From assembly GCA_964360585.1 (NCBI GenBank), contig CAYHXC010000002.1, forward strand, positions 5,641 through 69,640: a stretch of 64,000 bases of DNA. Reading direction: 5' to 3'. Position 1 is the first letter of the stretch, and every line of letters begins with the position of its first letter. A model generated the notes under the pieces. The model worked only from the letters and a program-made list of their open reading frames with translations, was not told where the DNA came from and searched no databases. This document shows positions 1 through 64,000 of this stretch, one piece after another. The position numbers and the translations under genes were made by a program. The DNA comes from an uncultured Candidatus Saccharibacteria bacterium (GTDB lineage: Bacteria; Patescibacteriota; Minisyncoccia; UBA6257; 2-01-FULL-56-20).

Positions 1-372
1 CCCCTGCTCTTCGGTATAGGCATCGAGCAGTTCGTGTCCAAAGGGAAGTTCTTTCGCAATATCCTGTAACGCCTGGCCTTCGGCTAAGCGACCGTATTTT
101 TGATGCACATAGTTCAGATCGGAAGTTCGTCCTTCACCAAAATCATGGACGAGACAGAGAAATAAGAGCCGCTCTTTATTTGCTTCCGGAACAAGATGCG
201 ACATAACATAGCCGATCATCGTTGTCCGGAATAAGTGCTCTGCAACGGACTGCGTCCCTGTCCCTAAAAACCACAAACCAGACCGCGGCGTCTTGGCCAA
301 AATTCCCGACTCATACACAAAGTTAGCTAGGACTTTAAAATTTTTTGGAGATTTTCGTTTCTTTGAAGGCAT
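1..372 (-). CDS. HD-domain phosphohydrolase (YfbR-like 5'-deoxynucleotidase family), 3' end outside window
   Basis: Minus-strand frame translates MPSKKRKSPKNFKVLANFVYESGILAKTPRSGLWFLGTGTQSVAEHLFRTTMIGYVMSHLVPEANKERLLFLCLVHDFGEGRTSDLNYV..., an HD motif context. The ATG is at 372. The listed 68-aa ORF 335..541 is a different frame and likely spurious. Confidence 0.6.
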   Translation of the reverse strand, partial: MPSKKRKSPKNFKVLANFVYESGILAKTPRSGLWFLGTGTQSVAEHLFRTTMIGYVMSHLVPEANKERLLFLCLVHDFGEGRTSDLNYVHQKYGRLAEGQALQDIAKELPFGHELLDAYTEEQG

Positions 373-649
373 ATTCTAAAATGTGCGAACTTTCCAAACG
401 ACCGAGGTTTTTCCAGTGGTTTTTAAATACTTCCCAAGTTCTTTTTGCCAACTCGACCACTCCCGGTAACTGTCCAACCCCACCCGCAGTAGTATTTTCC
501 ATGTCCTTAGTATAACAGATATAATGATTTCTTGATTCCATGGCCTATTCCTTTTTCCGCTCTTGACACTATGTTACTTTTATGATTTTATTTAATCAGG
601 AAGACGGAGATTTTGAACACTAACCGCCTTTTGAAAAGAGAGGTTTTAT

Positions 650-1741
650 ATGAAGTTACAGAGAACGGCCTGGCACTTCCGAGTGTACATGAAGGCCTAC
701 GTCACCGATCGTTCCTGGCTCGATCATGGGAACATCGGTCCGGTAGAACGTCCGAGACTACTGGAAGAAGAGGCTTATCACGCATTTGAGGAGAAGATGC
801 GGAGTATGCCCCCCGAACAGCAGTTCGGACAGGAAACGCGAGATGAGTTACTGAAACTCGAGGGAGCGTGGCAGAAGGCCGACAATGACTGGCGCCAAGA
901 GCAGGAAGCGGCCTACACAGAAAGCAGATCTCGTGAAGTCCGGGAACGACTGTATGCGGGAAAGACCTCGCTCTGTCCGTACTTCTGGAGTGTCGTCTTC
1001 GGCCTGGTGATCTACTACGGCGTCGTCCGTAGTACCCGGCCTATCTGGCAGATGTTCAGTCGGATCGCCATCTCTGAAGCCGCCGCCCTGTCTGCCATAG
1101 GTCTTGTGATCGTAGCTTTCATCGGCTATGGAGCTTACGAAAGCTGGAACGAGATCCCGACTCCGAGACAATTCGTCACGGGTATCGTGGTCGACGTCCA
1201 GCGATCTCGACAGAGGAGTGCAGAAGATGCCGCGTCGCAAGCAGCTTACGAGGCACTGCGACTCCGAGAACGACAAGCGTGGGAAGTAGCCCATCCGGAA
1301 GAAGTGGCGCATCGTCACCAACAACAGGTGGCGTACGAGCAAGAACAGGAACAACGGAATGTAGCCCGGCGAGCCGCTATGTGGTCGAAATTCAAAAAAG
1401 ACTTCAAGCGACTCTCCGTGGAAGGTGGCCTGTTCCTCGCCAAGCTCCTCGCTCTTTTCGTCGGAGGATTGGCAGCTCTCGCCCTTCTGTTCTACATTCT
1501 CGGCCGGACTTTCACCTTTCTGGCATGGCTCCTTCGGCCCATCGCCAGACGATTGTCCTTCCGATCGGTGCCGGAAACGGGAATTCGCGCCTGGATAGTT
1601 CGCCAGCTACAGCGAGTGGTGGGTGCATGGGTAGCGTGGCAGCAGTTCTGGAAAGAAACTCGCGAGCTCGTCGGTGCATTTGCCTGGGCAAGATATAAGA
1701 AGCTCTGCCCGTACCTTGAAGTCGCGAACAGCGAGAACTAA
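650..1741 (+). CDS. hypothetical membrane protein (GC-rich, charged QE-rich segments plus TM helices)
   Basis: 363-aa ORF with several hydrophobic helices. GC is clearly higher than most of the window. Confidence 0.5.
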   Translation: MKLQRTAWHFRVYMKAYVTDRSWLDHGNIGPVERPRLLEEEAYHAFEEKMRSMPPEQQFGQETRDELLKLEGAWQKADNDWRQEQEAAYTESRSREVRERLYAGKTSLCPYFWSVVFGLVIYYGVVRSTRPIWQMFSRIAISEAAALSAIGLVIVAFIGYGAYESWNEIPTPRQFVTGIVVDVQRSRQRSAEDAASQAAYEALRLRERQAWEVAHPEEVAHRHQQQVAYEQEQEQRNVARRAAMWSKFKKDFKRLSVEGGLFLAKLLALFVGGLAALALLFYILGRTFTFLAWLLRPIARRLSFRSVPETGIRAWIVRQLQRVVGAWVAWQQFWKETRELVGAFAWARYKKLCPYLEVANSEN

Positions 1742-1856
1742 GTTTGGATCTTGCGAGCCTGCAACTCTTCGGAGTTGTGGGCTCTTTTAAATTTATATTT
1801 TCGAAATTTCTTTTTGCCTCAATTACTTGACCCTCCACTACAAACTCAAGAAAAAG

Positions 1857-1893
1857 AAAAACACCCTGACGAGTAAGGTGTTTTTCTTTTTGA
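1857..1893. terminator. hairpin terminator (aaaaacacc/ggtgttttt stem plus T-run)
   Basis: A 9-bp perfect stem with an 11-nt loop followed by ctttttg. It follows the 650..1741 gene. Confidence 0.45.
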
Positions 1894-2084
1894 TCGGGCT
1901 GCCCTCCTTCACTTATCAGTTTCGAAGGACACAGTAAAACTATGGCGGACAAGAAAGCTTCGGCAAAGCTGAGCTTAGCTCTGCGGGACAAGCGAACCCG
2001 AAGCCATTCTTCTTTTTGGTCGGGCTGCCCTCCTTCGTTAAAAACTACGGACGGGCAAGCCGGGAATGGTTCGATGAAGCTCAC

Positions 2085-2125
2085 CACAAGTCGAACCCGG
2101 TCTTTACGAACCTTCATCCCTCACC
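2085..2125 (-). pseudogene. degenerate copy of the tRNA-Pro 3' half (anticodon-stem/T-arm segment)
   Basis: Minus strand reads GGTTCGTAAAGACCGGGTTCGACTT. The intact tRNA-Pro has GGTTCGTAAAGACCGGGTTCAATTCCCGG. No cloverleaf can be closed. Confidence 0.5.
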
Positions 2126-2131
2126 TTTTGT

Positions 2132-2193
2132 TGGTCGGGGTACCCGGAATCGAACCGGGACCACACGCACCCTTGTCCCGTTAGAGAATGATC
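2132..2193 (-). pseudogene. tRNA 3' fragment (T-arm, acceptor 3' strand TACCCCG, discriminator A, encoded CCA) with no 5' half adjacent
   Basis: Minus strand reads ...GGTCCCGGTTCGATTCCGGGTACCCCGACCA. The T-stem is CCCGG/CCGGG with a TTCGATT loop. The matching CGGGGTA 5' strand lies on the other side of tRNA-Pro. Confidence 0.55.
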
Positions 2194-2195
2194 AG

Positions 2196-2266
2196 TCGGG
2201 CCGCCGGGAATTGAACCCGGTCTTTACGAACCCGAATCGCACGTACTACCGGTATACTACGGCCCG
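2196..2266 (-). tRNA. tRNA-Pro (anticodon CGG)
   Basis: Minus strand reads CGGGCCGTAGTATACCGGTAGTACGTGCGATTCGGGTTCGTAAAGACCGGGTTCAATTCCCGGCGGCCCGA. It has a 7-bp acceptor, anticodon loop TTCGGGT, T-stem CCGGG/CCCGG with TTCAATT loop, and no encoded CCA. Confidence 0.8.
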
Positions 2267-2316
2267 GTAATTCTCTAGCGGGATGAACGTGCGTACTACC
2301 ACTATACTATACCCCG
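2267..2316 (-). pseudogene. tRNA 5' fragment (acceptor 5' strand CGGGGTA plus D-arm) complementary to the 3' fragment at 2132..2193
   Basis: Minus strand reads CGGGGTATAGTATAGTGGTAGTACGCACGTTCATCC. The D-arm is near-identical to tRNA-Pro. CGGGGTA pairs perfectly with TACCCCG of the downstream fragment. Confidence 0.5.
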
Positions 2317-2546
2317 TATGTTTAAAAGGTGAGGGACAGGTCGCACGCCTGCCCGTCCGTAGTTCTGCATCGCAGAACGAAGGCGGGTACTACTCGCCTC
2401 GCTGACTCGGCCTTCGTAGCCACTCTGGCGAAGAAGACAACTCGAGCGAAGCGGGCCGGTATATCCCGACGTTACAGTCGGGATTCCGACTTCCTCATTA
2501 TATTCAAAATAGTGCGTCGGGACTACAGCTCGTTTGCAAATCAACT

Positions 2547-2939
2547 TTAGTGTCCCTTATTGTCCTCACTACCGTCAAGCTGAACAGGCTTACCCGAAGG
2601 AAAAGGAACATTCTCAGTAGAAACATTTTTCCATCTTCCTGATTCAACCGCTTGTCGTACGGCGGCCAGAGGATCTTCACGGAATGCCTGGCTCAGATGT
2701 TTCTCATCGTACCAAAGTGTATGTCCATCCGGAAATTCTTGGAATATTTCTTTCGTTACTCCATTACCGTCGAGCTCAAGAGTGCTTTTTATTTGAGTCG
2801 CAAGATCTTCAAAAACAACTCGTTCCAACCGACCGGTCGCTTGGTTAATCATGTGTGTGATCTTTATGCCTTCTTCGATTTTCATCAGATAGCGCCAGTG
2901 ACGCTCTTTCGGTTCACTCGGCTGTTCAAAAGGATTCAT
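2547..2939 (-). CDS. hypothetical protein
   Basis: 130-aa ORF with coding-like composition and no recognised motif. Confidence 0.5.
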   Translation of the reverse strand: MNPFEQPSEPKERHWRYLMKIEEGIKITHMINQATGRLERVVFEDLATQIKSTLELDGNGVTKEIFQEFPDGHTLWYDEKHLSQAFREDPLAAVRQAVESGRWKNVSTENVPFPSGKPVQLDGSEDNKGH

Positions 2940-2943
2940 AGAT

Positions 2944-4548
2944 TTATTTCACAAAAAATTTCTTTTTCATCTCCTCGTCGAGGCCGGACTGAAACTCCTC
3001 TTTGCGATTCTTAGCGGCAACCGCAATTTTTTTGAGCTCCGTATCGCTCATCTCTCCTAACGCCTTCACCCGATCTCTCAACCCCTCGGCCACATTCAAT
3101 TTCGGATCATCCAATACTTCTTCAAGAAGAATGGAGAGGATGAAGCCAACTCTGGGACTCGGCGGAATATCCAGAATACTCATCACATCGCTTCCGGTTA
3201 GTTTCAGCATTTTTGGCGAGATCGGATCATTCTTCACTTTTTCGATCATAAATAAAAGGTGCCGAATCTTGTACGGCACGGCCTTCGGTACACCCGAACC
3301 AATGCGATCAGCCTCACGCAATTTTATGAGATCATCAATATTTTCCGGACCAACCCGTGCTAAAAATCGTCGCACGCCGGCCTCGGTTACTTCGCCGACG
3401 TTGTAGTAAAACATGTGCGATCGGACAAGATGAGCCACATACTCCACAAAATCCTTGCCAAACCGAAGATCATCTAAAATCTGGAGCGTCATCTTCCCGC
3501 CAACCAACTCGTGATTATAGAACGTGGGCGGACTGCCTGGTCGCTTCGTTCGTGGCTTCCCCACATCATGCAGTAACGAGGCCACACGCACTTCGAGCGA
3601 ATAATTTTTCTTGGCCGAGTATTCCAGCGCTCGCAAGTTGTGTTCGAAAACTGTATAGATATGATGCCGCTCCTGGGATACGCCCAAACCTTCGCGCAAC
3701 TCCGGGAGAACATATTTCAAAAGATTCAGTTCTTCGAGAAGCACGATTCCCGCGGCCGCCCGATCAGACATGATAATTTTCACGAACTCGTCGCGGATAC
3801 GTTCCTTGGCAATCATTTCTAAAAGTCCTGCCTTGGCTTCAATCGCTTTCCGTGTTTCCGGGTCAATCTGAAAATCAAGTTCAGTCGCGAACCGCATCGC
3901 CCGCATTAAGCGCAGCGCGTCCTCGTTAAATCGTTCCTCCGGTTTCCCCACGGTCCGAATAGTTCGCGATTCCAGATCATCCTCCCCCCCAAATGGATCA
4001 ATAAGCTGGAAGGTTCTAGTTGTTCTATCTTCGCCGCTTGGCGAATCGTTCAATCGCTTCGCTCGTTCTAGCCGATTGCCTCTAACGACTCGAACGACTT
4101 CAACGTTTCGAACGTTTCTCACGTCCAACGCCATGGCGTTCACGGTGAAGTCGCGGCGCGAGAGATCCTCCTCAACCGTTTTTGCAAATCGCACTTCGTC
4201 CGGATGGCGCTTGTCGGTATACTTCCCTTCTTCGCGAAACGTCGTAACCTCAATAATTTTTAAGCGCGGATCTTCCGACTCGGTTTTTACACCAACCGTG
4301 CCAAACTGATTTTCGTAGACACTTTCGATAAATACTTTTTGAATCTGTTCCGGCGTGGCGTCGGTCGCAATATCCCAGTCTTTCGGCTCGCGCGCCAATA
4401 TGAGATCACGCACACAGCCACCAACCAGATAGGCCTGATACCCCACCTTAACAAGCGTATTTGCCGCTTCCTGAACCTCGTCGGGAATGTTCCTTAAATC
4501 TCTCATGGACATTGATACTACTATACGCAAAGCGGCGACGAATGACAA
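2944..4548 (-). CDS. cca: CCA-adding enzyme / tRNA nucleotidyltransferase with C-terminal HD domain
   Basis: Contains GGCVRDLILAREPKDWDIATDATPEQI (the PolyA_pol head with the DxD motif) and a C-terminal HD region (LLHDVGKP). The true start may be the internal Met at about 4512. Confidence 0.85.
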   Translation of the reverse strand: MSFVAALRIVVSMSMRDLRNIPDEVQEAANTLVKVGYQAYLVGGCVRDLILAREPKDWDIATDATPEQIQKVFIESVYENQFGTVGVKTESEDPRLKIIEVTTFREEGKYTDKRHPDEVRFAKTVEEDLSRRDFTVNAMALDVRNVRNVEVVRVVRGNRLERAKRLNDSPSGEDRTTRTFQLIDPFGGEDDLESRTIRTVGKPEERFNEDALRLMRAMRFATELDFQIDPETRKAIEAKAGLLEMIAKERIRDEFVKIIMSDRAAAGIVLLEELNLLKYVLPELREGLGVSQERHHIYTVFEHNLRALEYSAKKNYSLEVRVASLLHDVGKPRTKRPGSPPTFYNHELVGGKMTLQILDDLRFGKDFVEYVAHLVRSHMFYYNVGEVTEAGVRRFLARVGPENIDDLIKLREADRIGSGVPKAVPYKIRHLLFMIEKVKNDPISPKMLKLTGSDVMSILDIPPSPRVGFILSILLEEVLDDPKLNVAEGLRDRVKALGEMSDTELKKIAVAAKNRKEEFQSGLDEEMKKKFFVK

Positions 4549-4606
4549 AAGGATGACAACCAGAATTTAGGAATATTTTATGGATATAATCATGGGTAAA
4601 GATCTA

Positions 4607-4647
4607 AAAAGTAAATGACCCCTTCCGCGATGTATGCAGAAGGGGTC
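4607..4647. terminator. hairpin (gaccccttc ... gaaggggtc)
   Basis: A 9-bp perfect inverted repeat between cca and the GC-rich gene. Confidence 0.35.
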
Positions 4648-4694
4648 AAGGGGGTTGAGGGAACTAGGGGTCAGAGACCCAAGGTTCCCAGGGT

Positions 4695-5393
4695 TCAGGA
4701 ATTGCGAGAAAAGACCCGACGGCCGCCGTACCACCTGATGCCGCCCAAGGCACCGGCGCGCACGCCCCAGCCGTCATCACGCCAATCGACGTACACGGAA
4801 CGCAGCACGCTATTCACGTCGCGAACGTAGAAGATGTTCGCCCACCCGTTGTTGAGCAGGGCACCTTCTCCACCGTTCGACTGGGCAACCATGAGCCGCC
4901 AGATTTCCGAGAGAGTAACTTCCGCGACAGCTTCGCCACCGAGGTCGGCGATGACCTCGCTGTCGTTGGCGCTCTGGGTCAGCGTGAGTGGAACGAGCAA
5001 GCCGTCCGGCACGTCTTCCTCCACTTTGCTGGCAAACCAGCTAATGAAGTTCAAGCCATGCTCGACCATCTTCACACCGGACGACTTCGAGAAGAAAGTA
5101 TCATCCGCCTTGAACGGGCAGGATTCGACGGGCTTCGGCGCGACGGGACGGAGCACCTTGCGGATACGGGGTTTCTTCGGGCGGGTGCGGATGGCATCCA
5201 CCATTACGACGATCGCGGCCTTGGTCTCCTTTATCACAAACTGGCGATCAACCCTACTGAGAGCATTGAAACCTGTTTGATGAGCGACCAGTTCGCCCAC
5301 CAGTCTTGACGTTTGTGGATCCTGTTCTGCGGTCATAGCTTTCCTCCTTTTTGACCGTTTCAACAAAGTCCTGCTGTTGGGCTTGGCCTTCAT
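4695..5393 (-). CDS. hypothetical protein (GC-rich, likely acquired)
   Basis: 232-aa ORF with GC near 60 percent, well above its neighbours. The probable start is MTAEQDP at about 5336. Confidence 0.5.
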   Translation of the reverse strand: MKAKPNSRTLLKRSKRRKAMTAEQDPQTSRLVGELVAHQTGFNALSRVDRQFVIKETKAAIVVMVDAIRTRPKKPRIRKVLRPVAPKPVESCPFKADDTFFSKSSGVKMVEHGLNFISWFASKVEEDVPDGLLVPLTLTQSANDSEVIADLGGEAVAEVTLSEIWRLMVAQSNGGEGALLNNGWANIFYVRDVNSVLRSVYVDWRDDGWGVRAGALGGIRWYGGRRVFSRNS

Positions 5394-5508
5394 GGTTTCG
5401 CCACAGCTCGTAAAAGCTCGATTCTTCGGGCTCCTATGAGCTATAGCGAAATCTCGCTGGTTATCAAAGATCGACTACAATATAACAAATAAACGTTATT
5501 ATGTCAAA

Positions 5509-5793
5509 TCAGCGGATTTGAGCGCCAAACTCAGTCTTTGATTTTTCCTCTAAAGCTTTGTGCATCACGTCTACTTCTTCGTTGGTAAGTGTTCGGTCGT
5601 TGTTTCTATAGATAACGCGATAGGTGTAGCTTTTCTTATCTTTTCCAAACTTTTCCTCATTTTCATATTGATCCAGGAGTTCTACCTGCTCCACTAAATC
5701 TCCAGCCACATCACGGACTAAATCAAAATAATTATTTGGCGCGAAAGTTTTTGGCGAGCAAGCAAGGTGAGAGGTCTTGCGAGGCGAAGCCAT
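5509..5793 (-). pseudogene. duplicated, diverged 3' end of pheS (FDX-ACB-like C-terminal ~85 aa)
   Basis: Translation ...PKTFAPNNYFDLVRDVAGDLVEQVELLDQYENEEKFGKDKKSYTYRVIYRNNDRTLTNEEVDVMHKALEEKSKTEFGAQIR is near-identical to the pheS C-terminus at 6871..7125. Nucleotide identity is about 78 percent and extends about 40 bp past the stop. Confidence 0.7.
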
Positions 5794-5919
5794 GACCGCG
5801 CCTACATGAGCAAGATATAAAAATCATAGCACGCTTGTCTAAAAAGAATGAGCCTCCGAGCGTGGAACGCGCGGAGGCTCAAGGTTGCGAGAGGTTCAAC
5901 CTCTCAAATGAACAAGGTT

Positions 5920-6756
5920 CTACTCGGACTTCCGGGCAGAGGCGACACCAAGAAGAACGTAACGGACGTCGTCCCAGAAGCTGCCGACGAACAGACCATC
6001 CGAGCCGAAGTAACCAACAACGACCCGGATCCCGTCCGAATCCAGAGACATCGTACGGACGTAGAGATTCGGGAATAGCCGCTCTCCCGTGACCAAGAAG
6101 TACAAGACCACGGCATAGACGAGTTCGCACGCCCGGGGCACCTCTTCGCACTCGGAGAGCAACGCCTTCTGGTCATCGAAATTCTTCGACGTCGAGCCCA
6201 CGACCGCTTCTTTGCGAATCAGGTACCAACGGACCTCGAGCTTCTCGTCCTTCGCGAACGACTGGTTGTTGTACCACGCATCCTTGTAGGAGTAGAACGT
6301 CTTCGGCTTCTTGTTGGGTGCTTTTGCGCGCACGTCCAAGATCGTCATCGGAAATCCGGCAACCAGGATGTGCGTATCCTTGCACTTCTCCAGCACGACT
6401 TCCGAGAATGGGATCTCGGCAAGCAACGCGAGCTGCTCCTCGGTGTACGCTGCGCCAAATTGACGCACGACTTCCTCGATGCCGAGGTAGTTTTTGCCCA
6501 TAATCTCGCGGGCGCGGATCTGGGACGGCGTGGGTTTGTAGTTCACGATCACGGCAGAGATTGAGGCGATGATGCCGTTCCCCGCAACAAGCGCGACTAC
6601 CTTCTCGAACAGCTCTTCGTCGTGGGCGAGTTTCGCCCAGAAGTTCTGCCCAGCTCCGACCTTACGGCCGGTGACGACTGCTTCGTGGATGAGTCCGTTA
6701 TCCTTTCCGAAATTTTCACAGCTCTCATCCAGACGCACCATGGTATTTGCTGTCAT
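5920..6756 (-). CDS. hypothetical protein (GC-rich)
   Basis: 278-aa ORF lying between the pheS fragment and intact pheS. GC is elevated. Confidence 0.55.
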   Translation of the reverse strand: MTANTMVRLDESCENFGKDNGLIHEAVVTGRKVGAGQNFWAKLAHDEELFEKVVALVAGNGIIASISAVIVNYKPTPSQIRAREIMGKNYLGIEEVVRQFGAAYTEEQLALLAEIPFSEVVLEKCKDTHILVAGFPMTILDVRAKAPNKKPKTFYSYKDAWYNNQSFAKDEKLEVRWYLIRKEAVVGSTSKNFDDQKALLSECEEVPRACELVYAVVLYFLVTGERLFPNLYVRTMSLDSDGIRVVVGYFGSDGLFVGSFWDDVRYVLLGVASARKSE

Positions 6757-6870
6757 GACACACCTCCTAGGGATAGTTGGTGTCGGATCAATTTCCGACG
6801 GAATTTGAGTAAAACCCTATATATTTCAAAGGACGACAATATTTTAACAAATAAGTACTAAGATGTCAAG

Positions 6871-8031
6871 TTAGCGAATTTGGGCGCCAAACTCGGTTTT
6901 CGATTTTTCCTCAAGCGCCTTATGAAGCACGTCTACCTCTTCATTCGTCAATGTTCGATCACTACTGCGATAGATAACACGATAGGCATAACTCTTTTTA
7001 TCGGCGCCAAATTTCTCCGCGTTTTCATACTCATCAATCAACTCCACTTGCTCCACCAGATCACCCGCCACGTCGCGAACAAGATCAAAGTAATTATTCG
7101 GCGCAAATGTTTTTGGCACGACGAAAGAAATATCGCGAGTCACCGGCGGATACTTACTCACCTCCTGGAACTTCGTTCCCATCGTGAGCTGCTTCGTCAC
7201 CCGCTCGTCTTTGGACCAGAGAAGCCGAATATCCGGCAGTTCCATGCTACTAATAGCGAGCCGGTCCAAGCCGAATCCAAAGGCCCAACCGTTGTAGCCT
7301 TCGAGACCGAAGTTTTTCAAAACACTCTTTTTCGGCATTCCCCCGCCAAGCAACTCAATCCACTGGCCATTAATCTGAATCTCTACTTCGAGCGACGGAT
7401 CGGTATAAGGAAATGTATCCGGATTAAAACGATACACCGTCGACTCACCGAAAATTCCTTTTACAATCTGACTCAACACATTTTTAAGATCATCCAACAC
7501 CATCATTCCCTGGCTATCAGGCTGGAGATACAAACCACCGAACTGATGGAAGATGTTCATATGGCGACGATCGATCTCGTCCTTGCGATAGACCTTGCCG
7601 TAACAAACCACACCGAGCGGTTCCTGTTTGGCAATCTTTGCTTTGATCTCGGGAAGATTTAAATAGTAGTACCACATGACGGTGTCATGCGTACGCAAAA
7701 TATTTTTCGGATCGGCATAGTAGGTATCCGAAGCGCTTCGCGCCGGGTGGTCCGGAGCAAAGTCGAACAGATCAAAACTAACATCGACCGGCACAATCTC
7801 CGGAATAATGATGTTGTCAAAGTTCGCAAGCGCCGGAACCCGCTTTACCGATTCCACAATTTCGTGGAGCGGACTTGTCGTCGTGCGCGACAGATCGTCC
7901 ATCGCCAAGTACCGCTTAATCCGTCCGGCCTCGGCGTCAGTGCGCGGCTCGAGCGTCTTCCGAACCTGGTTTTCGTTGTCTCGATCAATCGTATATTCGG
8001 CTGACTGGGTAAGGGGCGAAGTGAAATCCAT
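6871..8031 (-). CDS. pheS: phenylalanine--tRNA ligase alpha subunit
   Basis: Carries the class II aaRS core (FPYTDPSLEVEI, GWAFGFGLDRLA) and ends ...SKTEFGAQIR. Confidence 0.95.
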   Translation of the reverse strand: MDFTSPLTQSAEYTIDRDNENQVRKTLEPRTDAEAGRIKRYLAMDDLSRTTTSPLHEIVESVKRVPALANFDNIIIPEIVPVDVSFDLFDFAPDHPARSASDTYYADPKNILRTHDTVMWYYYLNLPEIKAKIAKQEPLGVVCYGKVYRKDEIDRRHMNIFHQFGGLYLQPDSQGMMVLDDLKNVLSQIVKGIFGESTVYRFNPDTFPYTDPSLEVEIQINGQWIELLGGGMPKKSVLKNFGLEGYNGWAFGFGLDRLAISSMELPDIRLLWSKDERVTKQLTMGTKFQEVSKYPPVTRDISFVVPKTFAPNNYFDLVRDVAGDLVEQVELIDEYENAEKFGADKKSYAYRVIYRSSDRTLTNEEVDVLHKALEEKSKTEFGAQIR

Positions 8032-8145
8032 CCCGTTAGAAGCAGATCGCGATCAACGCATCCACACAATTATGTAATTTCAGGTTCGACATTTCATTAA
8101 AAAGCCCAGGGAAGCCAACTAAGCGATCGCGGCTTCTAACGGGAT
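8027..8145. promoter_or_regulatory. long-range inverted repeat (cccgttagaagc-gatcgcg ... cgatcgcggcttctaacggg) abutting the pheS start codon
   Basis: On the pheS mRNA, ...cttctaacgggATG lies directly before the start codon. It is complementary to a segment about 100 nt upstream. Confidence 0.5.
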
Positions 8146-8216
8146 CCATGGTTTTGATTGTAATCAAAGCAAGCCGCGAAAACAAACTTTTTACGTCGGG
8201 AGTAATTGACCGCCTC

Positions 8217-10259
8217 TTACTGGGTCTTCAGATTAAAACACGCCCGAAATATGTCTAAAGATTCCCCAGGTTTTTGGAGACAGCGGATTCCTTGCTTCGC
8301 ATAACCATTCTTTAAAGAAAACGAGAGGGCGTTGGTAAAAGATTTCTCCGCTCCACTTCGGTCTCCTATGCCAACGTGAGCCAGTCCTAAACGCACCCAC
8401 AGATCGGCCACATCTTTGCGATTCTCATCTTTATACGGATTAATCCAAGCGATTGATCGAAAGGCCTCCGGTGTGTGCTCGACTACGATTGGCTCGAGAA
8501 AATCAATGATGGCTTGGTAGTTCTTTTCTTCAAGATATAGATTGGAAAGCTCGCGGTAGGCAGAAAAAAGCATGAAATGGTCGTGGTCCGTGGCGGTCAT
8601 AAAATCAGTTTCAGCTGCCGCCAAATCTCCCTCCAACTTACGAGCCTGTCCGCGTAGATAGAAAAGATAGGGATCCTTCGGTCGTGTCCTCAAGGCTTCC
8701 GTAATTTCTTGGAACGCCCGCAATCGATACAGAACTCTCTCTTTTTCATCTGGCACGCCAGAGGCCAGCCGCAGAGAAAGAATAGCCAAGTCGCGGTGGT
8801 AGAGCGGATTCCCGGCATCGCTCCGCACAGCCGCGTCGTACTTTTCGTAGGCCGCACGCATATCACCTTCCGCCAGCGCCATTGAAGCCTCGGTAAAATG
8901 AGCTTCGGCAAGAACACTCATACATCCAAAAATGAGCGCGATGAAACTGAAAACGATCACGAAAAGATTGAAGATAAACGAAAACTGCGTTTTATCTTTT
9001 TTATTTTCCGAGGAAAGATAGAGACGTAACACAATTCCAGCAACAATAAAGAAAAGGAAAACATCGGCCGGAAATATCCAGTCGGCATTAACCATGTTTT
9101 GAAATACGAGAGCCAGAAAACTGCCGACGACCACGTAGAGCATCTGTTCTTCGTGAAGTGAATGATGATTTCTGTTTTTTGTTACCGAAAAAACCATCAC
9201 GAGCAAAGCCGCGAGGAAAAGAACCAGGACCACTCCTCCAAAAATCCCTAACTCCACGAACCCGCGAGCGAGAATATTGTGCGGATCGGTGGTATAGAAC
9301 GTCAGACGATCACGGTACTCGGTCATGGCATCGCCGAAACTGCCCCAACCGACACCGAAGAGTGGACTATACGAAAATATGCGCGCTGACTGATAGAGAT
9401 ACTCAAGGCGGGCAGTCAGTCCGTTTTCCGAAGCGCTTTCCTCTTTAAAAATATCGGTTGGTTGGATCACGCTCGTCCCCGAAGCAACGCTTTGGGGATG
9501 GTTCTTAAACTGAAACGCGGCCGTAGCGAGGAGAATGCTGACCGCCATCAGTAAGAAAAGCGTTGCGCTGCGCCGCCAGATTTTTGAGAACGGCCAGCGG
9601 AGCAAAAACATTGTGATAAGAAACGATCCCAGGAAAGCCAGCGCCGCGCCGCGGGCAAACGTAAAGAAGAGGGTACAAAAAAGAAAAATATTTATGGCAG
9701 CATACCACCACTTTCGGGACTGCTTCGATTCATAGAAAAGAAAACTAGTCGCAAAAAAAAGTGACGGGAGCATAAAGCCGGCAAAAGCATTTTGTTGATA
9801 GAAAACTGATCCTAAGCGAAAGAAAGGATGGGCGCCAAAAAATATGTACAAGCCATAGAGCGAGAAAAGTATCGTGCCCCACAGTAGCCAGGAGAAAAAA
9901 CGCTCAATCTTCGCGAACTCCTTGATAATCGAAGGTGTTTTTATAAATACAATAAAAGCGGAAAAGAATATAAGGAATAACCGCGCTGTGGTATACCGGT
10001 CAAACGAAAAAAATCCCGAGATAAAAATGGAAACAAGAAAGAGAATACACGAGAAAAATACTGTTTTATAAAGACGGCCTCCCAAGAAAACCTCTTCTCG
10101 AAAAAAAAGTACGAGAAGAGTCACAAGCGTAAAAATCATAGCTTGCGCCATCGGTTCCATTCCGCCCATAAAAACGGTCGGCAAAAGAATGAGGGCGACG
10201 ATGGCCACAAAACCAACGTCTTCTTTTGACCACGCCGCCCATAATTTTAAAAAATTCAT
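8217..10259 (-). CDS. polytopic membrane protein, O-antigen-ligase-like (Wzy_C-type) with C-terminal TPR repeats
   Basis: 680-aa ORF with about 12 TM helices followed by a TPR-like C-terminal region. It is paralogous in architecture to 58277..60502. Confidence 0.55.
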   Translation of the reverse strand: MNFLKLWAAWSKEDVGFVAIVALILLPTVFMGGMEPMAQAMIFTLVTLLVLFFREEVFLGGRLYKTVFFSCILFLVSIFISGFFSFDRYTTARLFLIFFSAFIVFIKTPSIIKEFAKIERFFSWLLWGTILFSLYGLYIFFGAHPFFRLGSVFYQQNAFAGFMLPSLFFATSFLFYESKQSRKWWYAAINIFLFCTLFFTFARGAALAFLGSFLITMFLLRWPFSKIWRRSATLFLLMAVSILLATAAFQFKNHPQSVASGTSVIQPTDIFKEESASENGLTARLEYLYQSARIFSYSPLFGVGWGSFGDAMTEYRDRLTFYTTDPHNILARGFVELGIFGGVVLVLFLAALLVMVFSVTKNRNHHSLHEEQMLYVVVGSFLALVFQNMVNADWIFPADVFLFFIVAGIVLRLYLSSENKKDKTQFSFIFNLFVIVFSFIALIFGCMSVLAEAHFTEASMALAEGDMRAAYEKYDAAVRSDAGNPLYHRDLAILSLRLASGVPDEKERVLYRLRAFQEITEALRTRPKDPYLFYLRGQARKLEGDLAAAETDFMTATDHDHFMLFSAYRELSNLYLEEKNYQAIIDFLEPIVVEHTPEAFRSIAWINPYKDENRKDVADLWVRLGLAHVGIGDRSGAEKSFTNALSFSLKNGYAKQGIRCLQKPGESLDIFRACFNLKTQ

Positions 10260-10505
10260 CCCGTTAGAGATAGATCCCGTTTAGAAACAGATCACGATCG
10301 AATAGTTTCTTTACGATATTCCCATTATTGACTATCGACTTTCGAGACCTAGTAGTTTGTGTCATAGAAAGAGTGATCGTGGTTTCTAACGGGATAGGAA
10401 ACGGCTAGGTTTCCGTTTAGACCAAGCACCTGTGTGATTATCATATTTCATTATTATCGGAAACGGTTCTCGAATAACTTTCTGGGAAATCTCTAACGGG
10501 ATTCA
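10257..10505. promoter_or_regulatory. 5' leader with nested cccgttaga / tctaacggg inverted repeats abutting the start codon of the 8217..10259 gene
   Basis: The motif tctctaacggg+ATG is on the coding strand. At least three complementary copies lie upstream (10257-10290, 10364-10400, 10485-10500). Confidence 0.45.
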
Positions 10506-11594
10506 TTAGTACGCGCCCCGGCCCAAAATGATCGCTGGTATAGTTTTCAACATAATGACAAGATCCATGAGAAATGACTGGTGATGAATGTAGTAGAAAT
10601 CATACTCCAAGTTCTCGGAGAGCGGAATGTCTTTTCGTCCGAGAATTTGCCATAGGCCAGTAATACCCGGTTTTACTGATAATCTCATCTTTTGCCATTC
10701 ATTATGTTGTACCACTAAAAATGGCATTTCCGGCCGCGGACCGACAATACTCATCTCGCCTCGAAGCACGTTCCACAGTTGGGGCAGTTCGTCCAAACTA
10801 TACCGCCGCAGAAAACGGCCAATCCGTGTCACTCGCTCATCGCTTTCCCTTCTCGGTCCCGGAGCATAGAGCGGCGTAGACTGGTCCATTGTCCGGAACT
10901 TGTAGATAAAAAACTTTTTCCCATACTGCCCCACGCGCTCCTGTTTCAGGATTGCCCGACCCGGACCATCTTTCCGAATGAGAAGGGAGATCGCTACAAA
11001 TGCAGGCGAGAGGATAATCAATCCTCCTGCCGCCGCAACCAAATCCGCTGTTCTTTTTGAAACACGATAGAAGTGATGACTTATGCCGCCTCCTTGTAAT
11101 CCCTCGACAAGATCCAGTTCACGCGACGCATCCACTGTGCGCTCTATAAAACTCCTGGCATTTTGAAAAACCTCCTCACTCTCTTCTCGCTGAACTGACT
11201 GCGGCAGGAAACGAACAACAAACAATCTCCAGAAAAATGGCAGCACTATGCCGGGAACTAAAGCGTAGATGAGAAGTACGCGGGAGTAATTCGCCTGGGC
11301 CACAAAAGAGAAAACAATCACGCCAAAACTCCACCAGGAAAGCGCGCGAATGTAATCGGTAAGATGAGAAAGAGAAAACTGCGGCCGTTTTCTACCATAT
11401 AAATTGAAGATGGAAAATATTCCCAAAAAAGAAATGAGGTAAAAATAGAGGAAAGGAAAATAAAAGGAAAAATCTTGGAGCGGCGGAAAAAATGGCGTTC
11501 GCTTGCGAAGAGCGAACACAAACATGAAGCCGATAACCAGAAGAACACCGTCTCCGACCACAAAAAACAGTTGACGAAGTTTATTTCGCTTCAT
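10506..11594 (-). CDS. polyprenyl-phosphate sugar phosphotransferase (bacterial sugar transferase, WbaP/PglC family)
   Basis: Conserved C-terminal domain ...[49 protein letters not shown]-terminal TM helices are present. Confidence 0.85.
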
Positions 11595-12394
11595 GCCAAT
11601 GTTTTTTTAATTAAAAATCGTATCGCGCTTTTCAGATGCGACCATTTTAATGGATTGAAAAAACTTTTGTTTGCGCTTAACCGCTGATAATAATGGACGA
11701 CTTCCGCTTCTGGATAATAGACATTTTTCAAACCAGTCTTCTTGATCCTCCAGGCAAAATCAACATCTTCGTAATTATAGAAATACTGTTCATCAAAGCC
11801 ATGCAGCTGTTCGAAAACATTTCGCCGTAACATCCAGCAAGCCGACATAGTCCAATCTACCTCTCGAATATCATTGTGATCCCAGTCAATCATAAAATAT
11901 CGCTGTAAACGCCTGAAACGACTTGTGTTTCTGAGGGTCTCAATATCTCCATCCCACACTAAACGAAAAAAGAAAATGAGAAGGTTAGGAAAAAATCGAG
12001 AAGAATATTGCAATCGATGATCTGGATAGAGAAGGCGAGGAGAAAGAGTACCGATCTGTTGGTGATTCTGGAGATACTCTAAAAGCTTCAAAATGCTCTG
12101 CTCCAAAACCTCAGTATCGCAATCCAAAAACAAGAGATAATCGCCTCGAGCTTTTTCCACTCCCCTATTGCGGGCAAAAGCGGCACCGCGATTTTTCTGA
12201 TTCTCAATAAGAGTAACCTGTGGAAATTGTGCTTTGATCAACTCCCGACTGCCATCAGTTGAGGCATTGTCCACGATGATAATCTCGTGCGAAATACCAT
12301 CAAGATTTTTTGCCAACGATTTGAGATTCGGACTTAAAAATTTTTTTTCATTCGTGCAAACAATAATGATAGAGAGGTCGAGAGAATGTTCCAT
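11591..12394 (-). CDS. family 2 glycosyltransferase
   Basis: Carries GT2 motifs IIIVCTN...VDNASTDGS...LDCDTEV. Confidence 0.85.
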   Translation of the reverse strand: MEHSLDLSIIIVCTNEKKFLSPNLKSLAKNLDGISHEIIIVDNASTDGSRELIKAQFPQVTLIENQKNRGAAFARNRGVEKARGDYLLFLDCDTEVLEQSILKLLEYLQNHQQIGTLSPRLLYPDHRLQYSSRFFPNLLIFFFRLVWDGDIETLRNTSRFRRLQRYFMIDWDHNDIREVDWTMSACWMLRRNVFEQLHGFDEQYFYNYEDVDFAWRIKKTGLKNVYYPEAEVVHYYQRLSANKSFFNPLKWSHLKSAIRFLIKKTLA

Positions 12395-12398
12395 AGTC

Positions 12399-14468
12399 TT
12401 AGGTACGTGAACTGAACTTTTTAAAAATAAAGAAGGATCTCCACAAACTTCTGATACGACGATATATGCGGAGAGCTATCACATAACCTCGATCGTAGAT
12501 GCGACCGATCGAAGGAACCCTATACAATCCGTTTATCATTCGATACGTTGCGTTTCTCGCACGTGCCAACCGAGGATAACGAATTGCCAACCGGCCAGCG
12601 AACCACTCTACTTTTTGTAAGGGCAAGGCGGAAAAATAATCTTCGAAAAGAGCGCCTTCTAAGATACGCGCATCTTGCGGGTCGGTGTAGTTAGCAAAAA
12701 GAAATATCGATTTCATGAGCGCGTTAGGATCGGGATGAATATTGGAAAGCTGATTTTGGAACAATCGAGAAAAATCTTTAGCAAAAGCGATAGCGCCCGC
12801 ATGCACTGCTTCGGCCACCACCCCTTCTTTGCCGCCTTTTAGAGGATAAAAGGTAGGTCGCACCTCGCCTGCCGCATTACACTCATATCCTTTGACACTA
12901 CCCTGGTCCGTAATAAAGAAGGTTTCGAATAGTTTGTGATGGCGGAAAAATCTTTTCCAGTCCCGATCCAGCACTCGAGTGCCACGATAGCGTTCGCCGT
13001 AAAAACCACGAATAGTGATGCCAAACTCATCGGCTAGACCAAAAATTTCTTTTCCGGCTATGAGAAAATAAAGATCGATAGTATAGTTTTCAGATAAAAG
13101 TAAAATATTGCGCGGCGTCTGTCCATGATAGCCAATATCGACGAAACCGATGCGTTGGGTCTTCTCCCCTGCCGAAGGAATAATCACCCCTTCTTGTTTC
13201 AGGTAGTCGATTAACAAGGTTCGCTCCTCTCTGGCTTTGGCTAAAATACGAGGCGAAAGCACATGGAGAACTCTTTGAAATTGATGACAATTTTTAAAAT
13301 TAATTTTACTTTCCAAGCCCTCATTAAAGCCGTACTGTCGAGCCAGAGCATCATCACCTGCTTCAAGCGCGATACCGATCCGATCGCAGATCCACTCCTC
13401 GATCGTAGTCTCAAACCACACTACGCCGAATTTATACCGCATATCATCGAACGAACGGATTGGGGCCAAAGCTGTCGCCTTTCGTGAAACATAGAGATAA
13501 CGAGTCTGTGGTGGATTTTCGAAATAGGGAGCGATGATTTCATAGATCTGTCGCATGATCCAGCCATCACGAGATAAAAAATAGAGAACTTTTTTATCAG
13601 TGGTGTTCTCGAGGAGTTGAACGGTAAACGCCGTTAAAAGCGGTCCAAACCAGGAGTAACCGAGCGTATAGGGATCGCCCCGAAATAAAGACTGTTCGTC
13701 ATAGGAAAAATCAGAGGCATTGCGATCAAAAAAAGTGTTGGCCGTTACTCCTAAAACCGCGCTCAGGCCCGGTTCGGCTACTTCGTCTTCTCTCCACAAA
13801 AAACGGTTTGTTCGGTTTCTGAAAAATGTTTCGGAATTTTTTTCTACTTTGAATGTCCCTATGCCGCACGCTTTGGCTGGGGCAATATCATACTCTTCAC
13901 TATCGCCAATGTGCAGCAACTCCCACGGCTGAAGCTTAAGGTCATTGAGCACAGCGCGAAACATCGAGCCGTTATATTTCACCTCCCGCCTTCTTGAAGA
14001 AACATACACCACTTCAAATTCATACCCGAGATTAAAAAGAATATCTCGAATAAAATCTTCTTCCAAATACATATCGGAAATAGCCACCACGCGATGACCC
14101 GAAGCCTTGGCCGCGGCGTATAGTTCCTGCCCGCTTTTCTTTGCATAAATAAACTGTCGTTCTTGCTCAAGCTCCAACTGTTTCACCGCTTCGCGATGAT
14201 GGAACGGGATAGTAGAAAAATGGTCGTAGATTTCATGGATAGTAATATCTTGATACTGTGACAAGGCTATTCGCGTCTCATACTCCGCAGCCATTCTTTC
14301 TTTTCGAAAATCAATCGGTCGACGGATAATCCTTTCCACTTCGGGAGCAATAAACGCAAAAAGATCGCCTGGTTTCAAAAATGGTCGAACAAGTAAGGTG
14401 TCAAACACATCAAAAGAAATTACCTTGATTCCTTCTAGAGTTTTTAAGATTGTTTTCTGATGTGTCAT
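12399..14468 (-). CDS. large protein with N-terminal HAD-like hydrolase motif (ISFDVFDTLL), function unknown
   Basis: 689-aa ORF inside the glycan cluster. HAD motif I is at the N-terminus. The remainder is unrecognised. Confidence 0.5.
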   Translation of the reverse strand: MTHQKTILKTLEGIKVISFDVFDTLLVRPFLKPGDLFAFIAPEVERIIRRPIDFRKERMAAEYETRIALSQYQDITIHEIYDHFSTIPFHHREAVKQLELEQERQFIYAKKSGQELYAAAKASGHRVVAISDMYLEEDFIRDILFNLGYEFEVVYVSSRRREVKYNGSMFRAVLNDLKLQPWELLHIGDSEEYDIAPAKACGIGTFKVEKNSETFFRNRTNRFLWREDEVAEPGLSAVLGVTANTFFDRNASDFSYDEQSLFRGDPYTLGYSWFGPLLTAFTVQLLENTTDKKVLYFLSRDGWIMRQIYEIIAPYFENPPQTRYLYVSRKATALAPIRSFDDMRYKFGVVWFETTIEEWICDRIGIALEAGDDALARQYGFNEGLESKINFKNCHQFQRVLHVLSPRILAKAREERTLLIDYLKQEGVIIPSAGEKTQRIGFVDIGYHGQTPRNILLLSENYTIDLYFLIAGKEIFGLADEFGITIRGFYGERYRGTRVLDRDWKRFFRHHKLFETFFITDQGSVKGYECNAAGEVRPTFYPLKGGKEGVVAEAVHAGAIAFAKDFSRLFQNQLSNIHPDPNALMKSIFLFANYTDPQDARILEGALFEDYFSALPLQKVEWFAGRLAIRYPRLARARNATYRMINGLYRVPSIGRIYDRGYVIALRIYRRIRSLWRSFFIFKKFSSRT

Positions 14469-14472
14469 AAAA

Positions 14473-15429
14473 CTATAGATTTTTAAGAAAAGGCACTTTC
14501 AGCCGTAGTCTGTGCAAAAAAGAAAGTATTTTCCAACCACGAGAAGTGTAGATGTGCTCTAGTTCCTCTTGCTTTCCACGAAGCTCGGTACGAACATGAT
14601 CAATCTCTCGGGAAGATTCTCCTTTCAGTCTTTGGAATGCTACGCTGATATCCCGCAACTCATCCTGATCTTTCCGCAACTTATGCGTCACGTACGATAA
14701 CGTTTCGGAAGGCAGTACGCCCGAAAAATGATGAGAAGAGATATGTTCTGTTTGTTTATAAAGTTCTCGATGAAGCTCTTTTATTGCAGCTTCAATCTCA
14801 TGGCGATGTGGTTCGCCAATCTCATTCAACATCGAAGGTCGGTGTTTACGATACAAAAAAAGTGGTTCAGGGAGTAAGGCGCCAAAAATATCATTCTTCA
14901 GGAAGCGCAGCCAAAAATCCCAATCTTCATAAGCAACGAACGATTCATCATATCCTCCCACTTTTTCCCAGTCCTTTTTTCGATAAAGCGCAGTGGCAGT
15001 GATGAAGTTGCGCTTCAAAAGTTCTTTGGCATCGTACTCCTCAAACCATAAATATTCATAATCCCCAAACGTCTGGGCGGCTGTGTAAACAAAATCGAGC
15101 GAGGGATTGCGTTCCATCATCCACATACACTTTTCCAAATACGTTGGAGCCAATTTATCATCGGCATCAAGAGGCACAATATACTCACCGCGCGCTTCTC
15201 GTATCCCGGTATTTCGCGTGGCTGGCAATCCTTTATTTTCCTGAGTAATGACTCGAATCTTTGGGTGACTAATCCCAGCAATGATCCTCTTGGTTTCCAG
15301 GTCAGTTGAACCATCATCAACTACAATAATCTCAAAATCCTGATAGGTCTGTTCCAGAACACTCTGGATCGCCTCAGGGAGATAGCGACCGTAGTTGAAG
15401 CACGGTATAATAATGGAAATTTTTGACAT
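14473..15429 (-). CDS. family 2 glycosyltransferase
   Basis: Carries IIIPCFNYGRYL...VVDDGSTD...PLDADDKL. Confidence 0.85.
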   Translation of the reverse strand: MSKISIIIPCFNYGRYLPEAIQSVLEQTYQDFEIIVVDDGSTDLETKRIIAGISHPKIRVITQENKGLPATRNTGIREARGEYIVPLDADDKLAPTYLEKCMWMMERNPSLDFVYTAAQTFGDYEYLWFEEYDAKELLKRNFITATALYRKKDWEKVGGYDESFVAYEDWDFWLRFLKNDIFGALLPEPLFLYRKHRPSMLNEIGEPHRHEIEAAIKELHRELYKQTEHISSHHFSGVLPSETLSYVTHKLRKDQDELRDISVAFQRLKGESSREIDHVRTELRGKQEELEHIYTSRGWKILSFLHRLRLKVPFLKNL

Positions 15430-15469
15430 AGGATAACGTGCCCTATTGTTTCTAGCAGTATAAAGAAAA

Positions 15470-16423
15470 ATGCCTTCGATTCAAAATAAACCAGAAATCC
15501 TTCTGGTAGTAGATTGGCCTAACTGGGCCCTAGATTCCAATGTAGAAGGAATGCGACCTTACTTGGAAGATGTGTTTACACTAACAAAAAAATACCAGGC
15601 TGAGATCAGAGAAGAAGACGTCCGAAAGGCAACCATCGTGGTTATTTTCTACTTTCAACAGTTATCGGCATTGCCCATTCTTCAGAACTATCGGGAGAAA
15701 ATTCTTTTGGGTATTTGCTCTCACGTGGAACTGGCTGGTCCTGACAGAGAAAGGAAAATCGATACCATCAATACTGTGGTCTCAGGTGTTTTCGTAATCA
15801 GCAAACTTTTAGAGCGGGAATTTGAACACACATTTACAAAACCACTTTTCTATACTCCTATGGGAGTAAACACCAAATTCTTTTTCCCTAAAAATAGATT
15901 GAAAAGGGGGATAACAAGTTTTACCCATAAAAGAAAACTTCGCGTTGGCTGGGCCGGTAGCATTTCAAATCACGGGGACACGTTACGAGGACTAAGCGAT
16001 TATATCATTCCTGCTATACAGGGATTAAAAAACGTCGAGCTTAAAATTGCCGCGCGCGAAGAAAGATGGAGATCATCTGAAGAAATGCGGAATTATTATC
16101 ATTCTTTGGACGCATATATTTGCGCGAGCAAATCAGAAGGGACTCCTAACCCTTGTCTCGAGGCTGCTGCTACGGGAGTTCCAATCATAACAACTCGAGT
16201 GGGCAACATGCCTGAATTTATTCAAGATGGGATTAACGGTTTCTTTATAACTAGGAGCGTGGAAGATATCCGACACAAATTGACTCTCCTACAAACTCAT
16301 CGACTCAAACGAATAGTGATGAGTTATGCCGCAACCCAAGGAAGCCATTCGTGGGACTGGGAGCGTCAAGCAGAAAACTACCGTGCTATGTTTGAGGCCT
16401 TGCTCAAAAAAAGAATCTCCTAA
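15470..16423 (+). CDS. glycosyltransferase family 1 (GT4-like)
   Basis: The C-terminal region EGTPNPCLEAAATGVPIITTRVGNMPEFIQDGINGF is the GT1 sugar-donor-binding signature. Confidence 0.75.
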   Translation: MPSIQNKPEILLVVDWPNWALDSNVEGMRPYLEDVFTLTKKYQAEIREEDVRKATIVVIFYFQQLSALPILQNYREKILLGICSHVELAGPDRERKIDTINTVVSGVFVISKLLEREFEHTFTKPLFYTPMGVNTKFFFPKNRLKRGITSFTHKRKLRVGWAGSISNHGDTLRGLSDYIIPAIQGLKNVELKIAAREERWRSSEEMRNYYHSLDAYICASKSEGTPNPCLEAAATGVPIITTRVGNMPEFIQDGINGFFITRSVEDIRHKLTLLQTHRLKRIVMSYAATQGSHSWDWERQAENYRAMFEALLKKRIS

Positions 16424-16434
16424 GTCCCGGAGGA

Positions 16435-17634
16435 TCATGCTGTCTTATTCTCCTCTAAATACCAATCGGACGTAAGATAACATATCCCTCCTCCATCCCG
16501 CACATCACTCGTCACAGAAAAGTTAATTGGGGAGCGAAGCTTATGATAGGGATCGCCCACGAAAGCTGCTGGCCAAATTCTCACTTGAAGAGCATACTCC
16601 CCGCCAAGCAAGTTGAGTGTCTGAGAAATGAAAGATATTCTGCCATTCCCTTTTACCCTGCCCAACTTTATCCCATGACGTTCTGTATTGTCTCCGCTAC
16701 AGAGAACTCCTTCAGCATTATAAATATTTACTTGAAAAACTGGGTCAATGACTTCCTCTTTGGTCACATAGTCTAAAATGACTCGCAATGAATCACCCCT
16801 CTGAAAATTCCATCGCTCTTTTTGATTCTCATCCACAAGGCGCACTTTCTGGATAGTAATTGGCCCAGCGCCTTCCTCAACGTCATAGTCGGTTTTTTGA
16901 TATTGATATGAATCTCGGTAGAGACTAATAACATCCTTGGTAGCTCCGATGGCAACTATCCTACCTTCTTGCATCAATGCGGTACGTGAACAGAATTCTT
17001 GGACAGCTTGCAAATCATGACTCACAAACACAATGGTTTTTCCTCGTTTTTTGAGGGATCGAAAAAAGTCGTAACATTTTTTCTGAAAACCAAGATCGCC
17101 AACGGCTAGAACTTCATCGATAAGGTAGTTGTCAGTGTCCACTTGAGTAATAACAGCAAAAGCCAACCGAACTTGCATGCCCGAAGAATAGTTCTTTAAT
17201 TTCTGATCCATAAAGCGTTCCAACTCAGCGAACCGAACAATATCGTTATATTTTTTCCTAGTCTGATCTCTCGTAAGGCCCAAAAGAGCTCCACAAAGAA
17301 AAACATTTTCCCGCCCAGAAAGTTCCGGCTGAAAACCAACCCCAAGTTCTAGAAACGGCGAAATACTCCCTCGTGCTATCACTCGGCCAGAGTCAACACG
17401 AAGAATCCCGGCAATAATCTTCAGCAAGGTCGACTTACCACTACCGTTAGCGCCAATGACTCCCAGAAACTCTCCCTCAGCAACTTCCAAAGAAAGATTG
17501 TCGATAGCTTTGAAAATTTCGAATGCTTGAGGACGAAAGATACGAATAAAACGCTCCCGCAATGTATTTATGCGTTCGTGGGGAATAACAAACTTCTTGT
17601 TTATCCCACTAACCTGAATAGTATATTCCTCCAT
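16435..17634 (-). CDS. polysaccharide/O-antigen ABC exporter ATP-binding protein (Wzt/TagH-like) with C-terminal extension
   Basis: Walker A GANGSGKSTLLKIIAGIL, ABC signature LSGGMQVRLAFAV and Walker B are present. The 399-aa length implies an extra C-terminal domain. Confidence 0.9.
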   Translation of the reverse strand: MEEYTIQVSGINKKFVIPHERINTLRERFIRIFRPQAFEIFKAIDNLSLEVAEGEFLGVIGANGSGKSTLLKIIAGILRVDSGRVIARGSISPFLELGVGFQPELSGRENVFLCGALLGLTRDQTRKKYNDIVRFAELERFMDQKLKNYSSGMQVRLAFAVITQVDTDNYLIDEVLAVGDLGFQKKCYDFFRSLKKRGKTIVFVSHDLQAVQEFCSRTALMQEGRIVAIGATKDVISLYRDSYQYQKTDYDVEEGAGPITIQKVRLVDENQKERWNFQRGDSLRVILDYVTKEEVIDPVFQVNIYNAEGVLCSGDNTERHGIKLGRVKGNGRISFISQTLNLLGGEYALQVRIWPAAFVGDPYHKLRSPINFSVTSDVRDGGGICYLTSDWYLEENKTA

Positions 17635-17636
17635 AG

Positions 17637-18404
17637 TTAGAGTTCCTCAGCAAAATAGGGTTCCTGCCTCTTAAAAATAAGATAGCCAAAAATGAGAATA
17701 GGAGTGGATATTCCTAATAACAAGGCCGCCTCAGATATCGTTAAGACTCTTCCAGAAATTATTATATCCCGAGCGGAGTTAATAATATGAGCCATCGGAT
17801 TGGCAAAAACGAATATGTGATAGCGTGTTGGCACCATATCAATTGAGTAAATGATTGGAGTAAACCAGAAACCAACTTGAAGCAGAAGTTCCCATATATG
17901 AGCAATATCTTTAAATCGGGCGTACAGAGCTACCAAGAGAAATCCCATACCTAAAGATAGGCAGTAAAGGGAAAAAACTGGGATCAATAACAAAAATGTG
18001 CCCGGAGGGAGTGTCTCCCCCGAAAAGAAGAGAAAGGCTACAAAAATTATAAAATTCAGAAAAAAGTTAAAAAAAGCTACGAAGGTAGAGGAAACTATAA
18101 TAGCACTCCGAGGAAAATTAATTATTTTAATGAGTCCTGCCTTGCCGATGAGAGACGAGATCGATGAAGTAGTACCTTCTACAAAAAAATTCCACAAAAT
18201 AATTCCAAGAAGAAGATAGAGTGGATAATGAGCAATATCGAAACGAGCAAACTTTGAGAACACCAGATATAACACAGAAAACATAAGCAATGGTCTTAAG
18301 AATGCCCAGAAAATACCGAGGACAGAACCCTGATATCGTAATTTAAAATCAGTCTTGGTAAATTCCCTGAGGAGATTAAAATAATAATTCACGAGATATT
18401 TCAA
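17637..18404 (-). CDS. ABC-2 type exporter permease (Wzm/TagG-like)
   Basis: 255-aa ORF with six TM helices immediately upstream of the ATPase gene. Confidence 0.8.
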   Translation of the reverse strand: MKYLVNYYFNLLREFTKTDFKLRYQGSVLGIFWAFLRPLLMFSVLYLVFSKFARFDIAHYPLYLLLGIILWNFFVEGTTSSISSLIGKAGLIKIINFPRSAIIVSSTFVAFFNFFLNFIIFVAFLFFSGETLPPGTFLLLIPVFSLYCLSLGMGFLLVALYARFKDIAHIWELLLQVGFWFTPIIYSIDMVPTRYHIFVFANPMAHIINSARDIIISGRVLTISEAALLLGISTPILIFGYLIFKRQEPYFAEEL

Positions 18405-18406
18405 TA

Positions 18407-20269
18407 TTAATAATCAAAATTTGTCCGCTCGCCAAGCAGTACGACTTCTACACTATTCTCTAGTAAAAGCATTCTGAGCCTGAGAATATTTTCAAAATTA
18501 CTCATATCTTCAAGAATCCATGTAAGTAATTTCTTTTCAGGAAAAGAAGTGTGTATATATGTTTTCACAAACTCATGCATATCCGCTGGATAAGAAACGG
18601 CATCAGCTTCTGATTTCTGGACTTCGTCAATTAGGCTAAGTGAAGCAGTATACTTCTGAGAAGTATCCATTCCACCAATTGGCAAAATGGGCAAATAGTA
18701 AGAAGTGAATACGTGGGATTTAAAATGCGACAAAAAATCAGGATTGGAACTTTCAAGAATAAGCTGATTCCGTCTCATGCCATACTTCTGCATTAGGATA
18801 GAGAGTCGCTCTAAGGCATGCTTATAGTTTGTTTCATTTAAATTTTTAAAGTCCAGCCAAATTCGCTTTTGTTGCACATTGCCTATTTTTTTTAAGTAGT
18901 CATCCAAATACAACCCAATTGATGATTGTGGCGGGTGATAGATATCGAACTCATTCAATCTCTGATCAAAAACAACGTCAATTTCAAATCCTATATATTT
19001 TCCTTCAAACAATCTCATCTTCTGAATGGTGTTCGCTCGGTGCAAAAAAAGCTTCTCTTCAAACTGCGGGCCAGACAAAGTAGGTAACACATCTTTCCAT
19101 TTCTTGTCATAATCTACCTGAGCAATATATCTCCGTCGTTTCGTGTCGAGCAATGGATTAATTAAGCTCTTTTCTGATAGAAACTCTTGATACTGAACAT
19201 GAGATAAGTCTAATACTGTATGGGAAAAGTCGTCGTTCATATATGGTTGATCCAAAGCCATTTTGATGTGATTAGCGGTGGTGGGATACATACTCTTGTA
19301 TTGGTCGGAAAGCCAAATTATGAAAGGAACCTCGACCATATACCTGCTACCAATCGAATAGGTGTGCCCAAAGAAATCCCGGGCGTCGTAAACTTCTTCG
19401 CCATGGTCAGAGGAATATACAAGATAGGAAACAGTATTGATCTTCTTCAGTCGACTAATAAGCTGACTCACGACATAGTCATTGTAAAGAACAGCATTGT
19501 CGTAAGCATTGATAATCTCCTTCCTGCCATCATCCAAAAAACTTCGACCCTCTGTCTGCAAAGAGTCGTCATGGAACACCTCGAAGCTATCGGGATATCG
19601 ATCCTTATAGAAAAGGTGGGCCCCAATTAAGTGTAAAACTATCAGTTTTTTATCAATCTTCTCTTTCAACACTTGATCAAAAACGCCGAGCAACTCTTCA
19701 TCGTGTACATTTTTCTCAATAGAACCATTATTTCCCTGACTACTGAAGAACTGATAATCGGCCACCCCAGCAAGAGTCGAAACAGCAATGCCGTCAGCTT
19801 CTTGATTAGAGATCCAATATGTTTTGAATCCAGACGCCTTAAAAAGACTGAGGAGGTCTGGGGAGGTGAACCATTGATCATGAGCCTTCCCACTCCTCAA
19901 CGTCAACATAAGCGGCACGCTCACATGTGTATGAGTACTAGGACTGACTACATCCTTAAAAACATAGAGGCTGGTATCGCCTGAAAGGCATGGGTTTGTG
20001 TCTCTATAGTATCCATACAAACCCATGTGATTTCTGGCAGTACTTTCGCCAATCACAATGACGTAGGTAGCCTCTTTTTCGAAAAAGGAAACTTTTTCGG
20101 CGAGATTGAATTTTTCTATATTGAGAATAAGATTGCTTTTTGCAATTCTTTCTCTCTGATATCTTCTAAGGGCACTATAAATAACGTAGAAAGTATTATA
20201 TTTCTTATCCTTAAGATACTGGAAGGGGTTTAAGAACAAAACTCCTAAAAGAAATAGTACGATGATCAA
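18407..20269 (-). CDS. sulfatase-family (phosphoethanolamine/phosphoglycerol transferase-like) protein fused to a GDPD-like C-terminal domain
   Basis: N-terminal region VIVIGESTARNHMGLYGY matches the EptA/LtaS-type sulfatase motif. C-terminal region LHRANT...GFEIDVVFD...FDIYHP resembles glycerophosphodiester phosphodiesterase. Confidence 0.6.
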   Translation of the reverse strand: MIIVLFLLGVLFLNPFQYLKDKKYNTFYVIYSALRRYQRERIAKSNLILNIEKFNLAEKVSFFEKEATYVIVIGESTARNHMGLYGYYRDTNPCLSGDTSLYVFKDVVSPSTHTHVSVPLMLTLRSGKAHDQWFTSPDLLSLFKASGFKTYWISNQEADGIAVSTLAGVADYQFFSSQGNNGSIEKNVHDEELLGVFDQVLKEKIDKKLIVLHLIGAHLFYKDRYPDSFEVFHDDSLQTEGRSFLDDGRKEIINAYDNAVLYNDYVVSQLISRLKKINTVSYLVYSSDHGEEVYDARDFFGHTYSIGSRYMVEVPFIIWLSDQYKSMYPTTANHIKMALDQPYMNDDFSHTVLDLSHVQYQEFLSEKSLINPLLDTKRRRYIAQVDYDKKWKDVLPTLSGPQFEEKLFLHRANTIQKMRLFEGKYIGFEIDVVFDQRLNEFDIYHPPQSSIGLYLDDYLKKIGNVQQKRIWLDFKNLNETNYKHALERLSILMQKYGMRRNQLILESSNPDFLSHFKSHVFTSYYLPILPIGGMDTSQKYTASLSLIDEVQKSEADAVSYPADMHEFVKTYIHTSFPEKKLLTWILEDMSNFENILRLRMLLLENSVEVVLLGERTNFDY

Positions 20270-20307
20270 TTTGAATTAAAGTTTAGATTAGTGACGAGAA
20301 TACGGGT

Positions 20308-20775
20308 TTAAACCGAAGGAAATATGAAAACAAAAAAAGGAAGTGCTAATACAAGGAGAATATACATCTGAAGGTCTGGATTGAAATAGCTGGCAAAAAA
20401 TTGCTTACTTTCGCGAAGATTCGTACCGAGGAAAACGAGAACAAATTCAGAAGTAAGTTTACTGCCAAAAATATAAAAGATATTCAGTTCGATATAGTCG
20501 AGTATAAAAAGAAATACAATGAAAAAACATAAGGACCAATACATGGTTGCCTGATCCAACTGCAAGGCAATTGTGAGTGTGGAAACAAAAACGAAAATAA
20601 AAATGAATCCAAAAGCTCCGAAATGAAGTGCTTTTAACTTATCGAGCCACCGCCGATAGACCAAAAAATTGGTCACGGATAAAAAGTAGAAAAGACAAAA
20701 GAAAATTTTCCAATCTCCGTAACTATAGAGCTCCTGACCAAAAAGCTGAACCTGATTCTGTAAAAGAAACATCAT
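20308..20775 (-). CDS. small hydrophobic membrane protein
   Basis: 155-aa ORF dominated by TM helices. Confidence 0.4.
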   Translation of the reverse strand: MMFLLQNQVQLFGQELYSYGDWKIFFCLFYFLSVTNFLVYRRWLDKLKALHFGAFGFIFIFVFVSTLTIALQLDQATMYWSLCFFIVFLFILDYIELNIFYIFGSKLTSEFVLVFLGTNLRESKQFFASYFNPDLQMYILLVLALPFFVFIFPSV

Positions 20776-20863
20776 TTCCTAAAGTATATACCATAGAAAA
20801 CTGAGAAGACAAAAAAGCAGTATGCTTGAAAATACATCCTAACAAACTGTTTTAAAGCCTATT

Positions 20864-22186
20864 CTAATCTCCAACCGCAGCACAGAGAGCGCGAATGGCG
20901 CCGGAAGCAGTGCATCCAATGGATGACCGACTTGAGTCAAAAGCAGCCAAGCAAGCACCAGCAGTAGGCGCACCACAAAGTGTTTCTCCTGTGCCGTTCC
21001 CAACGGCAGTGAAGACATCGATACTCCCTGGATTACTCCGTCGTAAACGCAAAGCATTATTCGTCGGCGTAGAAATTTCTAACTTGGCCCCCGGATTAAT
21101 TGTGCCCATACCCACATTGCCGGTCCCTGCTTTTATAAATAATCTTCCGTCCCCTCCTGGTACTCCCGTTTCGACAAAGCTAAAGCCCCCACCGAATGCA
21201 GTGAAATGCCATTTATCGGCGCCAGCATTATCCTGAAGCTGAATCCAAGAAGATGCACCAGCTTTCGCCTTAATAGTCAGAGGTACAGGTGGGCGAGTTG
21301 GGCCTGAAGTACCGATGGCTACAGTATCTATACCCGTAGTAGTGAAAATTTTTGCCAGAACTGGGTCTTTATCCCAATAAGAAAATCCGGGAGTGCTGGA
21401 AACAAAGTTGACACAGGTTCCATCGGTCACAATTCCACCTTGGACTTTCTGCCCTGACAAAACCTGACCGGCAGTACAGCTCGGAGAAACACCACTGCCA
21501 GATGAAATAACACCTGAGACGCTCAAATTGCCAGTTACTGAAAGTGACTTACCAACCAAAACCAAGTTACCATTATCCGCAATATTACTATTTGTCAGTG
21601 TGGCACCAGTCGTATCCCACTTGGTCAAAAGATTAGCCGTCGCCGGAGCAATAAAACCAACTCCTCCGCCGGTTGATCCGCCGCCAACACAATTCTTCCA
21701 CTGACCACCGTCACGACAACGAAGATTCGTACCGTTGAAATAAATCATACCGGGACTCGTTACCACGCTTTCATTTATACCGCCGCCAATCTTGATCCCA
21801 CCATTCACGTCCAAACGTGCTAAAGGATCAGGTATGCCGCCGATACCGACAGATCGAGTTTGAGCCCCCACTACAATCGCATTATCTACTCCCGACTGAA
21901 CCAAGGACCAGTTCCCCAATCCGTTTGAAATGTGCCATTTTGTTGCTCCGCTACCATCTTTAAAACTCACGAGGCCACCAGATCCTTGAACTGTGAGTGG
22001 ACGATCCGGGGCTTGTGATGTTCCGATGCCAACGTTGCCCACTCCTAGGGCGGTGACTAAATTACTAGCTGCATCTAAAACCCAAGTTCCAGTCTGAGCC
22101 TGCGCTGGCGAAATCAGTTGTAATGAAAATACAGTCGCGAAAAAAACGAGTACTGCTGCCAAGCCAAAGAATAATCCTCTTTTCAT
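20864..22186 (-). CDS. secreted glycine-rich repeat protein (signal peptide, GNVGIGT-type repeats)
   Basis: N-terminal signal peptide MKRGLFFGLAAVLVFFATVFS followed by recurrent G-N-V-G-I/M-G-T motifs. Confidence 0.6.
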   Translation of the reverse strand: MKRGLFFGLAAVLVFFATVFSLQLISPAQAQTGTWVLDAASNLVTALGVGNVGIGTSQAPDRPLTVQGSGGLVSFKDGSGATKWHISNGLGNWSLVQSGVDNAIVVGAQTRSVGIGGIPDPLARLDVNGGIKIGGGINESVVTSPGMIYFNGTNLRCRDGGQWKNCVGGGSTGGGVGFIAPATANLLTKWDTTGATLTNSNIADNGNLVLVGKSLSVTGNLSVSGVISSGSGVSPSCTAGQVLSGQKVQGGIVTDGTCVNFVSSTPGFSYWDKDPVLAKIFTTTGIDTVAIGTSGPTRPPVPLTIKAKAGASSWIQLQDNAGADKWHFTAFGGGFSFVETGVPGGDGRLFIKAGTGNVGMGTINPGAKLEISTPTNNALRLRRSNPGSIDVFTAVGNGTGETLCGAPTAGACLAAFDSSRSSIGCTASGAIRALCAAVGD

Positions 22187-22567
22187 AGGTAATTAATGTG
22201 CACTAAGCGACTATACGTAAATTGTAACACCTTTTTCTTGAGAAATTGTCTAGATATCCACAGGAAGATTTCTCACATAATGAACTGCGAAGACAAAAAA
22301 TTCATATTCCCCTCCACGGTTTGATCCCTTCCTAAATAATGTGTGCTGACGGGAGGGAATCTCACGCGCTTCATCGAGCTACGCTCGACTTCGTTGAGAC
22401 TTTAGTGAAACGAGCAAGCAAGAAATCTGCGACTCAAGAGGCCCTTAATAATTTCAAATCTATGGAAATACTATATTCAAAAAAGTTCAGGGATGATGTA
22501 CCGAATTCTAGGACTAACCGAGGGAGTATTGCACAAAAATTCTGGTATGTTTAAATAGCTTCAAATT

Positions 22568-22639
22568 GCCGGCGTAGCTCAGTGGTAGAGCGGCGCTTTC
22601 ATAAGGCGAAGGTCGCAAGTTCAATTCTTGCCGCCGGCA
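22568..22639 (+). tRNA. tRNA with CAU anticodon (elongator Met or lysidine-Ile2 type)
   Basis: Sequence GCCGGCGTAGCTCAGTGGTAGAGC...CTTTCATAAG...GCAAGTTCAATTCTTGCCGCCGGCA. It has a 7-bp acceptor with a G1-C72 pair and loop TTCATAA. Confidence 0.75.
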
Positions 22640-22651
22640 CAAAATTTTTTT

Positions 22652-22680
22652 TGACAATTTCGCGAATTTCTCGGTATAAT
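22652..22680 (+). promoter_or_regulatory. sigma70-like promoter (TTGACA-N18-TATAAT) driving the downstream tRNA
   Basis: ttgacaatttcgcgaatttctcggtataat. It is followed by a leader hairpin (agagtatctcttaag / cttaagagatgctct). Confidence 0.6.
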
Positions 22681-22744
22681 GAGCCGCTAGAGTATCTCTT
22701 AAGATTCTTCCGTTTGATCGGAGTTTTAAGAGATGCTCTGTAAT

Positions 22745-22816
22745 CGCGGGGTGGTGGAAGGGTTACCATGCGAGCCCCATAAGCTCGTGGAGCCGGTTCG
22801 AGTCCGGCCCCCGCAA
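22745..22816 (+). tRNA. tRNA with CAU anticodon (candidate initiator: C1-A72 mismatch, 3-bp D stem)
   Basis: Sequence CGCGGGGTGGTGGAAGGGTTACCATGCGAGCCCCATAAGCTCGTGGAGCCGGTTCGAGTCCGGCCCCCGCAA. The anticodon stem is CGAGC/GCTCG with loop CCCATAA. Confidence 0.65.
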
Positions 22817-22827
22817 CATAGAAATGC

Positions 22828-22856
22828 AGATGCCCCTTCGTGGGGCATTTGTGTTT
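22828..22856 (+). terminator. rho-independent terminator (gatgcccc ttcg tggggcat + T-rich)
   Basis: Perfect hairpin followed by ttgtgtttct. Confidence 0.6.
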
Positions 22857-23134
22857 CTATAATGTGAGCCGGACTCGAACACAAAAGGGGGTCGGGGAAA
22901 AGTTCTAGTTTTCCCCGTGTAGGAAAATATTAAAAACCGAGAGGTTTTTAAGGAGCGCAGCGACGTGAGATCGTCCGGCCTCTCTCCAACTTCCCCAACA
23001 GAAATTGAAAATTCAAAAGTTTAGTGTGCTATAATACTTTCCATGCCAGGCAGTGAGAATTTAATCGTATTCCTGGCTAAATCCTAACAATACGTCGACG
23101 CAGCTTAAAAAATATTAAATTTCTACTACTTGGC

Positions 23135-23938
23135 ATGCCAACAAAAAATAATAAAGAAAAGGAGGTTGCGGTGACTCAAGTGAAGGAAGTTGATTCGATC
23201 GTGAAGGATGTGTTGGGGCGAGACGGACGAGCAGAAAACCCCTATCTCATTCCCCTTTCGGTCATTGTCGCTGGCATAATTATTGCCCTCGCTGTTCTCT
23301 ATCGCGGCGATGCGCCCGCTGGTTCAGGTGGAAATGTCACAGTCGGCAAGACCTCAAAAGATATATTCTCGGCTATCGGCTTAAAACAGAAAGACATGGA
23401 AGCTTGTTTGGCCAAAAAACAATTTACGGCAAAAATTCAAGCGCAGACCGATGAAGCTGGGAAGGCGGGCGGTCAAGGAACGCCCTTTAGTGTCATTATC
23501 GCCGCAAACGGCAAGCGCACACCAATCTCTGGCGCATATCCCTACGAAGAAATAAAGAGGGTTATTGATGAAGCCTTGGCCGCGAATCCAAACACACCGC
23601 CCACAAAAGCGGAGATGGAAGATCCGGTCTACACTATGAGCGCCGTTTCTCCAAGCGATCATCTTCGAGGCGATCCCAATGCTCCGGTTAAAGTAGTCGA
23701 GTTTTCCGATCTCCAGTGTCCGTACTGCCAAGTGTTCCAGGGTGTTTTACAGCAAGTCATGGCTGAGTACGGCGCGGATGGCAAAGTGGCTTGGGCGTAC
23801 CGCCATTTTCCACTCAGCTCCATTCATTCCAAGGCTCTCCCTTGGGCTGAGGAAAGCGAATGCGCCGCTCAGGTTGGCGGACCAGAAAAGTTCTGGGAAT
23901 ATATTGACGTCCGTTTTCAGAATCAAAACGGCCAGTAG
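23135..23938 (+). CDS. DsbA-like thiol:disulfide oxidoreductase (thioredoxin fold, membrane-anchored)
   Basis: N-terminal TM helix plus the CPYC active-site motif (FSDLQCPYCQVF). A GTG after AGGAGG (~23170) is an alternative start. Confidence 0.8.
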   Translation: MPTKNNKEKEVAVTQVKEVDSIVKDVLGRDGRAENPYLIPLSVIVAGIIIALAVLYRGDAPAGSGGNVTVGKTSKDIFSAIGLKQKDMEACLAKKQFTAKIQAQTDEAGKAGGQGTPFSVIIAANGKRTPISGAYPYEEIKRVIDEALAANPNTPPTKAEMEDPVYTMSAVSPSDHLRGDPNAPVKVVEFSDLQCPYCQVFQGVLQQVMAEYGADGKVAWAYRHFPLSSIHSKALPWAEESECAAQVGGPEKFWEYIDVRFQNQNGQ

Positions 23939-24158
23939 TCTTCAAGAGAGAGTCCCCAATACCCCTCTTGGCCTAACCAGCTAAGCGGGGCATTTTTATC
24001 CCCCACCTAATTGGAAACAGCCGTTTTCAAACGGCGTGATTTTAACGCTATGGACGCCTCTTGATAAATACAATGATTTTCATATTTGCCGATGTTGATC
24101 GGATATTTTTTCAATTAGGTGCGGGGATTTATCGCGCAGTAGAAATTCGTGAGAGCCC

Positions 24159-25445
24159 ATGCTTTACTTCATATATATGAAAGTTGCCATCCTAGGCTTT
24201 AGTCGCGAAGGTGTCTCCACGCTCCGTTTTTTGAAAAAACAAAAAATGGTTTTTGGCCGACCACAAAAAGAAGCGGACTACTGGATCTTGGATCAAAACA
24301 AGATACAGGCACCGCGCGGCATAAAAACACAAACCGGAAAACATTATTTAGATCATCTAGAAGATTTTGACATTGTCGTTCGCTCCCCTGGCATCCCCTA
24401 TCTCAAAAAAGAGTTAGTCACTGCCCGCAAAAAAGGTGTCCAATTCACGAGTCTTACAAAATTATTTTTCGACCATTGTCCGGCAAAAGTTATCGGCATC
24501 ACAGGGACACGAGGCAAAGGCACCGTGGCGACAATGCTTTATCGAATCCTTAAAGCCGCCGGAAAAGATACATATCTTTTAGGAAATATCGGTACCCCCG
24601 CCCTTGATCTTCTTCCTCGTTTAAAGAAAACATCTCTCGTTATTTACGAACTCTCTAGTTTTCAGCTCCAGGATATGACTGTCTCTCCGGAGATTGCTAT
24701 TGTCCTCCGTATCTCGCCCGACCATCTTGATGCTCATAAAGATTTCAAAGAGTACACCGAAGCAAAATCAGAGATCGCTCGTTATCAAAGGAAAAATAAT
24801 TCTATTTTCTACATAGCGGAAGATCGAGTCGCTTCTCGCATCGCCAACAAAAGTTCGGCAAAAAAAATACCGGTCTCTTTAAAAAACTTTTCTCTTTTCC
24901 CGAGTTCGCTTCTTTATCTTGATGCTCCTCATCTTTTTGAAAATGCTGTAGTAGCCACTCGTGTCGCTCAGCACGTAGGCGTATCGATTAGTGTGATCAA
25001 AAAAGCTCTTCACACTTTTCCAGGAAATGAGTTCCGCCTCCAGTCCCTTGGGATAAAAAAAGGAGTACGATATTTTAACGATTCCGCCGCTAATAGTCCT
25101 TTAGGAACCATGGCTGCGCTTAAAAGTTTTAGGACGCCGATCGTTTTGATAACCGGAGGGAAGGATAAGGGTATCGATTATCAACCACTAGCCCAAGCCA
25201 TTAATAAGGCTGATATTCGGAGCGTTATTCTTATCGGGGAAATCAAAGGACGGTTGCAAAAATGGATTCGGAAACCCGGCAGCACTACTGGATCACTGAA
25301 AGCCGCGGTAGCTCTTGCTCAAAAGCAAGCGGAAGAAAATGATGTTATTTTATTTTCTCCTGGGACTTCCAGCTTTGACATGTTTCAAGACTACGAAGAT
25401 CGTGGCCGACAGTTTACTAAGATAGTTCGCTCTCTTCCCTCATGA
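24159..25445 (+). CDS. murD: UDP-N-acetylmuramoyl-L-alanine--glutamate ligase (MurD-family)
   Basis: P-loop GITGTRGKGTVATMLYRIL with Mur ligase central and C-terminal domains. The likely start is MKVAILGF at ~24177. Confidence 0.85.
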   Translation: MLYFIYMKVAILGFSREGVSTLRFLKKQKMVFGRPQKEADYWILDQNKIQAPRGIKTQTGKHYLDHLEDFDIVVRSPGIPYLKKELVTARKKGVQFTSLTKLFFDHCPAKVIGITGTRGKGTVATMLYRILKAAGKDTYLLGNIGTPALDLLPRLKKTSLVIYELSSFQLQDMTVSPEIAIVLRISPDHLDAHKDFKEYTEAKSEIARYQRKNNSIFYIAEDRVASRIANKSSAKKIPVSLKNFSLFPSSLLYLDAPHLFENAVVATRVAQHVGVSISVIKKALHTFPGNEFRLQSLGIKKGVRYFNDSAANSPLGTMAALKSFRTPIVLITGGKDKGIDYQPLAQAINKADIRSVILIGEIKGRLQKWIRKPGSTTGSLKAAVALAQKQAEENDVILFSPGTSSFDMFQDYEDRGRQFTKIVRSLPS

Positions 25446-26797
25446 CCTACTCCGTACTTCGCAAAAAGCATACGACCTTCACTTACGAATCCTACTCTTA
25501 CTATATTGAAGGAAAAGATCTCGTTATTAGATTTATTTTCTCTCTTTCACCAAGCATCGCCTTCAAGCCAGTTGTCGTTATAAAAAGTATTGATCCAAAA
25601 CGGATACAGAATCTCGATCAAGATATCCTCGATAACTTTATTTTTCATTTAGGTTTGGCAGAAATTCCTAGCTACTGGAAAGCGGCAGTGAGTCCGAAAA
25701 TTCACATCAAGGCCGGATATCTTTCTTCTTCTCAAATTCGCTGGTGGCAGGAACTTATCGAGAATGGTCTCGGCGAGTTTTTCTATGTAAATAAAATTCC
25801 TTATACAAAGAACTTCGTAAAAATAAAAACGGCCAATGCCTCGAAAAAACTCGCTCTAAGAAAACTCGAACTGAAAAACCGCTATCTCGTCCCCATGGGA
25901 GGCGGGAAAGATTCGTTTATAACCGCCGAACTTATTAAAAAATCGAATAATGAATTTCGAACGTTTGTTATGGGCAATGTTCCCGCTGCCGAAAATGCTA
26001 GTCGCGCAGTCTCGTCACTTTCTCCCATTCGCGTTACACGAACAATCGATCCCCAGCTCATTGCTCTGAACAAAAAGGGGTACTTGAACGGTCATACGCC
26101 CTTTTCAAGCTACCTCGCATTCGTAAGCGTCCTTACTGCTTTTCTTTTCGACTATCGTCATATCGCTATTTCTCAAGAACAGAGCTCGAACGAAGGAAAT
26201 ATTAAAGTTGGTAAAAAAGTTATCAATCACCAGTACTCAAAAAGTTTCGAGTTTGAAAAAGCATTTCGGGAGTATGTAAGTCGGTATCTCTCTCCCGATA
26301 TTAGTTTCTTCAGTTTTCTCCGTCCGCTCCACGAACTACAGATTGCCGCCCTCTTTTCTCAGTATCCTCAATATCTTTCTATCTTTAGAAGCTGTAATGT
26401 AAATCTGAAACAAAATACCTGGTGTGGAACATGTGCCAAGTGTTTCACGATTTATCTCCTCCTTGCGCCATTTCTACAAGAAAAAACAATGCGTACAATA
26501 TTTAAAAAAAACCTTCTCGATGATCCAGATCTCTGGAAATATATCCCTGACTTCTTAGGAAAAACATCTCATCGTTCGTTTGACTGCATTGCTTCAGCAA
26601 AAGAAACAAAAATGGCCCTAGACCTAATCATTAAAAAATATAAGGACAATAATCAATCCCTCCCCTCGCTCCTAGGGCGATGTATAAAAGAATTCCATCC
26701 TAAAAAACAAAATGGGCAGCAATTTCTTCGATCCTGGAATCAACATCATTTCCTCCCAAAATCTCTTGCAATAGAACTCCATAAAGCAATTTCCTAG
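25442..26797 (+). CDS. PP-loop ATPase-like protein overlapping murD; possibly a MurL-like (DUF1727) UDP-MurNAc-L-Ala-L-Glu epimerase
   Basis: The gene overlaps murD (atga), is 451 aa, and has the motif LVPMGGGKDSF (SGGxDS-like) and a CGTCAKC cluster. The MurD2-MurL precedent is established knowledge. Assignment here is by inference only. Confidence 0.5.
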   Translation: MTYSVLRKKHTTFTYESYSYYIEGKDLVIRFIFSLSPSIAFKPVVVIKSIDPKRIQNLDQDILDNFIFHLGLAEIPSYWKAAVSPKIHIKAGYLSSSQIRWWQELIENGLGEFFYVNKIPYTKNFVKIKTANASKKLALRKLELKNRYLVPMGGGKDSFITAELIKKSNNEFRTFVMGNVPAAENASRAVSSLSPIRVTRTIDPQLIALNKKGYLNGHTPFSSYLAFVSVLTAFLFDYRHIAISQEQSSNEGNIKVGKKVINHQYSKSFEFEKAFREYVSRYLSPDISFFSFLRPLHELQIAALFSQYPQYLSIFRSCNVNLKQNTWCGTCAKCFTIYLLLAPFLQEKTMRTIFKKNLLDDPDLWKYIPDFLGKTSHRSFDCIASAKETKMALDLIIKKYKDNNQSLPSLLGRCIKEFHPKKQNGQQFLRSWNQHHFLPKSLAIELHKAIS

Positions 26798-26836
26798 CTT
26801 GAATTCTCTCTCTAGGACGAGTACAATCGTCCTTAT

Positions 26837-27142
26837 ATGGCTTCTCCTATTAACCAAAAGGTACTGAAACACCTAGCGGGCCTGGCTCGGATCGAACTCT
26901 CCGAACGCGAGGAGAAAAAGCTCCTTGACGATCTCCGGTCTATCCTAGCCTATTTTGAAAAACTGGAAGAAGTCGACACGACCGACGTTCCGGCCATGAA
27001 CGGCGGCACCACGCTCCAAAATATCTTTCGCGAAGATAGCGAACGAATCGATACGCAAAAACAGCATGGCGTCGAGAGCTTTCCCGAAGAAGTCGGTGGT
27101 TTTTTGAAAGTTCCCTCTGTTTTCAATCATGATTCCCGTTAG
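26837..27142 (+). CDS. gatC: Asp-tRNA(Asn)/Glu-tRNA(Gln) amidotransferase subunit C
   Basis: Sequence VLKHLAGLARIELSEREEKKLLDDLRSILAYFEKLEEVDTTDV is a typical GatC. Confidence 0.85.
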   Translation: MASPINQKVLKHLAGLARIELSEREEKKLLDDLRSILAYFEKLEEVDTTDVPAMNGGTTLQNIFREDSERIDTQKQHGVESFPEEVGGFLKVPSVFNHDSR

Positions 27143-27250
27143 AGATGCCCAGCTATGATTTACACAACTATTTTAGAACAAACATATCCCTTCAGAAAAA
27201 GCCGGTCAATTTAAACAACGGAAATAATATTTCCTATCTCTAACGGGATG
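27136..27250. promoter_or_regulatory. inverted repeat tcccgttagagat ... atctctaacggga flanking 90 nt; the right arm abuts the gatA ATG
   Basis: 13-bp perfect arms. The start codon of gatA follows the right arm immediately (tctctaacgggATG). Confidence 0.5.
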
Positions 27251-28720
27251 ATCAATCCTAAACAACTCACACTCGAGACATTTCACGACGGCCTCGTAAA
27301 AAAAGAGTTCTCCGCTCTTGAGGTAACTCAGCACTTTCTTTCCAGGATTAAAGATGCCGATAAAAAAATCGGCGCTTATTTAAGCCTGAACGAAGAAACG
27401 GCCATTCGTGACGCTGAGGCAGTCGATCTTAAGATCGCCAAAGAGGAATCGATCTCACCGCTTGCCGGCGCCCCACTCGCCATCAAGGACAATATTTTAA
27501 TCGAAGGACTGCCCTCCACCTCAGCCTCAAAAATTTTAGAACATTACACCGCCGCCTACGATGCTACGGTCATTAAAAAATTAAAAAATCAACAAGCTGT
27601 CTTTTTGGGAAAAACAAACTTGGATGAGTTTGCCATGGGCGCTTCAACCGAAAACTCGGCGTTGCAGTTAGCGCGCAACCCGCACGATCCCGAGCGCGTG
27701 CCCGGCGGATCATCGGGCGGTTCAGCCGCGGCGGTCGCCGGCGATATGGCTTTGGCGGCACTGGGATCAGATACGGGCGGATCAATTCGTGAGCCATCAG
27801 CATTTTGTGGCGTTGTTGGGTTAAAACCAACATACGGCGCGGTATCGCGCTATGGTTTAACAGCGATGGCTTCGAGTTTGGATCAGATCGGTCCGATTAC
27901 TAAAACGGTTCATGATGCGGCACTGCTTTTTTCAGAAATCTACGGACACGATGGCTACGACGCCACGAGCGCACCAATAACCTATAAAACAAAAGAGTTG
28001 CTCCAACCGAAATATGAAACAGTCACAAAATTAAAAATCGGTTTGCCCAAAGAATACTTTACTGACGGCGGCGTTGATCCAATTGTGCAAACTGCTTTAG
28101 AAAAATCTATCTTCGCCCTGAAGTCGATGAAGATCGAGTTCAAAGAAATTTCCTTACCGCACAGTCAGTACGCACCAGCCTGTTACTACATCATCGTTCC
28201 CGCCGAAGTCAGTTCGAACACTGCCCGCTTCGATGGCATTCGTTACGCTCGGTTAAAACAGGGCTTGAAAGAATCGGAATCATTGAGCGATCTGTACCGC
28301 AAACAGCGCGGTCTCGGTTTTGGCCCAGAAGTAAAACGCCGCATCATCCTCGGCACCTTCGTACTCTCCTCCGGTTACTACGATGCGTACTACGCCAAAG
28401 CCCAAAAAGTGCGGACACTCATCAAACAGGATTTTGATACTGCTTTTCAGGATGTCGATGTCATCTTCACTCCAGTCTATCCTTCCTTGCCATTCAAGAT
28501 TGGCGAAAAAGTTGCCGATCCTCTCGCGATGTATTTAGCCGACATCTTTACGATTCCGGTAAACCTGGCTGGTCTACCCGCCATCTCCATTCCTATTGAA
28601 AAACCGGGTACGCAGTATGATCCGCAGAATCTCCCTACTGGCTTCCAATTGATCGGGAAACCCTTTCATGAAGGGGATATCCTCGGCATAGGCCAGTATT
28701 ATGAGAAGCTAAATTCATAA
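27248..28720 (+). CDS. gatA: Asp-tRNA(Asn)/Glu-tRNA(Gln) amidotransferase subunit A (amidase)
   Basis: Carries the amidase signature GGSSGGSAAAVA. Confidence 0.95.
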   Translation: MINPKQLTLETFHDGLVKKEFSALEVTQHFLSRIKDADKKIGAYLSLNEETAIRDAEAVDLKIAKEESISPLAGAPLAIKDNILIEGLPSTSASKILEHYTAAYDATVIKKLKNQQAVFLGKTNLDEFAMGASTENSALQLARNPHDPERVPGGSSGGSAAAVAGDMALAALGSDTGGSIREPSAFCGVVGLKPTYGAVSRYGLTAMASSLDQIGPITKTVHDAALLFSEIYGHDGYDATSAPITYKTKELLQPKYETVTKLKIGLPKEYFTDGGVDPIVQTALEKSIFALKSMKIEFKEISLPHSQYAPACYYIIVPAEVSSNTARFDGIRYARLKQGLKESESLSDLYRKQRGLGFGPEVKRRIILGTFVLSSGYYDAYYAKAQKVRTLIKQDFDTAFQDVDVIFTPVYPSLPFKIGEKVADPLAMYLADIFTIPVNLAGLPAISIPIEKPGTQYDPQNLPTGFQLIGKPFHEGDILGIGQYYEKLNS

Positions 28721-28734
28721 ATACGCTTCTGAAA

Positions 28735-28808
28735 ATCCCGACGCAAGGTCGGGATCCCGACTTCATTATCTTTAAGGATTTAATTGGTACGTCGGGAGTT
28801 ATCCACAC
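28735..28808. repeat. hairpin repeat element (atcccgacg-N4-gtcgggat + ccgacttc..attat .. acgtcgggag), homologous to 2472..2535
   Basis: About 70 bp align with 2472-2535. A related tail, tttacgtcgggagtaat, is at 8196-8212. Confidence 0.55.
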
Positions 28809-29021
28809 CCACTAGTTGACAGTACCCCTAGACTCGTTAAAATAATATCAGATCTTGAGAAACATCATTCATACGCCGCTGCAGAAGCTACGCACTCTGA
28901 TACTCTGATTAAGTTTGGCTGGCTTACCAGCCAGTCCCCTCATATTTTCCCCGGAGCTCCACGCTATCGGGGATCTTTGTTTTTATACTTCTTTAACTCT
29001 AAAATCAGAAACTTGGATACC

Positions 29022-29498
29022 CTAGACAAACTTCTTTCTCAAGGCGTAGAAAACAATACCGGTCCAGATAGAGACAAGTCCGAAGAGGATGATCATACCT
29101 GAAAAAGCGTAGGTTAGGATTCCGAGATTCAGAGCGGTCATCAAAGTTGTAGCTGTTACCCAGATATCGCGCGCTGTGTTCGCGGTCATCACCGGCTTAC
29201 CAGAAGCGTCGAGAACTGGCTGTCCATTTGCATCAAGTTTGGCTATTTGACGTGGCATCTCCGCGAACGTCTTTCCGCCAGTAGAGGTTAAGGTGTGCTG
29301 GCGAATGATATCGGCTTGAGCTTTGAGCGTGAATGGTCCGCGTACCTTCTCCCCTGGAATCGAGGCGTCATCGGGCGTCGTAATATTTTCCTGGACTATG
29401 TTCTGATAAGTAAACACAATACCCCAAGCACCACCGAGAACGAGCACCACCCCAGCCACGACCGCCAAAACCGATGAGGTTAGTAATAGTTTTTTCAT
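29022..29498 (-). CDS. hypothetical membrane protein (N- and C-terminal TM helices)
   Basis: 158-aa ORF. Confidence 0.45.
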   Translation of the reverse strand: MKKLLLTSSVLAVVAGVVLVLGGAWGIVFTYQNIVQENITTPDDASIPGEKVRGPFTLKAQADIIRQHTLTSTGGKTFAEMPRQIAKLDANGQPVLDASGKPVMTANTARDIWVTATTLMTALNLGILTYAFSGMIILFGLVSIWTGIVFYALRKKFV

Positions 29499-29557
29499 AA
29501 CGTTATTATACCACTTTTCGCTGAGGTATATGAACCGAATGGACCAGGGCTATGCGA

Positions 29558-29815
29558 TTACTTATTAGTAAACCTTTCTTCGTAAGCTAGGCGCAAATTG
29601 TTATTCTCGTTCAGACGAAATGATAAGACGACTTCTGACTTATCTTTCTTTTTAAAGACAATCTTAGAGTTTCCTTCGAGGCTAGCTTTTTTACTCACAT
29701 ATTTCACAATGCCATCCTCCTTGTCGCGCACAAGCCGCTTCGCCTCCTCCTCCAGCTTCTGATTAAGCTCAGGGAGGGAAATAGGAGTTTTGAGAAGTTG
29801 TTTGATGGGTGCCAT
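29558..29815 (-). CDS. hypothetical small protein
   Basis: 85-aa ORF, Lys/Glu-rich. Confidence 0.35.
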   Translation of the reverse strand: MAPIKQLLKTPISLPELNQKLEEEAKRLVRDKEDGIVKYVSKKASLEGNSKIVFKKKDKSEVVLSFRLNENNNLRLAYEERFTNK

Positions 29816-29940
29816 CGGATTTACGGTATAGGATTAAAGGGATTTAACCATACCACTTTATCCGAGCAATAGCACGTTCTGGAAATTAGCCCCCTTCCAG
29901 CCTTCAATTATGGATTTGAAACCCGGGGTTCTTCCAAAAC

Positions 29941-31731
29941 CTATTCGTGGAGACCAATTTGGTATTCGTAAAGGTGGCGGTAGACTCCCTGATCGCGCTT
30001 GATTAACTCTTCGTGGGTGCCTCGTTCCACCACTTTTCCTTTTTCAAAAACCAGAATGACATCAGCCTTACGAACCGTGGAGAGACGGTGGGCGATAATA
30101 AAAGTAGTTCTCCCTTTCATCAGTTTTTCCAAAGCACCAGTCACTATCTTTTCCGTCTTAGCATCCAAAGCACTCGTTGGTTCATCGAGAATCAAAATGG
30201 CCGGATTCCGTAAAATCGCTCGCGCAATCGCTACCCGTTGTTTCTGGCCCACCGACAACTTGATCCCCCGCTCACCAACTAACGATTCGTATTTATCAGG
30301 AAGCGCCTGCACGAACTCATCAATGTGCGCTTCTCGCGCCGCGGTATACACCTCTTCATCACTAGCCCCAAAAGAGCCGTAGCGAATATTATTCTTGATC
30401 GTGTCGTTAAAAAGGGCCACTTCTTGCGGGACAACAGCAATTTGTTTTCTCAAATTGATTAAGTTCAAGCGCCGCGTATCTACTCCGTCGACAAGCACCG
30501 CACCCTCGTTCGGAAAAGCATAGCCGGATATGAGTGAGATAGCCGTGCTCTTTCCAACACCAGACTCGCCAACCATCGCCACAATCTCACCAGCCTTCAC
30601 TTCAAAATTGATACCATCGAGGACGATCGGCTGATTCTTGCCATAACGAAATACCACCCGATCGAAACCAACTGAACCAGAAAAGGTTCTTGGATCGGTA
30701 ACATTTTCAGGAATATAGGCCTCTGGTTTTTGAGAAAATACTTCGTTTACGTGCGCCGCTGAGCTAATGCCATTCTGAATCGTTTGCCAACTATGGCCCA
30801 AAGAAACAAATGGTCCGAAAAACATAGCCGCATAGCCATTCAAGGCCAGGAGTTCTCCAATTGTGATATCGCCATTTGAAACTAATTGCACGGACATCAC
30901 AAAAATAGTTAACTGCGTGGCGAAAACAATCAGTCGCTGGAAAAAACTAACGTTACTCCAAATAGTTCCGAGCTTACGCCACAGGTCGCGAGTAGTTCCC
31001 AGAAGGGCTTCTTTGGTTTTTTCTGACTCGTACTCCTCAGCCGTAGCCTGCTTCACACTTTCTATCTGCATCACCGCCGCGGCGGCATCGTCCCAACTCT
31101 GATTCCAGGTGCGATGGGCAGCTGAGTCGAGCGCCGCAATAGGGAGCAGAATTCTAGCTAGCAATAGCACATATAAGAGAACACCGATAATTAAAATACC
31201 GGCCAAAGAAAGATTGATACTGGCCGCTAAGATAATGCCGATTAGAAGACTTAAAAACTGTGGCGCCACATCAATGATTGTTCGCAAAATGGATGCCACC
31301 CGCCATCCAGCCATACTGATTTTCTGAAGCTCCCCGTTGATATGTTTGTCCTTGTGATACGAGAGGGGCAAGTGAAACAGGTGAACAAAACCGTTGGTCT
31401 GAATATTGAAATGGATTTTATCGTCTATTACACGTGAAAGTCGGTCGGAGATCCAATCAATGTTGTTCGCCACCAACTGCACACCAGCCCAAATAAGCAG
31501 CAAAAATCCCCACAGTGGCAAGCCTCCAACACCTTCCGTAACGCGGTGCTCGGAAAGATCGATCAGAGCATCAAAAAATCGCCCCGTGACATAGGGGACC
31601 GAACCGTTGGCCACCGCCGAAATCAAACCCAGAGCAGTTAAGATGGAAAGCTCCATCTTAAACGGCCGAACAAAACCCCAGATGGTCCGGAGGCCTGTTT
31701 TAATTTCTTCTGTATCTTTCTTCTTAGACAT
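29941..31731 (-). CDS. ABC exporter, fused permease/ATP-binding (MsbA/MdlB-like)
   Basis: Six-TM N-terminal domain, then Walker A GESGVGKST, signature LSVGQKQRVAIARA and Walker B ILILDE. Confidence 0.9.
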   Translation of the reverse strand: MSKKKDTEEIKTGLRTIWGFVRPFKMELSILTALGLISAVANGSVPYVTGRFFDALIDLSEHRVTEGVGGLPLWGFLLLIWAGVQLVANNIDWISDRLSRVIDDKIHFNIQTNGFVHLFHLPLSYHKDKHINGELQKISMAGWRVASILRTIIDVAPQFLSLLIGIILAASINLSLAGILIIGVLLYVLLLARILLPIAALDSAAHRTWNQSWDDAAAAVMQIESVKQATAEEYESEKTKEALLGTTRDLWRKLGTIWSNVSFFQRLIVFATQLTIFVMSVQLVSNGDITIGELLALNGYAAMFFGPFVSLGHSWQTIQNGISSAAHVNEVFSQKPEAYIPENVTDPRTFSGSVGFDRVVFRYGKNQPIVLDGINFEVKAGEIVAMVGESGVGKSTAISLISGYAFPNEGAVLVDGVDTRRLNLINLRKQIAVVPQEVALFNDTIKNNIRYGSFGASDEEVYTAAREAHIDEFVQALPDKYESLVGERGIKLSVGQKQRVAIARAILRNPAILILDEPTSALDAKTEKIVTGALEKLMKGRTTFIIAHRLSTVRKADVILVFEKGKVVERGTHEELIKRDQGVYRHLYEYQIGLHE

Positions 31732-31849
31732 TTCCTAAGTCAAACACAAAATAAAAAGAATACAAAGAATGTATATATCTGATTTGTCGTTGACTCTCGA
31801 AACTCAATCGTGGTAAAAAACGATTAGTATTCAAGCTTGCGGAGTAACA

Positions 31850-32128
31850 ATGCCAAATCAATGCGAAGTCTGCGGACATGACAAGAGAAAACTCGTCGCC
31901 TTTTTTCTCAGCACCGTCTGCAATCGATGCGCCAAAACACTGAAAAAAGTAGGTCGTGGAGAGATGAGTTGTTCTCCTCAAATCCTGAAATTCTATATCG
32001 GCCTTCAAGCAATCCTTATTCGAAAAGACTCGTGTCCTCCACTAGAGATAATCGAGCAACTCTCGGTGAGACAACTGAACTCTCTTGCTCAATGGTTAGT
32101 GAAGGTTAGTCGTTCAAGCCTTACTTAA
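31850..32128 (+). CDS. small CxxC...CxxC zinc-ribbon protein
   Basis: Sequence MPNQCEVCGH...CNRCAK. A GGAG lies 8 nt upstream. A terminator hairpin follows. Confidence 0.5.
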   Translation: MPNQCEVCGHDKRKLVAFFLSTVCNRCAKTLKKVGRGEMSCSPQILKFYIGLQAILIRKDSCPPLEIIEQLSVRQLNSLAQWLVKVSRSSLT

Positions 32129-32157
32129 TTCTCATCTCACGGTGAGAATTTTTATTT
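32120..32157 (+). terminator. rho-independent terminator
   Basis: Stem tctcac/gtgaga followed by attttta. Confidence 0.5.
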
Positions 32158-33270
32158 GTTATTTTTCGGCGCCTCCATGAGGGCATCAATATTATTAAAA
32201 CAAAAATATAATGATGAAAGCGCGGCTAATAGAAAAACGAATTCAAATCGCCCAATCGATATCAATACAAGTGTCGCTACGAAAAGAATAATCCGCCCAA
32301 AAATAGTGGGTATCTCTCGAAGGACAAGGAACTGGGCGTCATGGTGTCTGGCCTGGTTAAACATGATTACTCCATAGGCAGAAACGAACACGCCGAGTAC
32401 TAGACCACGAATCGCAGTCACCAAATATAATGTGGCGGGCGTAGGCGCGTAAACTGCCACAAAGTAGGATATTCCCCACATGATGGTAGCCAGGACGGCA
32501 CCGATCCGCACAACCGTCTTTTTATTCCACGTATCGATCATACTGCCCGTAATATACGTCACTCCCATACCAATAATTCCCGTTATGATTCCTAACGCAC
32601 CAATATCAAGAACCGTCAGCCCAGTTATAAAAATGAATAGCGTCCAAATGACCTGGGTATCTTGCCCAAGATTATCGAGAATCTCCGGTACAATAAACCG
32701 CTTATTTTCTTTCACGATTTTTTTGACCACTGCCCTATCAAAATGGAAATTGGTCTTTTCGTCTCTCAACGGCAATGTGGGGAAGATCGAGACAAGTATA
32801 AAGAAAAGAGCGGTAGCAAAAAGCACTCCATAACCAAAAGTGACAATAAGAATCGCGGCAATGCCCGGTACTATAATCCCCACTCCTGATCCTATATTTG
32901 ACATAAGAGCCAGCGATGAACCCATCGTCGCGTCCTCTGTCTTCCGGACAGTCAGAATATTGTAAGGGATCCAGAAGAACGCCGCTTCCATACCGCTGAT
33001 TACTGCAAGCGTATACAGAAACGATGGCTGGCTAGGAAGAAGAAAAAGGCCTCCGAAAAGAAATGAGACGAGAAAAACACGGATGTACCAGCACCGTACC
33101 AACCCAATGCTATTGGAAATAAAAACAACCAGAAATGCCCCAACGAGAAGAGAAGAGTGATGAATCAGTAACCAAAGAATAACCGCGGGGAATGCGTAAC
33201 CCAGCTCCAACAAATAGATTGGTATGAATACACCAACCAGACCCATGCCAATACCGGCCAGGGTATTCAT
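32152..33270 (-). CDS. MFS-like polytopic transporter
   Basis: 372-aa ORF with about 11-12 TM helices. Confidence 0.55.
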   Translation of the reverse strand: MNTLAGIGMGLVGVFIPIYLLELGYAFPAVILWLLIHHSSLLVGAFLVVFISNSIGLVRCWYIRVFLVSFLFGGLFLLPSQPSFLYTLAVISGMEAAFFWIPYNILTVRKTEDATMGSSLALMSNIGSGVGIIVPGIAAILIVTFGYGVLFATALFFILVSIFPTLPLRDEKTNFHFDRAVVKKIVKENKRFIVPEILDNLGQDTQVIWTLFIFITGLTVLDIGALGIITGIIGMGVTYITGSMIDTWNKKTVVRIGAVLATIMWGISYFVAVYAPTPATLYLVTAIRGLVLGVFVSAYGVIMFNQARHHDAQFLVLREIPTIFGRIILFVATLVLISIGRFEFVFLLAALSSLYFCFNNIDALMEAPKNNK

Positions 33271-33363
33271 AACGATAATTCACTGAAAGTCAGTTAATCG
33301 CATGATGTTTATGAATTATACCTTGAAAATAAAAAATCGCCGTTCGTTTCCTACTAGGCGATG

Positions 33364-33807
33364 CTACTTCACATCATCAATCGGATCGAGCCCAACCATT
33401 CTCAGAAAGCCAGCTCTCTCCGGAGGAACGTTGAAGCGCCATACAGCTCGGTGAATGTATTCGGACATATTCCGAGTCATCATCACCAAATAGTTGGCAG
33501 CTATCAGACGCCTTTCCTCTACGACCGGTGTGAACTGCTCGATTACTGGAATGATTGATTCACTGAAAAATCTACACGCAGTCGAGTAGTAAACATCAGG
33601 TCCGCTATCGGGATGTTCAACCTGGAGTCGTAGATCATGAACGTACTCAATAGCTCTGGTGATTAGTCCAGCATAGAAACAGTTCCGGTTAGCCTGCTCG
33701 TCACTGATATCGTGGTCTCCGATACACTCCACCGTCAATCGATCCAATTTCCCCAGAATCTCTCGTCGTTGATACTCACGATGTGTGATTTTCTCATAGT
33801 CTTCCAT
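33364..33807 (-). CDS. hypothetical protein
   Basis: 147-aa ORF. Confidence 0.45.
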   Translation of the reverse strand: MEDYEKITHREYQRREILGKLDRLTVECIGDHDISDEQANRNCFYAGLITRAIEYVHDLRLQVEHPDSGPDVYYSTACRFFSESIIPVIEQFTPVVEERRLIAANYLVMMTRNMSEYIHRAVWRFNVPPERAGFLRMVGLDPIDDVK

Positions 33808-34028
33808 TATGACAGCTCCTCTGTTAGCTACCTAGTGTATACCACCACTGGCTACTTCCTTCAATAGTCCGCCAAGAAAAATATGGCGGGCAAGAAAGCT
33901 TCGGCGGGACATAGTGAAGGACGTTAGAATCTTCTTGTCGTGGTTTGCAACCGCTTCTTTTCCGATCCAATTTAGTGATGACATAACGTTTCAGTTTTTT
34001 TACTATCTTGTGCAAAAAGTGAAACGGG

Positions 34029-34343
34029 TCATTTTTTATTCTCATCCAAAAAGCGCTGGATAATTTCAGCAACCTTATCTTTTCTGCCGGTTATCAAAAC
34101 TGGTAGCGCGGCGAGCACGGATGCATTTTTTGTAGGCAATAGCTGAACATCTCCTTCGGCATATTCTGCAAGGTTCGTGAGAAATTCATCAAACCACGAT
34201 GGCGCAACCGCCAAAACATCATCGAAACCTATTTGTATCGACTCCTGCTTATTAAGCGTCGGACGAATCCCATTAAACGCTTCGAGGCCTGCCGGTCGCG
34301 AAACCAAGACATTTCCGAATTTTTTGAGGTGAATTGTTTGCAT
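34029..34343 (-). CDS. STAS-like small protein (SpoIIAA/DUF4325-like anti-sigma-antagonist fold candidate)
   Basis: 104-aa ORF encoded directly downstream of the GHKL ATPase gene. Composition and length fit a STAS-like partner. The call is by inference. Confidence 0.45.
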   Translation of the reverse strand: MQTIHLKKFGNVLVSRPAGLEAFNGIRPTLNKQESIQIGFDDVLAVAPSWFDEFLTNLAEYAEGDVQLLPTKNASVLAALPVLITGRKDKVAEIIQRFLDENKK

Positions 34344-34353
34344 GTTTTTTAAT

Positions 34354-35110
34354 TTAGAATTTTATTACCGCGTACGCGCCGCGTATATTCTCGGACGCTG
34401 CCGTAATTGTTATTGAACCTTGTTCTTTCGGACTTTTTCCGCCGAAGGCGGATCCGCCTCTGGCGGACACTTTCGCGACTCCGGAACGGAACAGGAAACC
34501 AATCGGGTTTAACTCTACGATGCGGCGCACCACTTTTAATCCGTTCCCTCGTTTCTCCGGTTCTCTTCCGGATACAATTTCCGTAAATGCGACGCGGAGC
34601 GCTTCAACATCCGTTTCAATATTGGGACGTACGCGAGATAGTGTTTTTCGAACACCCTGTCCCCGGTCAGCCAGCACAATGAAGCGTTTACCGATATCAT
34701 ATGCAAAAAATATTCCCGGTACGTCAGGCCAGTTGCCAATGTTGTGCATGAAAGAATTATCTCCAATCTCGCCCGCAACGGTCGTAAGAAGAGAAGCTGC
34801 TTCCTCGCTCACCGATTTTGTTTGAGAAAGAAGCAATCCCATTTTTTCCAAACGACTCGAAAACCGTGCCTGCTGTTCGCAATAATATTCGGCTGGAATT
34901 TCCGGCGGTTGCGCGCTTGAAGCCCACGCCCATCCCAGTTTTTCAAGATCAAGCGCAAGACGTTGAATATCTTGTAGGAGATAATAACGCTGGCCTCCCT
35001 CACTTCGCTGCGACAAAAGTTTCCCCGTTTTTTCCCAATTACGGAGGGTCTGAACGCTCATGCCCAGTATTTCGGCTGCCTTGCCTATGCGAATTTTTTC
35101 ATCCTTCATG
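34354..35110 (-). CDS. MerR-type HTH fused to GHKL (histidine-kinase-like) ATPase domain
   Basis: N-terminal region KAAEILGMSVQTLRNWEKTGKL is a MerR/excisionase-type HTH. The C-terminal region has an N-box (GEIGDNSFMHNIGN), G1 (LADRGQG) and G2 (GNGLKVV). The real start is ATG at 35110; the ORF track's TTG extension covers the operator. Confidence 0.65.
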
Positions 35111-35129
35111 TTTATAAGGTTAGCGCATG

Positions 35130-35162
35130 AACCTATAAAAGTCAAGTTATTTTTATAGGTTT
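35130..35162. promoter_or_regulatory. palindromic operator aacctataaaa-N10-ttttataggtt upstream of the MerR-GHKL gene
   Basis: 11-bp perfect inverted repeat lying 20-50 nt upstream of the start codon. Confidence 0.5.
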
Positions 35163-35455
35163 AGAGCTAAAATCTATAAGTAAAACCTTCTATGCCCGCA
35201 AAGCTTTCCTTCTTCCCAAAACAATTGAAGTAAAACGCGAAATACTGCGCGGGTTAGCTAAGAACTCGCTCTAAAAAGACCAAGAGTTCAATGTTACTGC
35301 GTACGAATGGTTCGTCCCGATTGGAAACGGCTATCCGGCGCTCGAAGCAAAATACTTGAGCTTAAAACCGGCGAAAGTGCCGATGAATCCAATACAAAAT
35401 TAACCTTTGATGGCCATTCGTACGGAATGGCGCGGGGTCGTAGAGGACATTAGAA

Positions 35456-36034
35456 CTATATTTTACGCGCAATTATTTCCACCCGCCAAATAAGCTTTTC
35501 TTTATCAGGGCCGTCAATGTTTGTATCCGTACCTTTCAGCTCTTCGTACCTAAGTAAGTCCCATCCGGTATAACGTTTCCTCAGCTCGTCACTGTTCAAA
35601 AGATACGGCCTAAGATCAAGCTGGCTTTTATCGATGTACGCGCAAACAACATTCACGCCACCGACTTTAGTCATTTCCTGCATTCTCTGTATTGCCTCTA
35701 GAACCTCGTCACGATTTGCAAGGAAATGAAGGACCATAAGAGAAAGTATGAGATCGTACTGTTCGTCTTCTGAATCAAAATCTCTCAAGTCACACTTCTC
35801 TACACGCATCGACAAGCCAAGCTGAGATACCTTGTGCCTGAGGACTGTCAGTTGCTCGTTGGCCGTATCAATGGCCGTGACTACAAATCCTTTATCCGCC
35901 AGAAAAAGTGAATGCCGCCCAAAACCCGATCCTATATCCAAAACAGAACCGCTGGAAACATGTTTCAACGCCTCAATCACGATCTGCCGCGGAGCATATA
36001 TTTCAACAGATCCCAGTTTTATCTTTTCAACCAT
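35456..36034 (-). CDS. class I SAM-dependent methyltransferase
   Basis: Carries motif I VLDIGSGFGRHSLFLADKG. Confidence 0.85.
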   Translation of the reverse strand: MVEKIKLGSVEIYAPRQIVIEALKHVSSGSVLDIGSGFGRHSLFLADKGFVVTAIDTANEQLTVLRHKVSQLGLSMRVEKCDLRDFDSEDEQYDLILSLMVLHFLANRDEVLEAIQRMQEMTKVGGVNVVCAYIDKSQLDLRPYLLNSDELRKRYTGWDLLRYEELKGTDTNIDGPDKEKLIWRVEIIARKI

Positions 36035-36061
36035 AGGTAAAAATCGGAGTTCTTATATAAC

Positions 36062-36991
36062 CTATATTAAATCCAGCGCACTGATTAGCTTTCTATAGGT
36101 TGCCACGGAAGCTTCAGCATTCACGCAGTCTTGGCCTCCCTTGCGATAATCCTCAATAATATCAGGAAGCCCGCTCAAAAAAGCAGTACTCACAAGACGC
36201 TTGCGAGAAAGCTTATTCCCAGAACCTTCTTCGTAGGTTGAAACAATGTACTGGAAGTGTTCAGGAAAATCTCTAATATACCGAGAAAACTCTTTGGCTA
36301 CTTCCCCATATTCAGCCTCACCAAAATCTATAATCCCAGCAATTCTCCTATCTTTTATGAGAATATTCTCATGGTGTGAATCATTGTGGATAAATTGAAA
36401 AACCGTGTCACCGGTTGTGGTATCAAAAATCAACTTGGCTTGTTTTGCCAAATCTTTAAACTCTTCAGGCACATCGGCGCTCGCAAAAACTTTCTCATAC
36501 TCTTCTGCAACTTCAGGGTGAAGTCCCGCTGAGTCATTTATTTTAATCCCAGTAGCCTCTGCCATTCCCTTGGTAAACTTCTTGCCAATCTCGGCATGAA
36601 AATAACCAAGCGCGGTGCAGATCTGTATCCGCTCGTCTTCTGAGAGTGCACCCCATAAGTCCATCAGCATCTCTCCTTCAATATATTCATACCCGTACAT
36701 CTTCGGATGCTCTGAAACAAAAACAACATGAGGTGTAGGAACGGATAGGCCTAATGAATACAACTGCTGCGCCACCTTGGCTTCCGCCTGTAGATCATTC
36801 TGCGGGTGAAATGCTTTATCACTCCTCGCTTCTTTGACAATATATTTGGCACCATCAGAAGTCCGAACTAAATATGCGTTATTACAATACCCCTTTCCCT
36901 GTAACGAAAACTCAGTAATCTCTTTTCCTAATAACTTCCCGATCTTAAGTTTAAGGTCACTTTCTTTAGAAGTATCTGAACTGTGTTCCAT
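36062..36991 (-). CDS. aminoglycoside/choline-kinase-like phosphotransferase (APH family)
   Basis: Carries FIHNDSHHENILI ... IIDFGEAEYG (the HxDxxxxN catalytic loop and DFG motif). Confidence 0.75.
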   Translation of the reverse strand: MEHSSDTSKESDLKLKIGKLLGKEITEFSLQGKGYCNNAYLVRTSDGAKYIVKEARSDKAFHPQNDLQAEAKVAQQLYSLGLSVPTPHVVFVSEHPKMYGYEYIEGEMLMDLWGALSEDERIQICTALGYFHAEIGKKFTKGMAEATGIKINDSAGLHPEVAEEYEKVFASADVPEEFKDLAKQAKLIFDTTTGDTVFQFIHNDSHHENILIKDRRIAGIIDFGEAEYGEVAKEFSRYIRDFPEHFQYIVSTYEEGSGNKLSRKRLVSTAFLSGLPDIIEDYRKGGQDCVNAEASVATYRKLISALDLI

Positions 36992-37063
36992 GTAAAAAGT
37001 ATATCAGGTTAGAATCAAAACAACCCTATGCAATAAGGCTTGGCTGAATACTAGTTCTAACTG

Positions 37064-37136
37064 CGCGGCCGGCCGGACTCGAACCGGTAACCCCCGCCGT
37101 GACAGGGCGGTGCTCTAACCAAATTGAGCTACGGCC
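37064..37136 (-). tRNA. tRNA-Asp (anticodon GUC)
   Basis: Minus strand reads GCGGCCGTAGCTCAATTTGGTTAGAGCACCGCCCTGTCACGGCGGGGGTTACCGGTTCGAGTCCGGCCGGCCGC. Confidence 0.85.
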
Positions 37137-37218
37137 GCAAACTTGGATTCGATACCTAGCTATTGTACGGAAAAGAGTGGAAAAAGCAACGCAACATATT
37201 CTCCCCTCCTATCACTAT

Positions 37219-37258
37219 TATATAAAACGATCGTTTTATATAATAGTGATAGTGTAAG
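37219..37258. repeat. 40-bp perfect palindrome (atcactattatataaaacgatcgttttatataatagtgat) at the 3' end of the 37260..37856 gene
   Basis: Centred on cgatcg. It shares the core ctattatataaaacgatcgttttatataatag with the copy at 37860..37895. Confidence 0.7.
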
Positions 37259-37259
37259 A

Positions 37260-37856
37260 CTAGATAAGGTGATGGAGAGCACCGGCACTTCCTACTTCAA
37301 AAATCTCGACGTGCTTGCCTAAACCTAGACAATATAAATCCTTAATCAATTCTTTAGGGATTTTTGTTTTGCCGAGCCAAACACTTTTTTGAATTTGTCT
37401 TAACCCCAGTTCGCGAAGAACAAGACGAAGCCAATCTCGCTTACGTCTGTCTTTTTCAGGTATATCGAAAGCAACGATAACTGGTTTACCAATCTTTTCT
37501 GCGTGGTAGTTGGCCAGTGGCAATTCTTCCTTTCGGAATCGCCGATAATCTTCTAAGCGCCTGCGTCCAGTTTTTGTTATAGTAAAGAACTTACCCTTTT
37601 CTTTTTCGTTTTCCGAAATCAAACCTGCCTGCTTCAAATAATAGAGCAGATTGTAGTATCGTTGTTTTTCGCTCGTAGTCTTTCGTAACTTCCTCCCTCG
37701 AGTCCTTCTCTCCTTTTGCACGATATTGGTCATCGCATTTAGTTTTTTGAACGAAGCACCATATCCTGCTCGTAAAAAGGCTTCGAAAAGATCAGTGCTT
37801 GTTACAGCCGCATCCTTCACCGCTTCAAGAATTCTAAAAGTGATATCTCCTCTCAT
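37260..37856 (-). CDS. winged-HTH regulator with Cas2/VapD-like C-terminal domain (PaaX-like architecture)
   Basis: The C-terminal segment VIVAFDIPEKDRRKRDWLRLVLRELGLRQIQKSVWLG resembles the Cas2 core. The N-terminal ~90 aa look like a wHTH. Confidence 0.5.
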   Translation of the reverse strand: MRGDITFRILEAVKDAAVTSTDLFEAFLRAGYGASFKKLNAMTNIVQKERRTRGRKLRKTTSEKQRYYNLLYYLKQAGLISENEKEKGKFFTITKTGRRRLEDYRRFRKEELPLANYHAEKIGKPVIVAFDIPEKDRRKRDWLRLVLRELGLRQIQKSVWLGKTKIPKELIKDLYCLGLGKHVEIFEVGSAGALHHLI

Positions 37857-37859
37857 GTT

Positions 37860-37895
37860 GCTATTATATCAAACGATCGTTTTATATAATAGCAA
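37860..37895. repeat. second copy of the ~36-bp palindrome, at the start codon/promoter side of the 37260..37856 gene
   Basis: Sequence gctattatatcaaacgatcgttttatataatagc. Confidence 0.7.
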
Positions 37896-37898
37896 CGA

Positions 37899-39935
<2,037 letters not shown>

Positions 39936-40074
39936 TCAACTTAAGATTGCCACGCTCCGCTCGCAATGACAAGCGAAAATCAGCCAGATCCAAGTTGTAA
40001 ATTCTTTCTCATTACTTTTCTTCGTGCGTAATTCGAGGCGGCAACGAGCATTCATTTTACTTAGATAAGAAATT

Positions 40075-40166
40075 GAGCAGATTCAAGGCTTGGCCGAGTA
40101 CCGCAACCGAGATGTATTCAACATACACCGAGGGCGGAACGCAGGCCGTAACGCAGAATCTGCCCA
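40075..40166. ncRNA. copy A of a repeated structured element (conserved acaaggcttg..gagtaccg..cgagggcggaacgca..gtaacgcag framework with four covarying helices)
   Basis: Lies immediately 3' of the 40183..40695 gene. Pairings are P1 gcagattc/gaatctgc, P2 ggcc/ggcc, P3 atgtat/atacac and P4 ccgc/gcgg. Confidence 0.6.
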
Positions 40167-40182
40167 ATTTATTTCTAAGTTT

Positions 40183-40695
40183 TTACTGTTCGAAAGCGCG
40201 ATTAGCACGTCCCGCCGCCCCATACGATCGAATAACCGCTGGAAAATTGGTGCCATCATCCTTACATGGATCAATAATATCGTCGGGACCGGGATCAATA
40301 TCGGTCGAATAACACACGATTTTATCAATCTTCGCGCCGTTTCCAATCCCATTTTGATCAGTCATATCAAGAGAGGCGGGAACAATGGCATTCGGAAATC
40401 GCAGGGTGTAGTTCGCAAGTTCAATACCAGCATCAGCAGCGAAAATCGCTTTATTTGAGTCACGAAGATCGGTTGACTGGCGAATCTGGTGAAGCATCAA
40501 AAGTCCGGCAATGGTCGTCGCGCCCAAAAGGGTGCCGCCCAAAGCAATCACCGTCAGCAACATTGCCTGCCCTGAGTTATGTCGAAGGGCCTGCCCGGAA
40601 CGAAACTGCGGTTTCTTTAGAATCAAAGTTTTACTCATCGGGAGCAATTTCAATTCTCCCACCCTGTTTATATTTGTTACCTCCCAAACCATCAC
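40183..40695 (-). CDS. membrane-anchored hypothetical protein in pilus locus (possible minor pilin/PilX-like)
   Basis: Single N-terminal TM helix AMLLTVIALGGTLLGATTIAGLLM. The start is uncertain; an internal Met lies at ~40638. Confidence 0.4.
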   Translation of the reverse strand: MMVWEVTNINRVGELKLLPMSKTLILKKPQFRSGQALRHNSGQAMLLTVIALGGTLLGATTIAGLLMLHQIRQSTDLRDSNKAIFAADAGIELANYTLRFPNAIVPASLDMTDQNGIGNGAKIDKIVCYSTDIDPGPDDIIDPCKDDGTNFPAVIRSYGAAGRANRAFEQ

Positions 40696-41656
40696 ACGAG
40701 TTCAATGAGATTGAAGCATCCGGCGCCATGCCAAAAACGCCATTTTGATTGACACTGACAAGTGGTTTATAGGTACCGGCATTATACCGACAGGCAAAAG
40801 TAGCGGTCGTACTGGCCGTAAGAATAGTCCCGGAGCTAGGATTCTTTCCTTTTTCATCGCAAATAAACTGATAGATCATTGGCAGATTACTGGTTGTGGA
40901 CACTGTCGCCGTAAGACTAACCCTGATCGGCGCCTGGCCACATGAGGGAGAGGTGGTCATCGTCACGTCAATTTCCGGTAGCGTCGCCTGCGGCGCGGGC
41001 GCGAAATTTGTAGTAACAGAGTTGGCAACTAACCAACCAACCACATCACTTCCCCAAGCGTACCCTAAGAGAACACCTTTTGTGCCGCTCTTTGAGGCTA
41101 CAAACCCAGGATACGGCTGGCGCGTTACGGAAGTAATCCCCTCGCTAAAACTGACCCAGCCGTCCCAGCCGCCAGAATTGATACCTGGACCGGAAGAAAC
41201 GCACTGATCAGCTTTCCCATCACCATCGGTATCAACAGTAAAATCACAACCGGCCAAAAACCGCCCCCAACCTTCCATTTTTTTTGTTGACGCCAGAGGA
41301 TCAATCCAGGCAGTTGAGGTTGCGCCAGAACTATTAAAAGGAGCGCCCGGTGGTGTCCTCGTTTGGTTGCGATTAAAACTTAGCCAACCGGCATTCGGCG
41401 TCCAAGCATATCCACTAAATGCGCCCGTATTGTTATCAATAATAACTTGGTATGCAGCTGAAGAGGGGCCGGGACAATTAAACGTATTTTTTCCGCCGCA
41501 AAAACTGATCCAGCCAATATTCGGCGACCAGATCCAACCTTCCAGTTTAAGATCGGCAGATGCGCCATTGGCTGGCTGGCCTACAAAGAAAACCACGCAA
41601 AGGATTGTAACAAAAGCAATACTGCCAAAAAAAATGAGTCGCGAAGGAAAAGACAT
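40631..41656 (-). CDS. secreted hypothetical protein with GWISF/GWLSF-type repeats
   Basis: N-terminal signal/anchor MSFPSRLIFFGSIAFVTILCVVFFVG followed by a W/G/S/T-rich repetitive region. Confidence 0.5.
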   Translation of the reverse strand: MSFPSRLIFFGSIAFVTILCVVFFVGQPANGASADLKLEGWIWSPNIGWISFCGGKNTFNCPGPSSAAYQVIIDNNTGAFSGYAWTPNAGWLSFNRNQTRTPPGAPFNSSGATSTAWIDPLASTKKMEGWGRFLAGCDFTVDTDGDGKADQCVSSGPGINSGGWDGWVSFSEGITSVTRQPYPGFVASKSGTKGVLLGYAWGSDVVGWLVANSVTTNFAPAPQATLPEIDVTMTTSPSCGQAPIRVSLTATVSTTSNLPMIYQFICDEKGKNPSSGTILTASTTATFACRYNAGTYKPLVSVNQNGVFGMAPDASISLNSCDGLGGNKYKQGGRIEIAPDE

Positions 41657-41695
41657 GCGCTTTTATTATATCACACTGAAACTTCCCTCTCCCCG

Positions 41696-42376
41696 TTAAA
41701 GATCCGGGAGGAAACAGAGAAATCCTTGTCGCGAGGAAACGGTGGTCTGAATTTCGGTGAGATCATCGCGCACTCCTTGTTCGGATCGAGGACTGACGCC
41801 AAGGGCGATTGTAACACGCGGGGCGTGGTCGGGTGTGGCATCCGGATCGCCTACCGGACAGTTCCCTAGCTGTTCGAATCGAAGATAGCGAATAGCCACA
41901 TTTTCGGCCGTAACCGCTTCACCTCCTGGTGCGAGAAGGTCTGAAGCATTTAACCGCATGAGATTATTAGAAGCATCACGCCAATAGGTTATCCGCTGAC
42001 GTTTGGCATTCTGAAACTCCAAGCGACAGTCATCGCACACACCCGGCATGGGAGAAACAATAAAACCAACGCCGGTTCGAATTTCTCGCGCCATCTGTTC
42101 AATAGCCAAGCTGGCGTTACTATTCGCCGCGACGAGTGCTTGCACCTGCCGTTGTGCTCGCAAGGCTCCGACAAATGCTCCCACACCCACCGAAAATACC
42201 GTAGCAAAAAGTGCCACCGAAACTAACGTTTCTATGAGAGTGAACCCCCCCACCTCAGAACAACTAAAAAACTCAAATATATTTTTCTTCCAGAATGGAA
42301 TTTTGCTTTTCCCATCGTCTCTTGCATGAGGTGGGGGGGTGAACCCTTCACGGTTTTTGTAATCAATACGATTCAT
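41696..42376 (-). CDS. prepilin-type N-terminal cleavage/methylation domain protein (pseudopilin)
   Basis: Contains GGFTLIETLVSVALFATV, i.e. the G|FTLIE class III signal. Confidence 0.65.
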   Translation of the reverse strand: MNRIDYKNREGFTPPPHARDDGKSKIPFWKKNIFEFFSCSEVGGFTLIETLVSVALFATVFSVGVGAFVGALRAQRQVQALVAANSNASLAIEQMAREIRTGVGFIVSPMPGVCDDCRLEFQNAKRQRITYWRDASNNLMRLNASDLLAPGGEAVTAENVAIRYLRFEQLGNCPVGDPDATPDHAPRVTIALGVSPRSEQGVRDDLTEIQTTVSSRQGFLCFLPDL

Positions 42377-42377
42377 A

Positions 42378-42935
42378 CTAAGGAATGGTGGAGGAAGGAT
42401 TAAAGAAATAATCGATTAGATTCACTTCGTTATCGCCGGTTTTATCTTTCCAGCGAACCAACGATTGCACAACCATCTGATCATCGGCCATCCCCTCGGG
42501 TGTTCCTAGATATGAGATCAACACGGTTCGATAGAAAATAGTTGGCTTAGCATTCACTTCGTTATGATCGTAGAAACCGGTATCAGAATGATAGTACAAT
42601 GGCTTGCCATCAATCGGATAGAGTCCGGAATACTCGGGGAGATTGTCACATGGCCACGTTTCGGGAACAGATAGGTGGTAGTCAAGCTGATAATTTCCAG
42701 CCGGAAGACCAACGCGCCAGTTATCGCATTTATCATCATTTGTATCCACGATGTTTTTAACAAGTTCAATGCCTTCGGCGGCGAGATAGGTGCCACGATA
42801 GTTATTCGAGACCACCTCATTAAAACCAAGCGATGAATTCAAAAGGATAATGATACCCAAAAATCCGACGGTTAAGGCGCCGAGCGCCACCACCATCTCA
42901 ATAATCGTCTGTCCTTCGTGTGCCTGAAATCGCAT
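42378..42935 (-). CDS. prepilin-type protein (pseudopilin)
   Basis: N-terminal MRFQAHEGQTIIEMVVALGALTVGFLGIIILL. Confidence 0.6.
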   Translation of the reverse strand: MRFQAHEGQTIIEMVVALGALTVGFLGIIILLNSSLGFNEVVSNNYRGTYLAAEGIELVKNIVDTNDDKCDNWRVGLPAGNYQLDYHLSVPETWPCDNLPEYSGLYPIDGKPLYYHSDTGFYDHNEVNAKPTIFYRTVLISYLGTPEGMADDQMVVQSLVRWKDKTGDNEVNLIDYFFNPSSTIP

Positions 42936-42939
42936 GGGT

Positions 42940-43581
42940 CTAATCTATAAAATTATACGCCACCTGGCCGCCTTGGCCGACGGTGATACGGATTCGGCCG
43001 CTGCCGTTTTTATTTTTTACGACAATCGAGCTACTACTCGCGCGCAATTTCGTACCATCCGGGGCGAAGAAGTAGATTTGGGGATCGGGCGGTCGGAAAA
43101 CAATATCCGCGGCCGTCGTCTCGCTCGCATCAAACACCACATTGCGCGATAAAACATACTCCCCTCGTTCGGCCACCACCCGATCATAGTTTGAGATGAT
43201 CGAAGTAGAGCTGCCGATATTGGCGCACAAAGGCACGGGAATACTGGGATCAGGTTGGAGTTTCTTGAGATACCGATTGAGACTGAACTTTCCCGGATCG
43301 GAAGCAAGATCAATTGAGAGACCGTGGGCGCAGGTTACGCGACTGACATCAGGATCACGATAGGCGGAGATGGCCAAAGATTTTGACCGCAAGATAACGT
43401 CTATAACCTTAGAAGCCTCGACGTAGAGGGTCACCTGATCATGGCCAATGCGGCTGAAAGACACGAGTGTGCCGGAGATAATCGCCATAATCGCGACTAC
43501 AACCAAAAGTTCGATCATGGTAAATCCTTCACGAGGGGTGAGGGTTAAGGGTAGAGGGTTAAGGGTAGATTTTTTAATCAT
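42940..43581 (-). CDS. prepilin-type protein with long Pro-rich leader
   Basis: Contains REGFTMIELLVVVAIMAIISG. The leader LNPLPLTLTP is encoded by a 14-bp tandem repeat. Confidence 0.7.
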   Translation of the reverse strand: MIKKSTLNPLPLTLTPREGFTMIELLVVVAIMAIISGTLVSFSRIGHDQVTLYVEASKVIDVILRSKSLAISAYRDPDVSRVTCAHGLSIDLASDPGKFSLNRYLKKLQPDPSIPVPLCANIGSSTSIISNYDRVVAERGEYVLSRNVVFDASETTAADIVFRPPDPQIYFFAPDGTKLRASSSSIVVKNKNGSGRIRITVGQGGQVAYNFID

Positions 43582-43946
43582 CTTTCTAGAATTTTTCCGT
43601 GACCTAACTTTTTCATCAGTACAGTAAGCATCTTTTGAATTTCTTCAATCAGATTTTTCGCCTCTCTAAAATCTTGCCCAGGATAAAGTTCTTCGGCAAT
43701 AATGATCTGAGTTTCTAACTCACCAGCCGAACCATTCGCCACACCTAAAAATTGAATATATTCTTTCCGATTTCTTCTTTTGTATCCTTCGGCAACATTT
43801 GAAGGAATAGAAACGGCACATCGCCTCATTTGGCTTGAAAGACTGTACAATTCACTTTTGGGAAATTGATCAGTAATGCGATAAATGACCTTCACTAATG
43901 CAACTCCTTTCTTCCAAACCTCCAGATCTTTAAACGAGATTAACAT
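43578..43946 (-). CDS. four-helix-bundle protein (23S rRNA intervening-sequence protein family)
   Basis: Contains DLEVWKKGVALVKVIYRITDQFPKSELYSLSSQMRRCAVSIPSNVAEG, the family signature. Confidence 0.7.
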   Translation of the reverse strand: MLISFKDLEVWKKGVALVKVIYRITDQFPKSELYSLSSQMRRCAVSIPSNVAEGYKRRNRKEYIQFLGVANGSAGELETQIIIAEELYPGQDFREAKNLIEEIQKMLTVLMKKLGHGKILER

Positions 43947-43991
43947 TGCATGAATCAGTCCTAAACCCTCTACCCATCCCCCTATACCCTA

Positions 43992-44849
43992 TTATAGGCG
44001 AAAGAGGTGAAAGTAGAAATCGAGAATCTGGAAGCCAAAAAGGAAGACGAGGACAGAAGATAAAACGAGAAATGGACCAAACGGCAGGAAATCTTTGCGT
44101 TTTTTCTGTCCGGCAAGGAGAAGGGGCAAGGCCCAGAACGTGCCAAGAATGAAAGCAAGCGGAATGAGAAGGCCGATATCCGGCCAGCCGAATAATAATC
44201 CCAAAGCCGCCCCGAGCTTCAGATCGCCGCCGCCCATCCCCCGTCCTCGCGAAAGAACAATGAGCACGAGGAAAAAGAGAAGTCCGGCCGCACAGCCAAG
44301 AGTATGGTCAAGCCAGATATTTGATCCAAAACGAAAGAGAAGCGCGTAGTGGCCGATAAATGTTTCGGTAAAGGCGGTGAATGTGTCAGCCTTGAGAAGA
44401 ATTAAGGGGAAAGCTAGGAAAAATAAAAAAATGTTCAGCTCATCCGGAATAATCCGGAGACGAAGATCGATGAGCGCCACGAGAAGCAGGGCGAGAAATG
44501 CCAGGATCCAAATAATAGGGGTTAGTGGGTAGGGGTTAGTGGGTAGGGAAGAGAAAACTCCCAATCGCCACGGCACCATGATGAAAACAAGTCCGGAAAG
44601 AATTTCAACGAGCGGGTATTGCAAACTCAAATGTTTTTTACAAGAACGACAAAGGCCGCCCTGCACCAGAAAGCTAAGAAGTGGAATGAGTTCATACCAC
44701 CGAAGCTGTTTCCCACAATGGGGACAGTGCGAGCGGCCTCCTAAAATATCGGAATGGAACAAAAAACGTTCTGGATCATACCGAAGCGCCACCACATTCA
44801 GAAAACTCCCGATCATCAATCCGAAGATGAAAAAAGGGAGGAAAGCCAT
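43992..44849 (-). CDS. pilD: prepilin peptidase (A24 family, with N-terminal zinc-finger)
   Basis: Carries CPHCGKQLRWYELIPLLSFL...CRSCKK and polytopic TM helices. Confidence 0.9.
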   Translation of the reverse strand: MAFLPFFIFGLMIGSFLNVVALRYDPERFLFHSDILGGRSHCPHCGKQLRWYELIPLLSFLVQGGLCRSCKKHLSLQYPLVEILSGLVFIMVPWRLGVFSSLPTNPYPLTPIIWILAFLALLLVALIDLRLRIIPDELNIFLFFLAFPLILLKADTFTAFTETFIGHYALLFRFGSNIWLDHTLGCAAGLLFFLVLIVLSRGRGMGGGDLKLGAALGLLFGWPDIGLLIPLAFILGTFWALPLLLAGQKKRKDFLPFGPFLVLSSVLVFLFGFQILDFYFHLFRL

Positions 44850-44858
44850 GCGCTTGAA

Positions 44859-45278
44859 CTAGAAAGTCAAACAGTAAACGTCGACAGCATCACAACTGAT
44901 ATCAGGACCAGCGCCACCATTACTCAAAGAGCCTCCGGTGCCAAAATGACTGCCATTTAAAGACGCACTCCGTTCCCCTTCTAATTTAGCTCCAAGCACA
45001 TACACATTACCGTCGCTCGTGTAATAGTATGGAGTGTCATTAGGATCATTCGGAATACGTAACATAGCGCCCAAATCACCCAAACTGGACGGATAAAGTC
45101 CATATCGGTTGAAGTATAATTGCAAACCAGTCTGGATCTGATGCAACTCGGCCGCTCGTCTGGTGTCTCGGCTCTGGTTCAGACTCGGCCGCAAGCCGAC
45201 TAAAACGATACCGGCCAAGATTGAGATGATCGCCACAACGATCAAAAGCTCGATGAGAGTAAAACCTTTTCGATTCAT
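44859..45278 (-). CDS. pilA: type IV pilin (major pilin candidate)
   Basis: Sequence MNRKGFTLIELLIVVAIISILAGIV is a canonical short leader with G|FTLIEL. Confidence 0.85.
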   Translation of the reverse strand: MNRKGFTLIELLIVVAIISILAGIVLVGLRPSLNQSRDTRRAAELHQIQTGLQLYFNRYGLYPSSLGDLGAMLRIPNDPNDTPYYYTSDGNVYVLGAKLEGERSASLNGSHFGTGGSLSNGGAGPDISCDAVDVYCLTF

Positions 45279-45297
45279 ATGTCTTTTTATACGTGTG

Positions 45298-45463
45298 CAG
45301 AGTCCATCTCAAAAATCCATTTCTATAACAATGACGAAATTTCCGGCTGCAAGCCACTCATCCCTCCTCTCCATAGCTACGGCTATGCTTCGTCGGGCTT
45401 CATGCCTTTCGCTCGGAACTTTAGTATGTTATGACGAAAGCGATTTTTGAGATGGACTCTAGC
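45298..45463. repeat. 19-bp perfect inverted repeat (agagtccatctcaaaaatc) bracketing a 123-bp segment, 20 bp upstream of the pilA start
   Basis: The left arm is at 45300-45318 and the right arm at 45443-45461. Internal direct repeats atgacgaaa sit next to each arm. Confidence 0.7.
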
Positions 45464-45510
45464 GAATCTCGACCTTTTTGTATATTTCCCATTCTACAAC
45501 TTTGAATTAT

Positions 45511-45609
45511 GAATGGCCATCGGCAAGGCTTGATTGAGTACCGTAACCGAGGTGTATTTAAAATACATCGAGGGCGGAACGCAAATCGTAACGCTGCAGA
45601 TGGCTATTC
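45511..45609. ncRNA. copy B of the repeated structured element
   Basis: Lies immediately 3' of pilC. Pairings are P1 ggccatc/gatggc, P2 gatt/aatc and P3 gtattt/aaatac. Confidence 0.6.
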
Positions 45610-45622
45610 ATAATTTCAAAGA

Positions 45623-46834
45623 CTACTGGAATGTAGAAACTAACTTGTAAAGAGGAATCAGGATTGATCCGAATAGAAGTCCGGTCAAAAGACCCAATCC
45701 CACCATCAGAACCGGCTGAATCAGCTCGGTCATGTTGTTAATTGTATCATCCAGCTCCCGACCGTACAAGGTAGCGATACGTGTGAATATCTCATCCACC
45801 TGTCCGGTAATCTCTCCGACGGCTAACATCTGCGGCACCAGTGTGGGAAAGTAGTCCGGCTGGCGCGCCATGGCTTTTGAAATCGTATCTCCTTGCCGCA
45901 CGGCATTACTAATATCACGAAGCAGTTCTTCATAGACAGCGTTATCCACAGTCTGACTCACAATCTCGAGCGTTTGCGCGACCGGCACGCCACCATGCAA
46001 AAGAATGGCGGCGTTATTCGAGATGCGGGTAATGACAAGCGGCGTATAAATCTTCCCCACAATCGGCAAGCGAATTTTCAGCTCATCAAATACCGCTTCG
46101 CCTTCCTTCGTCCGAGCATAATCAAGAATAGTCGCCATAATGACGACCAACGAAATGATGAGCGCGAGCCACCAGCGGCTCAAGAAATCACCGCTCGAGA
46201 GAAGTATTCGGGTGAAAAGCGGCAGGTCCACTTTAGCTTGCGCAAAGATCGGACCGATCTGCGGAAAAACAACAGTAATTAAAAGTACCGAAACACCGAT
46301 AAAAAGAAAGACAACGATAATGGGATACATCAGCGCCGATTTCACTTTACTCGTGATCACCAGTTCTTTTTCATAGTAGTCAGCCAAAAAAGCGGCCGCT
46401 TCGGCCAGGTTGCCCGTGACTTCCGAGGCGCGGATAAGACTGATAAAAAATTCAGAGAAGACACTGCTCTGCCGTTCCAGGGCCTGGGAAAAAGACAAAC
46501 CGGAGTTAATATCTTCGGCGACTAAGGTGACCGCTTCTTTCAGGGTTGTATTTTGAGTTTGCTGGACTAAATTCCGCAGGGCGTCGCCAAGCGGTAAGCG
46601 GGCATTTAAAAGAAGGGCCAGCTGACGACTGAAAATGACGAAGTCTTTTCTTCGCACCAGCGAGAAATAACTGGCCAGACGATCATACCAGTGAATCGAC
46701 TCGGCCGCTTCGAGCGTGAGGATGAAAAGATTGTGGCTGGCTAAAATACTGGCGGCGCTATCTTTCGTGCCAGCCTCAATAAAACCGACTTGCAGTTCTC
46801 CTTCGCGCGTTTTTGCTTGGTACTTATATTTCAT
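45623..46834 (-). CDS. pilC: type IV pilus assembly platform protein (GspF/PilC family)
   Basis: 403-aa ORF with two T2SSF-type repeats and three TM segments. Confidence 0.9.
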   Translation of the reverse strand: MKYKYQAKTREGELQVGFIEAGTKDSAASILASHNLFILTLEAAESIHWYDRLASYFSLVRRKDFVIFSRQLALLLNARLPLGDALRNLVQQTQNTTLKEAVTLVAEDINSGLSFSQALERQSSVFSEFFISLIRASEVTGNLAEAAAFLADYYEKELVITSKVKSALMYPIIVVFLFIGVSVLLITVVFPQIGPIFAQAKVDLPLFTRILLSSGDFLSRWWLALIISLVVIMATILDYARTKEGEAVFDELKIRLPIVGKIYTPLVITRISNNAAILLHGGVPVAQTLEIVSQTVDNAVYEELLRDISNAVRQGDTISKAMARQPDYFPTLVPQMLAVGEITGQVDEIFTRIATLYGRELDDTINNMTELIQPVLMVGLGLLTGLLFGSILIPLYKLVSTFQ

Positions 46835-46919
46835 GACTAGGGTTTAGGGTCGAGGGCTTAGGGTCGAGGGTCTTTGGTTCCAACTACACCCCATACCCTA
46901 ACCACTATCCCATGATTTT

Positions 46920-47996
46920 TTACATACGTTCGAGGAGGATTCGCAGCTCGGCAGGGTTTAAGGAGTAGAGTTCCGCGTTCTCCAGGGAAATTTCCTTGTT
47001 CTTTACCAGCGTCGCAAGCGAACGGTTCAAGGTGACCATCCCCTCCTGGACACTGGTTTCGATAACCAGATCAATCTGATAGATCTTTCGTTCGCGAATT
47101 AAGTTCCGAATAGCTGGGTTCACAATCATGATTTCATTCACGGGAATACGTCCGCCGGACAAACGCGGCACAAGACGCTGGGAAACGATCGCAACGAGCG
47201 TCGCCGCCAGCTGGGACATAGCCTGGGACTGTTGTTCCGGCGGGAAAGAATCGATGATACGGTCAATCGTCTGAGCGGCAGAGTTGGTGTGAAGCGTGGA
47301 AAAAACCAAGTGACCGGTTTCTGACGCGGTCATGGCCGTGGCGATCGAGGTGGCGTCACGCATTTCACCGATCATAACCACGTCCGGATCCTGACGGAGA
47401 ACGGTGCGCAGTCCGGCGCTGAAACTGGGAATGTCCGTCTCTACTTCTTTTTGCGAGATGATCGCCCGATCCTGGGCAAAAACATACTCGATCGGATCTT
47501 CAATGGTAATAATGTGATCGGTGCGGGTGTGGTTGATCTCGTCTAAGATGGCCGCGAGCGTGGTTGATTTTCCATGACCGGCCGGACCGACAACCAGAAC
47601 GAACCCTTGAGAGAGTTTAGAAAAATCGTGGAGAATCGGTGGCAAGGAAAGTTCTTCGAGCGTGCGGACGTGCGGCGGAATGAGACGCAAGGCAGCGGCC
47701 ATATAGCCACGCTGGAAGTAGACGTTGGCGCGAAAACGAGCCTTGTCTTCATAACTATAAGCAAAGTCCAGCTGGCGCTCGTCCACAAATCTTTTCTGCT
47801 GTTCAGGCACAAGGAGATTCATAATTAATCCTTGAGCCATCTCCGGCGTCACAATCTCCTCTTTCTGCAGGGGCACTAAAACCCCATCTAAACGAAGCGA
47901 CGGCCGGCGGCCGACGCTGATATGGAGGTCGGAAGCATTCTGCTTGGCGGTTGTTAAAAGGAGCTCGTCGAGTTTTGCTTTATAATCATCAGGCAT
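46920..47996 (-). CDS. pilT: twitching-motility retraction ATPase (PilT family)
   Basis: 358-aa ORF with Walker A GPAGHGKSTTLAAI and the Asp box and His box of the secretion ATPase family. Confidence 0.8.
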   Translation of the reverse strand: MPDDYKAKLDELLLTTAKQNASDLHISVGRRPSLRLDGVLVPLQKEEIVTPEMAQGLIMNLLVPEQQKRFVDERQLDFAYSYEDKARFRANVYFQRGYMAAALRLIPPHVRTLEELSLPPILHDFSKLSQGFVLVVGPAGHGKSTTLAAILDEINHTRTDHIITIEDPIEYVFAQDRAIISQKEVETDIPSFSAGLRTVLRQDPDVVMIGEMRDATSIATAMTASETGHLVFSTLHTNSAAQTIDRIIDSFPPEQQSQAMSQLAATLVAIVSQRLVPRLSGGRIPVNEIMIVNPAIRNLIRERKIYQIDLVIETSVQEGMVTLNRSLATLVKNKEISLENAELYSLNPAELRILLERM

Positions 47997-48206
47997 ATCA
48001 GGGTAGTAGAAGTTCGATATTAAAGATTCCTATTCGACAATTTGTTTTCCAGGCATGAAACACCTATCGAACTTTCACAACCTGGCATAAAAAAATTATA
48101 CCATATATATTGAACTACACCTGTTTTCCTGCTTCAGTTCAGAAATTATCAGATACAAGGCTGGGTTAAACACGCAACTGAACGGTATTTAGATACTCAT
48201 CTTTTC

Positions 48207-48340
48207 GATTCAGAAATGGACAGGTGCGAGGCAGAGCTAAGCTCAGCTTTGCTTGGCTGAGTATCGCAAGCGAATCGTACTCCTCGGTACGATGAGTGCG
48301 AAACGGAAGCCGTAACGATGCAAATGACCGTTTATGAATC
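48207..48340. ncRNA. copy E of the repeated structured element (most divergent)
   Basis: Lies immediately 3' of pilB. Pairings are P2 ggct/agcc, P3 tcgtac/gtacga and P4 tcgc/gcga, all compensatory changes relative to the other copies. Confidence 0.55.
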
Positions 48341-48348
48341 GAAAAAAC

Positions 48349-50163
48349 TCAAAACTCGGTGGTTTCGCGAAGCACATCTTCAAGCGACACCAGTCCCGCC
48401 AGCGCCTTCAAAACGCCATCCTGACGCATCGTCACCATCCCCTGTCGTTTGGCCTCGGCAATCAGTGTTTGCATGGTAAAACTGCCGCTAATCACGGCCT
48501 CAAGTTCCGGCATCATTCGGAAAACTTCGAAGATGGCCATCCGTCCGATCGTTCCCTTCCCCCGACAGACGTTACAGCCAGGCGCATGATAGACGGTATA
48601 GGGTTCTTTGTAGCTGGCCACCAGATCAGGCGATAGTCCGGCAACCGCTTTTTTGATAATCGTCTGGAGCTCTTTCGATCCTTCCTCCGCTTGTTTGCAG
48701 TTTTCACAGAGGCGCAAAGCCAGACGCTGGGCCACCATCAAGTTTAGCGAAGCCGGCAAAAGAAAGGAATCTATTTTCATATCTAATAAGCGCGGAATAA
48801 CGCTCACCGAATTATTGGTGTGGAGCGTGGACAAGACGACATGGCCAGTTAAAGCGGCGTGGACGGCTAAACCGGCAGTTTCAGTGTCGCGAATTTCACC
48901 GACCATAATCACATCCGGATCCTGACGGAGAATCTGGCGCAAGCCGGAAGCAAAATCATACCCAATCTCGGGATGGACCTGCGACTGATTGACGCCGGTC
49001 ACGAAATACTCGACGGGATCCTCAAGACTGACAATGTTCGCGCTTTCTTTGTTCAAGGCTTGGAGCAAGGCATAGAGCGAGGTGCTTTTTCCGGAACCGG
49101 TCGGACCAGTCACGAGCACCATGCCGAACGGCTTGGCCAGACCTTCCTTCACATATTCGGCATTTTTTCCCATGAGACCAAGCTCATCAAAACTTTTGAG
49201 ACCGGTCGTTGGATCCAAAACACGGATGGCTACCTTTTCACCGTGCGGTGTTGGAAATGTCGAAACGCGAAAGTCGATACTTCGATTTGAGACGGTCGTT
49301 CGAAACCGACCATCCTGGGGAATACGCGTCTCGTCAATTTTCAAATTGGAGATAACTTTGATACGCGAGATAACTGGCTGGCCAAGTTCCGGCGGCAGTG
49401 CCGCTTCCTCGCGCAGTTCGCCGTCAACGCGAAGACGGATACGAAGATAGTTTTGTTGCGGCTCGATATGAATATCCGAGGCGCCGCGAGCCACGGCTTC
49501 GCGAAACGTTTCGGCCACGATTCTGATAACCGGCCCATCCTCGGCACCACCCTTTCCCGCTTCGAGACTGATGACATCGCGTTCAGCCACCGATTTCAAA
49601 TTGAGCGACTTAATAGCCGACTCAATCTCGCTCTTGTAGGGCGAGTATTTCTGAAGCACCGCCTGCCAATCGCTCCAGGAAATGAGATAGACGCCGAGAT
49701 TCAGATGCGTCCGCCGGGCGATAAACTTGATCGCCTCCTGGGCTTTCAAGTCATCCGGATTGACCATACCCACCACCAGGAGATCATTTTGTTTTTCAAT
49801 CGGAATAACGCCGTAGGTTCTGACCGTCTCCTCGGGAAAAAGTTCGTAGAGTTCTTTCGTGATATCCTCTACCTTTACTTTTTTATAGGGAACTTTGAGC
49901 GCCTGGGCCTTGAGCTGGGCCAACTTACTGTCGTCAATAAGGCGACGCTCCACAATTACCGCCTCAACCGGCCGTCCAGAAAGTTCAACTTCGCGTTTCA
50001 ACGAAGCCAGCGTGACCTGGTCGAACAGATTGGCCGTCTCAATTTCCTTTAAAAACTTAGAGGATTCCATATAGTAGTAAGTATACTGCGAATTTCTAAA
50101 GGATGCAGTATGAAGGAAGTCTACAGTTCGTGAATAACAAGCTTTGGCCATTTCTTCTGCCAA
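48349..50163 (-). CDS. pilB: type IV pilus assembly ATPase (GspE/PilB family)
   Basis: 604-aa ORF with an N-terminal GSPII domain, Walker A GPTGSGKSTSLYA and a tetracysteine motif CENC...CNVC. Confidence 0.9.
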   Translation of the reverse strand: MAEEMAKACYSRTVDFLHTASFRNSQYTYYYMESSKFLKEIETANLFDQVTLASLKREVELSGRPVEAVIVERRLIDDSKLAQLKAQALKVPYKKVKVEDITKELYELFPEETVRTYGVIPIEKQNDLLVVGMVNPDDLKAQEAIKFIARRTHLNLGVYLISWSDWQAVLQKYSPYKSEIESAIKSLNLKSVAERDVISLEAGKGGAEDGPVIRIVAETFREAVARGASDIHIEPQQNYLRIRLRVDGELREEAALPPELGQPVISRIKVISNLKIDETRIPQDGRFRTTVSNRSIDFRVSTFPTPHGEKVAIRVLDPTTGLKSFDELGLMGKNAEYVKEGLAKPFGMVLVTGPTGSGKSTSLYALLQALNKESANIVSLEDPVEYFVTGVNQSQVHPEIGYDFASGLRQILRQDPDVIMVGEIRDTETAGLAVHAALTGHVVLSTLHTNNSVSVIPRLLDMKIDSFLLPASLNLMVAQRLALRLCENCKQAEEGSKELQTIIKKAVAGLSPDLVASYKEPYTVYHAPGCNVCRGKGTIGRMAIFEVFRMMPELEAVISGSFTMQTLIAEAKRQGMVTMRQDGVLKALAGLVSLEDVLRETTEF

Positions 50164-50690
50164 TTCTTCTTAATGATTCTATCTCGATAGATATCCATCT
50201 TTCTTCGAAAAGTCGGGCTAGGACGAACTTCTAGATTAATTAAATCAGAAATGCCATGAGGTTGAACGAGAACAAGCTTGTCATTCTCGTCGAGCAGAAC
50301 AGCAAGACAGGTCACCGTTTCCGGCCATCGAGAGAGTGCGTCTTCTGAAGAAGTATAGGGGTCGTCGCCATTATCCACATGAAGACGGACTTGATTGTTC
50401 AAGGACCACCTTGGTCCGGGCATCTCTTCGGATAATTTTTCCTGAAGTTTGGTTTCAGTATCCTCACTCACGTCAGTCCGATCAAAATAAATAACATCAA
50501 TATCGTCGAGAGGCGTCCTATCTTTGTAACCATGGAGGTGGTCCCACACTTTATTACGCACGAAACCAGCTCCGATCATAGCGTCAGGAAGTTTTAAATC
50601 CCTCACTGTCTTTAGAATATCCATCATCCACTGATCTTCAGAAATAATGCGTAAAATATCTTTTTCGGTCATACGTTGATATATTGGCAT
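50121..50690 (-). CDS. nucleotidyltransferase-family protein (NTP_transf-like)
   Basis: Contains DILKTVRDLKLPDAMIGAGFVRNKVWD...DIDVIYFD. The start is reassigned to MPIYQRM; the ORF track's N-terminal extension is the translated repeat element C. Confidence 0.5.
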   Translation of the reverse strand: MPIYQRMTEKDILRIISEDQWMMDILKTVRDLKLPDAMIGAGFVRNKVWDHLHGYKDRTPLDDIDVIYFDRTDVSEDTETKLQEKLSEEMPGPRWSLNNQVRLHVDNGDDPYTSSEDALSRWPETVTCLAVLLDENDKLVLVQPHGISDLINLEVRPSPTFRRKMDIYRDRIIKKNWQKKWPKLVIHEL

Positions 50691-50699
50691 AAAATTTGA

Positions 50700-50809
50700 G
50701 TTTAAAAACGATGAGCTACAAGGCTTGGTCGAGTACCGCAAGGGAGCTGTATTAAGCATACAGCGACTGCGGCACGGAGACCGTAACGCAGTAGATCACG
50801 TTTTTAAAC
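50700..50809. ncRNA. copy C of the repeated structured element
   Basis: Lies immediately 3' of the 50815..51132 gene. Pairings are P2 ggtc/gacc and P3 ctgtat/atacag. Confidence 0.6.
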
Positions 50810-50814
50810 TCAAA

Positions 50815-51132
50815 TTACGGTAGGAAGGGATTATCTTTGCCGACCACCCCCTCCCCCGGCGGCTGAACATAGGTTGTTCGCGTAGTGAAAGCCGGATTCT
50901 GAAAAACTTTAGTATTCAGTTCAATCTGGGCCACCTGGACAGTTTGTCGAAAACTCGCCGGTCCAACGGTATTAATAATCTCGGGATTTTTAAAGAAAAT
51001 GAGATAGACGGCCAAAATAATCGTGACGATAATCACCAGCCAGCCGATTAAGACGATCACGCTCCCCTGGTCCCGTTCTTCTTCGACAACAATAGCCATA
51101 TCAGATAGTAGAAATTCGACTGAGAATCCCAA
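50815..51132 (-). CDS. small single-TM protein (pilus-locus associated)
   Basis: 105-aa ORF with a TM helix VIVLIGWLVIIVTIILAVYLIFF. Confidence 0.4.
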   Translation of the reverse strand: MGFSVEFLLSDMAIVVEEERDQGSVIVLIGWLVIIVTIILAVYLIFFKNPEIINTVGPASFRQTVQVAQIELNTKVFQNPAFTTRTTYVQPPGEGVVGKDNPFLP

Positions 51133-51231
51133 AGATTATCAGGGCTTTAGTTCGACTATGGAAAGAAAATATCATTGTTCAGTATGTTTTAGATAATAAC
51201 GGAATTGTCGAATTTTCACTACCTGACATAG

Positions 51232-51849
51232 TTACATTTGTTGATAATATGATACGACCTCAGCGGTGCCGGTAAAAAGATCGACGCCGGCTTTGGCGCC
51301 GAGCGGCTGAAGGTTGGCAGAGCGGATTTCCATGAGGAGCACGTTGTTTTCGATCCGAGAAAAGAAGTCCTTCACCTGATTATACGATCCCGTAAAGGCA
51401 ACCCGAAAGGTGAGGGTGCCTACAGGCTTCACCAGCGGTTTGGTTGAAGGGATGAGCGCGGAACGATTGACCTCCGGCGTAATATTCTGAAGCGAGAGAC
51501 CGCTTAAACGAACCAAGCCTTCCAGCTGAACCAGCGAACTGCTTAAGTCCGGTCCCAAAGGAAGCGTAGCCGAAAGCGCGTTTCTCAAATTGCCGGCGCT
51601 GTCACCCGTATAATTATCAATCAGTTTCAAAACATTATTGACCGCCGGTTTCTGCTCGGCTAAAAACTTATTGTATCCATTCCGCTCTCCAATTGTTTTC
51701 TGAAGATTCTCATAGGCCGGCTGGGTCAGTTCAAAATAAACGACAAACGAACCGAGTATAAAGACAAGGGCAAAGGCCATGCTGGCGAGTCGTTTTGTTC
51801 CTTGTTTCATATTATTGGGCGGAAGTTGAAGTGGTCGACGATGTTGCAA
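51232..51849 (-). CDS. PilO-like pilus assembly protein
   Basis: N-terminal TM helix followed by a periplasmic coiled-coil and ferredoxin-like region, in pilMNO synteny. Confidence 0.5.
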   Translation of the reverse strand: MQHRRPLQLPPNNMKQGTKRLASMAFALVFILGSFVVYFELTQPAYENLQKTIGERNGYNKFLAEQKPAVNNVLKLIDNYTGDSAGNLRNALSATLPLGPDLSSSLVQLEGLVRLSGLSLQNITPEVNRSALIPSTKPLVKPVGTLTFRVAFTGSYNQVKDFFSRIENNVLLMEIRSANLQPLGAKAGVDLFTGTAEVVSYYQQM

Positions 51850-52483
51850 CGCCAGGAACAGTGGTCGAAGCCGGAGTACCGATTGGAAGATCAGTCGTCG
51901 GCTCGCTTGCCTCTATCGTTTCACTCGTCATGGCAGAAGCAAAAAAGCTAGGAGTCATAGTGAGGGTGATCGAGAATGTCCAAACGCCCGATTTTTGATC
52001 GAGAGAAAGCTGTGTCAGTTGCGAACTCTTGACTAATGATTGCGATTTAAATCGATTCAGCTGTTCGCCCAAATTGACAATTGAACGCGCCTGTCCGCCA
52101 AGCGTCATTGTTTTATTCGTGCCGTTAAAAACAAAACTCACGAGCTGCACATTGACGTTGGTGTTTTCCTCGAGCCAGGAAAAAGATTTTGAGGGCATGC
52201 TCTGTTTTTTGAGCAGTGTGCTCAAGTTATCAAGCTGGGAATAAAAAGAAATGAGCTCGTCCTGATCGCGTTCCGGAACCTGCTTGCTAAAATCAGCAAT
52301 TTCCTTTTCCAAGCCGGCAATCTGATTTTCTAAATATGGTTTGTAGCCAAACTGAATGCCGAGATAGATTCCGAAACTCAAAATAAAAAATGTGGCGCTA
52401 AAAAGAAGCACGCGGCTTGACCAGCCCGGCGTCCGTGCCGGCGCTCGGCTTAACTGATCAACAACTTTTGAGGGAAGGGCCAT
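51812..52483 (-). CDS. PilN-like pilus assembly protein
   Basis: N-terminal TM helix with a coiled-coil, directly downstream of pilM. The C-terminus is Thr/Ser-rich. Confidence 0.5.
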   Translation of the reverse strand: MALPSKVVDQLSRAPARTPGWSSRVLLFSATFFILSFGIYLGIQFGYKPYLENQIAGLEKEIADFSKQVPERDQDELISFYSQLDNLSTLLKKQSMPSKSFSWLEENTNVNVQLVSFVFNGTNKTMTLGGQARSIVNLGEQLNRFKSQSLVKSSQLTQLSLDQKSGVWTFSITLTMTPSFFASAMTSETIEASEPTTDLPIGTPASTTVPGVATSSTTSTSAQ

Positions 52484-52550
52484 GAAGAGGTGTCGCGAAT
52501 AATGCTAATGTGAATAAATAATGCGAATAAACTTATAACTCATTTTGATT

Positions 52551-52597
52551 GTACCGTGAGCGCGAAACAGAGATTGTAACGAAGTAGATAAACATTT
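52551..52597. repeat. partial/degenerate copy of the structured element (3' portion only)
   Basis: Sequence ttgattgtaccgtgagcgcgaaacagagattgtaacgaagtag, 3' of pilM. Confidence 0.35.
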
Positions 52598-52607
52598 TAT
52601 GAGCAAA

Positions 52608-53738
52608 TTAGACGAGTTCTTTCATTCCTAGTCCTAATGCCACAGTGAAAAGCGGATTGAGTTGCGGAATGAGCGGTTCCATGAGCGGCGGGTATTCAAA
52701 GCGGAGGAAGGGAGAGGCTTTGACCGTAGGACGACCAAGTTCCCGCTCGACATACTTCTCAATGCCTAAAAGATTCGCTCCTCCACCGGAAAGAATAATC
52801 CGCTCCACGGGCTTCACGTTCGTAAACTGACTACTATAATTAAACTCCTGCTTCTTGACATCTCCTAGTATAGCATCTAAAAACGGCAGCATTATTGTGG
52901 ACAACTCATATTCGGCGCCGCTTCCAACCAGACCCCGTTCCTTCTTCAGCTCCTCTGCCCGACGGGAGTTGATGTTCAAACTCGAGGCCAACGCCTGCGT
53001 GAGCGAGGCGCCGCCAAAATCACTCTGCCCGTTAAACCGCAACTGTCCGCCCTCAAAAAAAGCGATATTGGTCGAACGGGAACCGATATCAACAACCGCC
53101 GTCGGCGTCGGATCATTGCCAACCAGGATTCTGCCCACACTCAAACTTTCGAGTTCCAGCCACCGCAGATTGAGACCAGCTGTCTCAAACACTTTTTTAA
53201 ACTTGGCGATATGCTCGAGCGGCACGGACAAAAGCAAAATTTGTTGATGATGATAGCCTTTGTCGTCGTCGAACTCTCCCACCTTAATCCACTCGAGACT
53301 CACTTCCGATATCGGCAATGGAATATACTGCTTGGCCTGGAAGGCAATCGAGTTCTGCAACTCTCCCGGCGTCATCTCCGGAAGATCGAGCAGGGTGACG
53401 AAAGCGGAAAAAATTGGAAACGAAGCAATCACATCCCGCGTCTGCGGTTTCATCTTGCCGATAATCGATGTCAGAATCTCTGTTGCCTCCTGATCAAACA
53501 GTTTTAAATTGCTGGATTGGATGGCCGAAGTCGGCCGGCCGAGATACTTGCTCTCTTCCGAGAAACCATAGTTCACTACCGCCGGCATTTTTCTCCCCGG
53601 CTTCACTTCAACCACTTTAATCGAGGTCGTCCCGATATCTACGCCCAAATACGACGGAAAAAGATTCCGCCGGAACGAGCGATAGGCCGTCAGTGGATTG
53701 ATCCAGTCGAGCATCGTACTATAGAGTATATCACACAA
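52608..53738 (-). CDS. pilM: type IV pilus assembly ATPase-like protein PilM (actin/HSP70 fold)
   Basis: Contains LGVDIGTTSIKVVEV, a phosphate-1 motif. Confidence 0.8.
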   Translation of the reverse strand: MCDILYSTMLDWINPLTAYRSFRRNLFPSYLGVDIGTTSIKVVEVKPGRKMPAVVNYGFSEESKYLGRPTSAIQSSNLKLFDQEATEILTSIIGKMKPQTRDVIASFPIFSAFVTLLDLPEMTPGELQNSIAFQAKQYIPLPISEVSLEWIKVGEFDDDKGYHHQQILLLSVPLEHIAKFKKVFETAGLNLRWLELESLSVGRILVGNDPTPTAVVDIGSRSTNIAFFEGGQLRFNGQSDFGGASLTQALASSLNINSRRAEELKKERGLVGSGAEYELSTIMLPFLDAILGDVKKQEFNYSSQFTNVKPVERIILSGGGANLLGIEKYVERELGRPTVKASPFLRFEYPPLMEPLIPQLNPLFTVALGLGMKELV

Positions 53739-53752
53739 ATTGCCCTCATTTT

Positions 53753-54454
53753 ATGCGAATTTTCGGCGCCATCATCGATAGTCTCTTCCCTGCTCGCTGC
53801 ATTCGGTGTGAAAAAAATATTCCTCGTCAGGAAGATGCGCTTTGTTCCGATTGTTTGGAAACAATCACACTCCCCAACACACTTTTCTGCGGCACCTGCG
53901 GCGCGCGACTGCCAGCCGCCAAAAAAATCTGCCATCGCGATACGCCCTACATTCTCGGAAGCATCGCCGAGTACGAAGATCCGACCATCAAAAAACTGAT
54001 TCACGCCCTGAAGTTCAAACGACTGAAACCAGTTAGTGTTTTTTTAGGCAACCTTCTGGTCGCCTATGTTGAGAATCTCAACCCTCCATTCGTCTTGACC
54101 GAGGAAACGATTATTATTCCTCTTCCTTTGAGCAAGGAACGGCTCCGTGAACGCGGGTTCAACCAGGCCGCGCTTATCGCCAAAACGTTTGCTGAAAATG
54201 TACACCTCCCGATGCTCGAAGATGTTTTAATCCGCACCCGACACTCGAAACCGCAAAGCCAGACGGAAAACGTGAAGGATCGCGAGGAAAATGTCCATGA
54301 TGCCTTTCACGTTGTGCGGCCGGAGATGATCGCGGGTAAAAAACTGATTGTGATTGACGATGTGACCACAACCGGCGCCACCCTCCGGAGCGCCTCGAAA
54401 GTACTAAAACAAAACGGCGCGAAAGAAATCCTCGCACTCACCATCGCGCGGTAG
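53753..54454 (+). CDS. comF: ComF-family phosphoribosyltransferase (competence protein F)
   Basis: N-terminal Cys4 zinc ribbon (CIRCEK...CSDC...CGTCG) and the PRTase motif KLIVIDDVTTTGATL. Confidence 0.85.
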   Translation: MRIFGAIIDSLFPARCIRCEKNIPRQEDALCSDCLETITLPNTLFCGTCGARLPAAKKICHRDTPYILGSIAEYEDPTIKKLIHALKFKRLKPVSVFLGNLLVAYVENLNPPFVLTEETIIIPLPLSKERLRERGFNQAALIAKTFAENVHLPMLEDVLIRTRHSKPQSQTENVKDREENVHDAFHVVRPEMIAGKKLIVIDDVTTTGATLRSASKVLKQNGAKEILALTIAR

Positions 54455-54457
54455 AGA

Positions 54458-54949
54458 TTGTGCTATAGTAAATGCATGGATGAACGAGAAACTATTTCCT
54501 GGGAAGCGCCGGAATTTGAACACCACGAAAAGGACGTTCTCTGGGCCTGGGGTTCGATTATTCTGGCTGTCGTCGTGCTTGCGTTTGCGATTATAAACCG
54601 CAACTTTCTGTTCGCCATTTTTATTGTTATCGCCGAAGTTTTGATTCTCACCTGGGGCCACCGCGAACCGCGCGACCTTACCTTTGAAATAGATGAAAAA
54701 AATCTTGTGATTGCCGGCCGCGAACGCCACGCTCTCCGCGATCTCGACCACTTCGGCTTCATTGACTTAGGAGAACAGCATGAGCTCGTTGAACTCGGCC
54801 TCGTCTTCAAAAAATTCCGTCCGATCATCCGTATCCTCGTGCCGCGCTCGTCCGTAAAGACTGTTGGTGATCGCCTGAAACTCTACGGCCGCAAAGCCGA
54901 GATGGAACCGACCGTAGTTGATATCATGGAGCGCCTTCTTCGGTTTTAG
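54458..54949 (+). CDS. hypothetical membrane protein
   Basis: 163-aa ORF with two TM helices. Confidence 0.45.
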   Translation: MCYSKCMDERETISWEAPEFEHHEKDVLWAWGSIILAVVVLAFAIINRNFLFAIFIVIAEVLILTWGHREPRDLTFEIDEKNLVIAGRERHALRDLDHFGFIDLGEQHELVELGLVFKKFRPIIRILVPRSSVKTVGDRLKLYGRKAEMEPTVVDIMERLLRF

Positions 54950-54953
54950 GTTG

Positions 54954-55025
54954 TGCGCTCGGTAGGAATCGAACCTGCATTACGGGATTCGCAATCCCGT
55001 GTCCTATCCGTTGAACGACGAGCGC
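54954..55025 (-). tRNA. tRNA-Arg (anticodon GCG), atypical
   Basis: Minus strand reads GCGCTCGTCGTTCAACGGATAGGACACGGGATTGCGAATCCCGTAATGCAGGTTCGATTCCTACCGAGCGCA. The T-stem has a C-A mismatch. Confidence 0.55.
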
Positions 55026-55233
55026 AAGGTCGTTTCCGCAGTCAGCTGGAAAGCGGAAGCGACTATTTCTTATACCGTATTTTATACGTTGAGGCAATCT
55101 ATCTTCTCGTCCAAAACACGCAATTACGCCGGAGGCGGATCTGTATGGTCAGCGCCAATACCAGAAGGATTAAAGAAAAGGTCTTGGTCTGGATTGATTT
55201 ACTAAGCAAAGCACTATACTATAATTCGACATC

Positions 55234-55305
55234 GCGGGAGTAGTTCAGAGGCAGAACGTCTCGTTGCCAACGAGAAGATCGCGGGTTCGAATCCCGTCTC
55301 CCGCT
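55234..55305 (+). tRNA. tRNA-Gly (anticodon GCC)
   Basis: Sequence GCGGGAGTAGTTCAGAGGCAGAACGTCTCGTTGCCAACGAGAAGATCGCGGGTTCGAATCCCGTCTCCCGCT. Confidence 0.85.
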
Positions 55306-55587
55306 CACTTCTTCGCTCCTTATGGAGCTACGAAGTGCAGGCCATTAACTTGCACTTCGGTATGATTGATGGCGAAGAAGTACTCTTCATAGCCTTCGCC
55401 TTGCCGAAGCCAGAGGCGAAGTGCAGGTTGGCGAAGAATGGGCCTTACTTCAACCCGCAGTCCAAAAGAACATAAATCTGGTTTATAATAACTACATAAG
55501 GCCGGCGGGAAGGACCGGAGGTATTATCGAAAATACCTTCATTTTCTCTCGTTTTTTCGTAACCAAAGACATATTTTATCGTTATCT

Positions 55588-56124
55588 ATGATAGATGGTG
55601 AAGAAGACATCATAAAAAGCGCCATCCAGGGCGAGGCCTCGGCCTTCGGCTTACTCTACAAGCACTATCAGCCGAGTATCTATCGGTTCGTATACTTGAA
55701 AGTCGGCCGTCGTGAGGAGGCCGAGGACCTCACCCATCACGTTTTCCTGAAGGCTTGGCAGAATATCGAAAACTTCAAACCCCGTGGCTTCCCCTTCTCG
55801 AGCTGGCTCTACCGTATGGCCCGGAATCAAGTCATTGATTTCTACCGCACGGCCAAAGGGAACATCTCGATTGACGATCTCGACTCGGACATCTTTAGGT
55901 CGAGCGACGATACGGAAGGTTCATTTGATCTTAGTCTTCTTTTGGCAAGTGCTCGGAAAGCCATCCTCGAGCTCAAGCCGGAGCACCAGGACGTGATCAT
56001 TATGCGTTTTGTGGAAGACCTTTCGGTCAGAGAAGTGGCCGAGGCTCTGAAGAAAAGCGAAGGGGCGGTCAAACTTTTGCAACATCGAGCGATGGAAAAA
56101 TTGCGAGAAATCCTTCATGACTAA
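55588..56124 (+). CDS. RNA polymerase ECF-type sigma factor
   Basis: Region 2 (FGLLYKHYQPSIYRFVYLKVGRREEAEDLTHHVFLKAW) and region 4 (VIIMRFVEDLSVREVAEAL). Confidence 0.9.
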   Translation: MIDGEEDIIKSAIQGEASAFGLLYKHYQPSIYRFVYLKVGRREEAEDLTHHVFLKAWQNIENFKPRGFPFSSWLYRMARNQVIDFYRTAKGNISIDDLDSDIFRSSDDTEGSFDLSLLLASARKAILELKPEHQDVIIMRFVEDLSVREVAEALKKSEGAVKLLQHRAMEKLREILHD

Positions 56125-56596
56125 TCTCGAACACATTTTAAAAAAGCTGAAACACATCGAACCGGAGCAGCACTATGCCGACCGGTCGTTACACACGATT
56201 GTCATGACCCCGCGAACATCGCGAGCTTCGTGGTTTTCCTTTACCTTTTTCCGAGTCGCGGAGTATGGCGCCGCCGTAGCCCTCGTTGGATTATTGCTCG
56301 TCGTCATGCTTGGCAACTCTTCTCTCGTGACTACGTTTTCGCCAATTCAATCCAATAGCTTAAGTTCGGGTGGACTGCGGGCCGAAGCAGAAGCGATTGA
56401 TATCCAGATCAAACTGCTCGACCTTGATTACGAGGAGAGTTCGAGCACGCTTATCAAGAAATCCACCACTCCGATTCTTCGGAAGAAAACCAGCCGACAA
56501 GTGATTGCGCCACTCGAGACAACCACATCAACAATCGCGAACGAATCAACCACTCCCCCAACCGTAGACGAAGTTTTAGACTTACTCGCTGAATGA
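56117..56596 (+). CDS. putative anti-sigma factor (single TM)
   Basis: Overlaps the sigma factor gene stop. It has a cytoplasmic N-terminus, a TM helix AVALVGLLLVVML and a Ser/Thr-rich tail. Confidence 0.45.
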   Translation: MTNLEHILKKLKHIEPEQHYADRSLHTIVMTPRTSRASWFSFTFFRVAEYGAAVALVGLLLVVMLGNSSLVTTFSPIQSNSLSSGGLRAEAEAIDIQIKLLDLDYEESSSTLIKKSTTPILRKKTSRQVIAPLETTTSTIANESTTPPTVDEVLDLLAE

Positions 56597-57345
56597 TAGC
56601 TCTAAAACGCACACATTCTAGAAGCGCTGTTCTGGCAGTGCTCGTTCTCGCCGCTAGTTTGCCGTTTCACGCGAGCGCCCAAGGGCCGCTCTGTGATTTT
56701 GGAACAAAAATAACCGAACTAAAAGCCTTGCAGTCCAGCGGCACAAACGAAGTCGTGGCCGAACTGAATGTCCGAAAAGATCTTTTGAAAATCAGCATCG
56801 GCTGCTTAAAGAAAGAAACGAAGTATTCCGATAGCGAACTCCAAAAGATCGAATCGGATCGTGAAGATATCAAAGCTTTTGCCGAATGGATCCATCGGCA
56901 GATTCAAGAGAATGTCAGCTACTACAACTACAAAGAAACGCAGATCGACAGTTTGGGCTTGAAGGGGGCTAAAGATTTTGCCAAAGAATTAGCGAACCGC
57001 AAAGAGCAGGTGAACACTGTTCTCGACAACTTGGTCGTCAGCCTGACCGACTGGATGAGTAACGAAAATTTATTTAAGACTGGCGAGAAGCGTTTTGCGG
57101 ATATCAAGAAGACACTGAGCGCCTTTAATCTGCCGCACGATCACGAAATCCTTCTCCTAGAAAAAGAAGCGATGGGAATTTTCAATGAAGGAAAGGTAAA
57201 GCATCAGGAAACCTGGAAGGATCTCTCGAACCGAGAGGTTGAAGCTAGCCGAGCCGAAGCCAAAGAGTCATTGGAACTTCTGGCCGAAGCATACGAAGTT
57301 TTCCTTAAGATAAGCGAGGTTAGTAAAAAAACTCTCCCACTTTAA
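56593..57345 (+). CDS. secreted coiled-coil protein
   Basis: Signal peptide MIALKRTHSRSAVLAVLVLAASLPFHASA followed by Lys/Glu-rich helical sequence. Confidence 0.5.
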   Translation: MIALKRTHSRSAVLAVLVLAASLPFHASAQGPLCDFGTKITELKALQSSGTNEVVAELNVRKDLLKISIGCLKKETKYSDSELQKIESDREDIKAFAEWIHRQIQENVSYYNYKETQIDSLGLKGAKDFAKELANRKEQVNTVLDNLVVSLTDWMSNENLFKTGEKRFADIKKTLSAFNLPHDHEILLLEKEAMGIFNEGKVKHQETWKDLSNREVEASRAEAKESLELLAEAYEVFLKISEVSKKTLPL

Positions 57346-57650
57346 CCTTAAAACGCGAAATGCTTCGTTACGGCCTGCGCTCCGCCCTCACATAAATGTG
57401 AACTTCCGCCGAAGGCGGATCCTCCTCCGGAGGACGCTTACGGTGCTCGGCCAAGCCTCGCATTTCATCATTTTATGGCTAAAGTAAAATACACTATCCC
57501 TTCAACATAAAACACCCCGTCTATAGGGGTGTTTTGATTGTTGAATTAAATTCAGATCCAGAATTGTTGATTTTTGGATTTTCTACAAGGCGGCAGTGAG
57601 TACCGAAGCGAGACAGGGAGTTATCAACGGAACTTGATTCTCAAATTTTA

Positions 57651-57760
57651 TTGATAACGCGATGAAATACAAGGCTTGACCGAGTACCGCCCCGAGCAAT
57701 ATTGAAACATATTGTAAGGGCGGAACGCAGGTCGTAACGCAGTAGTTCGCGCGTTATCAA
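57651..57760. ncRNA. copy D of the repeated structured element
   Basis: Lies immediately 3' of hup. Pairings are P1 ttgataacgcg/cgcgttatcaa (11 bp), P2 gacc/ggtc, P3 caatat/atattg and P4 ccgcc/ggcgg. Confidence 0.6.
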
Positions 57761-57765
57761 TAAAA

Positions 57766-58041
57766 TCACGCAACGGCGTCTTTAAGCGCCTTCCCCGCCT
57801 TAAACTTCGGCTTCACCGACGCAGCAATATGAATTTTCGCGCCAGTCTTTGGGTTCACACCCATGCGAGCGGCCCGCTTCGCGACTCGGAACGTTCCAAA
57901 GCCAGCAATGGCCACTTCTTCGCCGCGGCCAAGCGTCTTCGTTATAATTTCAAACACCGCTTCAACAGTTTTTTTGGCGTGACTCTTCACCTCCACGCCA
58001 GTCGCCTTCATGAGAGCCTCGGCCAATCCTTCTTTTGTCAT
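57766..58041 (-). CDS. hup: HU/IHF-family DNA-binding protein
   Basis: Contains GFGTFRVAKRAARMGVNPKTGAKIHIAASVKPKFKAGKALKDAV. The start is reassigned to MTKEGLAEAL; the ORF track's upstream extension is unlikely. Confidence 0.85.
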   Translation of the reverse strand: MTKEGLAEALMKATGVEVKSHAKKTVEAVFEIITKTLGRGEEVAIAGFGTFRVAKRAARMGVNPKTGAKIHIAASVKPKFKAGKALKDAVA

Positions 58042-58276
58042 AAATACGTAAAAATAAGTAAGAAACAACCTCGACCTTTTCAGGTAGTGAAAATTCGACA
58101 GAGCGTCCAGAAAAAGCAGTCGAATTTCTACTCCCTGATTGAACGAGCTCATTATAGCATCCCCCCACCACTTCCCTCAAACAATTGATACGCTCCCAAA
58201 ATGGCCTGGAAACTCAACAAAAAGACGTGCTCCAAATCAAAAATATGGCGAGGGGACAGGCCAGTTTTTTAGCGGA

Positions 58277-60502
58277 CTATAAACCCAAGGCGCGAAGGAT
58301 AGGCAGGAGCTCCTCATAACGAGGCGTAGTCGCTAAATCCACCTCTCTCATCACCTCTTGAATCTCCGCTCTCGCCTTATCACGCTCGCCGTTCAGATAA
58401 TAAGCCACGCCCAGTTTTATTTTTACCTCAACATTCTCACCATCCAAAATCTTCGCCGCTTCGTAGATCGTGACTGCTTCTTTCAGGTGTCCTGCGTCCG
58501 CATAAAATCCTGCCACTGTGAGCGGTTCATTCACCGTCTTCCACTTCCGGCCCAGACGGATCGCCTCTTCTATACTTTCATACCCCTGTTTCGCATCGCC
58601 CACCGCAAACGAAAGTAAGCCGTAGTAAAAATGCGCGTCGGGCACGCGAGGATTGAGATCCAATCCTTTCTTGACCAAAGCCAGAGCTTCATCATTTTTT
58701 CCCTGGAGAGATTTTGTCTTGGCGAGAGAGAAAATGACTTGCTGGCGATTCGGACTCAGTTCCAAAGCGCGTGCCGCCGCTGTCTCAGCTTTACTCAGGT
58801 ATGTCGGATCGATGCCGGAACTCTGGTTATACATATCTACCAGGGCATAAAAATTGTACGCATCGAAAGGATGGTCTTTACCAACCTGTTCCATCATGGC
58901 GATCGCCTCACGCACTGCTTCCGGCGGCACCTTATCGGAATTATAAAAATATGCTTCCGATATGGCACCGGCATAGTCTCGAACCATATTCCACGAGTAT
59001 GGACTATTGATCCCGATTGCCCTTGTGAAAAAATCGATAGCTACCAAGGGCCTCGTCCGGAAAGTTATAAATCCATGATACTGATAGTACGTGGCTCGCA
59101 AGGTCGGAATACTGACAAAGAAAACGAGAAGCAAGGCAACGCCGGCCGAGCTGTAAGCGAGAACTTGGCCTCCCCCGCTCAACACTTCCTTTCCTCTGTG
59201 TTTCTGAGGAACAACTTCTTGATTTGTGAGGAGCGCGTATCGTCGACTGGTAAGGCCGATCAAAAGATAAAAAATAATCAGCGCTCCCAGGGTTTCAAAT
59301 ATAAAAATATTTCCGAGAATATACGAAATAGTACCGGCAGTTATAACTTGTGCCCATAAGGTGTCGGTGCTCCGCCAAAGAACCAAGAAGAAAGCTCCCA
59401 TGAAAAAAAGATAGGCCAAAAAAAGAGCCGCGCCACCGGTAACTAAAAGCTCCAATATATAATTGTGCGGCTTATCAAAACGGGTTTCTTGATAACTAAG
59501 TTCGAGCGCCTTCGGATCGTAGTTTTTATTGAAGACAATATTGAAATTCTCCCAACCCCAGCCGAGAACCGGACGCTCGAGAAATCCCTGCCACGCGGCT
59601 CCCAAAGCAATGAGACGCGGCTGAAGATCGGCCTGATCCAAACTGATGGTCCGGAAGCGCTGCACTCCCGGAACGCTATCCCAAACAGCGTTTGTCCGTG
59701 TCAGCCAAAAGCCAGAAACACCGAGCACAAAAACGGCTACGAATGACAGATACATGAAGCGACGACTGAAAAATCCGGAAGTAACCGGCGCTTTCCAGGC
59801 AAACAACGCCGCCAAAACGAACAGTCCAACACCGAGACCCAAAATACTGCCACGAGTCTGCGTGTTGAAAAGACCGGCGACGAGAAAAAATTCCGCAAAT
59901 AATAGTGTTGTTTTTTCTCCGGACCGAGACGCCTTCAAGAAGTAATAGAGCGCCCAGAAAATATGGAGTGCGAGATAGGCGGCAAAAAAAGATGGGTTGC
60001 CAAAGGTGGCTCCGGGACGAGAGCCAATGGACTCATTCAAGAGCAGGTTGGGATTTGATAACTGGAGAATAGCTAAGATAACTATAAAGCAACACGTGCC
60101 AAGCGACACCCAAAATATTTTCTTCTCGTCGATTGCTTCTTTCAGACTGGCAACAACGAGGGCAAAGATCGCGGCATGCATGTAGGTAAAGACGCCGAGC
60201 ATCCGATCCTGCATAGACCAGAAACTGCGTAAAGGATCTACTCCGAACAGCGCCGTGAAAAGAAGTACTGCTATGAAAATAACGAGACCTAACGTGGCTG
60301 GCGTAAGCCGCGGACGAAAGCGACTCTCGTGAATAATGAGATATGCCCAGCAAGCCACGAGCAACTCCACGCCAATCCAAAAGAATACAGTTTTCGAGAG
60401 CGTATAGGGATAAACGCTTTCTCTTAGGTAGAAAAGCGGCGTCCCGACGAGAATGCCGTAGATGATCCAACGAATGATACCGAGGAGGGACGAAGAACTC
60501 AT
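58277..60502 (-). CDS. O-antigen-ligase-like polytopic membrane protein with C-terminal TPR repeats
   Basis: 741-aa ORF with about 12 TM helices and a TPR region (...AETAAARALELSPNRQQ...). It is a paralogue-type of 8217..10259. Confidence 0.55.
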   Translation of the reverse strand: MSSSSLLGIIRWIIYGILVGTPLFYLRESVYPYTLSKTVFFWIGVELLVACWAYLIIHESRFRPRLTPATLGLVIFIAVLLFTALFGVDPLRSFWSMQDRMLGVFTYMHAAIFALVVASLKEAIDEKKIFWVSLGTCCFIVILAILQLSNPNLLLNESIGSRPGATFGNPSFFAAYLALHIFWALYYFLKASRSGEKTTLLFAEFFLVAGLFNTQTRGSILGLGVGLFVLAALFAWKAPVTSGFFSRRFMYLSFVAVFVLGVSGFWLTRTNAVWDSVPGVQRFRTISLDQADLQPRLIALGAAWQGFLERPVLGWGWENFNIVFNKNYDPKALELSYQETRFDKPHNYILELLVTGGAALFLAYLFFMGAFFLVLWRSTDTLWAQVITAGTISYILGNIFIFETLGALIIFYLLIGLTSRRYALLTNQEVVPQKHRGKEVLSGGGQVLAYSSAGVALLLVFFVSIPTLRATYYQYHGFITFRTRPLVAIDFFTRAIGINSPYSWNMVRDYAGAISEAYFYNSDKVPPEAVREAIAMMEQVGKDHPFDAYNFYALVDMYNQSSGIDPTYLSKAETAAARALELSPNRQQVIFSLAKTKSLQGKNDEALALVKKGLDLNPRVPDAHFYYGLLSFAVGDAKQGYESIEEAIRLGRKWKTVNEPLTVAGFYADAGHLKEAVTIYEAAKILDGENVEVKIKLGVAYYLNGERDKARAEIQEVMREVDLATTPRYEELLPILRALGL

Positions 60503-60683
60503 TTGAGTACCTACAGCTTACCTTACTAAACACTGTATTTTCAAACTGGCTGTCATAGCGCCTGCCCGGCCAGGGAGGAGCGTAGAGATGTGGCCATCTC
60601 TACAGTTACTTCTTCCTCGTCAGATTGCCACGCTCCCTTCTGGAGCTCGCAATGACATACTGGGTGAACTACTACCCGGAAAA

Positions 60684-60727
60684 CAAAACTCCCCCGCCCG
60701 AAGGCGAGGGAGTTTGTGACCTCTGAA
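60684..60727 (-). terminator. rho-independent terminator of the surface-protein gene
   Basis: Minus strand has aaactccctcgccttcgggcgggggagttt followed by tgtttt. Confidence 0.55.
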
Positions 60728-60752
60728 GAACTAAGCTCTCCAGATACTCAGA

Positions 60753-63700
60753 TTACGTACCAGATGTGTACGAGACCGAGTTGATCGTAGTTGGCGGAGC
60801 GCCAGGACCAGTCGTTGGAAGACTGACGTTGGCAGTACCACCAGAAACGGCCGTCGTATAGGTCACGTCGGTACCCGCATTGATCTTGGCGTCAAGAGAT
60901 TTCGAGATGCCAGATGCGCCAACATTTGTGGTGTTGGTGAGGGTGTCAAGACGCAAGGTGAAGATCTTCGTCTGACCAGCACTGAGCGCATAACCAGCGA
61001 GGTTATACGAAATGCTTGTCGTTGAAGTTGCACCGGTCGCCTTGGTGTAGCTCGTGCCCGTACTTGGGTCGTAGAGAACCTGAGACGCACTGTCGAAGAA
61101 CGCCGTGCCTGATGGAGCGGTACCACTGTAAGTGATAGTCACTGTGTTCAGGAGCAACGCACCGGCAGCGTCAGCGGTAAAGCTGATGCTTCCCAAGTCA
61201 TCCGTAGTTGCCTTGTTTCGATTCGTGGTCGGACCACTTGCAGTCGTCGCAACCGTAAGTTTCGTTCGCAACACCGTCTGCGCATTGGCGTTCGGTGAGG
61301 ACAAACTCACAGCCGAAGCCGTGTTTGAGGTCAGACCCAAGGCCACAACGGTCTCGGTTGACGTATCGTTTGTCGTTTCAGTTGAAGTAGCGATCTTGAA
61401 CACGTGAGTCGTGTTATCGGTCGCACCGCTGTTCGCAAACGAGGAAACGTCACCCTTCAAAGTAACCGAGATCGAACCGCCAATCGGAACGATGATCGGT
61501 CGAGAAAGGTTGAACGAGTAGATGTAGCCAGCACCTGGGTTTGAGGTCGAGGCAGTCGTTGTCGGAGAGCCTGCAGTTCCCAAAAGACCAGTTGAGTCAT
61601 ACAAGGAAACGTTCGAGAAACCTGACTTGGTCGTCGAAGTAGCAGCAACCTGGTCGAGGATGTTAAGACTTGTGATCTTAATACTCTCAACGTTGGAAGT
61701 TTCCGTGAACCGATAGGTAGCCAAAGTGTTACCCGTGGAACCCATCACGAGCTGACCAGCAGCCGGAGAACCTGAGTCAAGAGCAACCTGGACGGTCGCC
61801 TGACCAGCGCCTCGGACCGACTGACCAGTGGCGGAACAACTCGTCACCGAAGTGAAGGTGGTTGCACCGGAACCGGCACAGTTGGTGATCGAAGTGATCG
61901 CCGGATAGGTTACGCCAGCAATGCCCGAGAGAGCATCCGCATACACATCAACGACTTTGGTCGTACCCGCCGGGACGTTCAATGCTCCCGAGAAGGTGTA
62001 CTGACCGCTCGCTGTAAGCGACGGCTGAGTGACACCAAACTGGGTTGAACCCACCATGAGGCGGAGGTTTGAGAACAAGGTCGAGGAAGCGCTGGTGGTG
62101 AGCGTGATTGAGGTCAAGTTCACACCTTCGGCCGACGAAGCGGTCAAAGAGTACGAACCGATCTTAGCACCTGACTGACTGGCTGCCACCGTCTGCGTTC
62201 CTACGCCAGAGTTGACAGTTGTGGTCAAGTTACTGGTCACGAGCGACAAAGCGCCACCCTGAACCGATCCGCTGTTTGCAGACTGGCTCGAGGTCAAGCC
62301 CTGCAAGTTGCTGGTGTTGCCAGTCAAGCGAGCCACAACCGTGCTGAAATCAGCCGTCGACTGAATATCGCCCTGGAGGGTGAGTACTCGAGTCGTGTTC
62401 GCCGGGATAATGTAGTTAATCGGCGAACCACTGCTCCCGAAACAGTTAACTGGCGACGAAGTTGCCGCACTGAACGAAGTGTCGGTACAGGTAGCGGTTG
62501 TCATCAGCGAGTTTACCGTCGAACCGACCTGTCCGCCCGCATCATCAACCAAGGCAATGTTCTTGATGGTGTTGTCCAAGTTGACTGTACCACCAGTGAA
62601 CGTCAAGCCAAAGGTCAACCACTTCACTTTAACCGGCTCGCCAGCTGCATAGATGGTGAACTTGGCCAGTTTGGTGGCTGAACCACCGCGAGCAATGTTG
62701 CCCGTTGGGGTGTCTGAAGCAAGTGACACCGTCAAGCTTCCCTGGTTGATCGTGATCTCAGTACCGTTACCGCCGCCGTTCGTAACTGTAGCCGCAATCG
62801 GCACATTGTACTGCGTATCTACAGCGTAGATATCGTAGGTGTTCAAGATCTGGAACTTGAAGGTGAAGCTCGGCGAACCCATCACATCAGCATAGATCTG
62901 CATGACGGTCGAACCAGTGTTGATTCTCACCGAGGAAGAACCTTGAGTGAGGTCAAAGTAGGCCGAACCATCAGACGCGACCATCGGCAACGTGTTGCCA
63001 ACCTGCACGCCGTTCAGGAACAGCTTCACGTTCTTGATATCGGTCTTGTTGGCCGAACCAGTAACTTTGAAGTTGATTGAGCGGGGCATGACGGCGCTGT
63101 TGCCAGCGGTCATGGTCCACTGTCCAACCAGCACGTTCTGCGTGCCAGCATAGACAGAGTTACCAACCGTTGACGAAGCGAGGGTTAAGGTCGCGATCGA
63201 CGGGTTGGAAACTGAAGTGATCGTGAAGACATTGCCGTTAACCGGGAAGAAACCTGTTGGGGTTACCACCTGATTGGAAGCGTCAACAGCGGTCACCATA
63301 GAACCGCTCGTCAAAGAGAACGAGACAGTATTACCAGCCGAGAGGTTAGTTGAAGGATCGATAGCTAACCAGAGCTTGCGCGTCTGACCAGCGCCAACCG
63401 ACAAATTCAAACCGCTGAAGGTAAGAACTCCCTGGTTCAACGAGGTGAATTGTGAGATGACCTGACCATTCTCGACGAGGTAAGCGCCGGAAATAGATCC
63501 GTCAGCCAAAACTCCCTGTTTGGTGAACTTGATCTCGGAAACGGTCACACCGCTCGAGTTGCCAGCAGTCAAATTGACGGCCAAAACCGGAACGCGAGCC
63601 GCAGCTGAGTTCGAAGACGAAATCAAAGCGCCCGCAACTGGATTGTCGGAAGCCAAGCCTACGACCAAACCTGAAGACGGAGCTGTTGGCGTACCAGTTC

Positions 63701-63983
63701 CAGTTCCGCTTCCGGAACCAGTTCCAGTGCCTGTGCCAGTACCGGTGGACATCATCGAAGCCATTTTAGCTCGGGTGAGGTTTCCGTAGTAACCAGCTGC
63801 TGGGGAAACATTGTTCGCTGCCTGCCATGCGGCCAAGGCTGCTCTCGTTAAAGATCCAAAATATTCCGTAGCGGCAGAAATCTTAAGATAACCACCGTTG
63901 ATCAGAATCTGTTGAAGAGCCTTAACGCCAGGACCTGTACTACCGACCGTGAGGGGGGCGATAGGAAGGTCTGTTGTGGCCAT
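60753..63983 (-). CDS. large surface protein: N-terminal peptidoglycan-binding domain, (GT)n linker, ~950 aa Thr/Ser/Gly/Val-rich repetitive region
   Basis: N-terminal GSTGPGVKALQQILINGGYL...GSLTRAALAAWQ (PG_binding_1-like), then TGTGTGTGTGSGSGTGTGT, then low-complexity beta-rich repeats. Confidence 0.6.
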   Translation of the reverse strand: MATTDLPIAPLTVGSTGPGVKALQQILINGGYLKISAATEYFGSLTRAALAAWQAANNVSPAAGYYGNLTRAKMASMMSTGTGTGTGTGSGSGTGTGTPTAPSSGLVVGLASDNPVAGALISSSNSAAARVPVLAVNLTAGNSSGVTVSEIKFTKQGVLADGSISGAYLVENGQVISQFTSLNQGVLTFSGLNLSVGAGQTRKLWLAIDPSTNLSAGNTVSFSLTSGSMVTAVDASNQVVTPTGFFPVNGNVFTITSVSNPSIATLTLASSTVGNSVYAGTQNVLVGQWTMTAGNSAVMPRSINFKVTGSANKTDIKNVKLFLNGVQVGNTLPMVASDGSAYFDLTQGSSSVRINTGSTVMQIYADVMGSPSFTFKFQILNTYDIYAVDTQYNVPIAATVTNGGGNGTEITINQGSLTVSLASDTPTGNIARGGSATKLAKFTIYAAGEPVKVKWLTFGLTFTGGTVNLDNTIKNIALVDDAGGQVGSTVNSLMTTATCTDTSFSAATSSPVNCFGSSGSPINYIIPANTTRVLTLQGDIQSTADFSTVVARLTGNTSNLQGLTSSQSANSGSVQGGALSLVTSNLTTTVNSGVGTQTVAASQSGAKIGSYSLTASSAEGVNLTSITLTTSASSTLFSNLRLMVGSTQFGVTQPSLTASGQYTFSGALNVPAGTTKVVDVYADALSGIAGVTYPAITSITNCAGSGATTFTSVTSCSATGQSVRGAGQATVQVALDSGSPAAGQLVMGSTGNTLATYRFTETSNVESIKITSLNILDQVAATSTTKSGFSNVSLYDSTGLLGTAGSPTTTASTSNPGAGYIYSFNLSRPIIVPIGGSISVTLKGDVSSFANSGATDNTTHVFKIATSTETTNDTSTETVVALGLTSNTASAVSLSSPNANAQTVLRTKLTVATTASGPTTNRNKATTDDLGSISFTADAAGALLLNTVTITYSGTAPSGTAFFDSASQVLYDPSTGTSYTKATGATSTTSISYNLAGYALSAGQTKIFTLRLDTLTNTTNVGASGISKSLDAKINAGTDVTYTTAVSGGTANVSLPTTGPGAPPTTINSVSYTSGT

Positions 63984-64000
63984 TGAACCACCAGTCGAAC

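Follow-up and report, generated by a model that had tools for sequence, protein, structure and literature searches.

Several systems have been described in which tRNA genes are interrupted or targeted by other genetic elements. In Archaea, split, permuted and multi-intron tRNA genes depend on a bulge-helix-bulge (BHB) motif and the splicing endonuclease, through which separate halves are joined into a working tRNA, and mobility has been proposed for archaeal tRNA introns (PMC4090602, PMC3978253). Group I introns are found in the anticodon loops of tRNA genes of Patescibacteria, at position 35/36 (PMC13011429). In eukaryotes, Dada DNA transposons show a strict specificity for sites in tRNA and snRNA genes; they have a DDE transposase, generate 6-7 bp target-site duplications, depend on a multicopy target and bring no replacement gene (PMC3706591). 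The searchable literature yielded no account of bacterial tRNA genes nested one inside another, and such a nested pattern is common in Patescibacteria (CPR bacteria), as presented below for one locus and its counterparts in related genomes.

The locus lies in a window (the whole stretch of DNA analysed, 64,000 nucleotides) of a Paceibacteria-type Patescibacterium, the lineage being bacterial; all features given below are read on the minus strand. The innermost gene of the stack (layer 0) is an intact tRNA-Pro(CGG) without encoded CCA at 2196-2266, which is the only tRNA called at the locus by either ARAGORN or Rfam (RF00005, 55.7 bits against a gathering threshold of 29, with a canonical 7-nt anticodon loop). 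The same interval matches positions 1-71 (E = 9e-20) of a tRNA-Pro HMM derived from 60 intact tRNA-Pro(CGG) genes of relatives, with a search space of ~1.2 Mb, and the gene does lie between two tRNA halves, as given in the preliminary description. Its position downstream of cca is orthologous in most of 80 relatives, cca followed by tRNA-Pro(CGG) being a conserved gene order; looked up as an exact protein with its TTG start, the cca ORF gave no match, probably because that start is wrong (the called gene has 522 aa). A search of Rfam over 1400-3000 at E <= 10 returned the inner tRNA only, the remaining hits being at chance level. With this gene included, the stack holds at least four tRNA-Pro layers, the inner ones each flanked by an inverted repeat, and the nested inverted repeats I1, I7, I2 and I9 follow one another outwards. 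Owing to these nested long-range helices, the fold of 1990-2420 is 6.4 standard deviations better than that of shuffled sequence (z = -6.4). Moreover, an identical segment of 847 nt was recovered in three replicate assemblies from one groundwater site, and therefore the nest is not a one-off assembly artefact. The gene at 2196-2266 is presumed to be the sole functional one of the stack and the outer halves to be relics.

A close-up view of layer 1 reveals a disrupted tRNA-Pro(CGG). Its 5′ half (2285-2316) runs from the acceptor strand CGGGGTA through the D arm and the 5′ strand of the anticodon stem to the loop bases TTC (HMM match 2286-2316 to positions 1-31, E = 5e-4), and its 3′ half (2132-2172) comprises the loop bases GGGT, the 3′ strand of the anticodon stem, the T arm, TACCCCG, an A and an encoded CCA (HMM match 2135-2172 to positions 34-71, E = 4e-4). 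Only the sequence HMM detects the two halves, each separately; the RF00005 covariance model at E <= 10 gave no match to either. As had been stated initially, the halves form a perfect 7-bp acceptor stem with each other (CGGGGTA at 2310-2316 with TACCCCG, 7/7), with the D and T arms and the anticodon stem intact as well. A layer with all four stems perfectly preserved may retain some residual role. The halves had been drawn wider, as 2267-2316 and 2132-2193; their tRNA-derived parts stand, and the rest contains the left arm ATCCCGCTAGAGAAT (2270-2284) and the right arm ATTCTCTAACGGGA (2176-2189) of an inverted repeat, TIR-b (I1). A 3-nt spacer (2267-2269) comes after the left arm, and the right arm lies between a 6-nt spacer (2190-2195) before it and the junction CAA (2173-2175) after it. 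The TIR-b motif occurs more often in the window than expected (9 matches, 0.9 expected), and the same cassette ends and junction occur in L143 and related contigs. The tcccgttagag motif, singled out in the preliminary description, proved informative, as it represents the terminal inverted repeat of a recurrent hairpin element.

Layer 1 is enclosed in turn by a second inverted repeat, TIR-a (I7), with arms TCCCTCACCTTTT (2324-2336) and AAAAGGTGAGGGA (2117-2129) that are complementary at 13/13 positions; in L017, L087 and L112 the inner tRNA has this same repeat on its two sides, as has a nested tRNA-Ala in L199 and L029. Outside it lies a third tRNA-Pro (layer 2), recognised by sequence at its 5′ remnant (2337-2355), where the acceptor CGGGCAG, a deleted D arm, the anticodon-stem strand GTGCGA and CCTG succeed one another. 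Its 3′ half (2052-2116; direct repeat D1) reads TGAA-GGT, TCGTA, AAGA, CCGGG TTCGA, an insertion and TT CCCGG CTTGCCCG, the T-loop insertion being of 24 nt (2067-2090) and similar to one in L090; the HMM matches 2089-2112 to positions 35-58 with E = 0.57, and TGCGA of the 5′ remnant pairs with TCGTA of the 3′ half. To this third gene belongs the stretch 2085-2125, which had been mistaken for an extra copy of the inner 3′ half. A fourth layer (layer 3), more decayed, is found outside layer 2. The assignment to it of a 5′ remnant at 2378-2395 (GAGTAGTAC C CGCCT TCG, that is, the end of the D arm, an anticodon-stem strand and the loop through TTCG) is less certain; the break after TTCG is the same as in L048. 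Inverted repeats and fold place the 3′ strands of the outer helices and the layer 3 acceptor at 2017-2060: I2 pairs 2043-2060 with 2347-2364 (18 nt, 94%), I9 pairs 2028-2039 with 2376-2387 (12 nt, 92%), and the acceptor 3′ strand with its CCA is CAGCCCGACCA (2017-2027). The segment 1851-1910 begins with a second copy of the layer 3 3′ end, GAAGGAGGGCAGCCCGATCA at 1891-1910 (direct repeats D2 and D3); after it comes a hairpin that resembles a terminator and has a U tract (1851-1891, terminator scan), at which the transcript likely ends. In the window, decay takes the form of D arms lost and a T-loop insertion gained in layers 2 and 3.

The inverted repeats of the locus belong to two families of hairpin elements, CCCGTTAGAG and TCCCTCACC, both of which are also present at the starts of protein genes. 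Pairs of CCCGTTAGA number 60 in 200 loci, the window contains 4-5 TIR-b pairs, and TIR-a pairs occur at other genes and tRNAs too. Small, non-coding and multi-copy, with repeat arms of 13-15 nt, these elements resemble MITEs (non-autonomous inverted-repeat elements) in these features, and the ends of the tRNA-carrying inserts, or cassettes, are the terminal repeats of such MITE-like hairpin families, common in these genomes. At protein genes the element sits directly upstream of the real ATG, between duplicated ATG-containing pentamers, with target-site duplications such as ATGAA, ATGGAT and others; at the cca start codon, comparison of the filled site of L057 with the empty sites of L028 and L003 reveals a duplicated ATGAA. 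Sites in tRNA genes, by contrast, lack a target-site duplication and have inverted flanks (TTCA...TGAA, CTTG...CAAG), and therefore classical cut- or copy-paste transposition is not demonstrated for them. No transposase, recombinase or integrase was found among 10 neighbouring ORFs, a search of the 200 loci and the window for autonomous elements, taken as inverted-repeat pairs that enclose an ORF at a spacing of 300-4000 nt, yielded none, and no ORF-bearing insert was seen among the nests examined.

That a nest arises by insertion is demonstrated by two near-identical strains, since a cassette of ~130 nt in L025 lies within a tRNA-Pro that is intact in L013, with flanks identical to those of L013; the outer copy of L025 has in addition three small deletions in its 5′ half. 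An intact tRNA-Pro occupies the orthologous site in L027 as well. The disruption by an inserted tRNA-Pro segment that the preliminary description had put forward as one possibility is in this way supported, and at the present locus it is recursive, with at least four layers. Nested tRNA-Pro genes are found in 5 of ~66 related genomes (~8%; L017, L025, L048, L051 and L075), which differ in breakpoints and repeats, the nests being independent, and at least 120 metagenome contigs are matched by the nest pattern, as many as 4 layers being stacked in some of them (L184, for example). The outer acceptor pairs at 7/7 positions in 51 of 62 nests in comparison with 19% for shuffled partners, and therefore the flanking halves belong to one gene; insertions in the outer 3′ half were seen in 6 of these 62. 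In the unbiased genome set a flanking stem is present in 8 tRNA-Pro genes, 5 of them nested, which leaves 3 of 56 un-nested genes with such a stem (shuffled control, 7 of 174): the inverted repeat is tied to nesting. The inner copy is usually foreign, the identity between outer and inner tRNA of one locus (0.73) being close to that between random loci (0.71). Local duplication of the inner from the outer copy was rejected as a general model, as same-locus identity does not exceed the random one and only 7% of the pairs are identical.

Nesting of a gene within its own type was also observed for Ala(CGC), Thr(CGT), Ser(TGA), Arg and Met tRNAs, at sites in the anticodon loop, the T loop or the D loop. 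The inserts measure 110-190 nt and consist of a complete tRNA without any element body. Some nest families have an outer gene from which one strand of the anticodon arm, 5′ or 3′, or the entire arm is missing. No tRNA-Pro split by an empty hairpin alone was found, in a set of loci biased by the pattern used to collect it, and neither large cargo nor a distal 3′ half was found downstream of nests devoid of a near 3′ half, in which the outer half has simply been lost or has decayed. Viral contigs gave no match to the nest pattern.

We regard as the likely explanation of this architecture a repeated insertion of self-complementing tRNA-Pro cassettes, stacked into a resident tRNA-Pro. Such a cassette would be a complete tRNA-Pro with the two matching arms of an inverted repeat on its sides, and its target would be the anticodon loop of the resident tRNA-Pro(CGG), which the insertion would split into a 5′ and a 3′ half while the tRNA of the cassette takes over. 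At least three insertions would have happened here, each into the innermost copy then functional, leaving the outer halves as slowly decaying relics and the 71-nt inner gene as the only source of tRNA. Patescibacteria are assumed to have essentially single-copy tRNA genes. If so, an insertion is survivable only with a replacement of the same type and orientation, and survivorship would explain why the cargo always matches the target. A single upstream promoter would drive the whole stack down to the terminator at 1851-1891. In the transcript, coaxial helices (the outer acceptor stem, and the anticodon stem plus the inverted repeat) would pair the halves of each layer with each other, so that the inner tRNA could fold independently and be released by RNase P, 3′ trimming and the CCA-adding enzyme. 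Candidate movers of the cassette are a transposase acting in trans or recombination through the flanking half-tRNA homology. An IS200/IS605-type model, with TTCAT as target and no duplication, was considered, and a tyrosine-integrase model, in which the abutted cassette ends would represent attP, was set aside for lack of a direct-repeat core at both junctions.

Besides the missing target-site duplications at tRNA sites, the searches that found neither a transposase among the 10 ORFs near the locus nor an ORF-carrying element, and the perfectly preserved stems of layer 1, two observations are counterpoints to the cassette model. The repeat arms of family B nests have no conserved sequence, which is unusual for ends recognised by a transposase, and tRNA-carrying cassettes are almost never found outside their own tRNA gene. 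Survivorship alone may be insufficient to explain this confinement.

In this regard, a possible though rather doubtful alternative for the mobility step, which leaves the anatomy of nested relics unchanged, is that the cassette spreads by host recombination, for instance after DNA uptake, with the half-tRNA flanks as homology arms. Any intact tRNA of the same type would then be a target, and the cassette would be a protein-less selfish tRNA gene. Such homology-driven homing would agree with the identity of cargo and target throughout Pro, Ala, Thr, Arg and Ser, at different loops, with the confinement just mentioned, with the missing target-site duplications at tRNA sites and with the searches for a transposase (10 ORFs near the locus) and for ORF-carrying elements (200 loci and the window), which found none. 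It also agrees with the existence of a few fixed junction families, odd loop remnants such as TGAAGG and CAAGGGT being common to many loci, and with the fact that the window and L143 have the same cassette and junction with differing distal parts of the outer gene. However, arms of ~30 nt are close to the lower limit for RecA-type recombination, and the inverted-repeat bounds shared with elements at protein genes are left without account. The first origin of the junction families is equally unexplained, and with several families for Pro and further ones for Ala, Arg and Thr, many independent origins would be required. Moreover, outer genes of TGG type have a C at position 34 of the junction with both anticodon-stem strands of the resident type, a combination that crossovers in the arms could hardly produce.

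A broader proposal, which we put forward tentatively and would not ourselves bet on, is that Patescibacteria harbour tiny, selfish, protein-less, hairpin-bounded "replacement cassettes", an undescribed class of element that homes into the gene whose product it carries, guided by homology or by the tRNA itself. Under the same tentative proposal, tRNA alleles would be turned over horizontally, leaving datable Russian-doll fossils, and sister elements with the same termini would sit at the start codons of apparently leaderless genes, where they would carry a short reading frame whose TAA stop, four bases ahead of the real ATG, would let translation restart. If this were true, a whole family of elements would have evolved harmlessness in genomes with almost no spare DNA.

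A different role for the helices, which we hold to be unlikely, is that of a processing scaffold selected by the host, in which the nested helices help to mature the inner tRNA, for instance by offering entry sites for RNase III like those of rRNA operons or by preventing mispairing, and the arrangement is beneficial and not merely tolerated. The repeat arms are indeed ~94% Watson-Crick paired across widely different sequences, the old helices I2 and I9 are still 92-94% paired beside decayed tRNA parts, the fold z-score is -6.4, and the three small deletions in the outer 5′ half of L025 would fit selection against a competing 5′ half. Most relatives, however, express the orthologous tRNA-Pro without such stems, so a scaffold is not needed. 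Wobble pairs in the arms (20 G.U against 15 A.C) have no strand bias, and therefore there is no signal specific for RNA as opposed to DNA. In any case, a scaffold would account for the maintenance of a nest and not for its origin.

Much less probable is that the outer tRNA is matured too, the hairpin with the inner tRNA being excised from its anticodon loop and its halves ligated at the RNA level to give two tRNAs per transcript. The four intact stems and encoded CCA of layer 1 speak in its favour, as do the loop pieces TTC and GGGT, which together would restore TTCGGGT, and the precedent of Patescibacterial introns at 35/36 of tRNA-Asn and tRNA-Asp (PMC13011429). ARAGORN accepts layer 1 when spliced in silico, a result that says nothing, since the program takes nearly all variants for tRNAs. 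Against such a maturation, neither a group I core (Intron_gpI) nor any other Rfam family appears in the insert (1400-3000, E <= 10), which beyond the inner tRNA has just ~40 nt, and there is no bulge-helix-bulge (3-nt bulge, 4-bp helix, 3-nt bulge), the predicted layer 1 junction consisting of an internal loop, asymmetric with UCAU on one side and ACAAGGGU on the other, and of a 13-bp helix after it. Excision would leave the anticodon arm of layer 1 one nucleotide too short; outer genes of other nest families miss either strand of that arm or all of it, and the outer layers decay. Much the same evidence, together with the normal order of the parts (5′ half, insert, 3′ half), leaves the permuted or split tRNA suggested at first without support.

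As for stacked attL/attR scars, the remaining early suggestion, the anticodon and T loops are classical integrase sublocations in tRNA genes, as reportedly described by Williams in 2002. Repeated integration and excision by tRNA-targeting integrases would also leave duplicated tRNA segments like the 3′-end-like pieces lying downstream in direct orientation (D1, D2 and D6) and the 3′ debris that stands alone in the relatives L063, L066 and L072, but this is highly improbable given 5′ halves upstream, in mirror order around an intact gene and complementary to their 3′ partners, inserts bounded by inverted and not direct repeats, 110-190 nt long and made up of a complete tRNA with no element body, and the lack of an integrase among the 10 neighbouring ORFs and of hits in viral contigs.

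If the cassette explanation is true, small mobile cassettes that replace what they destroy turn over tRNA genes in a very large bacterial radiation, which would account for the tRNA debris and the odd neighbourhoods of tRNA genes in CPR genomes. In annotation, fragments adjacent to tRNA genes would have to be taken as ordered fossils and not as noise, and they would provide a natural stratigraphy, young inside and old outside, to date horizontal transfer and pseudogene decay in uncultured bacteria. The mechanistic question would then be how a protein-less element of ~120 nt locates the sole gene that it complements. Compact self-complementing insertion cassettes would also offer a design principle for minimal-genome engineering, and the elements at start codons would point to leaderless mRNAs on which insertions are tolerated through termination-reinitiation.

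Altogether, the locus shares traits with each of the known systems. Integrative elements such as prophages and genomic islands also hit tRNA genes, often at the anticodon or T loop, their repeated events leave tRNA fragments, and they do no harm on insertion, as they bring a copy of the displaced tRNA segment that makes the gene whole again. They are nonetheless kilobases long and encode an integrase, and they duplicate only the 3′ part of the gene as direct repeats (attL/attR) with no 5′ half upstream, whereas the cassettes measure 110-190 nt, have a complete tRNA as their sole gene, are bounded by inverted repeats and nest symmetrically. Dada transposons resemble the cassettes as DNA elements specific to the interior of tRNA genes; here, however, the targets are presumably single-copy, the cargo is a replacement and tRNA sites show no duplication. 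With the group I introns the cassettes share the phylum, a nearly equal site (35/36, versus 34/35 to 37/38 here) and the effect of rendering the interruption of an essential tRNA gene harmless. The introns do so as ribozymes that splice themselves out of the RNA and so restore the host tRNA, whereas the cassettes have no ribozyme core, and the interrupted gene is given up, its function passing to a second gene within the insert. As in archaeal split tRNAs, the halves lie apart in the DNA and pair through the acceptor and flanking helices, but in this case they are bacterial, decaying, without a BHB, and separated by a complete tRNA. Like bacterial MITEs and REP-type hairpins, the elements are short, non-coding, bounded by inverted repeats and multi-copy, with filled/empty polymorphism and target-site duplication at protein genes; they differ from MITEs in the lack of duplication at tRNA sites and in a cargo that is a functional tRNA matching the disrupted target. 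Finally, as in nested insertions of eukaryotic transposons, the layering itself sets the events in order of time.

On the minus strand, the only tRNA called by ARAGORN and Rfam in the region is a tRNA-Pro(CGG) at 2196-2266 (55.7 bits), which lies between the two halves of another tRNA-Pro. The 5′ half of this second gene (CGGGGTA-TA-GTATAGTGGTAGTAC-G-CACG-TTC, 2316-2285) is directly upstream of the intact tRNA, and its 3′ half (GGGT-GCGTG-TGGT-CCCGG-TTCGATT-CCGGG-TACCCCG-A-CCA, 2172-2132) is downstream. A profile HMM derived from 60 intact tRNA-Pro(CGG) genes of relatives matched the 5′ half at its positions 1-31 with E = 5e-4 and the 3′ half at positions 34-71 with E = 4e-4; the acceptor stem between them is paired at 7/7 positions, and the D arm of the one and the T arm of the other are retained, which confirms the preliminary description of a tRNA-Pro nested between complementary tRNA halves. 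An inner inverted repeat hugs the intact tRNA (ATCCCGCTAGAGAAT, 2284-2270, with ATTCTCTAACGGGA, 2189-2176), whereas an outer, perfect 13-bp repeat surrounds the whole second tRNA (TCCCTCACCTTTT, 2336-2324, with AAAAGGTGAGGGA, 2129-2117). Further out we find a third tRNA-Pro, with a 5′ remnant (2355-2337) reduced to the acceptor strand CGGGCAG and the anticodon-stem strand GTGCGA by loss of the D arm, and a 3′ half (2116-2052) reading TGAA-GGT-TCGTA-AAGA-CCGGG-TTCGA, a 24-nt insertion and TT-CCCGG-CTTGCCCG. The segment 2085-2125, initially taken for a spare 3′ copy of the inner gene, corresponds to this third 3′ half, and 2089-2112 gave a third HMM match (positions 35-58). Beyond it there are two long-range helices (2347-2364 with 2043-2060; 2376-2387 with 2028-2039), a fourth, more eroded remnant pair (2378-2395 and 2017-2027, the latter CAGCCCGACCA) and a terminator-like hairpin (1851-1891). 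Against shuffled versions, the fold of the 431-nt stretch is better by 6.4 sd, and three replicate assemblies of the same groundwater site contain the identical 847 nt. Upstream of the stack, 2400-2480 (-) holds possible further tRNA debris, namely CGGGATATACCGGCCCG, similar to a collapsed tRNA-Pro, and GTCGGAATCCCGAC, similar to a T-arm hairpin; a TATAAT-like box lies at about 2492-2505.

The neighbouring gene encodes a CCA-adding enzyme (cca), whose best 80 genomic relatives (58-72% identity) all belong to Paceibacteria-type Patescibacteria. In most of them tRNA-Pro(CGG) follows cca, often with tRNA-Ala(CGC) next, so that the innermost gene of the stack is the conserved orthologue. An intact tRNA-Pro nested within parts of another one occurs in 5 of about 66 relatives (L017, L025, L048, L051 and L075), with breakpoints and flanking repeats that are not alike. 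In the clearest case, L013 has an uninterrupted tRNA-Pro at a position where L025, with identical flanks, has this gene interrupted by a cassette of about 130 nt, and the outer copy of L025 already shows small deletions. This pair of empty and filled sites shows the insertion directly and bears out the initial suggestion of a tRNA gene disrupted by a tRNA-Pro-containing segment. Four ORFs around the stack have no Pfam family (650-1741 (+), 2547-2939 (-), 4695-5393 (-) and 5920-6756 (-)), and the 130-aa one, which lies between cca and the stack, recurs in every replicate assembly.

A pattern search of metagenomes for two Pro-type D arms spaced 12-42 nt apart recovered nests in at least 120 contigs, with no match among viral contigs. 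These nests affect the CGG, TGG and GGG isoacceptors and reach up to four layers, all broken at the identical anticodon-loop point in one locus (L184). The 5′ fragments mostly end at model positions 26-38 (mode 30), and most 3′ fragments start at 34-35, others clustering at 39-42. Outer acceptor stems are fully paired (7/7) in 51 of 62 cases compared with 19% for shuffled partners, indicating that both outer halves come from a single gene. A near-perfect inverted repeat flanks the inner tRNA in 81 of the 174 distinct tRNA-Pro genes of the set (control, 7/174), and in an unbiased genome sample such repeats were essentially limited to nested genes. Their arms differ widely in sequence yet are about 94% Watson-Crick paired; since G.U mismatches are as frequent as A.C ones, this pairing is not assignable to RNA rather than DNA. 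The inner gene is usually not a local copy, as its average similarity to its own outer gene is 0.73 versus 0.71 to those of other loci, and it had the orientation of the outer gene in every nest of the unbiased genome-derived sample. Moreover, own-type nesting extends to Ala(CGC) (8/46), Thr(CGT), Ser(TGA), Arg(TCG/TCT) and Met, at the anticodon, T or D loop. In the genome of the window itself, a tRNA-Ala(CGC) nested in tRNA-Ala remnants lies some 3.4 kb outside the window, past its start (L199, 2851-2966), and is bounded by the same TCCCTCACC / TCCCTCACCCTT repeat that surrounds the second proline tRNA, and a three-layer alanine nest occurs in L011 (3200-3530).

Outer copies erode. In the window they have lost a D arm and gained a T-loop insertion, hairpin insertions occur in 6 of 62 outer 3′ halves, and in some families the outer gene lacks part or all of the anticodon arm. 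Short palindromic insertions (CCTGCC..GGCAGG or CCCCCACACC..GGTGTGGGGG, for example) gather in the T loop or the 3′ strand of the anticodon stem of dead outer copies, including those of L017, L096, L102, L110, L197 and the window (2067-2090, terminating in an inverted copy of its left flank, GGTTCGA...TCGAACC), whereas the innermost, intact copies examined showed none.

Their behaviour at gene starts identifies the repeats flanking the tRNAs as termini of MITE-like hairpin elements. In the window the CCCGTTAGAG / CTCTAACGGG motif has 9 matches where 0.9 are expected, and the 200 loci contain 60 such pairs; at protein genes the pair sits directly 5′ of the real ATG, between direct repeats of 5-6 nt covering the start codon. 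Comparison of cca genes with (L057, L001) and without (L028, L003) the element places the insertion after ATGAA, which is duplicated. These genes look leaderless, as a -10-like TACAAT precedes the ATG by about 9 nt. The TCCCTCACC repeat likewise occurs at gene starts (L028, L112) and around tRNA-Ala (L011, L029, L199). At tRNA sites direct duplication was not seen and the flanks are inverted instead (TTCA...TGAA, CTTG...CAAG), which joins the outer anticodon stem, loop remnants and repeat into a single long helix. Hairpin elements ending in CCCGTTAGAR / YTCTAACGGG directly precede the real ATG of pheS, a Wzy_C-type membrane protein and an amidase in the window (8032-8143; 10260-10393, inside 10259-10501; 27135-27247) and of cca in relatives (L001 9871-9997 and L057 9883-9994, among other gene-start elements), between copies of a duplicated ATG-containing pentamer. 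A short ORF that starts at the upstream ATG stops exactly at the TAA of the right repeat, 4 nt ahead of the real ATG, in 7 of 17 cases (in the window's pheS, MDPVRSRDRLVGFPGLFNEMSNLKLHNCVDALIAICF and stop), against about 1 in 17 by a rough chance estimate of ours; this suggests termination-reinitiation on leaderless mRNAs.

Altogether, nests arise by repeated insertion, in many lineages, of a short repeat-bounded cassette carrying a complete tRNA of the same type and orientation, and function would reside only in the innermost gene. The match between cargo and target may reflect survival, provided that tRNA genes are single-copy: an insertion in a tRNA loop would be lethal unless the insert complements it, which fits the confinement of empty hairpins to already dead outer copies. 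The long helices could keep layers from mispairing and perhaps guide processing. Neither a transposase among the 10 neighbouring ORFs scanned nor, in the 200 loci and the window, an ORF-bearing version of the hairpin elements was found. For the mobility step, a serious alternative is homing in which host recombination uses the half-tRNA homology on either side. This would account for the strict cargo-target match, the missing duplications at tRNA sites and the few fixed junction families, and it suits the window and locus L143, which have cassette and junction in common and differ in the distal outer gene; however, it leaves unexplained the many independent nest origins and the termini that the cassettes have in common with elements at protein genes. 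A functional intron-containing or split tRNA is unlikely, as neither a ribozyme nor a BHB motif is present, excision would leave the anticodon arm of the second tRNA one nucleotide short, and the outer gene of other families lacks essential parts. The 5′ halves lying upstream, the mirror symmetry and the inverted repeats speak against stacked attL/attR scars of integrases.

The window's PheRS (6871-8031 (-)) consists of one 386-aa protein that combines a class II core with an FDX-ACB anticodon-binding domain, a domain content recalling the monomeric mitochondrial enzyme, unlike the usual bacterial alpha2-beta2 form. A 94-aa ORF (5509-5793 (-)) duplicates this C-terminal domain (6871-7155 (-)), with an identity of some 85-90% as judged by eye across about 80 aa, and an unknown 278-aa ORF (5920-6756) separates it from pheS. 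The arrangement resembles an insertion into the 3′ end of pheS whose own sequence supplied a replacement end, the same self-complementing logic as in the tRNA cassettes.

Nested tRNA cassettes are widespread, and no non-coding cassette of about 120 nt building multi-layer nests with a whole replacement tRNA was found in the literature that could be searched. Insertion into a tRNA gene with self-repair of the damage is a logic shared with integrative elements that target tRNA genes and with self-splicing tRNA introns, which are known in Patescibacteria at 35/36 of tRNA-Asn and tRNA-Asp (PMC13011429). Dada transposons also target tRNA genes, but their targets are multicopy and they carry no replacement (PMC3706591).

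Follow-up and report, generated by a model that had tools for sequence, protein, structure and literature searches.

Diversity-generating retroelement target modules, probably placed by recombination, beside a second pheS 3′ end in a Patescibacterium

Introduction

Why would the end of a housekeeping gene be present twice, and what brought two GC-rich genes to its side? This question is raised by an islet between the phenylalanyl-tRNA synthetase gene pheS and the CCA-adding enzyme gene cca in the window, by which we mean the whole 64,000-nt stretch of DNA that was analysed, from a groundwater Patescibacterium. A first-pass annotation had explained the islet as a classical integrative element that carried its own replacement gene end and later decayed. 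We consider here what the two genes, geneA and geneB, are, and how they may have come to lie next to pheS.

Diversity-generating retroelements (DGRs) are central to our answer. In a complete DGR, a reverse transcriptase (RT) and its partner Avd copy a template repeat (TR), randomising adenine-templated positions, and the cDNA overwrites the last ~115–120 nt of the target gene, so that a ligand-binding surface is diversified. The DGRs of Patescibacteria/CPR are reportedly the subject of Paul et al. 2017. They constitute cellular DGR clade 2 (Roux et al. 2021, PMC8144416).

Results

The pheS 3′ end occurs twice

The top self-match within the window is a direct repeat of 292 nt with 74.7% identity and no indels; its E value of about 1e-59 shows that it is not due to chance. 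The first-pass annotation was therefore right that the pheS 3′ end is duplicated, although its identity (~78%) and the ends of the repeat need the correction given here. In each copy 247 of the 292 nt are pheS coding sequence, and 73 of the 81 encoded residues are identical between the copies. The repeat pair encloses geneA and leaves geneB outside (Table 1). We found the same layout in independent assemblies from four samples (complete in L001–L003, in part in L004; L numbers denote compared loci), which excludes an assembly artefact.

The intact gene encodes a phenylalanyl-tRNA synthetase of the single-chain type, with a class II core and a C-terminal FDX-ACB domain; the NCBIfam models pheS_mito and SrmL-like also match, under their cutoffs. 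The orphan copy lies within an intact 94-codon open reading frame (ORF, 5509–5793) that matches Pfam FDX-ACB, and it may have some function of its own. On the far side of the islet, translation of cca probably begins at an ATG near 4512. An Rfam scan of positions 1–9000 returned a tRNA-Pro as its sole match.

Table 1. Positions of the islet features and the neighbouring genes in the window.
Feature	Position	Strand	Basis and remarks
cca, CCA-adding enzyme gene	2944..4548	−	Pfam PolyA_pol, PolyA_pol_RNAbd, HD; synteny in relatives
geneB module: 5′ UTR hairpin, gene, downstream hairpins	4600..5484	−	75% nt identity to L085 9855–10738
Strong hairpin + U-run 3′ of geneB	4616..4648	−	z = −6.7; this hairpin and that of geneA conserved across L084, L085 and L166
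geneB, 232 aa from first ATG, DGR variable-protein family B	4695..5393	−	Homologous loci with VR/TR pairs
Repeat copy 2: orphan pheS 3′ end + 44–45 nt with promoter	5464..5755	−	Self-comparison
Sigma-70-type promoter 5′ of geneB	5479..5507	−	TTGACA, 17 nt, TATATT
geneA module: start region, gene, hairpins, 157 nt post-gene spacer	5763..6766	−	80% nt identity to L084 9991–11006
Strong hairpin + U-run 3′ of geneA	5849..5881	−	z = −5.9; conserved in L084, L166
Smaller hairpin 3′ of geneA	about 5889–5905
geneA, 278 aa, DGR variable-protein family A	5920..6756	−	Homologous loci with VR/TR pairs
Repeat copy 1: pheS codons 306–386 + stop codon + 44–45 nt with promoter	6826..7117	−	Self-comparison
Sigma-70-type promoter 5′ of geneA	6841..6869	−	TTGACA, 17 nt, TAAAAT, extended −10 TG; 11/12 match
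pheS, 386 aa, intact	6871..8031	−	Pfam tRNA-synt_2d 2e-51, FDX-ACB 8e-25

The segment between pheS and cca is absent from relatives

We compared 80 homologous pheS loci at 64–82% identity. In 14 of them cca lies within about 10–55 nt of the pheS stop codon, and these include the two closest relatives, L086 and L087 (82% PheS identity). Because the closest relatives have cca directly after pheS, the 2.3 kb segment is to be read as an insertion into an ancestral pheS-cca adjacency, which upholds the earlier view of it as inserted DNA. A second pheS 3′ piece occurs at none of the 80 loci, nor does a homologue of geneA or geneB lie beside pheS in any of them. Ten relatives carry inserts of their own between pheS and cca, made up of unrelated genes and lacking repeats. 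The order geneA, spacer, promoter, geneB recurs in L166 without a pheS piece, and no pheS remnants were found beside geneA or geneB homologues elsewhere; a 20-nt resemblance to pheS in L085 was set aside as chance. As the first-pass annotation had noticed, there is no integrase; neither an integrase nor a transposase is present between or near the repeats (ORF list; Pfam and NCBIfam scans of the neighbouring genes), nor is there an integrase within about 70 kb.

geneA and geneB fall into two families of DGR variable proteins

Comparison with homologous loci places geneA and geneB in two DGR variable-protein families, A and B. Homologues of geneA number at least 194, all of them in Patescibacteria and all unannotated, and those of geneB at least 165. 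In 20 loci homologous to geneA the last ~120 nt of the gene recur downstream, and 309 of the 323 mismatches between these pairs of variable repeat (VR) and TR stand at an A of the downstream copy. In family B, 20 of 21 mismatches are at TR adenines in each of three loci. Among 79 family A loci, about 30 have bAvd and an RT adjoining the gene. VR/TR pairs together with bAvd accompany geneB homologues in L085, L167/L168 and L170, with an RVT_1 RT beside the homologue in L167, L168 and L170. Over the two families, bAvd (PF22296) adjoins the target in L084, L085, L167 and L170, and an RT stands beside homologues in L056, L084, L167 and L170. Like the DGRs of Patescibacteria/CPR, these loci carry the full anatomy, in this order: a target with its 3′ VR, a hairpin, the TR (about 350–500 nt 3′ of the target, with adenine-specific TR-to-VR differences), bAvd on the opposite strand, and the RT.

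The VR framework, the substitutions at A sites and the hairpins of such loci are all retained in the window copies. The VR equivalent of geneA (about 5927–6046) is changed relative to the L084 TR at 19 of 30 A sites and 19 of 90 other sites, and that of geneB (4696–4808) relative to the L085 TR at 20 of 29 A sites and 12 of 84 others, that is, at 63–69% of A sites versus 14–21% of other sites. Both genes have the conserved GC-rich VR 3′ end followed closely by a hairpin that characterises the families, and their ends, ...GCCCGGAAGT in geneA and ...GTCTTTTCTCGCAA in geneB, agree with family VR ends. The strong hairpin 3′ of geneA is either terminator-like or the hairpin known 3′ of DGR VRs. Promoters equivalent to that of geneA, which begins 1 nt past the pheS stop codon, precede geneA and geneB homologues in L084, L085 and L166. 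Gene callers and homologues place the geneB start at an ATG at 5336, for a product of 213 aa.

The geneA module corresponds to the 5′ portion of a complete DGR cassette in L084 and is cut off about 200 nt short of the expected TR position; the end of its spacer, TCGCC, is common to L166. The geneB module likewise comes without TR, avd or RT. Unlike the DGRs described for Patescibacteria/CPR, the window thus holds targets alone, of two unrelated types in tandem: geneA and geneB show no significant similarity by BLASTP.

Known DGR variable proteins have a C-type-lectin fold (Mtd, TvpA). Families A and B have no Pfam, NCBIfam or PHROG model, and scans of both genes with Pfam, PHROGs and NCBIfam gave no match. 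In the AlphaFold models (mean pLDDT 86 for geneA, 80 for geneB), the top PDB matches are weak: EgtB, FGE and Treponema denticola TvpA for geneA, and the C-type lectin MCL for geneB (E > 0.04, not significant). These models are at most suggestive of a likeness in fold to CLec/FGE proteins. The first-pass annotation had left the function of the pair as unknown, possibly defence or toxin-antitoxin; both genes find their place in the DGR families instead, and PADLOC matched neither.

The retroelement machinery is missing nearby

We searched the window plus 6.3 kb upstream (about 70 kb) and obtained no match to RT or Avd by tblastn and no TR-like copy by blastn with both VRs. Since TR, avd and RT are lacking over this distance, geneA and geneB are either frozen former targets or targets acted on from a distance by a DGR in another part of the genome. 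If they are still active remote targets, the islet would be one part of a split DGR, which is compatible with the insertion history that we propose below. The conserved VR 3′ ends and downstream hairpins that both genes share with complete cassettes, and the A-site substitutions in both VRs, could be taken this way, and remote targets of DGRs are known (PMC8144416). However, the genome is probably under 1 Mb and about 70 kb of it were searched, the VR sequences are identical between independent assemblies, two VR types would require two TRs, and about 60% of geneA-family loci likewise lack a nearby DGR. We regard continuing activity as a possible but rather doubtful reading.

High GC is a property of the target genes

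The two ORFs indeed stand out in composition, as first noticed, with GC of 0.58 (geneB) and 0.57 (geneA) and GC3 of 0.71 and 0.76, against 0.47 for the window. This had been taken as a sign of foreign DNA. In 32 complete cassettes, target genes have a GC of 0.56 ± 0.04 whatever the GC of the host, whereas avd averages 0.41, RT 0.40 and the flanks 0.43, and the GC of RT follows the host flanks (r = 0.84). High GC is therefore a trait of the target genes in all hosts examined and gives no evidence of foreign origin.

The two pheS ends diverged as if both had been working genes

Between the two pheS ends synonymous sites are saturated (pS 0.89), with a dN of 0.085 and neither indels nor stops, which supports divergence as working genes under purifying selection. 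The fragment has 75% nt identity both to the intact copy and to L086/87, and the intact copy 72–73% to L086/87; the distance between the two ends is about the same as that separating them from the nearest sampled species. Given the saturated pS and the dN, one of the copies probably came from a related lineage, in keeping with the acquisition from another lineage that the first-pass annotation had suggested, and the divergence fits such a copy better than it fits a local duplication left to decay. A search of 5.8 billion proteins for the donor lineage returned nothing above 80% identity to the fragment, its best non-self match being at 80%. The many short FDX-ACB proteins that this search returned were considered as further orphan fragments and rejected on the three long contigs examined: L171 and L172 are frameshifted long-read assemblies, and L173 has a perfect 776-nt tandem duplication. 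Most other matches of this kind are on contigs of under 5 kb.

Regional identity and parsimony do not tell which of the two ends is native. Parsimony sites joining the full copy with the fragment number 2–4, those joining the fragment with L086/87 2–3, and those joining the full copy with L086/87 0. As proteins, each of the two copies has the other as its closest relative, at 90%. Four amino-acid changes are private to the fragment and 0–1 to the intact copy, a difference suggestive of relaxed constraint on the fragment.

The divergence has also to be set against a duplication in place, in which a 1362-nt unit from pheS codon 306 to the post-geneA spacer would have been repeated in tandem, a second geneA would have been lost between similar promoters, and the pheS fragment would have been kept because a 94-aa FDX-ACB protein was useful. 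Such a history would account for the stop-to-promoter junction being the same in both copies and for the promoters of geneA and geneB being closer to each other (32 of the first 44 nt identical) than either is to those of L084, L085 and L166 (11–19 of 44). The intact 94-codon ORF with its low dN, and the mutual closeness of the two ends as proteins, are in line with it as well. Yet saturated synonymous sites imply an age comparable to that of the L086/87 split, and none of the 80 relatives has anything alike. The start codon and first 13 codons of the ORF derive from the DGR spacer, which has no ATG in L084; the only promoter match before it scores 9/12 and lies after a strong terminator-like hairpin; and the fragment, not the intact copy, carries the four private changes. 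We consider duplication in place improbable. Transfer from a related lineage, which we prefer, has its own cost: because the stop-promoter junction is identical in both copies, both lineages must have inherited the module there, and every sampled relative lacks a module at this spot.

The inner boundary and the flanks of other cassettes

The boundary between the geneA module and the orphan pheS end can be placed narrowly. Spacer homology to L084 and L166 stops at 5763, and pheS homology begins at 5755. Both repeats have at their 5′ edge an identical 9-nt stretch, GCCAAAAAC, and this edge is also the point where DGR spacer homology stops. From the sequence, a microhomology junction fits this edge equally well as an att-type identical core.

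The latter would be expected if an integrative element with its own pheS 3′ end had inserted at pheS and had since shed most of its genes, the integrase among them, so that the repeats would be attL and attR. As in elements that replace the 3′ end of a tRNA or protein gene, the direct repeats are a gene 3′ end, the intact gene is kept, and the copies have diverged as an element-borne replacement end should; there is also a weak hint from the identity pattern that the orphan copy is the native one. But the islet differs from such elements in having no recombinase, no recurrence at the site and no element body. Its inner boundary appears to be an illegitimate junction: a truncated DGR target module is all that lies between the repeats, and the point of truncation is the repeat boundary. 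With no integrase in about 70 kb, unrelated and repeat-free cargo at pheS-cca in relatives, neither a second pheS piece nor either gene at any of the 80 related loci, and geneB lying outside the repeats and adjoining a geneA homologue in L166 where no pheS piece exists, the classical integrase/att explanation of the first-pass annotation seems to us very unlikely.

Other cassettes also argue that the footprint is not site-specific, since their flanking duplications are of sequence beside different host genes. Among 29 complete cassettes, six have direct repeats of 37–203 nt on either side, with 79–100% identity, compared with 1 match in 118 pairs of mismatched flanks as a control. Three cassettes were examined (L012, L026, L051), and in each of them the repeated sequence is the end of the neighbouring host gene; tRNA genes were tested as the source and are not. 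These flanking duplications resemble insertion with long target duplication, which is reportedly treated in Nobusato et al. 2000. This category has been published for restriction-modification (RM) genes and involves no mobility genes; the duplications are mostly 87–100% identical (Furuta et al. 2010, PMC2853133). The islet is similar in that its segment is absent from relatives in which the flanks are contiguous, in that its repeats exceed 30 bp, derive from target sequence and come without mobility genes, and in that repeats match a target sequence that is otherwise single-copy, in many cases the end of a gene. It differs in its cargo, which is not an RM system but a DGR cassette or target module; in the window repeats, which share only 75% identity after divergence under purifying selection; and in a promoter that the repeat includes and that the nearest relatives lack at their empty site.

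It is tempting to speculate that Patescibacterial DGR cassettes and target modules are mobile units that insert by housekeeping genes with end duplications of 37–292 nt. They could do so through their own reverse transcriptase or by a recombination route common to RM systems. The GC-rich, adenine-poor composition, which is confined to the target genes and not seen in avd or RT, would then be a consequence or a requirement of adenine-directed mutagenesis. If so, the pheS islet would be what remains, in decayed form, of two such insertions, although we hold this general claim to be a long shot.

Discussion

We think it probable that the islet consists of DGR target modules without their machinery, placed by recombination beside a xenologous pheS end. 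It comprises two promoter-to-terminator modules, each coding for a member of a Patescibacterial DGR target-protein family and each cut off 3′ of its terminator hairpin, which would have entered between pheS and cca via recombination and with no integrase. The incoming DNA would have come from a related lineage in which a target module already adjoined the pheS stop codon, and one of its ends would have been joined by homology. The other end would be an illegitimate, microhomology-mediated junction (GCC, 5755–5763) linking the post-geneA spacer to pheS codon 306. The outcome of this inferred order of events would be two non-identical pheS 3′ ends, each with a promoter: one completes the working gene and would drive geneA, and the other would be a relic supplying the promoter of geneB. 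Which of them is native is likewise a matter of interpretation, whereas the family assignments, the missing DGR machinery, the inserted state compared with relatives, the positions of the junctions and the pattern of divergence are direct results.

Homology-facilitated illegitimate recombination is an established concept in natural transformation. The islet is like it in having one homologous end, a gain of extra DNA and, at the other end, a microhomology of 3–7 nt (GCC, 5755–5763); it differs in that the process is here deduced from sequence alone.

The assignment of geneA and geneB would give a role to two widespread, unannotated Patescibacterial families of at least 194 and 165 clusters, as DGR-diversified surface or ligand-binding proteins, and it indicates that DGR target-type genes can persist without retroelement machinery nearby. 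A jump in GC in these genomes should be read with caution, as a property of DGR target genes and not as a sign of horizontal transfer. If our account of the islet is correct, it offers a concrete, datable case of variable-protein modules being shuffled among related ultra-small bacteria. Inheritance of DGR groupings, the cellular Patescibacterial clade included, has been described as mostly vertical (PMC8144416), and the flanking duplications may provide a starting point for learning how cellular DGR cassettes move.

The islet is an insertion between pheS and cca

The first-pass annotation had noted two GC-rich genes beside a repeated pheS 3' end, an observation that holds. The direct repeat comprises pheS codons 306–386, the stop codon and 44–45 nt downstream (Table), and the 81-residue translations of its two copies are identical at 73 positions. 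In Hainich groundwater, independent assemblies from four samples show the same arrangement, and in three of them the islet is complete, so the structure is real and not an assembly artefact.

We compared 80 related pheS loci (64–82% identity). Because pheS is directly followed by cca in the two closest relatives (L086, L087) and 12 others, with cca starting about 10–55 nt after the pheS stop, the islet is an insertion, as had been proposed. None of the 80 loci holds a second pheS piece or a homologue of geneA or geneB. The gap is a generally permissive, recurrently variable spot, since in 10 of the 80 (L088, L093, L094, L097, L100–L102, L105, L107, L110) it contains other, unrelated hypothetical genes (0.26–3.3 kb, host-like GC, repeat-free). 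At L172, an IS200/IS605-type Y1 transposase gene lies within it (7290–7952). PheS itself, whose length is common to all 80 relatives, resembles the mitochondrial enzyme in combining a catalytic core and a C-terminal FDX-ACB domain in one chain; the best matches in NCBIfam, 'PheS-related mystery ligase SrmL' and pheS_mito, both fall under cutoff.

Elsewhere in the window, beyond tRNA-Pro (2195–2266), a GC-rich ORF (650–1741, plus strand, GC 0.56) encodes 363 aa, is predicted to include hydrophobic stretches and matches no family in Pfam, PHROGs, PADLOC or NCBIfam. Self-comparison also found dispersed repeats of ~70–130 nt and 70–85% identity (40070–40156, 45524–45604, 50692–50819, 57643–57770).

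Table. Features of the islet (window coordinates) and direct repeats bracketing DGR cassettes at other loci (coordinates of each locus)
Feature	Position	Strand	Remarks
pheS-like gene, 386 aa	8031-6871	minus	first in order, minus-strand 5' to 3'
geneA, 278 aa	5920-6756	minus	second, after pheS-like gene
orphan ORF, 94 codons	5793-5509	minus	third, between geneA and geneB; scores as FDX-ACB domain
geneB, 232 or 213 aa	5393 or 5336 to 4695	minus	fourth, after orphan ORF
CCA-adding enzyme gene (cca)	4548-2944	minus	last in order, after geneB
direct repeat, 292 nt	6826-7117 and 5464-5755	minus	74.7% identical, gap-free
geneA module	6766 to 5763	minus	80% nt identity to L084 complete cassette
geneB module	5484 to 4600	minus	75% nt identity to L085 cassette
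hairpin downstream of geneA	5881-5849	minus	z = -5.9
hairpin downstream of geneB	4648-4616	minus	z = -6.7
L012 cassette repeats	5713-5792 / 8674-8753		first 80 nt of downstream peptidase-like gene
L018 cassette repeats	5607-5677 / 8858-8928		
L026 cassette repeats	5458-5531 / 8468-8541		3' end of ftsZ-like gene
L033 cassette repeats	1625-1826 / 4869-5069		
L050 cassette repeats	773-840 / 4170-4234		
L051 cassette repeats	5625-5661 / 8684-8720		3' end of RNase III-like gene

Both islet genes belong to DGR target families

Neither geneA nor geneB matches the curated libraries (Pfam, PHROGs, PADLOC, NCBIfam), and each has well over 150 homologues, all unnamed and all from Patescibacteria. Among 79 fetched genome loci with geneA homologues, about 30 have a second copy of the gene's final ~120 nt, 470–530 nt downstream. 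Of the 323 mismatches counted in 20 of these pairs, 309 fall where the downstream copy has an adenine. This bias is diagnostic of a diversity-generating retroelement (DGR) and makes the downstream copy the template repeat (TR) and the gene 3' end the variable repeat (VR). The order at these loci is classical: target gene, TR, the accessory protein gene bAvd on the opposite strand, then a reverse transcriptase (RT) carrying the motif YVRYTDDF. Such a complete cassette houses the closest geneA homologue (L084, 79% aa identity). Homologues of geneB in L085, L167/L168 and L170 have VR/TR pairs in which TR adenines account for 20 of 21 mismatches; they are accompanied by bAvd and, in L167, L168 and L170, by an RVT_1 reverse transcriptase. 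Compared with the TR of the orthologous cassette, the window's geneA VR is changed at 19/30 adenine sites and 19/90 other sites, and the geneB VR at 20/29 and 12/84, respectively. The two islet genes thus bear the adenine mark of the complete cassettes.

AlphaFold models of the two proteins are confident (pLDDT 86 for geneA, 80 for geneB). Their best PDB neighbours, EgtB, SenA, FGE and Treponema TvpA for geneA and a C-type lectin for geneB, come from the families that DGR variable proteins would be expected to resemble; as the match scores are not significant, we regard the modelled folds as consistent with such proteins rather than as proof. The islet consists of two orphan (or remote) genes for DGR variable proteins, and the earlier suggestion of unknown, defence or toxin-antitoxin cargo is not supported, both genes belonging to DGR variable-protein families.

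A second assembly extended the searchable sequence by 6.3 kb upstream of the 64-kb window. Across all of it, tblastn queries of two RTs and two Avds found neither an RT nor an Avd, and blastn with both VRs found no TR. The extent of nucleotide homology to complete cassettes indicates that each module retains the 5' UTR, the gene and the hairpins that follow it; both end before the expected TR start. Orphan or remote copies are common: some 60% of the geneA-family loci lack a DGR within 6 kb. The geneB 5' UTR (window 5394–5450, minus strand) folds into a long hairpin (z = -5.6) with no Rfam match, and the equivalent UTRs in L085 and L166 look capable of the same hairpin, with differing sequence.

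On L166, a 1.8-kb contig from the same aquifer, a geneA homologue (52% aa) is followed directly by the same spacer, a promoter and a geneB homologue (68% aa) without any pheS piece (1–1807). The two target types therefore travel paired in at least two genomes, and their pairing exists independently of pheS. This contig stops where a TR would begin. Tandem arrays of 2–4 geneA-family paralogues occur at L062 (4203–7484), L009, L011, L022, L034, L041, L043, L047, L058 and L073; the one with four copies comes from a 496-kb contig that carries the label Pirellulales. In the geneB-type cassette of L085 (11489–13846), the RT ORF breaks off after ~74 codons and is followed by a 662-aa protein of near-identical cadherin-like repeats; it looks like a decayed DGR.

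High GC is a trait of DGR target genes

GC is 0.57 in geneA (GC3 0.76) and 0.58 in geneB (GC3 0.71), and the window average is 0.47. In 32 complete DGR cassettes (from L005–L085, L167 and L170), target genes have a GC of 0.56 ± 0.04, and avd (0.41) and RT (0.40) are close on average to each other and to the host flanks (0.43, range 0.32–0.58). RT composition follows the flanks (r = 0.84); that of the target gene does so much more weakly (r = 0.47). Coding-strand adenine is 0.23 in target genes versus 0.30–0.33 in RT and avd. The enrichment spans the entire target gene, VR and the rest. Since target GC stays this narrow across the whole host range, the GC jump of the islet, which had drawn notice at first pass, is a family trait of DGR target genes and no evidence of foreign origin.

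The two pheS ends most likely diverged in separate lineages

Between the intact end and the orphan fragment, synonymous sites are saturated (pS 0.89) and dN is 0.085, with no indels or stops. A neutrally evolving relic left in place for that long would fit neither these values nor the intact frame. In nucleotide identity, the fragment, the intact end and L086/87 are effectively equidistant (fragment–intact end 75%, fragment–L086/87 75%, intact end–L086/87 72–73%). Saturated pS, low dN and this equidistance suggest that the two ends most likely diverged while each belonged to a working gene in its own lineage. Acquisition from a foreign lineage, claimed at first pass, is thus likely for a pheS end, and GC falls away as its evidence.

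As to which copy is native, the fragment is 84% identical to L086/87 and 72–79% to others, mirroring the native middle part of the gene, and the intact end is 80–85% identical to all compared sequences. The fragment has four private substitutions, the intact end none or one. Informative sites are divided, 2–4 versus 2–3. A perfect 776-nt tandem duplication across the pheS 3' end on an NCBI MAG contig (L173, 6179–7727) is, at 100% identity, probably an assembly artefact and no parallel to the window.

The duplicated unit carries a predicted promoter and ends at an apparent illegitimate junction

The 44–45 nt after each pheS stop codon are predicted to form a strong sigma-70 promoter, and loci without pheS have promoters at the corresponding position ahead of their geneA and geneB homologues. 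The two window promoters are identical at 32/44 positions to each other and at 11–19/44 to those of other loci, so the duplicated unit is the pheS 3' end plus promoter. Beyond the 3' edge of the repeat, each copy enters the kind of 5' UTR that characterises the family of the gene it precedes. At its 5' edge the orphan copy is sharply delimited: the post-geneA spacer matches L084 and L166 as far as 'TCGCC' (5763), and pheS homology starts at 'GCCAAAAAC' (5755). Judged from these sequences, this edge is an illegitimate junction with 3–7 nt of microhomology. The integrase/att mechanism that the first-pass annotation had envisaged is not supported.

We propose that a DGR target module abutted the pheS stop in the recipient and in a related donor lineage alike. 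Donor DNA would have recombined in with one end within homologous sequence, and at the second end the post-geneA spacer would have been joined illegitimately to pheS codon 306. The incoming DNA may have been a small circle that integrated by single crossover, adding geneA, or a linear piece with its anchor in geneB or cca, replacing TR-avd-RT; either route would yield exactly the observed structure. The outcome would be one promoter per pheS end, each serving one target gene.

Similar duplications bracket DGR cassettes elsewhere

Direct repeats of 37–203 nt (79–100% identity) bracket 6 of 29 complete geneA-type cassettes, each ~3 kb and containing target, TR, avd and RT; mismatched flanks, as a control, gave one repeat match per 118 pairs. 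The repeated sequence is the end of the neighbouring host gene in all three cassettes examined (L012, L026, L051). tRNA genes are ruled out as the source, as none of the six cassettes' repeats is one. These duplications match the "insertion with long target duplication" known for restriction-modification genes without any mobility gene (PMC2853133), and the pheS duplication is the most diverged case of this kind of footprint.

The DGRs found in Patescibacteria group as a cellular clade (PMC8144416; PMC11661182), and DGR evolutionary units in general are described as mostly inherited vertically (PMC8144416). The flanking duplications suggest that DGR cassettes occasionally relocate, and hint at how they do so. 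For specialists, the GC enrichment confined to target genes and the long cassette-flanking duplications may be the parts worth following.

Follow-up and report, generated by a model that had tools for sequence, protein, structure and literature searches.

The inverted repeat at the beginning of pheS, in the 64-kb stretch of DNA analysed here (referred to below as the window), is very probably formed by the terminal inverted repeats of a non-coding, MITE-type mobile element of 114 bp, which inserted at the start codon and rebuilt it, leaving pheS to be expressed by a route that can be proposed from the sequence. The element, E1, was inserted directly after the A of the native pheS ATG, and its arrival duplicated the tetranucleotide TGGA. 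The copies at gatA and at a Wzy/TPR gene have the same origin, and all belong to a widespread family that shows a strong association with start codons and a preferred orientation. Given this origin by insertion, the hairpin that the repeat forms is a by-product of mobility and not a sensor specific to pheS, and the pheS/gatA riboregulator suggested by the window is dismissed as a false lead.

The element at the start of pheS

The pheS gene (6871-8031, minus strand) encodes a monomeric-type PheRS of 386 aa with a class II core and an FDX-ACB domain. Its ATG (8031-8029) stands directly 3' of ...CTAACGGG. The two arms, of 14 nt each (8030-8043 and 8132-8145), are 100% complementary and are separated by an 88-nt spacer. 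In the mRNA, the gene-proximal arm reads GCUUCUAACGGGAU, with position 8031 as the A of the pheS AUG, whilst the gene-distal arm reads AUCCCGUUAGAAGC. When the minus-strand RNA was folded, 12-14 bp paired as a terminal helix and 6-8 bp as a second one (CGCGAUC/GAUCGCG), with a 4-nt bulge (AUCU) in the gene-proximal strand between the two, bringing the pairing to about 21 bp. The proximal strand of the second helix, together with the bulge, occupies 8044-8054 (GAUCGCG at 8054-8048, the conserved AUCU at 8047-8044), and its distal strand, CGCGAUC, occupies 8125-8131. The hairpin anticipated in the preliminary description is thus confirmed by the fold, and the repeat that it had reported is real, comprises a pair of about 20 bp and adjoins the ATG; it is built as a helix of 12-14 bp, a bulge and a second helix rather than as one uninterrupted perfect 20-mer. 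A consensus structure derived from 18 E1-type copies contains both helices, with compensatory changes in 7 of 20 pairs and a conserved bulge, A(U/C)CU. A profile search matched the pheS copy in the gene-sense orientation (E=1.6e-10).

E1 itself spans 8031-8144 (gene-sense strand minus), its 114 bp including a terminal T..A pair, and is bounded by two copies of its target. The proximal copy (8027-8030; TCCA on the plus strand, TGGA in gene sense) supplies the UG of the present pheS AUG, and the distal copy (8145-8148) forms, with A8149, the native ATG, which now lies upstream. The last base of the element is a purine, and therefore the gene-proximal junction again reads A+TG and the coding sequence is left untouched. 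Relatives whose PheS or GatA is 82-86% identical retain the synteny and have no element at the pheS, wzy and gatC/gatA junctions. At pheS, where the empty site (ATGGAA or ATGGAT) was seen in three relatives (L124, L126 and L128), these read ...TACAATcagccttATGGAA, as against ...TACAATcaaaaccATGGAT, the element and then ATGGAT in the window. At wzy (for example in L126), the stop codon TAA of the Bac_transf gene is followed at once by the ATG of wzy, and at the third junction gatC overlaps gatA by 14 nt (ATGACAAATCCTAA), which matches the prediction made from the window. The predicted 24-mer of the empty pheS site had no exact match in JGI metagenomes.

Insertion displaced the native ATG and a promoter-like site to 118 bp upstream of pheS. 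This putative native promoter (8157-8185, minus strand) consists of TTGTTT (8185-8180), a 17-nt spacer and TACAAT (8162-8157), 7 nt from the native A8149; it has a leaderless geometry and is conserved in relatives without the element, and it scores below the threshold of the consensus scan. The insertion also created an upstream ORF (8036-8149, minus strand), which starts at the native ATG and runs for 37 codons across the whole element (MDPVRSRDRLVGFPGLFNEMSNLKLHNCVDALIAICF and stop), ending in a UAA that is followed by CGGG and then by the pheS AUG, such that stop and start are 4 nt apart. A further promoter-like match faces pheS from inside E1 (8069-8097, minus strand; ATGAAA, 17 nt, CATAAT), but family-wide, hexamers of this kind are found as often on one strand as on the other, which makes the match weak evidence.

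Other copies in the window

The motif CTAACGGG occurs eight times in the window, where 1.23 occurrences are expected and eight were reached in 0 of 100 shuffles, and its copies always form outward-facing inverted pairs about 100 nt apart. Five units of the family are present in the 64 kb. The junction ...CTAACGGG-ATG does recur, as the preliminary description had noted, at the gene at 8217-10259 (ATG 10259-10257) and at gatA (ATG 27248-27250), and direct repeats flank all three insertions (ATCCAT/ATCCAT at pheS, ATTCAT/ATTCAT at the Wzy/TPR gene and ATGATT/ATGATC at gatA). The element at the start of the Wzy/TPR gene, E2 (10259-10501, minus strand), is a composite: its outer element is flanked by the duplication TTCA (10255-10258 and 10502-10505), and an inner E1-type element (10275-10394, minus strand; flanks TAGA and TAGG) is nested in its proximal arm region. 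E3 (27134-27248, plus strand) lies between gatC and gatA with the duplication TGAT (27130-27133 and 27249-27252), and the gatA ATG begins with A27248. The gene next to gatA on its upstream side, given differently in the earlier account, is gatC (26837-27142), which is on the same strand and has its stop TAG (27140-27142) inside the left arm of E3; a bidirectional promoter between divergent genes at gatA is thereby ruled out.

The remaining element, E4 (2176-2283, minus strand), has family arms with one mismatch each that enclose an intact tRNA-Pro(CGG) gene (2195-2266), and it is flanked on one side by the 5' half of a Pro-like tRNA (about 2284-2320) and on the other by the 3' half (about 2140-2175). 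Trial excisions from the outer tRNA were made, and ARAGORN accepted too many joins for these to be informative. A HIP1-type cyanobacterial repeat was also considered for the window; GCGATCGC is found three times and is not enriched.

A family of elements in uncultivated phyla

One scan of GTDB species genomes returned more than 120 loci, in Patescibacteria, Omnitrophota, Planctomycetota and Deltaproteobacteria, several of them with two to three copies within 8 kb. The 142 copies are 78-144 bp long and share the layout N, 4 bp, Y, CCCGTTAGA...TCTAACGGG, R and the same 4 bp, that is, terminal repeats YCCCGTTAGA...TCTAACGGGR between target duplications of 4 bp. The terminal Y and R change in concert, being T.A in 81 copies and C.G in 53; the 13-bp terminal stem retains approximately 90% Watson-Crick pairing at its variable positions, and about 63% of the copies have a duplication of the form TNNA. 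Tandem copies with a common target repeat were found at two loci (L035 and L031). The cores are not conserved, are AT-rich and contain TATAAT-like boxes; the only coding capacity is in short upstream ORFs, whose peptides are unrelated to one another beyond MxPVR. The genes that the elements precede are unrelated and are spread over many phyla.

Four of the attributes by which MITEs are recognised are present: a length below 300 bp without transposase coding, terminal inverted repeats, target duplications together with three empty sites, and multiple copies per genome. It is unusual for a MITE that at least nine terminal bases are identical across distant phyla whilst the cores are almost unrelated. 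A further attribute of MITEs is an autonomous parent element with the same ends that encodes the transposase. The approximately 1.5 Mb of DNA flanking the retrieved loci yielded neither a transposase nor a complete parent element bearing these ends; the search, which used long arm pairs, ORFs adjoining solo arms and recurrent ORF clusters, yielded only housekeeping genes and a few divergent serine recombinases. Plasmid and phage collections contained no similar DNA, and three pattern matches in viral contigs have no duplications and look like chance. Rfam gave no match, either at gathering thresholds or at E<=10, and no prior description of the family was found in the literature on start-codon MITEs, IS1380/piggyBac and Patescibacteria repeats.

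Association with start codons

A link between the repeats and start codons had been proposed from the window, and it proved far stronger than the window alone showed: 82 of the 142 copies adjoin the start codon of an ORF that is 50 codons or longer, and in 66 of these 82 a second start codon is kept on the distal side. Copies that end in C.G change the ATG to GTG. Occupied ATGRA-type targets, as counted from the copy tables, number about 59 at gene starts and about 5 elsewhere, whereas the same loci offer 193 free ATGRA sites at starts and 804 in intergenic DNA. The preliminary description had opposed its regulatory reading to one in which the repeats are MITE termini at random positions; this holds only by half, because the termini are those of a mobile element and yet 82 of 142 copies abut start codons. 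Targeting of transcription starts was rejected, as leaderless-type -10 boxes show no excess upstream of occupied sites (22%, against 14-20% for control starts), and E2 and E3 are located at operon-internal starts. The motif was also rejected as a -10 box for leaderless starts: TCTAAC has neither the key A2 nor the key T6, and real genes of the window use TATAAT.

Orientation relative to the gene is biased by 47:4, and the gene-sense orientation also gives the higher profile scores. In 24 of the 66 copies with two starts, an upstream ORF from the native ATG crosses the whole element and stops 4 nt before the new start or overlaps it (-7 or +1), where shuffled cores gave an expectation of 5.1 +/- 2.1 and a maximum of 12 in 1000 shuffles. 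The native-ATG frame is free of stops in 25 of the 66, the other frames in 6-13. Such a bias of orientation, and a frame kept free of stops, speak for selection on function rather than for pure parasitism. The upstream ORF stops early in 41 of the 66, and therefore coupling to it cannot be the general route by which the downstream gene is expressed. Element length was set aside as evidence for coupling, since the distributions modulo 3 for start-associated copies (31, 21 and 14 for remainders 1, 2 and 0) and for the others (24, 18 and 18, counted by hand) are not clearly different.

Units that carry a tRNA gene

In some units a complete tRNA gene lies between family arms, and the unit as a whole splits a tRNA of the same kind; E4 is the one such unit in the window. 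These units measure about 100-116 bp (the arms and one tRNA), have constant flanks (TTCA-Y...R-CAAG or its reverse complement), replace a CA or TG dinucleotide in the anticodon loop of their own tRNA species and nest recursively. They have no matching 4-bp duplications; at least this branch may move by another mechanism. Large serine recombinase genes, 26-28% identical to one another, lie 65-500 bp from three tRNA-Val units. A tRNA intron, whether a bacterial group I intron or an archaeal bulge-helix-bulge intron, was rejected for E4: contiguous removal leaves the 7-nt anticodon loop unrestored, and the outer halves are often decayed, from which it follows that the unit is not a spliced intron.

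Alternative explanations

The preliminary description saw in the repeat a dedicated cis-regulatory hairpin (a thermometer, an attenuator, or an operator for a protein or uncharged tRNA) that would control pheS and gatA through a logic shared by genes of tRNA charging. An AUG at the foot of a stable helix would suit such control, and pheS is under leader regulation in other bacteria. The proposal is nevertheless very improbable and the shared logic unsupported, because the element, which close relatives lack at the orthologous loci, precedes unrelated genes in other phyla and has no Rfam match, and because the third gene of the window, at 8217-10259, encodes an O-antigen-ligase-like protein and not a tRNA-charging enzyme. 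Furthermore, the upstream ORF of E1 has no run of Phe codons, the cores are unconserved, and target duplications and nesting denote insertion. Still more remote is assignment to a known class of structured repeat (integron attC, REP/REPIN, CRISPR repeat or tRNA intron). The arms do hold GTTAGAR, similar to the core of attC (GTTRRRY), and YTCTAAC, similar to its inverse core (RYYYAAC), in an imperfect, bulged hairpin of about 100 nt; the order of the cores is, however, reversed on both strands (GTTAGAR...YTCTAAC here, RYYYAAC 5' and GTTRRRY 3' in attC), and the copies stand singly at gene starts with neither cassette arrays nor an integrase. Target duplications are likewise foreign to attC and to REP, and REP/REPIN sequences (20-40-nt GC-rich palindromes mobilised by RAYT) have a GTAG or CGTC head that is missing here. 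The copies form no regularly spaced array of the CRISPR kind, and size and unconserved core exclude a group I intron.

Three further readings accept a mobile element and differ in how it acts or moves. The 13-bp stem could be an RNA-processing signal, at whose foot an RNase III-type cut would release a message beginning with R-UG for leaderless translation; the tolerance of insertion exactly at the start codon would then be explained. The invariance of the stem across phyla, its last pair being the first base of the start codon, its occurrence around complete tRNA genes (that is, processed RNAs) and a host genome in which leaderless-type starts abound and Shine-Dalgarno sites are scarce all fit this reading, and it would account for the 41 copies with an early stop in the upstream ORF. 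The upstream frame that is open in a third of the copies goes unexplained, however, and a helix of 12-14 bp is short for classical RNase III, such that we consider processing unlikely, if the least so of the three. A little less likely is an outward-facing promoter in the element, by which only insertions in the right orientation would survive; this would explain the 47:4 bias and agrees with the sigma-70-like match in E1 and the TATAAT-like boxes of the cores, and the Correia elements of Neisseria carry outward promoters. Yet -10-like hexamers are as frequent in antisense (100 versus 90 matches), a strand symmetry that led to promoters being rejected as the cause of the bias; no box holds a conserved position, and at pheS the native promoter is still upstream. 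Similarly doubtful is movement through site-specific recombination or through homing, brought about for instance by a serine recombinase with a 2-bp core or by an endonuclease with repair from a filled copy. The constant flanks of the tRNA-type units around a replaced CA or TG, their recursive nesting and the nearby serine recombinase genes argue for it, but the 4-bp duplications of the start-codon copies are genuine, comprise many different sequences and lie at unrelated genes, an outcome that neither a recombinase nor homing by homology would give, and recombinases so divergent from one another may be unrelated neighbours.

Proposed mechanism and significance

Under the preferred explanation, a transposed element that rebuilds the start codon, the agent of movement would be a transposase, of the cut-and-paste or the copy kind, with cuts staggered by 4 bp at TNNA-like sites. 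Expression of pheS could have been kept if transcripts still begin at the native leaderless-type promoter: ribosomes would then read the upstream ORF of 37 codons, melting the hairpin as they pass through it, stop at the UAA 4 nt before the pheS AUG and re-initiate there by termination-reinitiation coupling. An effect of the hairpin and the upstream ORF on translation is possible as a consequence of the insertion. More tentatively, it is conceivable that a cross-phylum family of hairpins of about 110 bp has evolved to insert only where its own damage is undone, in two forms. In the start-codon form the terminal purine would rebuild ATG or GTG, and a stop in the arm, or cleavage of the stem RNA, would hand the ribosome to the new start; in the tRNA-cargo form the unit would enter the anticodon loop of the tRNA species that it carries, replace the gene that it destroys and so become indispensable, repeatedly, giving rise to 'Russian-doll' tRNA genes.

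An abundant mobile element of Patescibacteria and other uncultivated phyla, for which no earlier description was found in the literature, thus emerges with start codons and tRNA anticodon loops as insertion sites, mended on insertion. It bears on how tiny, gene-dense genomes put up with mobile DNA, and it affects gene calling in metagenome-assembled genomes, in which starts that are duplicated or changed from ATG to GTG, C-termini that are altered (as in GatC) and tRNAs that are split or nested may be misread. The copies also provide a natural test case, in unculturable organisms, for leaderless translation, upstream-ORF coupling or RNA processing, and an enzyme with specificity for these ends and for A|TGNN as its target would be of interest as a tool.

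Comparison with known systems

Among known transposons, the IS1380 family and the piggyBac superfamily, which use a DDE/DDD transposase, are similar in their ends, CC(C) followed by TAGA (piggyBac CCCTAGAAAGATA; CCCGTTAGAAAGAT in some copies here), and in a 4-bp duplication of TNNA form (TTAA for piggyBac). Both the CC-type ends and the TNNA duplication fit, whereas the retrieved loci contain no transposase of any family adjoining the ends, the targets extend beyond TTAA, and there is an extra covarying terminal pair. The tRNA form recalls the integrative elements that target tRNA genes and supply a replacement copy, in that it splits the anticodon loop and provides an intact tRNA of the same kind, and it shares a long helix at the anticodon loop with the split tRNAs of Nanoarchaeum; unlike the integrative elements and archaeal introns, the unit is only about 100-116 bp long, has no integrase and nests repeatedly within itself. 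Termination-reinitiation coupling, known from UAAnnnnAUG and AUGA overlaps, is paralleled by an arm that sets UAA 4 nt before the regenerated AUG and, in another frame, lets UGA overlap AUGA; here the putative coupling signal was carried in by a mobile element rather than evolved in place.

Rickettsia palindromic elements (RPE) are similarly small, palindromic and mobile, and lie in genes, including RNA genes, without destroying them, being read through by ribosomes. They differ in being inserted in frame within coding regions and becoming part of the protein, whereas the element described here is kept outside by the stop in its arm and the regenerated start. The Correia (CREE/NEMIS), ERIC/IRU, RUP and Nezha MITEs are alike in being non-coding, multi-copy sequences of about 100-150 bp with target duplications, whose terminal repeats fold into a long hairpin in the co-transcript and can alter expression of the downstream gene. 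Membership of the Correia family was rejected on the ends (YCCCGTTAGA as against the Neisseria-type 26-bp repeat), the duplication and the phyla concerned. The present family is unrelated to these MITEs in sequence, duplicates a 4-bp TNNA-like target rather than TA, combines hypervariable cores with ends that are invariant across phyla, resides in Patescibacteria, Omnitrophota and Planctomycetota and is set apart by its position exactly at the start codon, which it regenerates, and by its strong bias of orientation.

Structure at the pheS start codon

The ATG of pheS directly follows ...CTAACGGG and begins a long ORF (6871-8031, - strand) whose product is a PheRS joining a class II core to a C-terminal FDX-ACB domain. 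This fusion is of the single-chain type, like the mitochondrial enzyme; a second FDX-ACB domain is encoded two genes downstream by a distinct 94-aa ORF (5509-5793, -), and no classical pheT was seen near pheS. Around the start codon, two 14-mers on the + strand, 8030-8043 (ATCCCGTTAGAAGC) and 8132-8145 (GCTTCTAACGGGAT), are perfect complements 88 nt apart, and the 5' region is predicted to fold as RNA into a terminal helix of 14 bp that an interruption separates from a further helix of 6-7 bp (MFE -42.1 kcal/mol, z = -1.7 against shuffles). The octamer CTAACGGG occurs eight times in the window against 1.2 expected, a number reached by no shuffle, and its copies form, without exception, outward-facing inverted pairs spaced by ~100 nt. 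These are found at pheS (8032/8136), at the start of the 8217-10259 gene (10260/10386, with a further copy at 10493), at gatA (27135/27240) and, slightly degenerate, in a tRNA-Pro unit (2177/2275). The inverted repeat at pheS reported in the preliminary description is thus real, with fully complementary 14-nt arms that fold as RNA, and the same CTAACGGG junction was correctly recognized at gatA and the 8217-10259 gene.

Evidence for insertion

Each of the three pairs at gene starts is flanked by direct repeats: ATCCAT...ATCCAT at pheS, ATTCAT...ATTCAT around 10259-10501 and ATGATT...ATGATC at gatA. The 10259-10501 unit (243 bp) is composite, comprising one element with a second, pheS-type element in its gene-proximal arm region. 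At gatA, the TAG stop of gatC, which lies upstream on the same strand, now falls within the left arm. The window matches a Hainich groundwater contig at 99.99% identity. The closest matches to its PheS and GatA come from Paceibacterota/Minisyncoccia-type Patescibacteria, and relatives with PheS or GatA 82-86% identical were used for an empty-site comparison. The gene orders Bac_transf - Wzy/TPR - PheS and gatC - gatA are kept in these relatives and all three insertions are absent. Upstream of pheS the relatives read ...tttgatTACAATcagccttATGGAA, where the window reads ...tttgatTACAATcaaaaccATGGAT[element]ATGGATttc; the wzy ATG immediately follows the Bac_transf stop TAA; and gatC overlaps gatA by 14 nt (ATGACAAATCCTAA), exactly as in the window once the element and one repeat are removed. 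The relatives' junctions are empty sites, and the flanking repeats are therefore target duplications; the entry point is after the A of the native ATG. The inverted repeat is very probably a mobile element, of the MITE kind, and not a riboregulator of pheS and gatA. The translational-control hairpin originally proposed for these two genes had put the wrong label on a real structure.

Distribution and conservation of the family

Scanning one genome per species with the pattern CCCGTTAGA, 85-115 nt, TCTAACGGG returned at least 120 matching loci; hosts among the matches listed include Saccharibacteria-, Parcubacteria-, Kaiser-, Nomura-, Wolfe-, Uhr-, Levyi- and Berkelbacteria, Omnitrophota, Planctomycetota, Deltaproteobacteria and others. 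The 142 copies among these matches (78-144 bp) share the layout N-[4 bp]-Y-CCCGTTAGA...TCTAACGGG-R-[same 4 bp]. The terminal Y/R pair covaries (T.A in 81, C.G in 53), as do three more stem positions with ~90% pairing, and the duplicated tetramer is TNNA in ~63% of the listed copies (TGAA/TTCA, TGGA/TCCA, TAAA/TTTA and others). In the pheS-type subfamily, the consensus structure has helices of 12 bp and 8 bp, separated on the gene-proximal strand by a conserved bulge of four nucleotides, A(U/C)CU. Compensatory changes are present at 7 of 20 pairs, and the AT-rich cores of ~70 nt cannot be aligned. No match to the element was found among Rfam families, no similar DNA in plasmid and phage collections, and no description of the family in the literature searched.

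The second helix of this subfamily carries the GATC-containing palindromes GATCGCGATC and GCGATCGC (window 8045-8054 and 8123-8132; also L061, L077, L079 and L096), possibly methylation or restriction-type sites. Short strand-specific motifs recur family-wide in oriented cores, namely CGGGA in the distal third, AGTCGA in mid-core and ACGG immediately ahead of the proximal hairpin. These motifs are partial repeats of the terminal AACGGGA and possibly serve as subterminal binding sites. Tandem copies with one common 6-nt junction (ATTCAT/ATGAAT) and longer same-ended variants of ~280 bp were also seen (L035 7674-7895; L031 5899-6278; L012 3878-4158; L099 6921-7197). Outside Patescibacteria, copies in Omnitrophota and Planctomycetota (e.g. 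L013, L030, L057, L075, L083, L120) mostly have C.G ends and flanks GTAAAC(el)GTAAAx, and are intergenic, with a few nt to some tens of nt between them and a gene start, and not on the start codon.

tRNA-carrying units

The fourth window pair (2176-2283) encloses an intact tRNA-Pro(CGG) gene and is itself bordered by the two halves, 5' and 3', of a Pro-like tRNA (2140-2320, -); a GTDB locus has a tRNA-Val in the same geometry. A metagenome scan requiring a T-loop-like motif between the arms gave at least 120 loci, and among the matches listed 57 tRNAs (Val, Ala, Pro, Thr, Gly, Arg, Met and Leu) lie within arm pairs, in units of 99-116 bp. The flanks are two halves of a same-kind tRNA broken in the anticodon loop, and further complete tRNAs enclosed by split ones of matching isotype occur in L093 (432-538), L136-L255 and L244 (1440-1740). 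Some loci show recursive nesting of the units; in L244 a tRNA-Val is nested three levels deep and the outer copies are decaying. The junctions that occur most often among the listed matches are TTCA-C(unit)G-CAAG, with 18 cases, and, with 6, its reverse complement CTTG-C(unit)G-TGAA. When the unit and these tetramers are replaced by the dinucleotide that the tetramers have in common (CA or TG), the outer tRNA is restored, with the inner's anticodon, in 17 of 54 cases. On the simplest reading, the unit would destroy a resident tRNA gene, supply its replacement and be able to target its own cargo. Its flanks (TTCA-Y...R-CAAG or the reverse complement) are without matching 4-bp duplications, so the mechanism may differ. 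Large serine recombinase genes (Resolvase and Recombinase domains; L139 993-2069, L171 2287-3822, L174 2719-4296) lie 65-500 bp from three tRNA-Val-type units; the three proteins are mutually only 26-28% identical, and a connection to the elements is a lead only. Elsewhere in the window, two tRNA-Met(CAT) genes (22568-22640 and 22745-22817, +) lie 105 nt apart.

Association with start codons

In 82 of the 142 listed copies, an ORF of at least 50 codons starts at the base right after ...CGGG, and in a few others the start is shifted by 2-3 nt (target-site duplication CATG/TATG). The native start codon persists on the distal flank in 66 of these 82, the new ATG being re-created by the element's terminal purine and the duplicated TG; C.G-ended copies create GTG instead (ATGAAC(el)GTGAAA). 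By our own count of listed copies, occupied ATGRA-type targets number ~59 at gene starts and ~5 elsewhere, against free ATGRA sites in the same loci at 193 predicted starts, 804 intergenic positions and 3410 positions within genes (crude gene calling); on these counts, pentamer preference combined with loss of intragenic insertions was rejected as the cause of the start bias. Targeting of transcription starts was likewise rejected: leaderless-type -10 boxes precede occupied sites no more often than they precede control starts, and two of three window copies are at operon-internal starts.

Orientation relative to the gene is non-random. The end with YCT-R-YY-TCTAACGGG, often with a local hairpin ahead of it (for instance ACGGAAAT...ATTTCC), is gene-adjacent in 47 copies and gene-distant in 4, and every window copy scores much higher in gene-sense orientation against a profile of oriented copies. 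Some start-codon copies (L050 ~1040-1065, L110 ~4790-4813, L058, L029, L116, L105) have hybrid flanks CTTG-Y(el)R-TGAA, the tRNA type reversed, without duplication and often with a TATAAT box 9-14 nt upstream of CTTG.

Expression of the downstream gene

Shine-Dalgarno sites are scarce in the window genome, and many ATGs have a TATAAT box 6-8 nt ahead of them (e.g. 29499-29520, 37857-37880, 41657-41680), a pattern suggesting that leaderless mRNAs are widespread in this Patescibacterium. Native pheS has a promoter-like geometry conserved in relatives (TTGTTT, 17 nt, TACAAT, 7 nt, ATG); after insertion, this site precedes the old ATG, from which an ORF of 37 codons now runs through the element to its end at UAA-CGGG-AUG. 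A transcript from this site would be translated from the old ATG across the element to the UAA, with re-initiation at the new AUG. The native-ATG ORF spans the whole element in 24 of 66 copies, ending at UAA (-7) or an AUGA-overlapping UGA (+1), whilst shuffled cores gave 5.1 +/- 2.1 such ORFs (maximum 12 in 1000 shuffles); the native-ATG frame is stop-free in 25 of 66 copies, the five other frames in 6-13. The encoded peptides show no relation beyond MxPVR. We take these counts as evidence that translation through the element is under selection, which would amount to termination-reinitiation coupling.

Coupling cannot be the sole route, because 41 of the 66 upstream ORFs end prematurely. Alternatively, the RNA may be cut at the base of the conserved stem, which would leave a leaderless R-UG mRNA. 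A promoter internal to the element could possibly drive the gene, and there is one promoter match within the 114-bp pheS element (8031-8144, -), but -10-like boxes are symmetric between the strands.

Compared with an ordinary repeat, the element is lifted well above this class by its precise start-codon insertion with a regenerated start, its orientation bias and its open upstream frames; its ends, invariant across phyla, and its tRNA-carrying, self-nesting relatives are also unusual.
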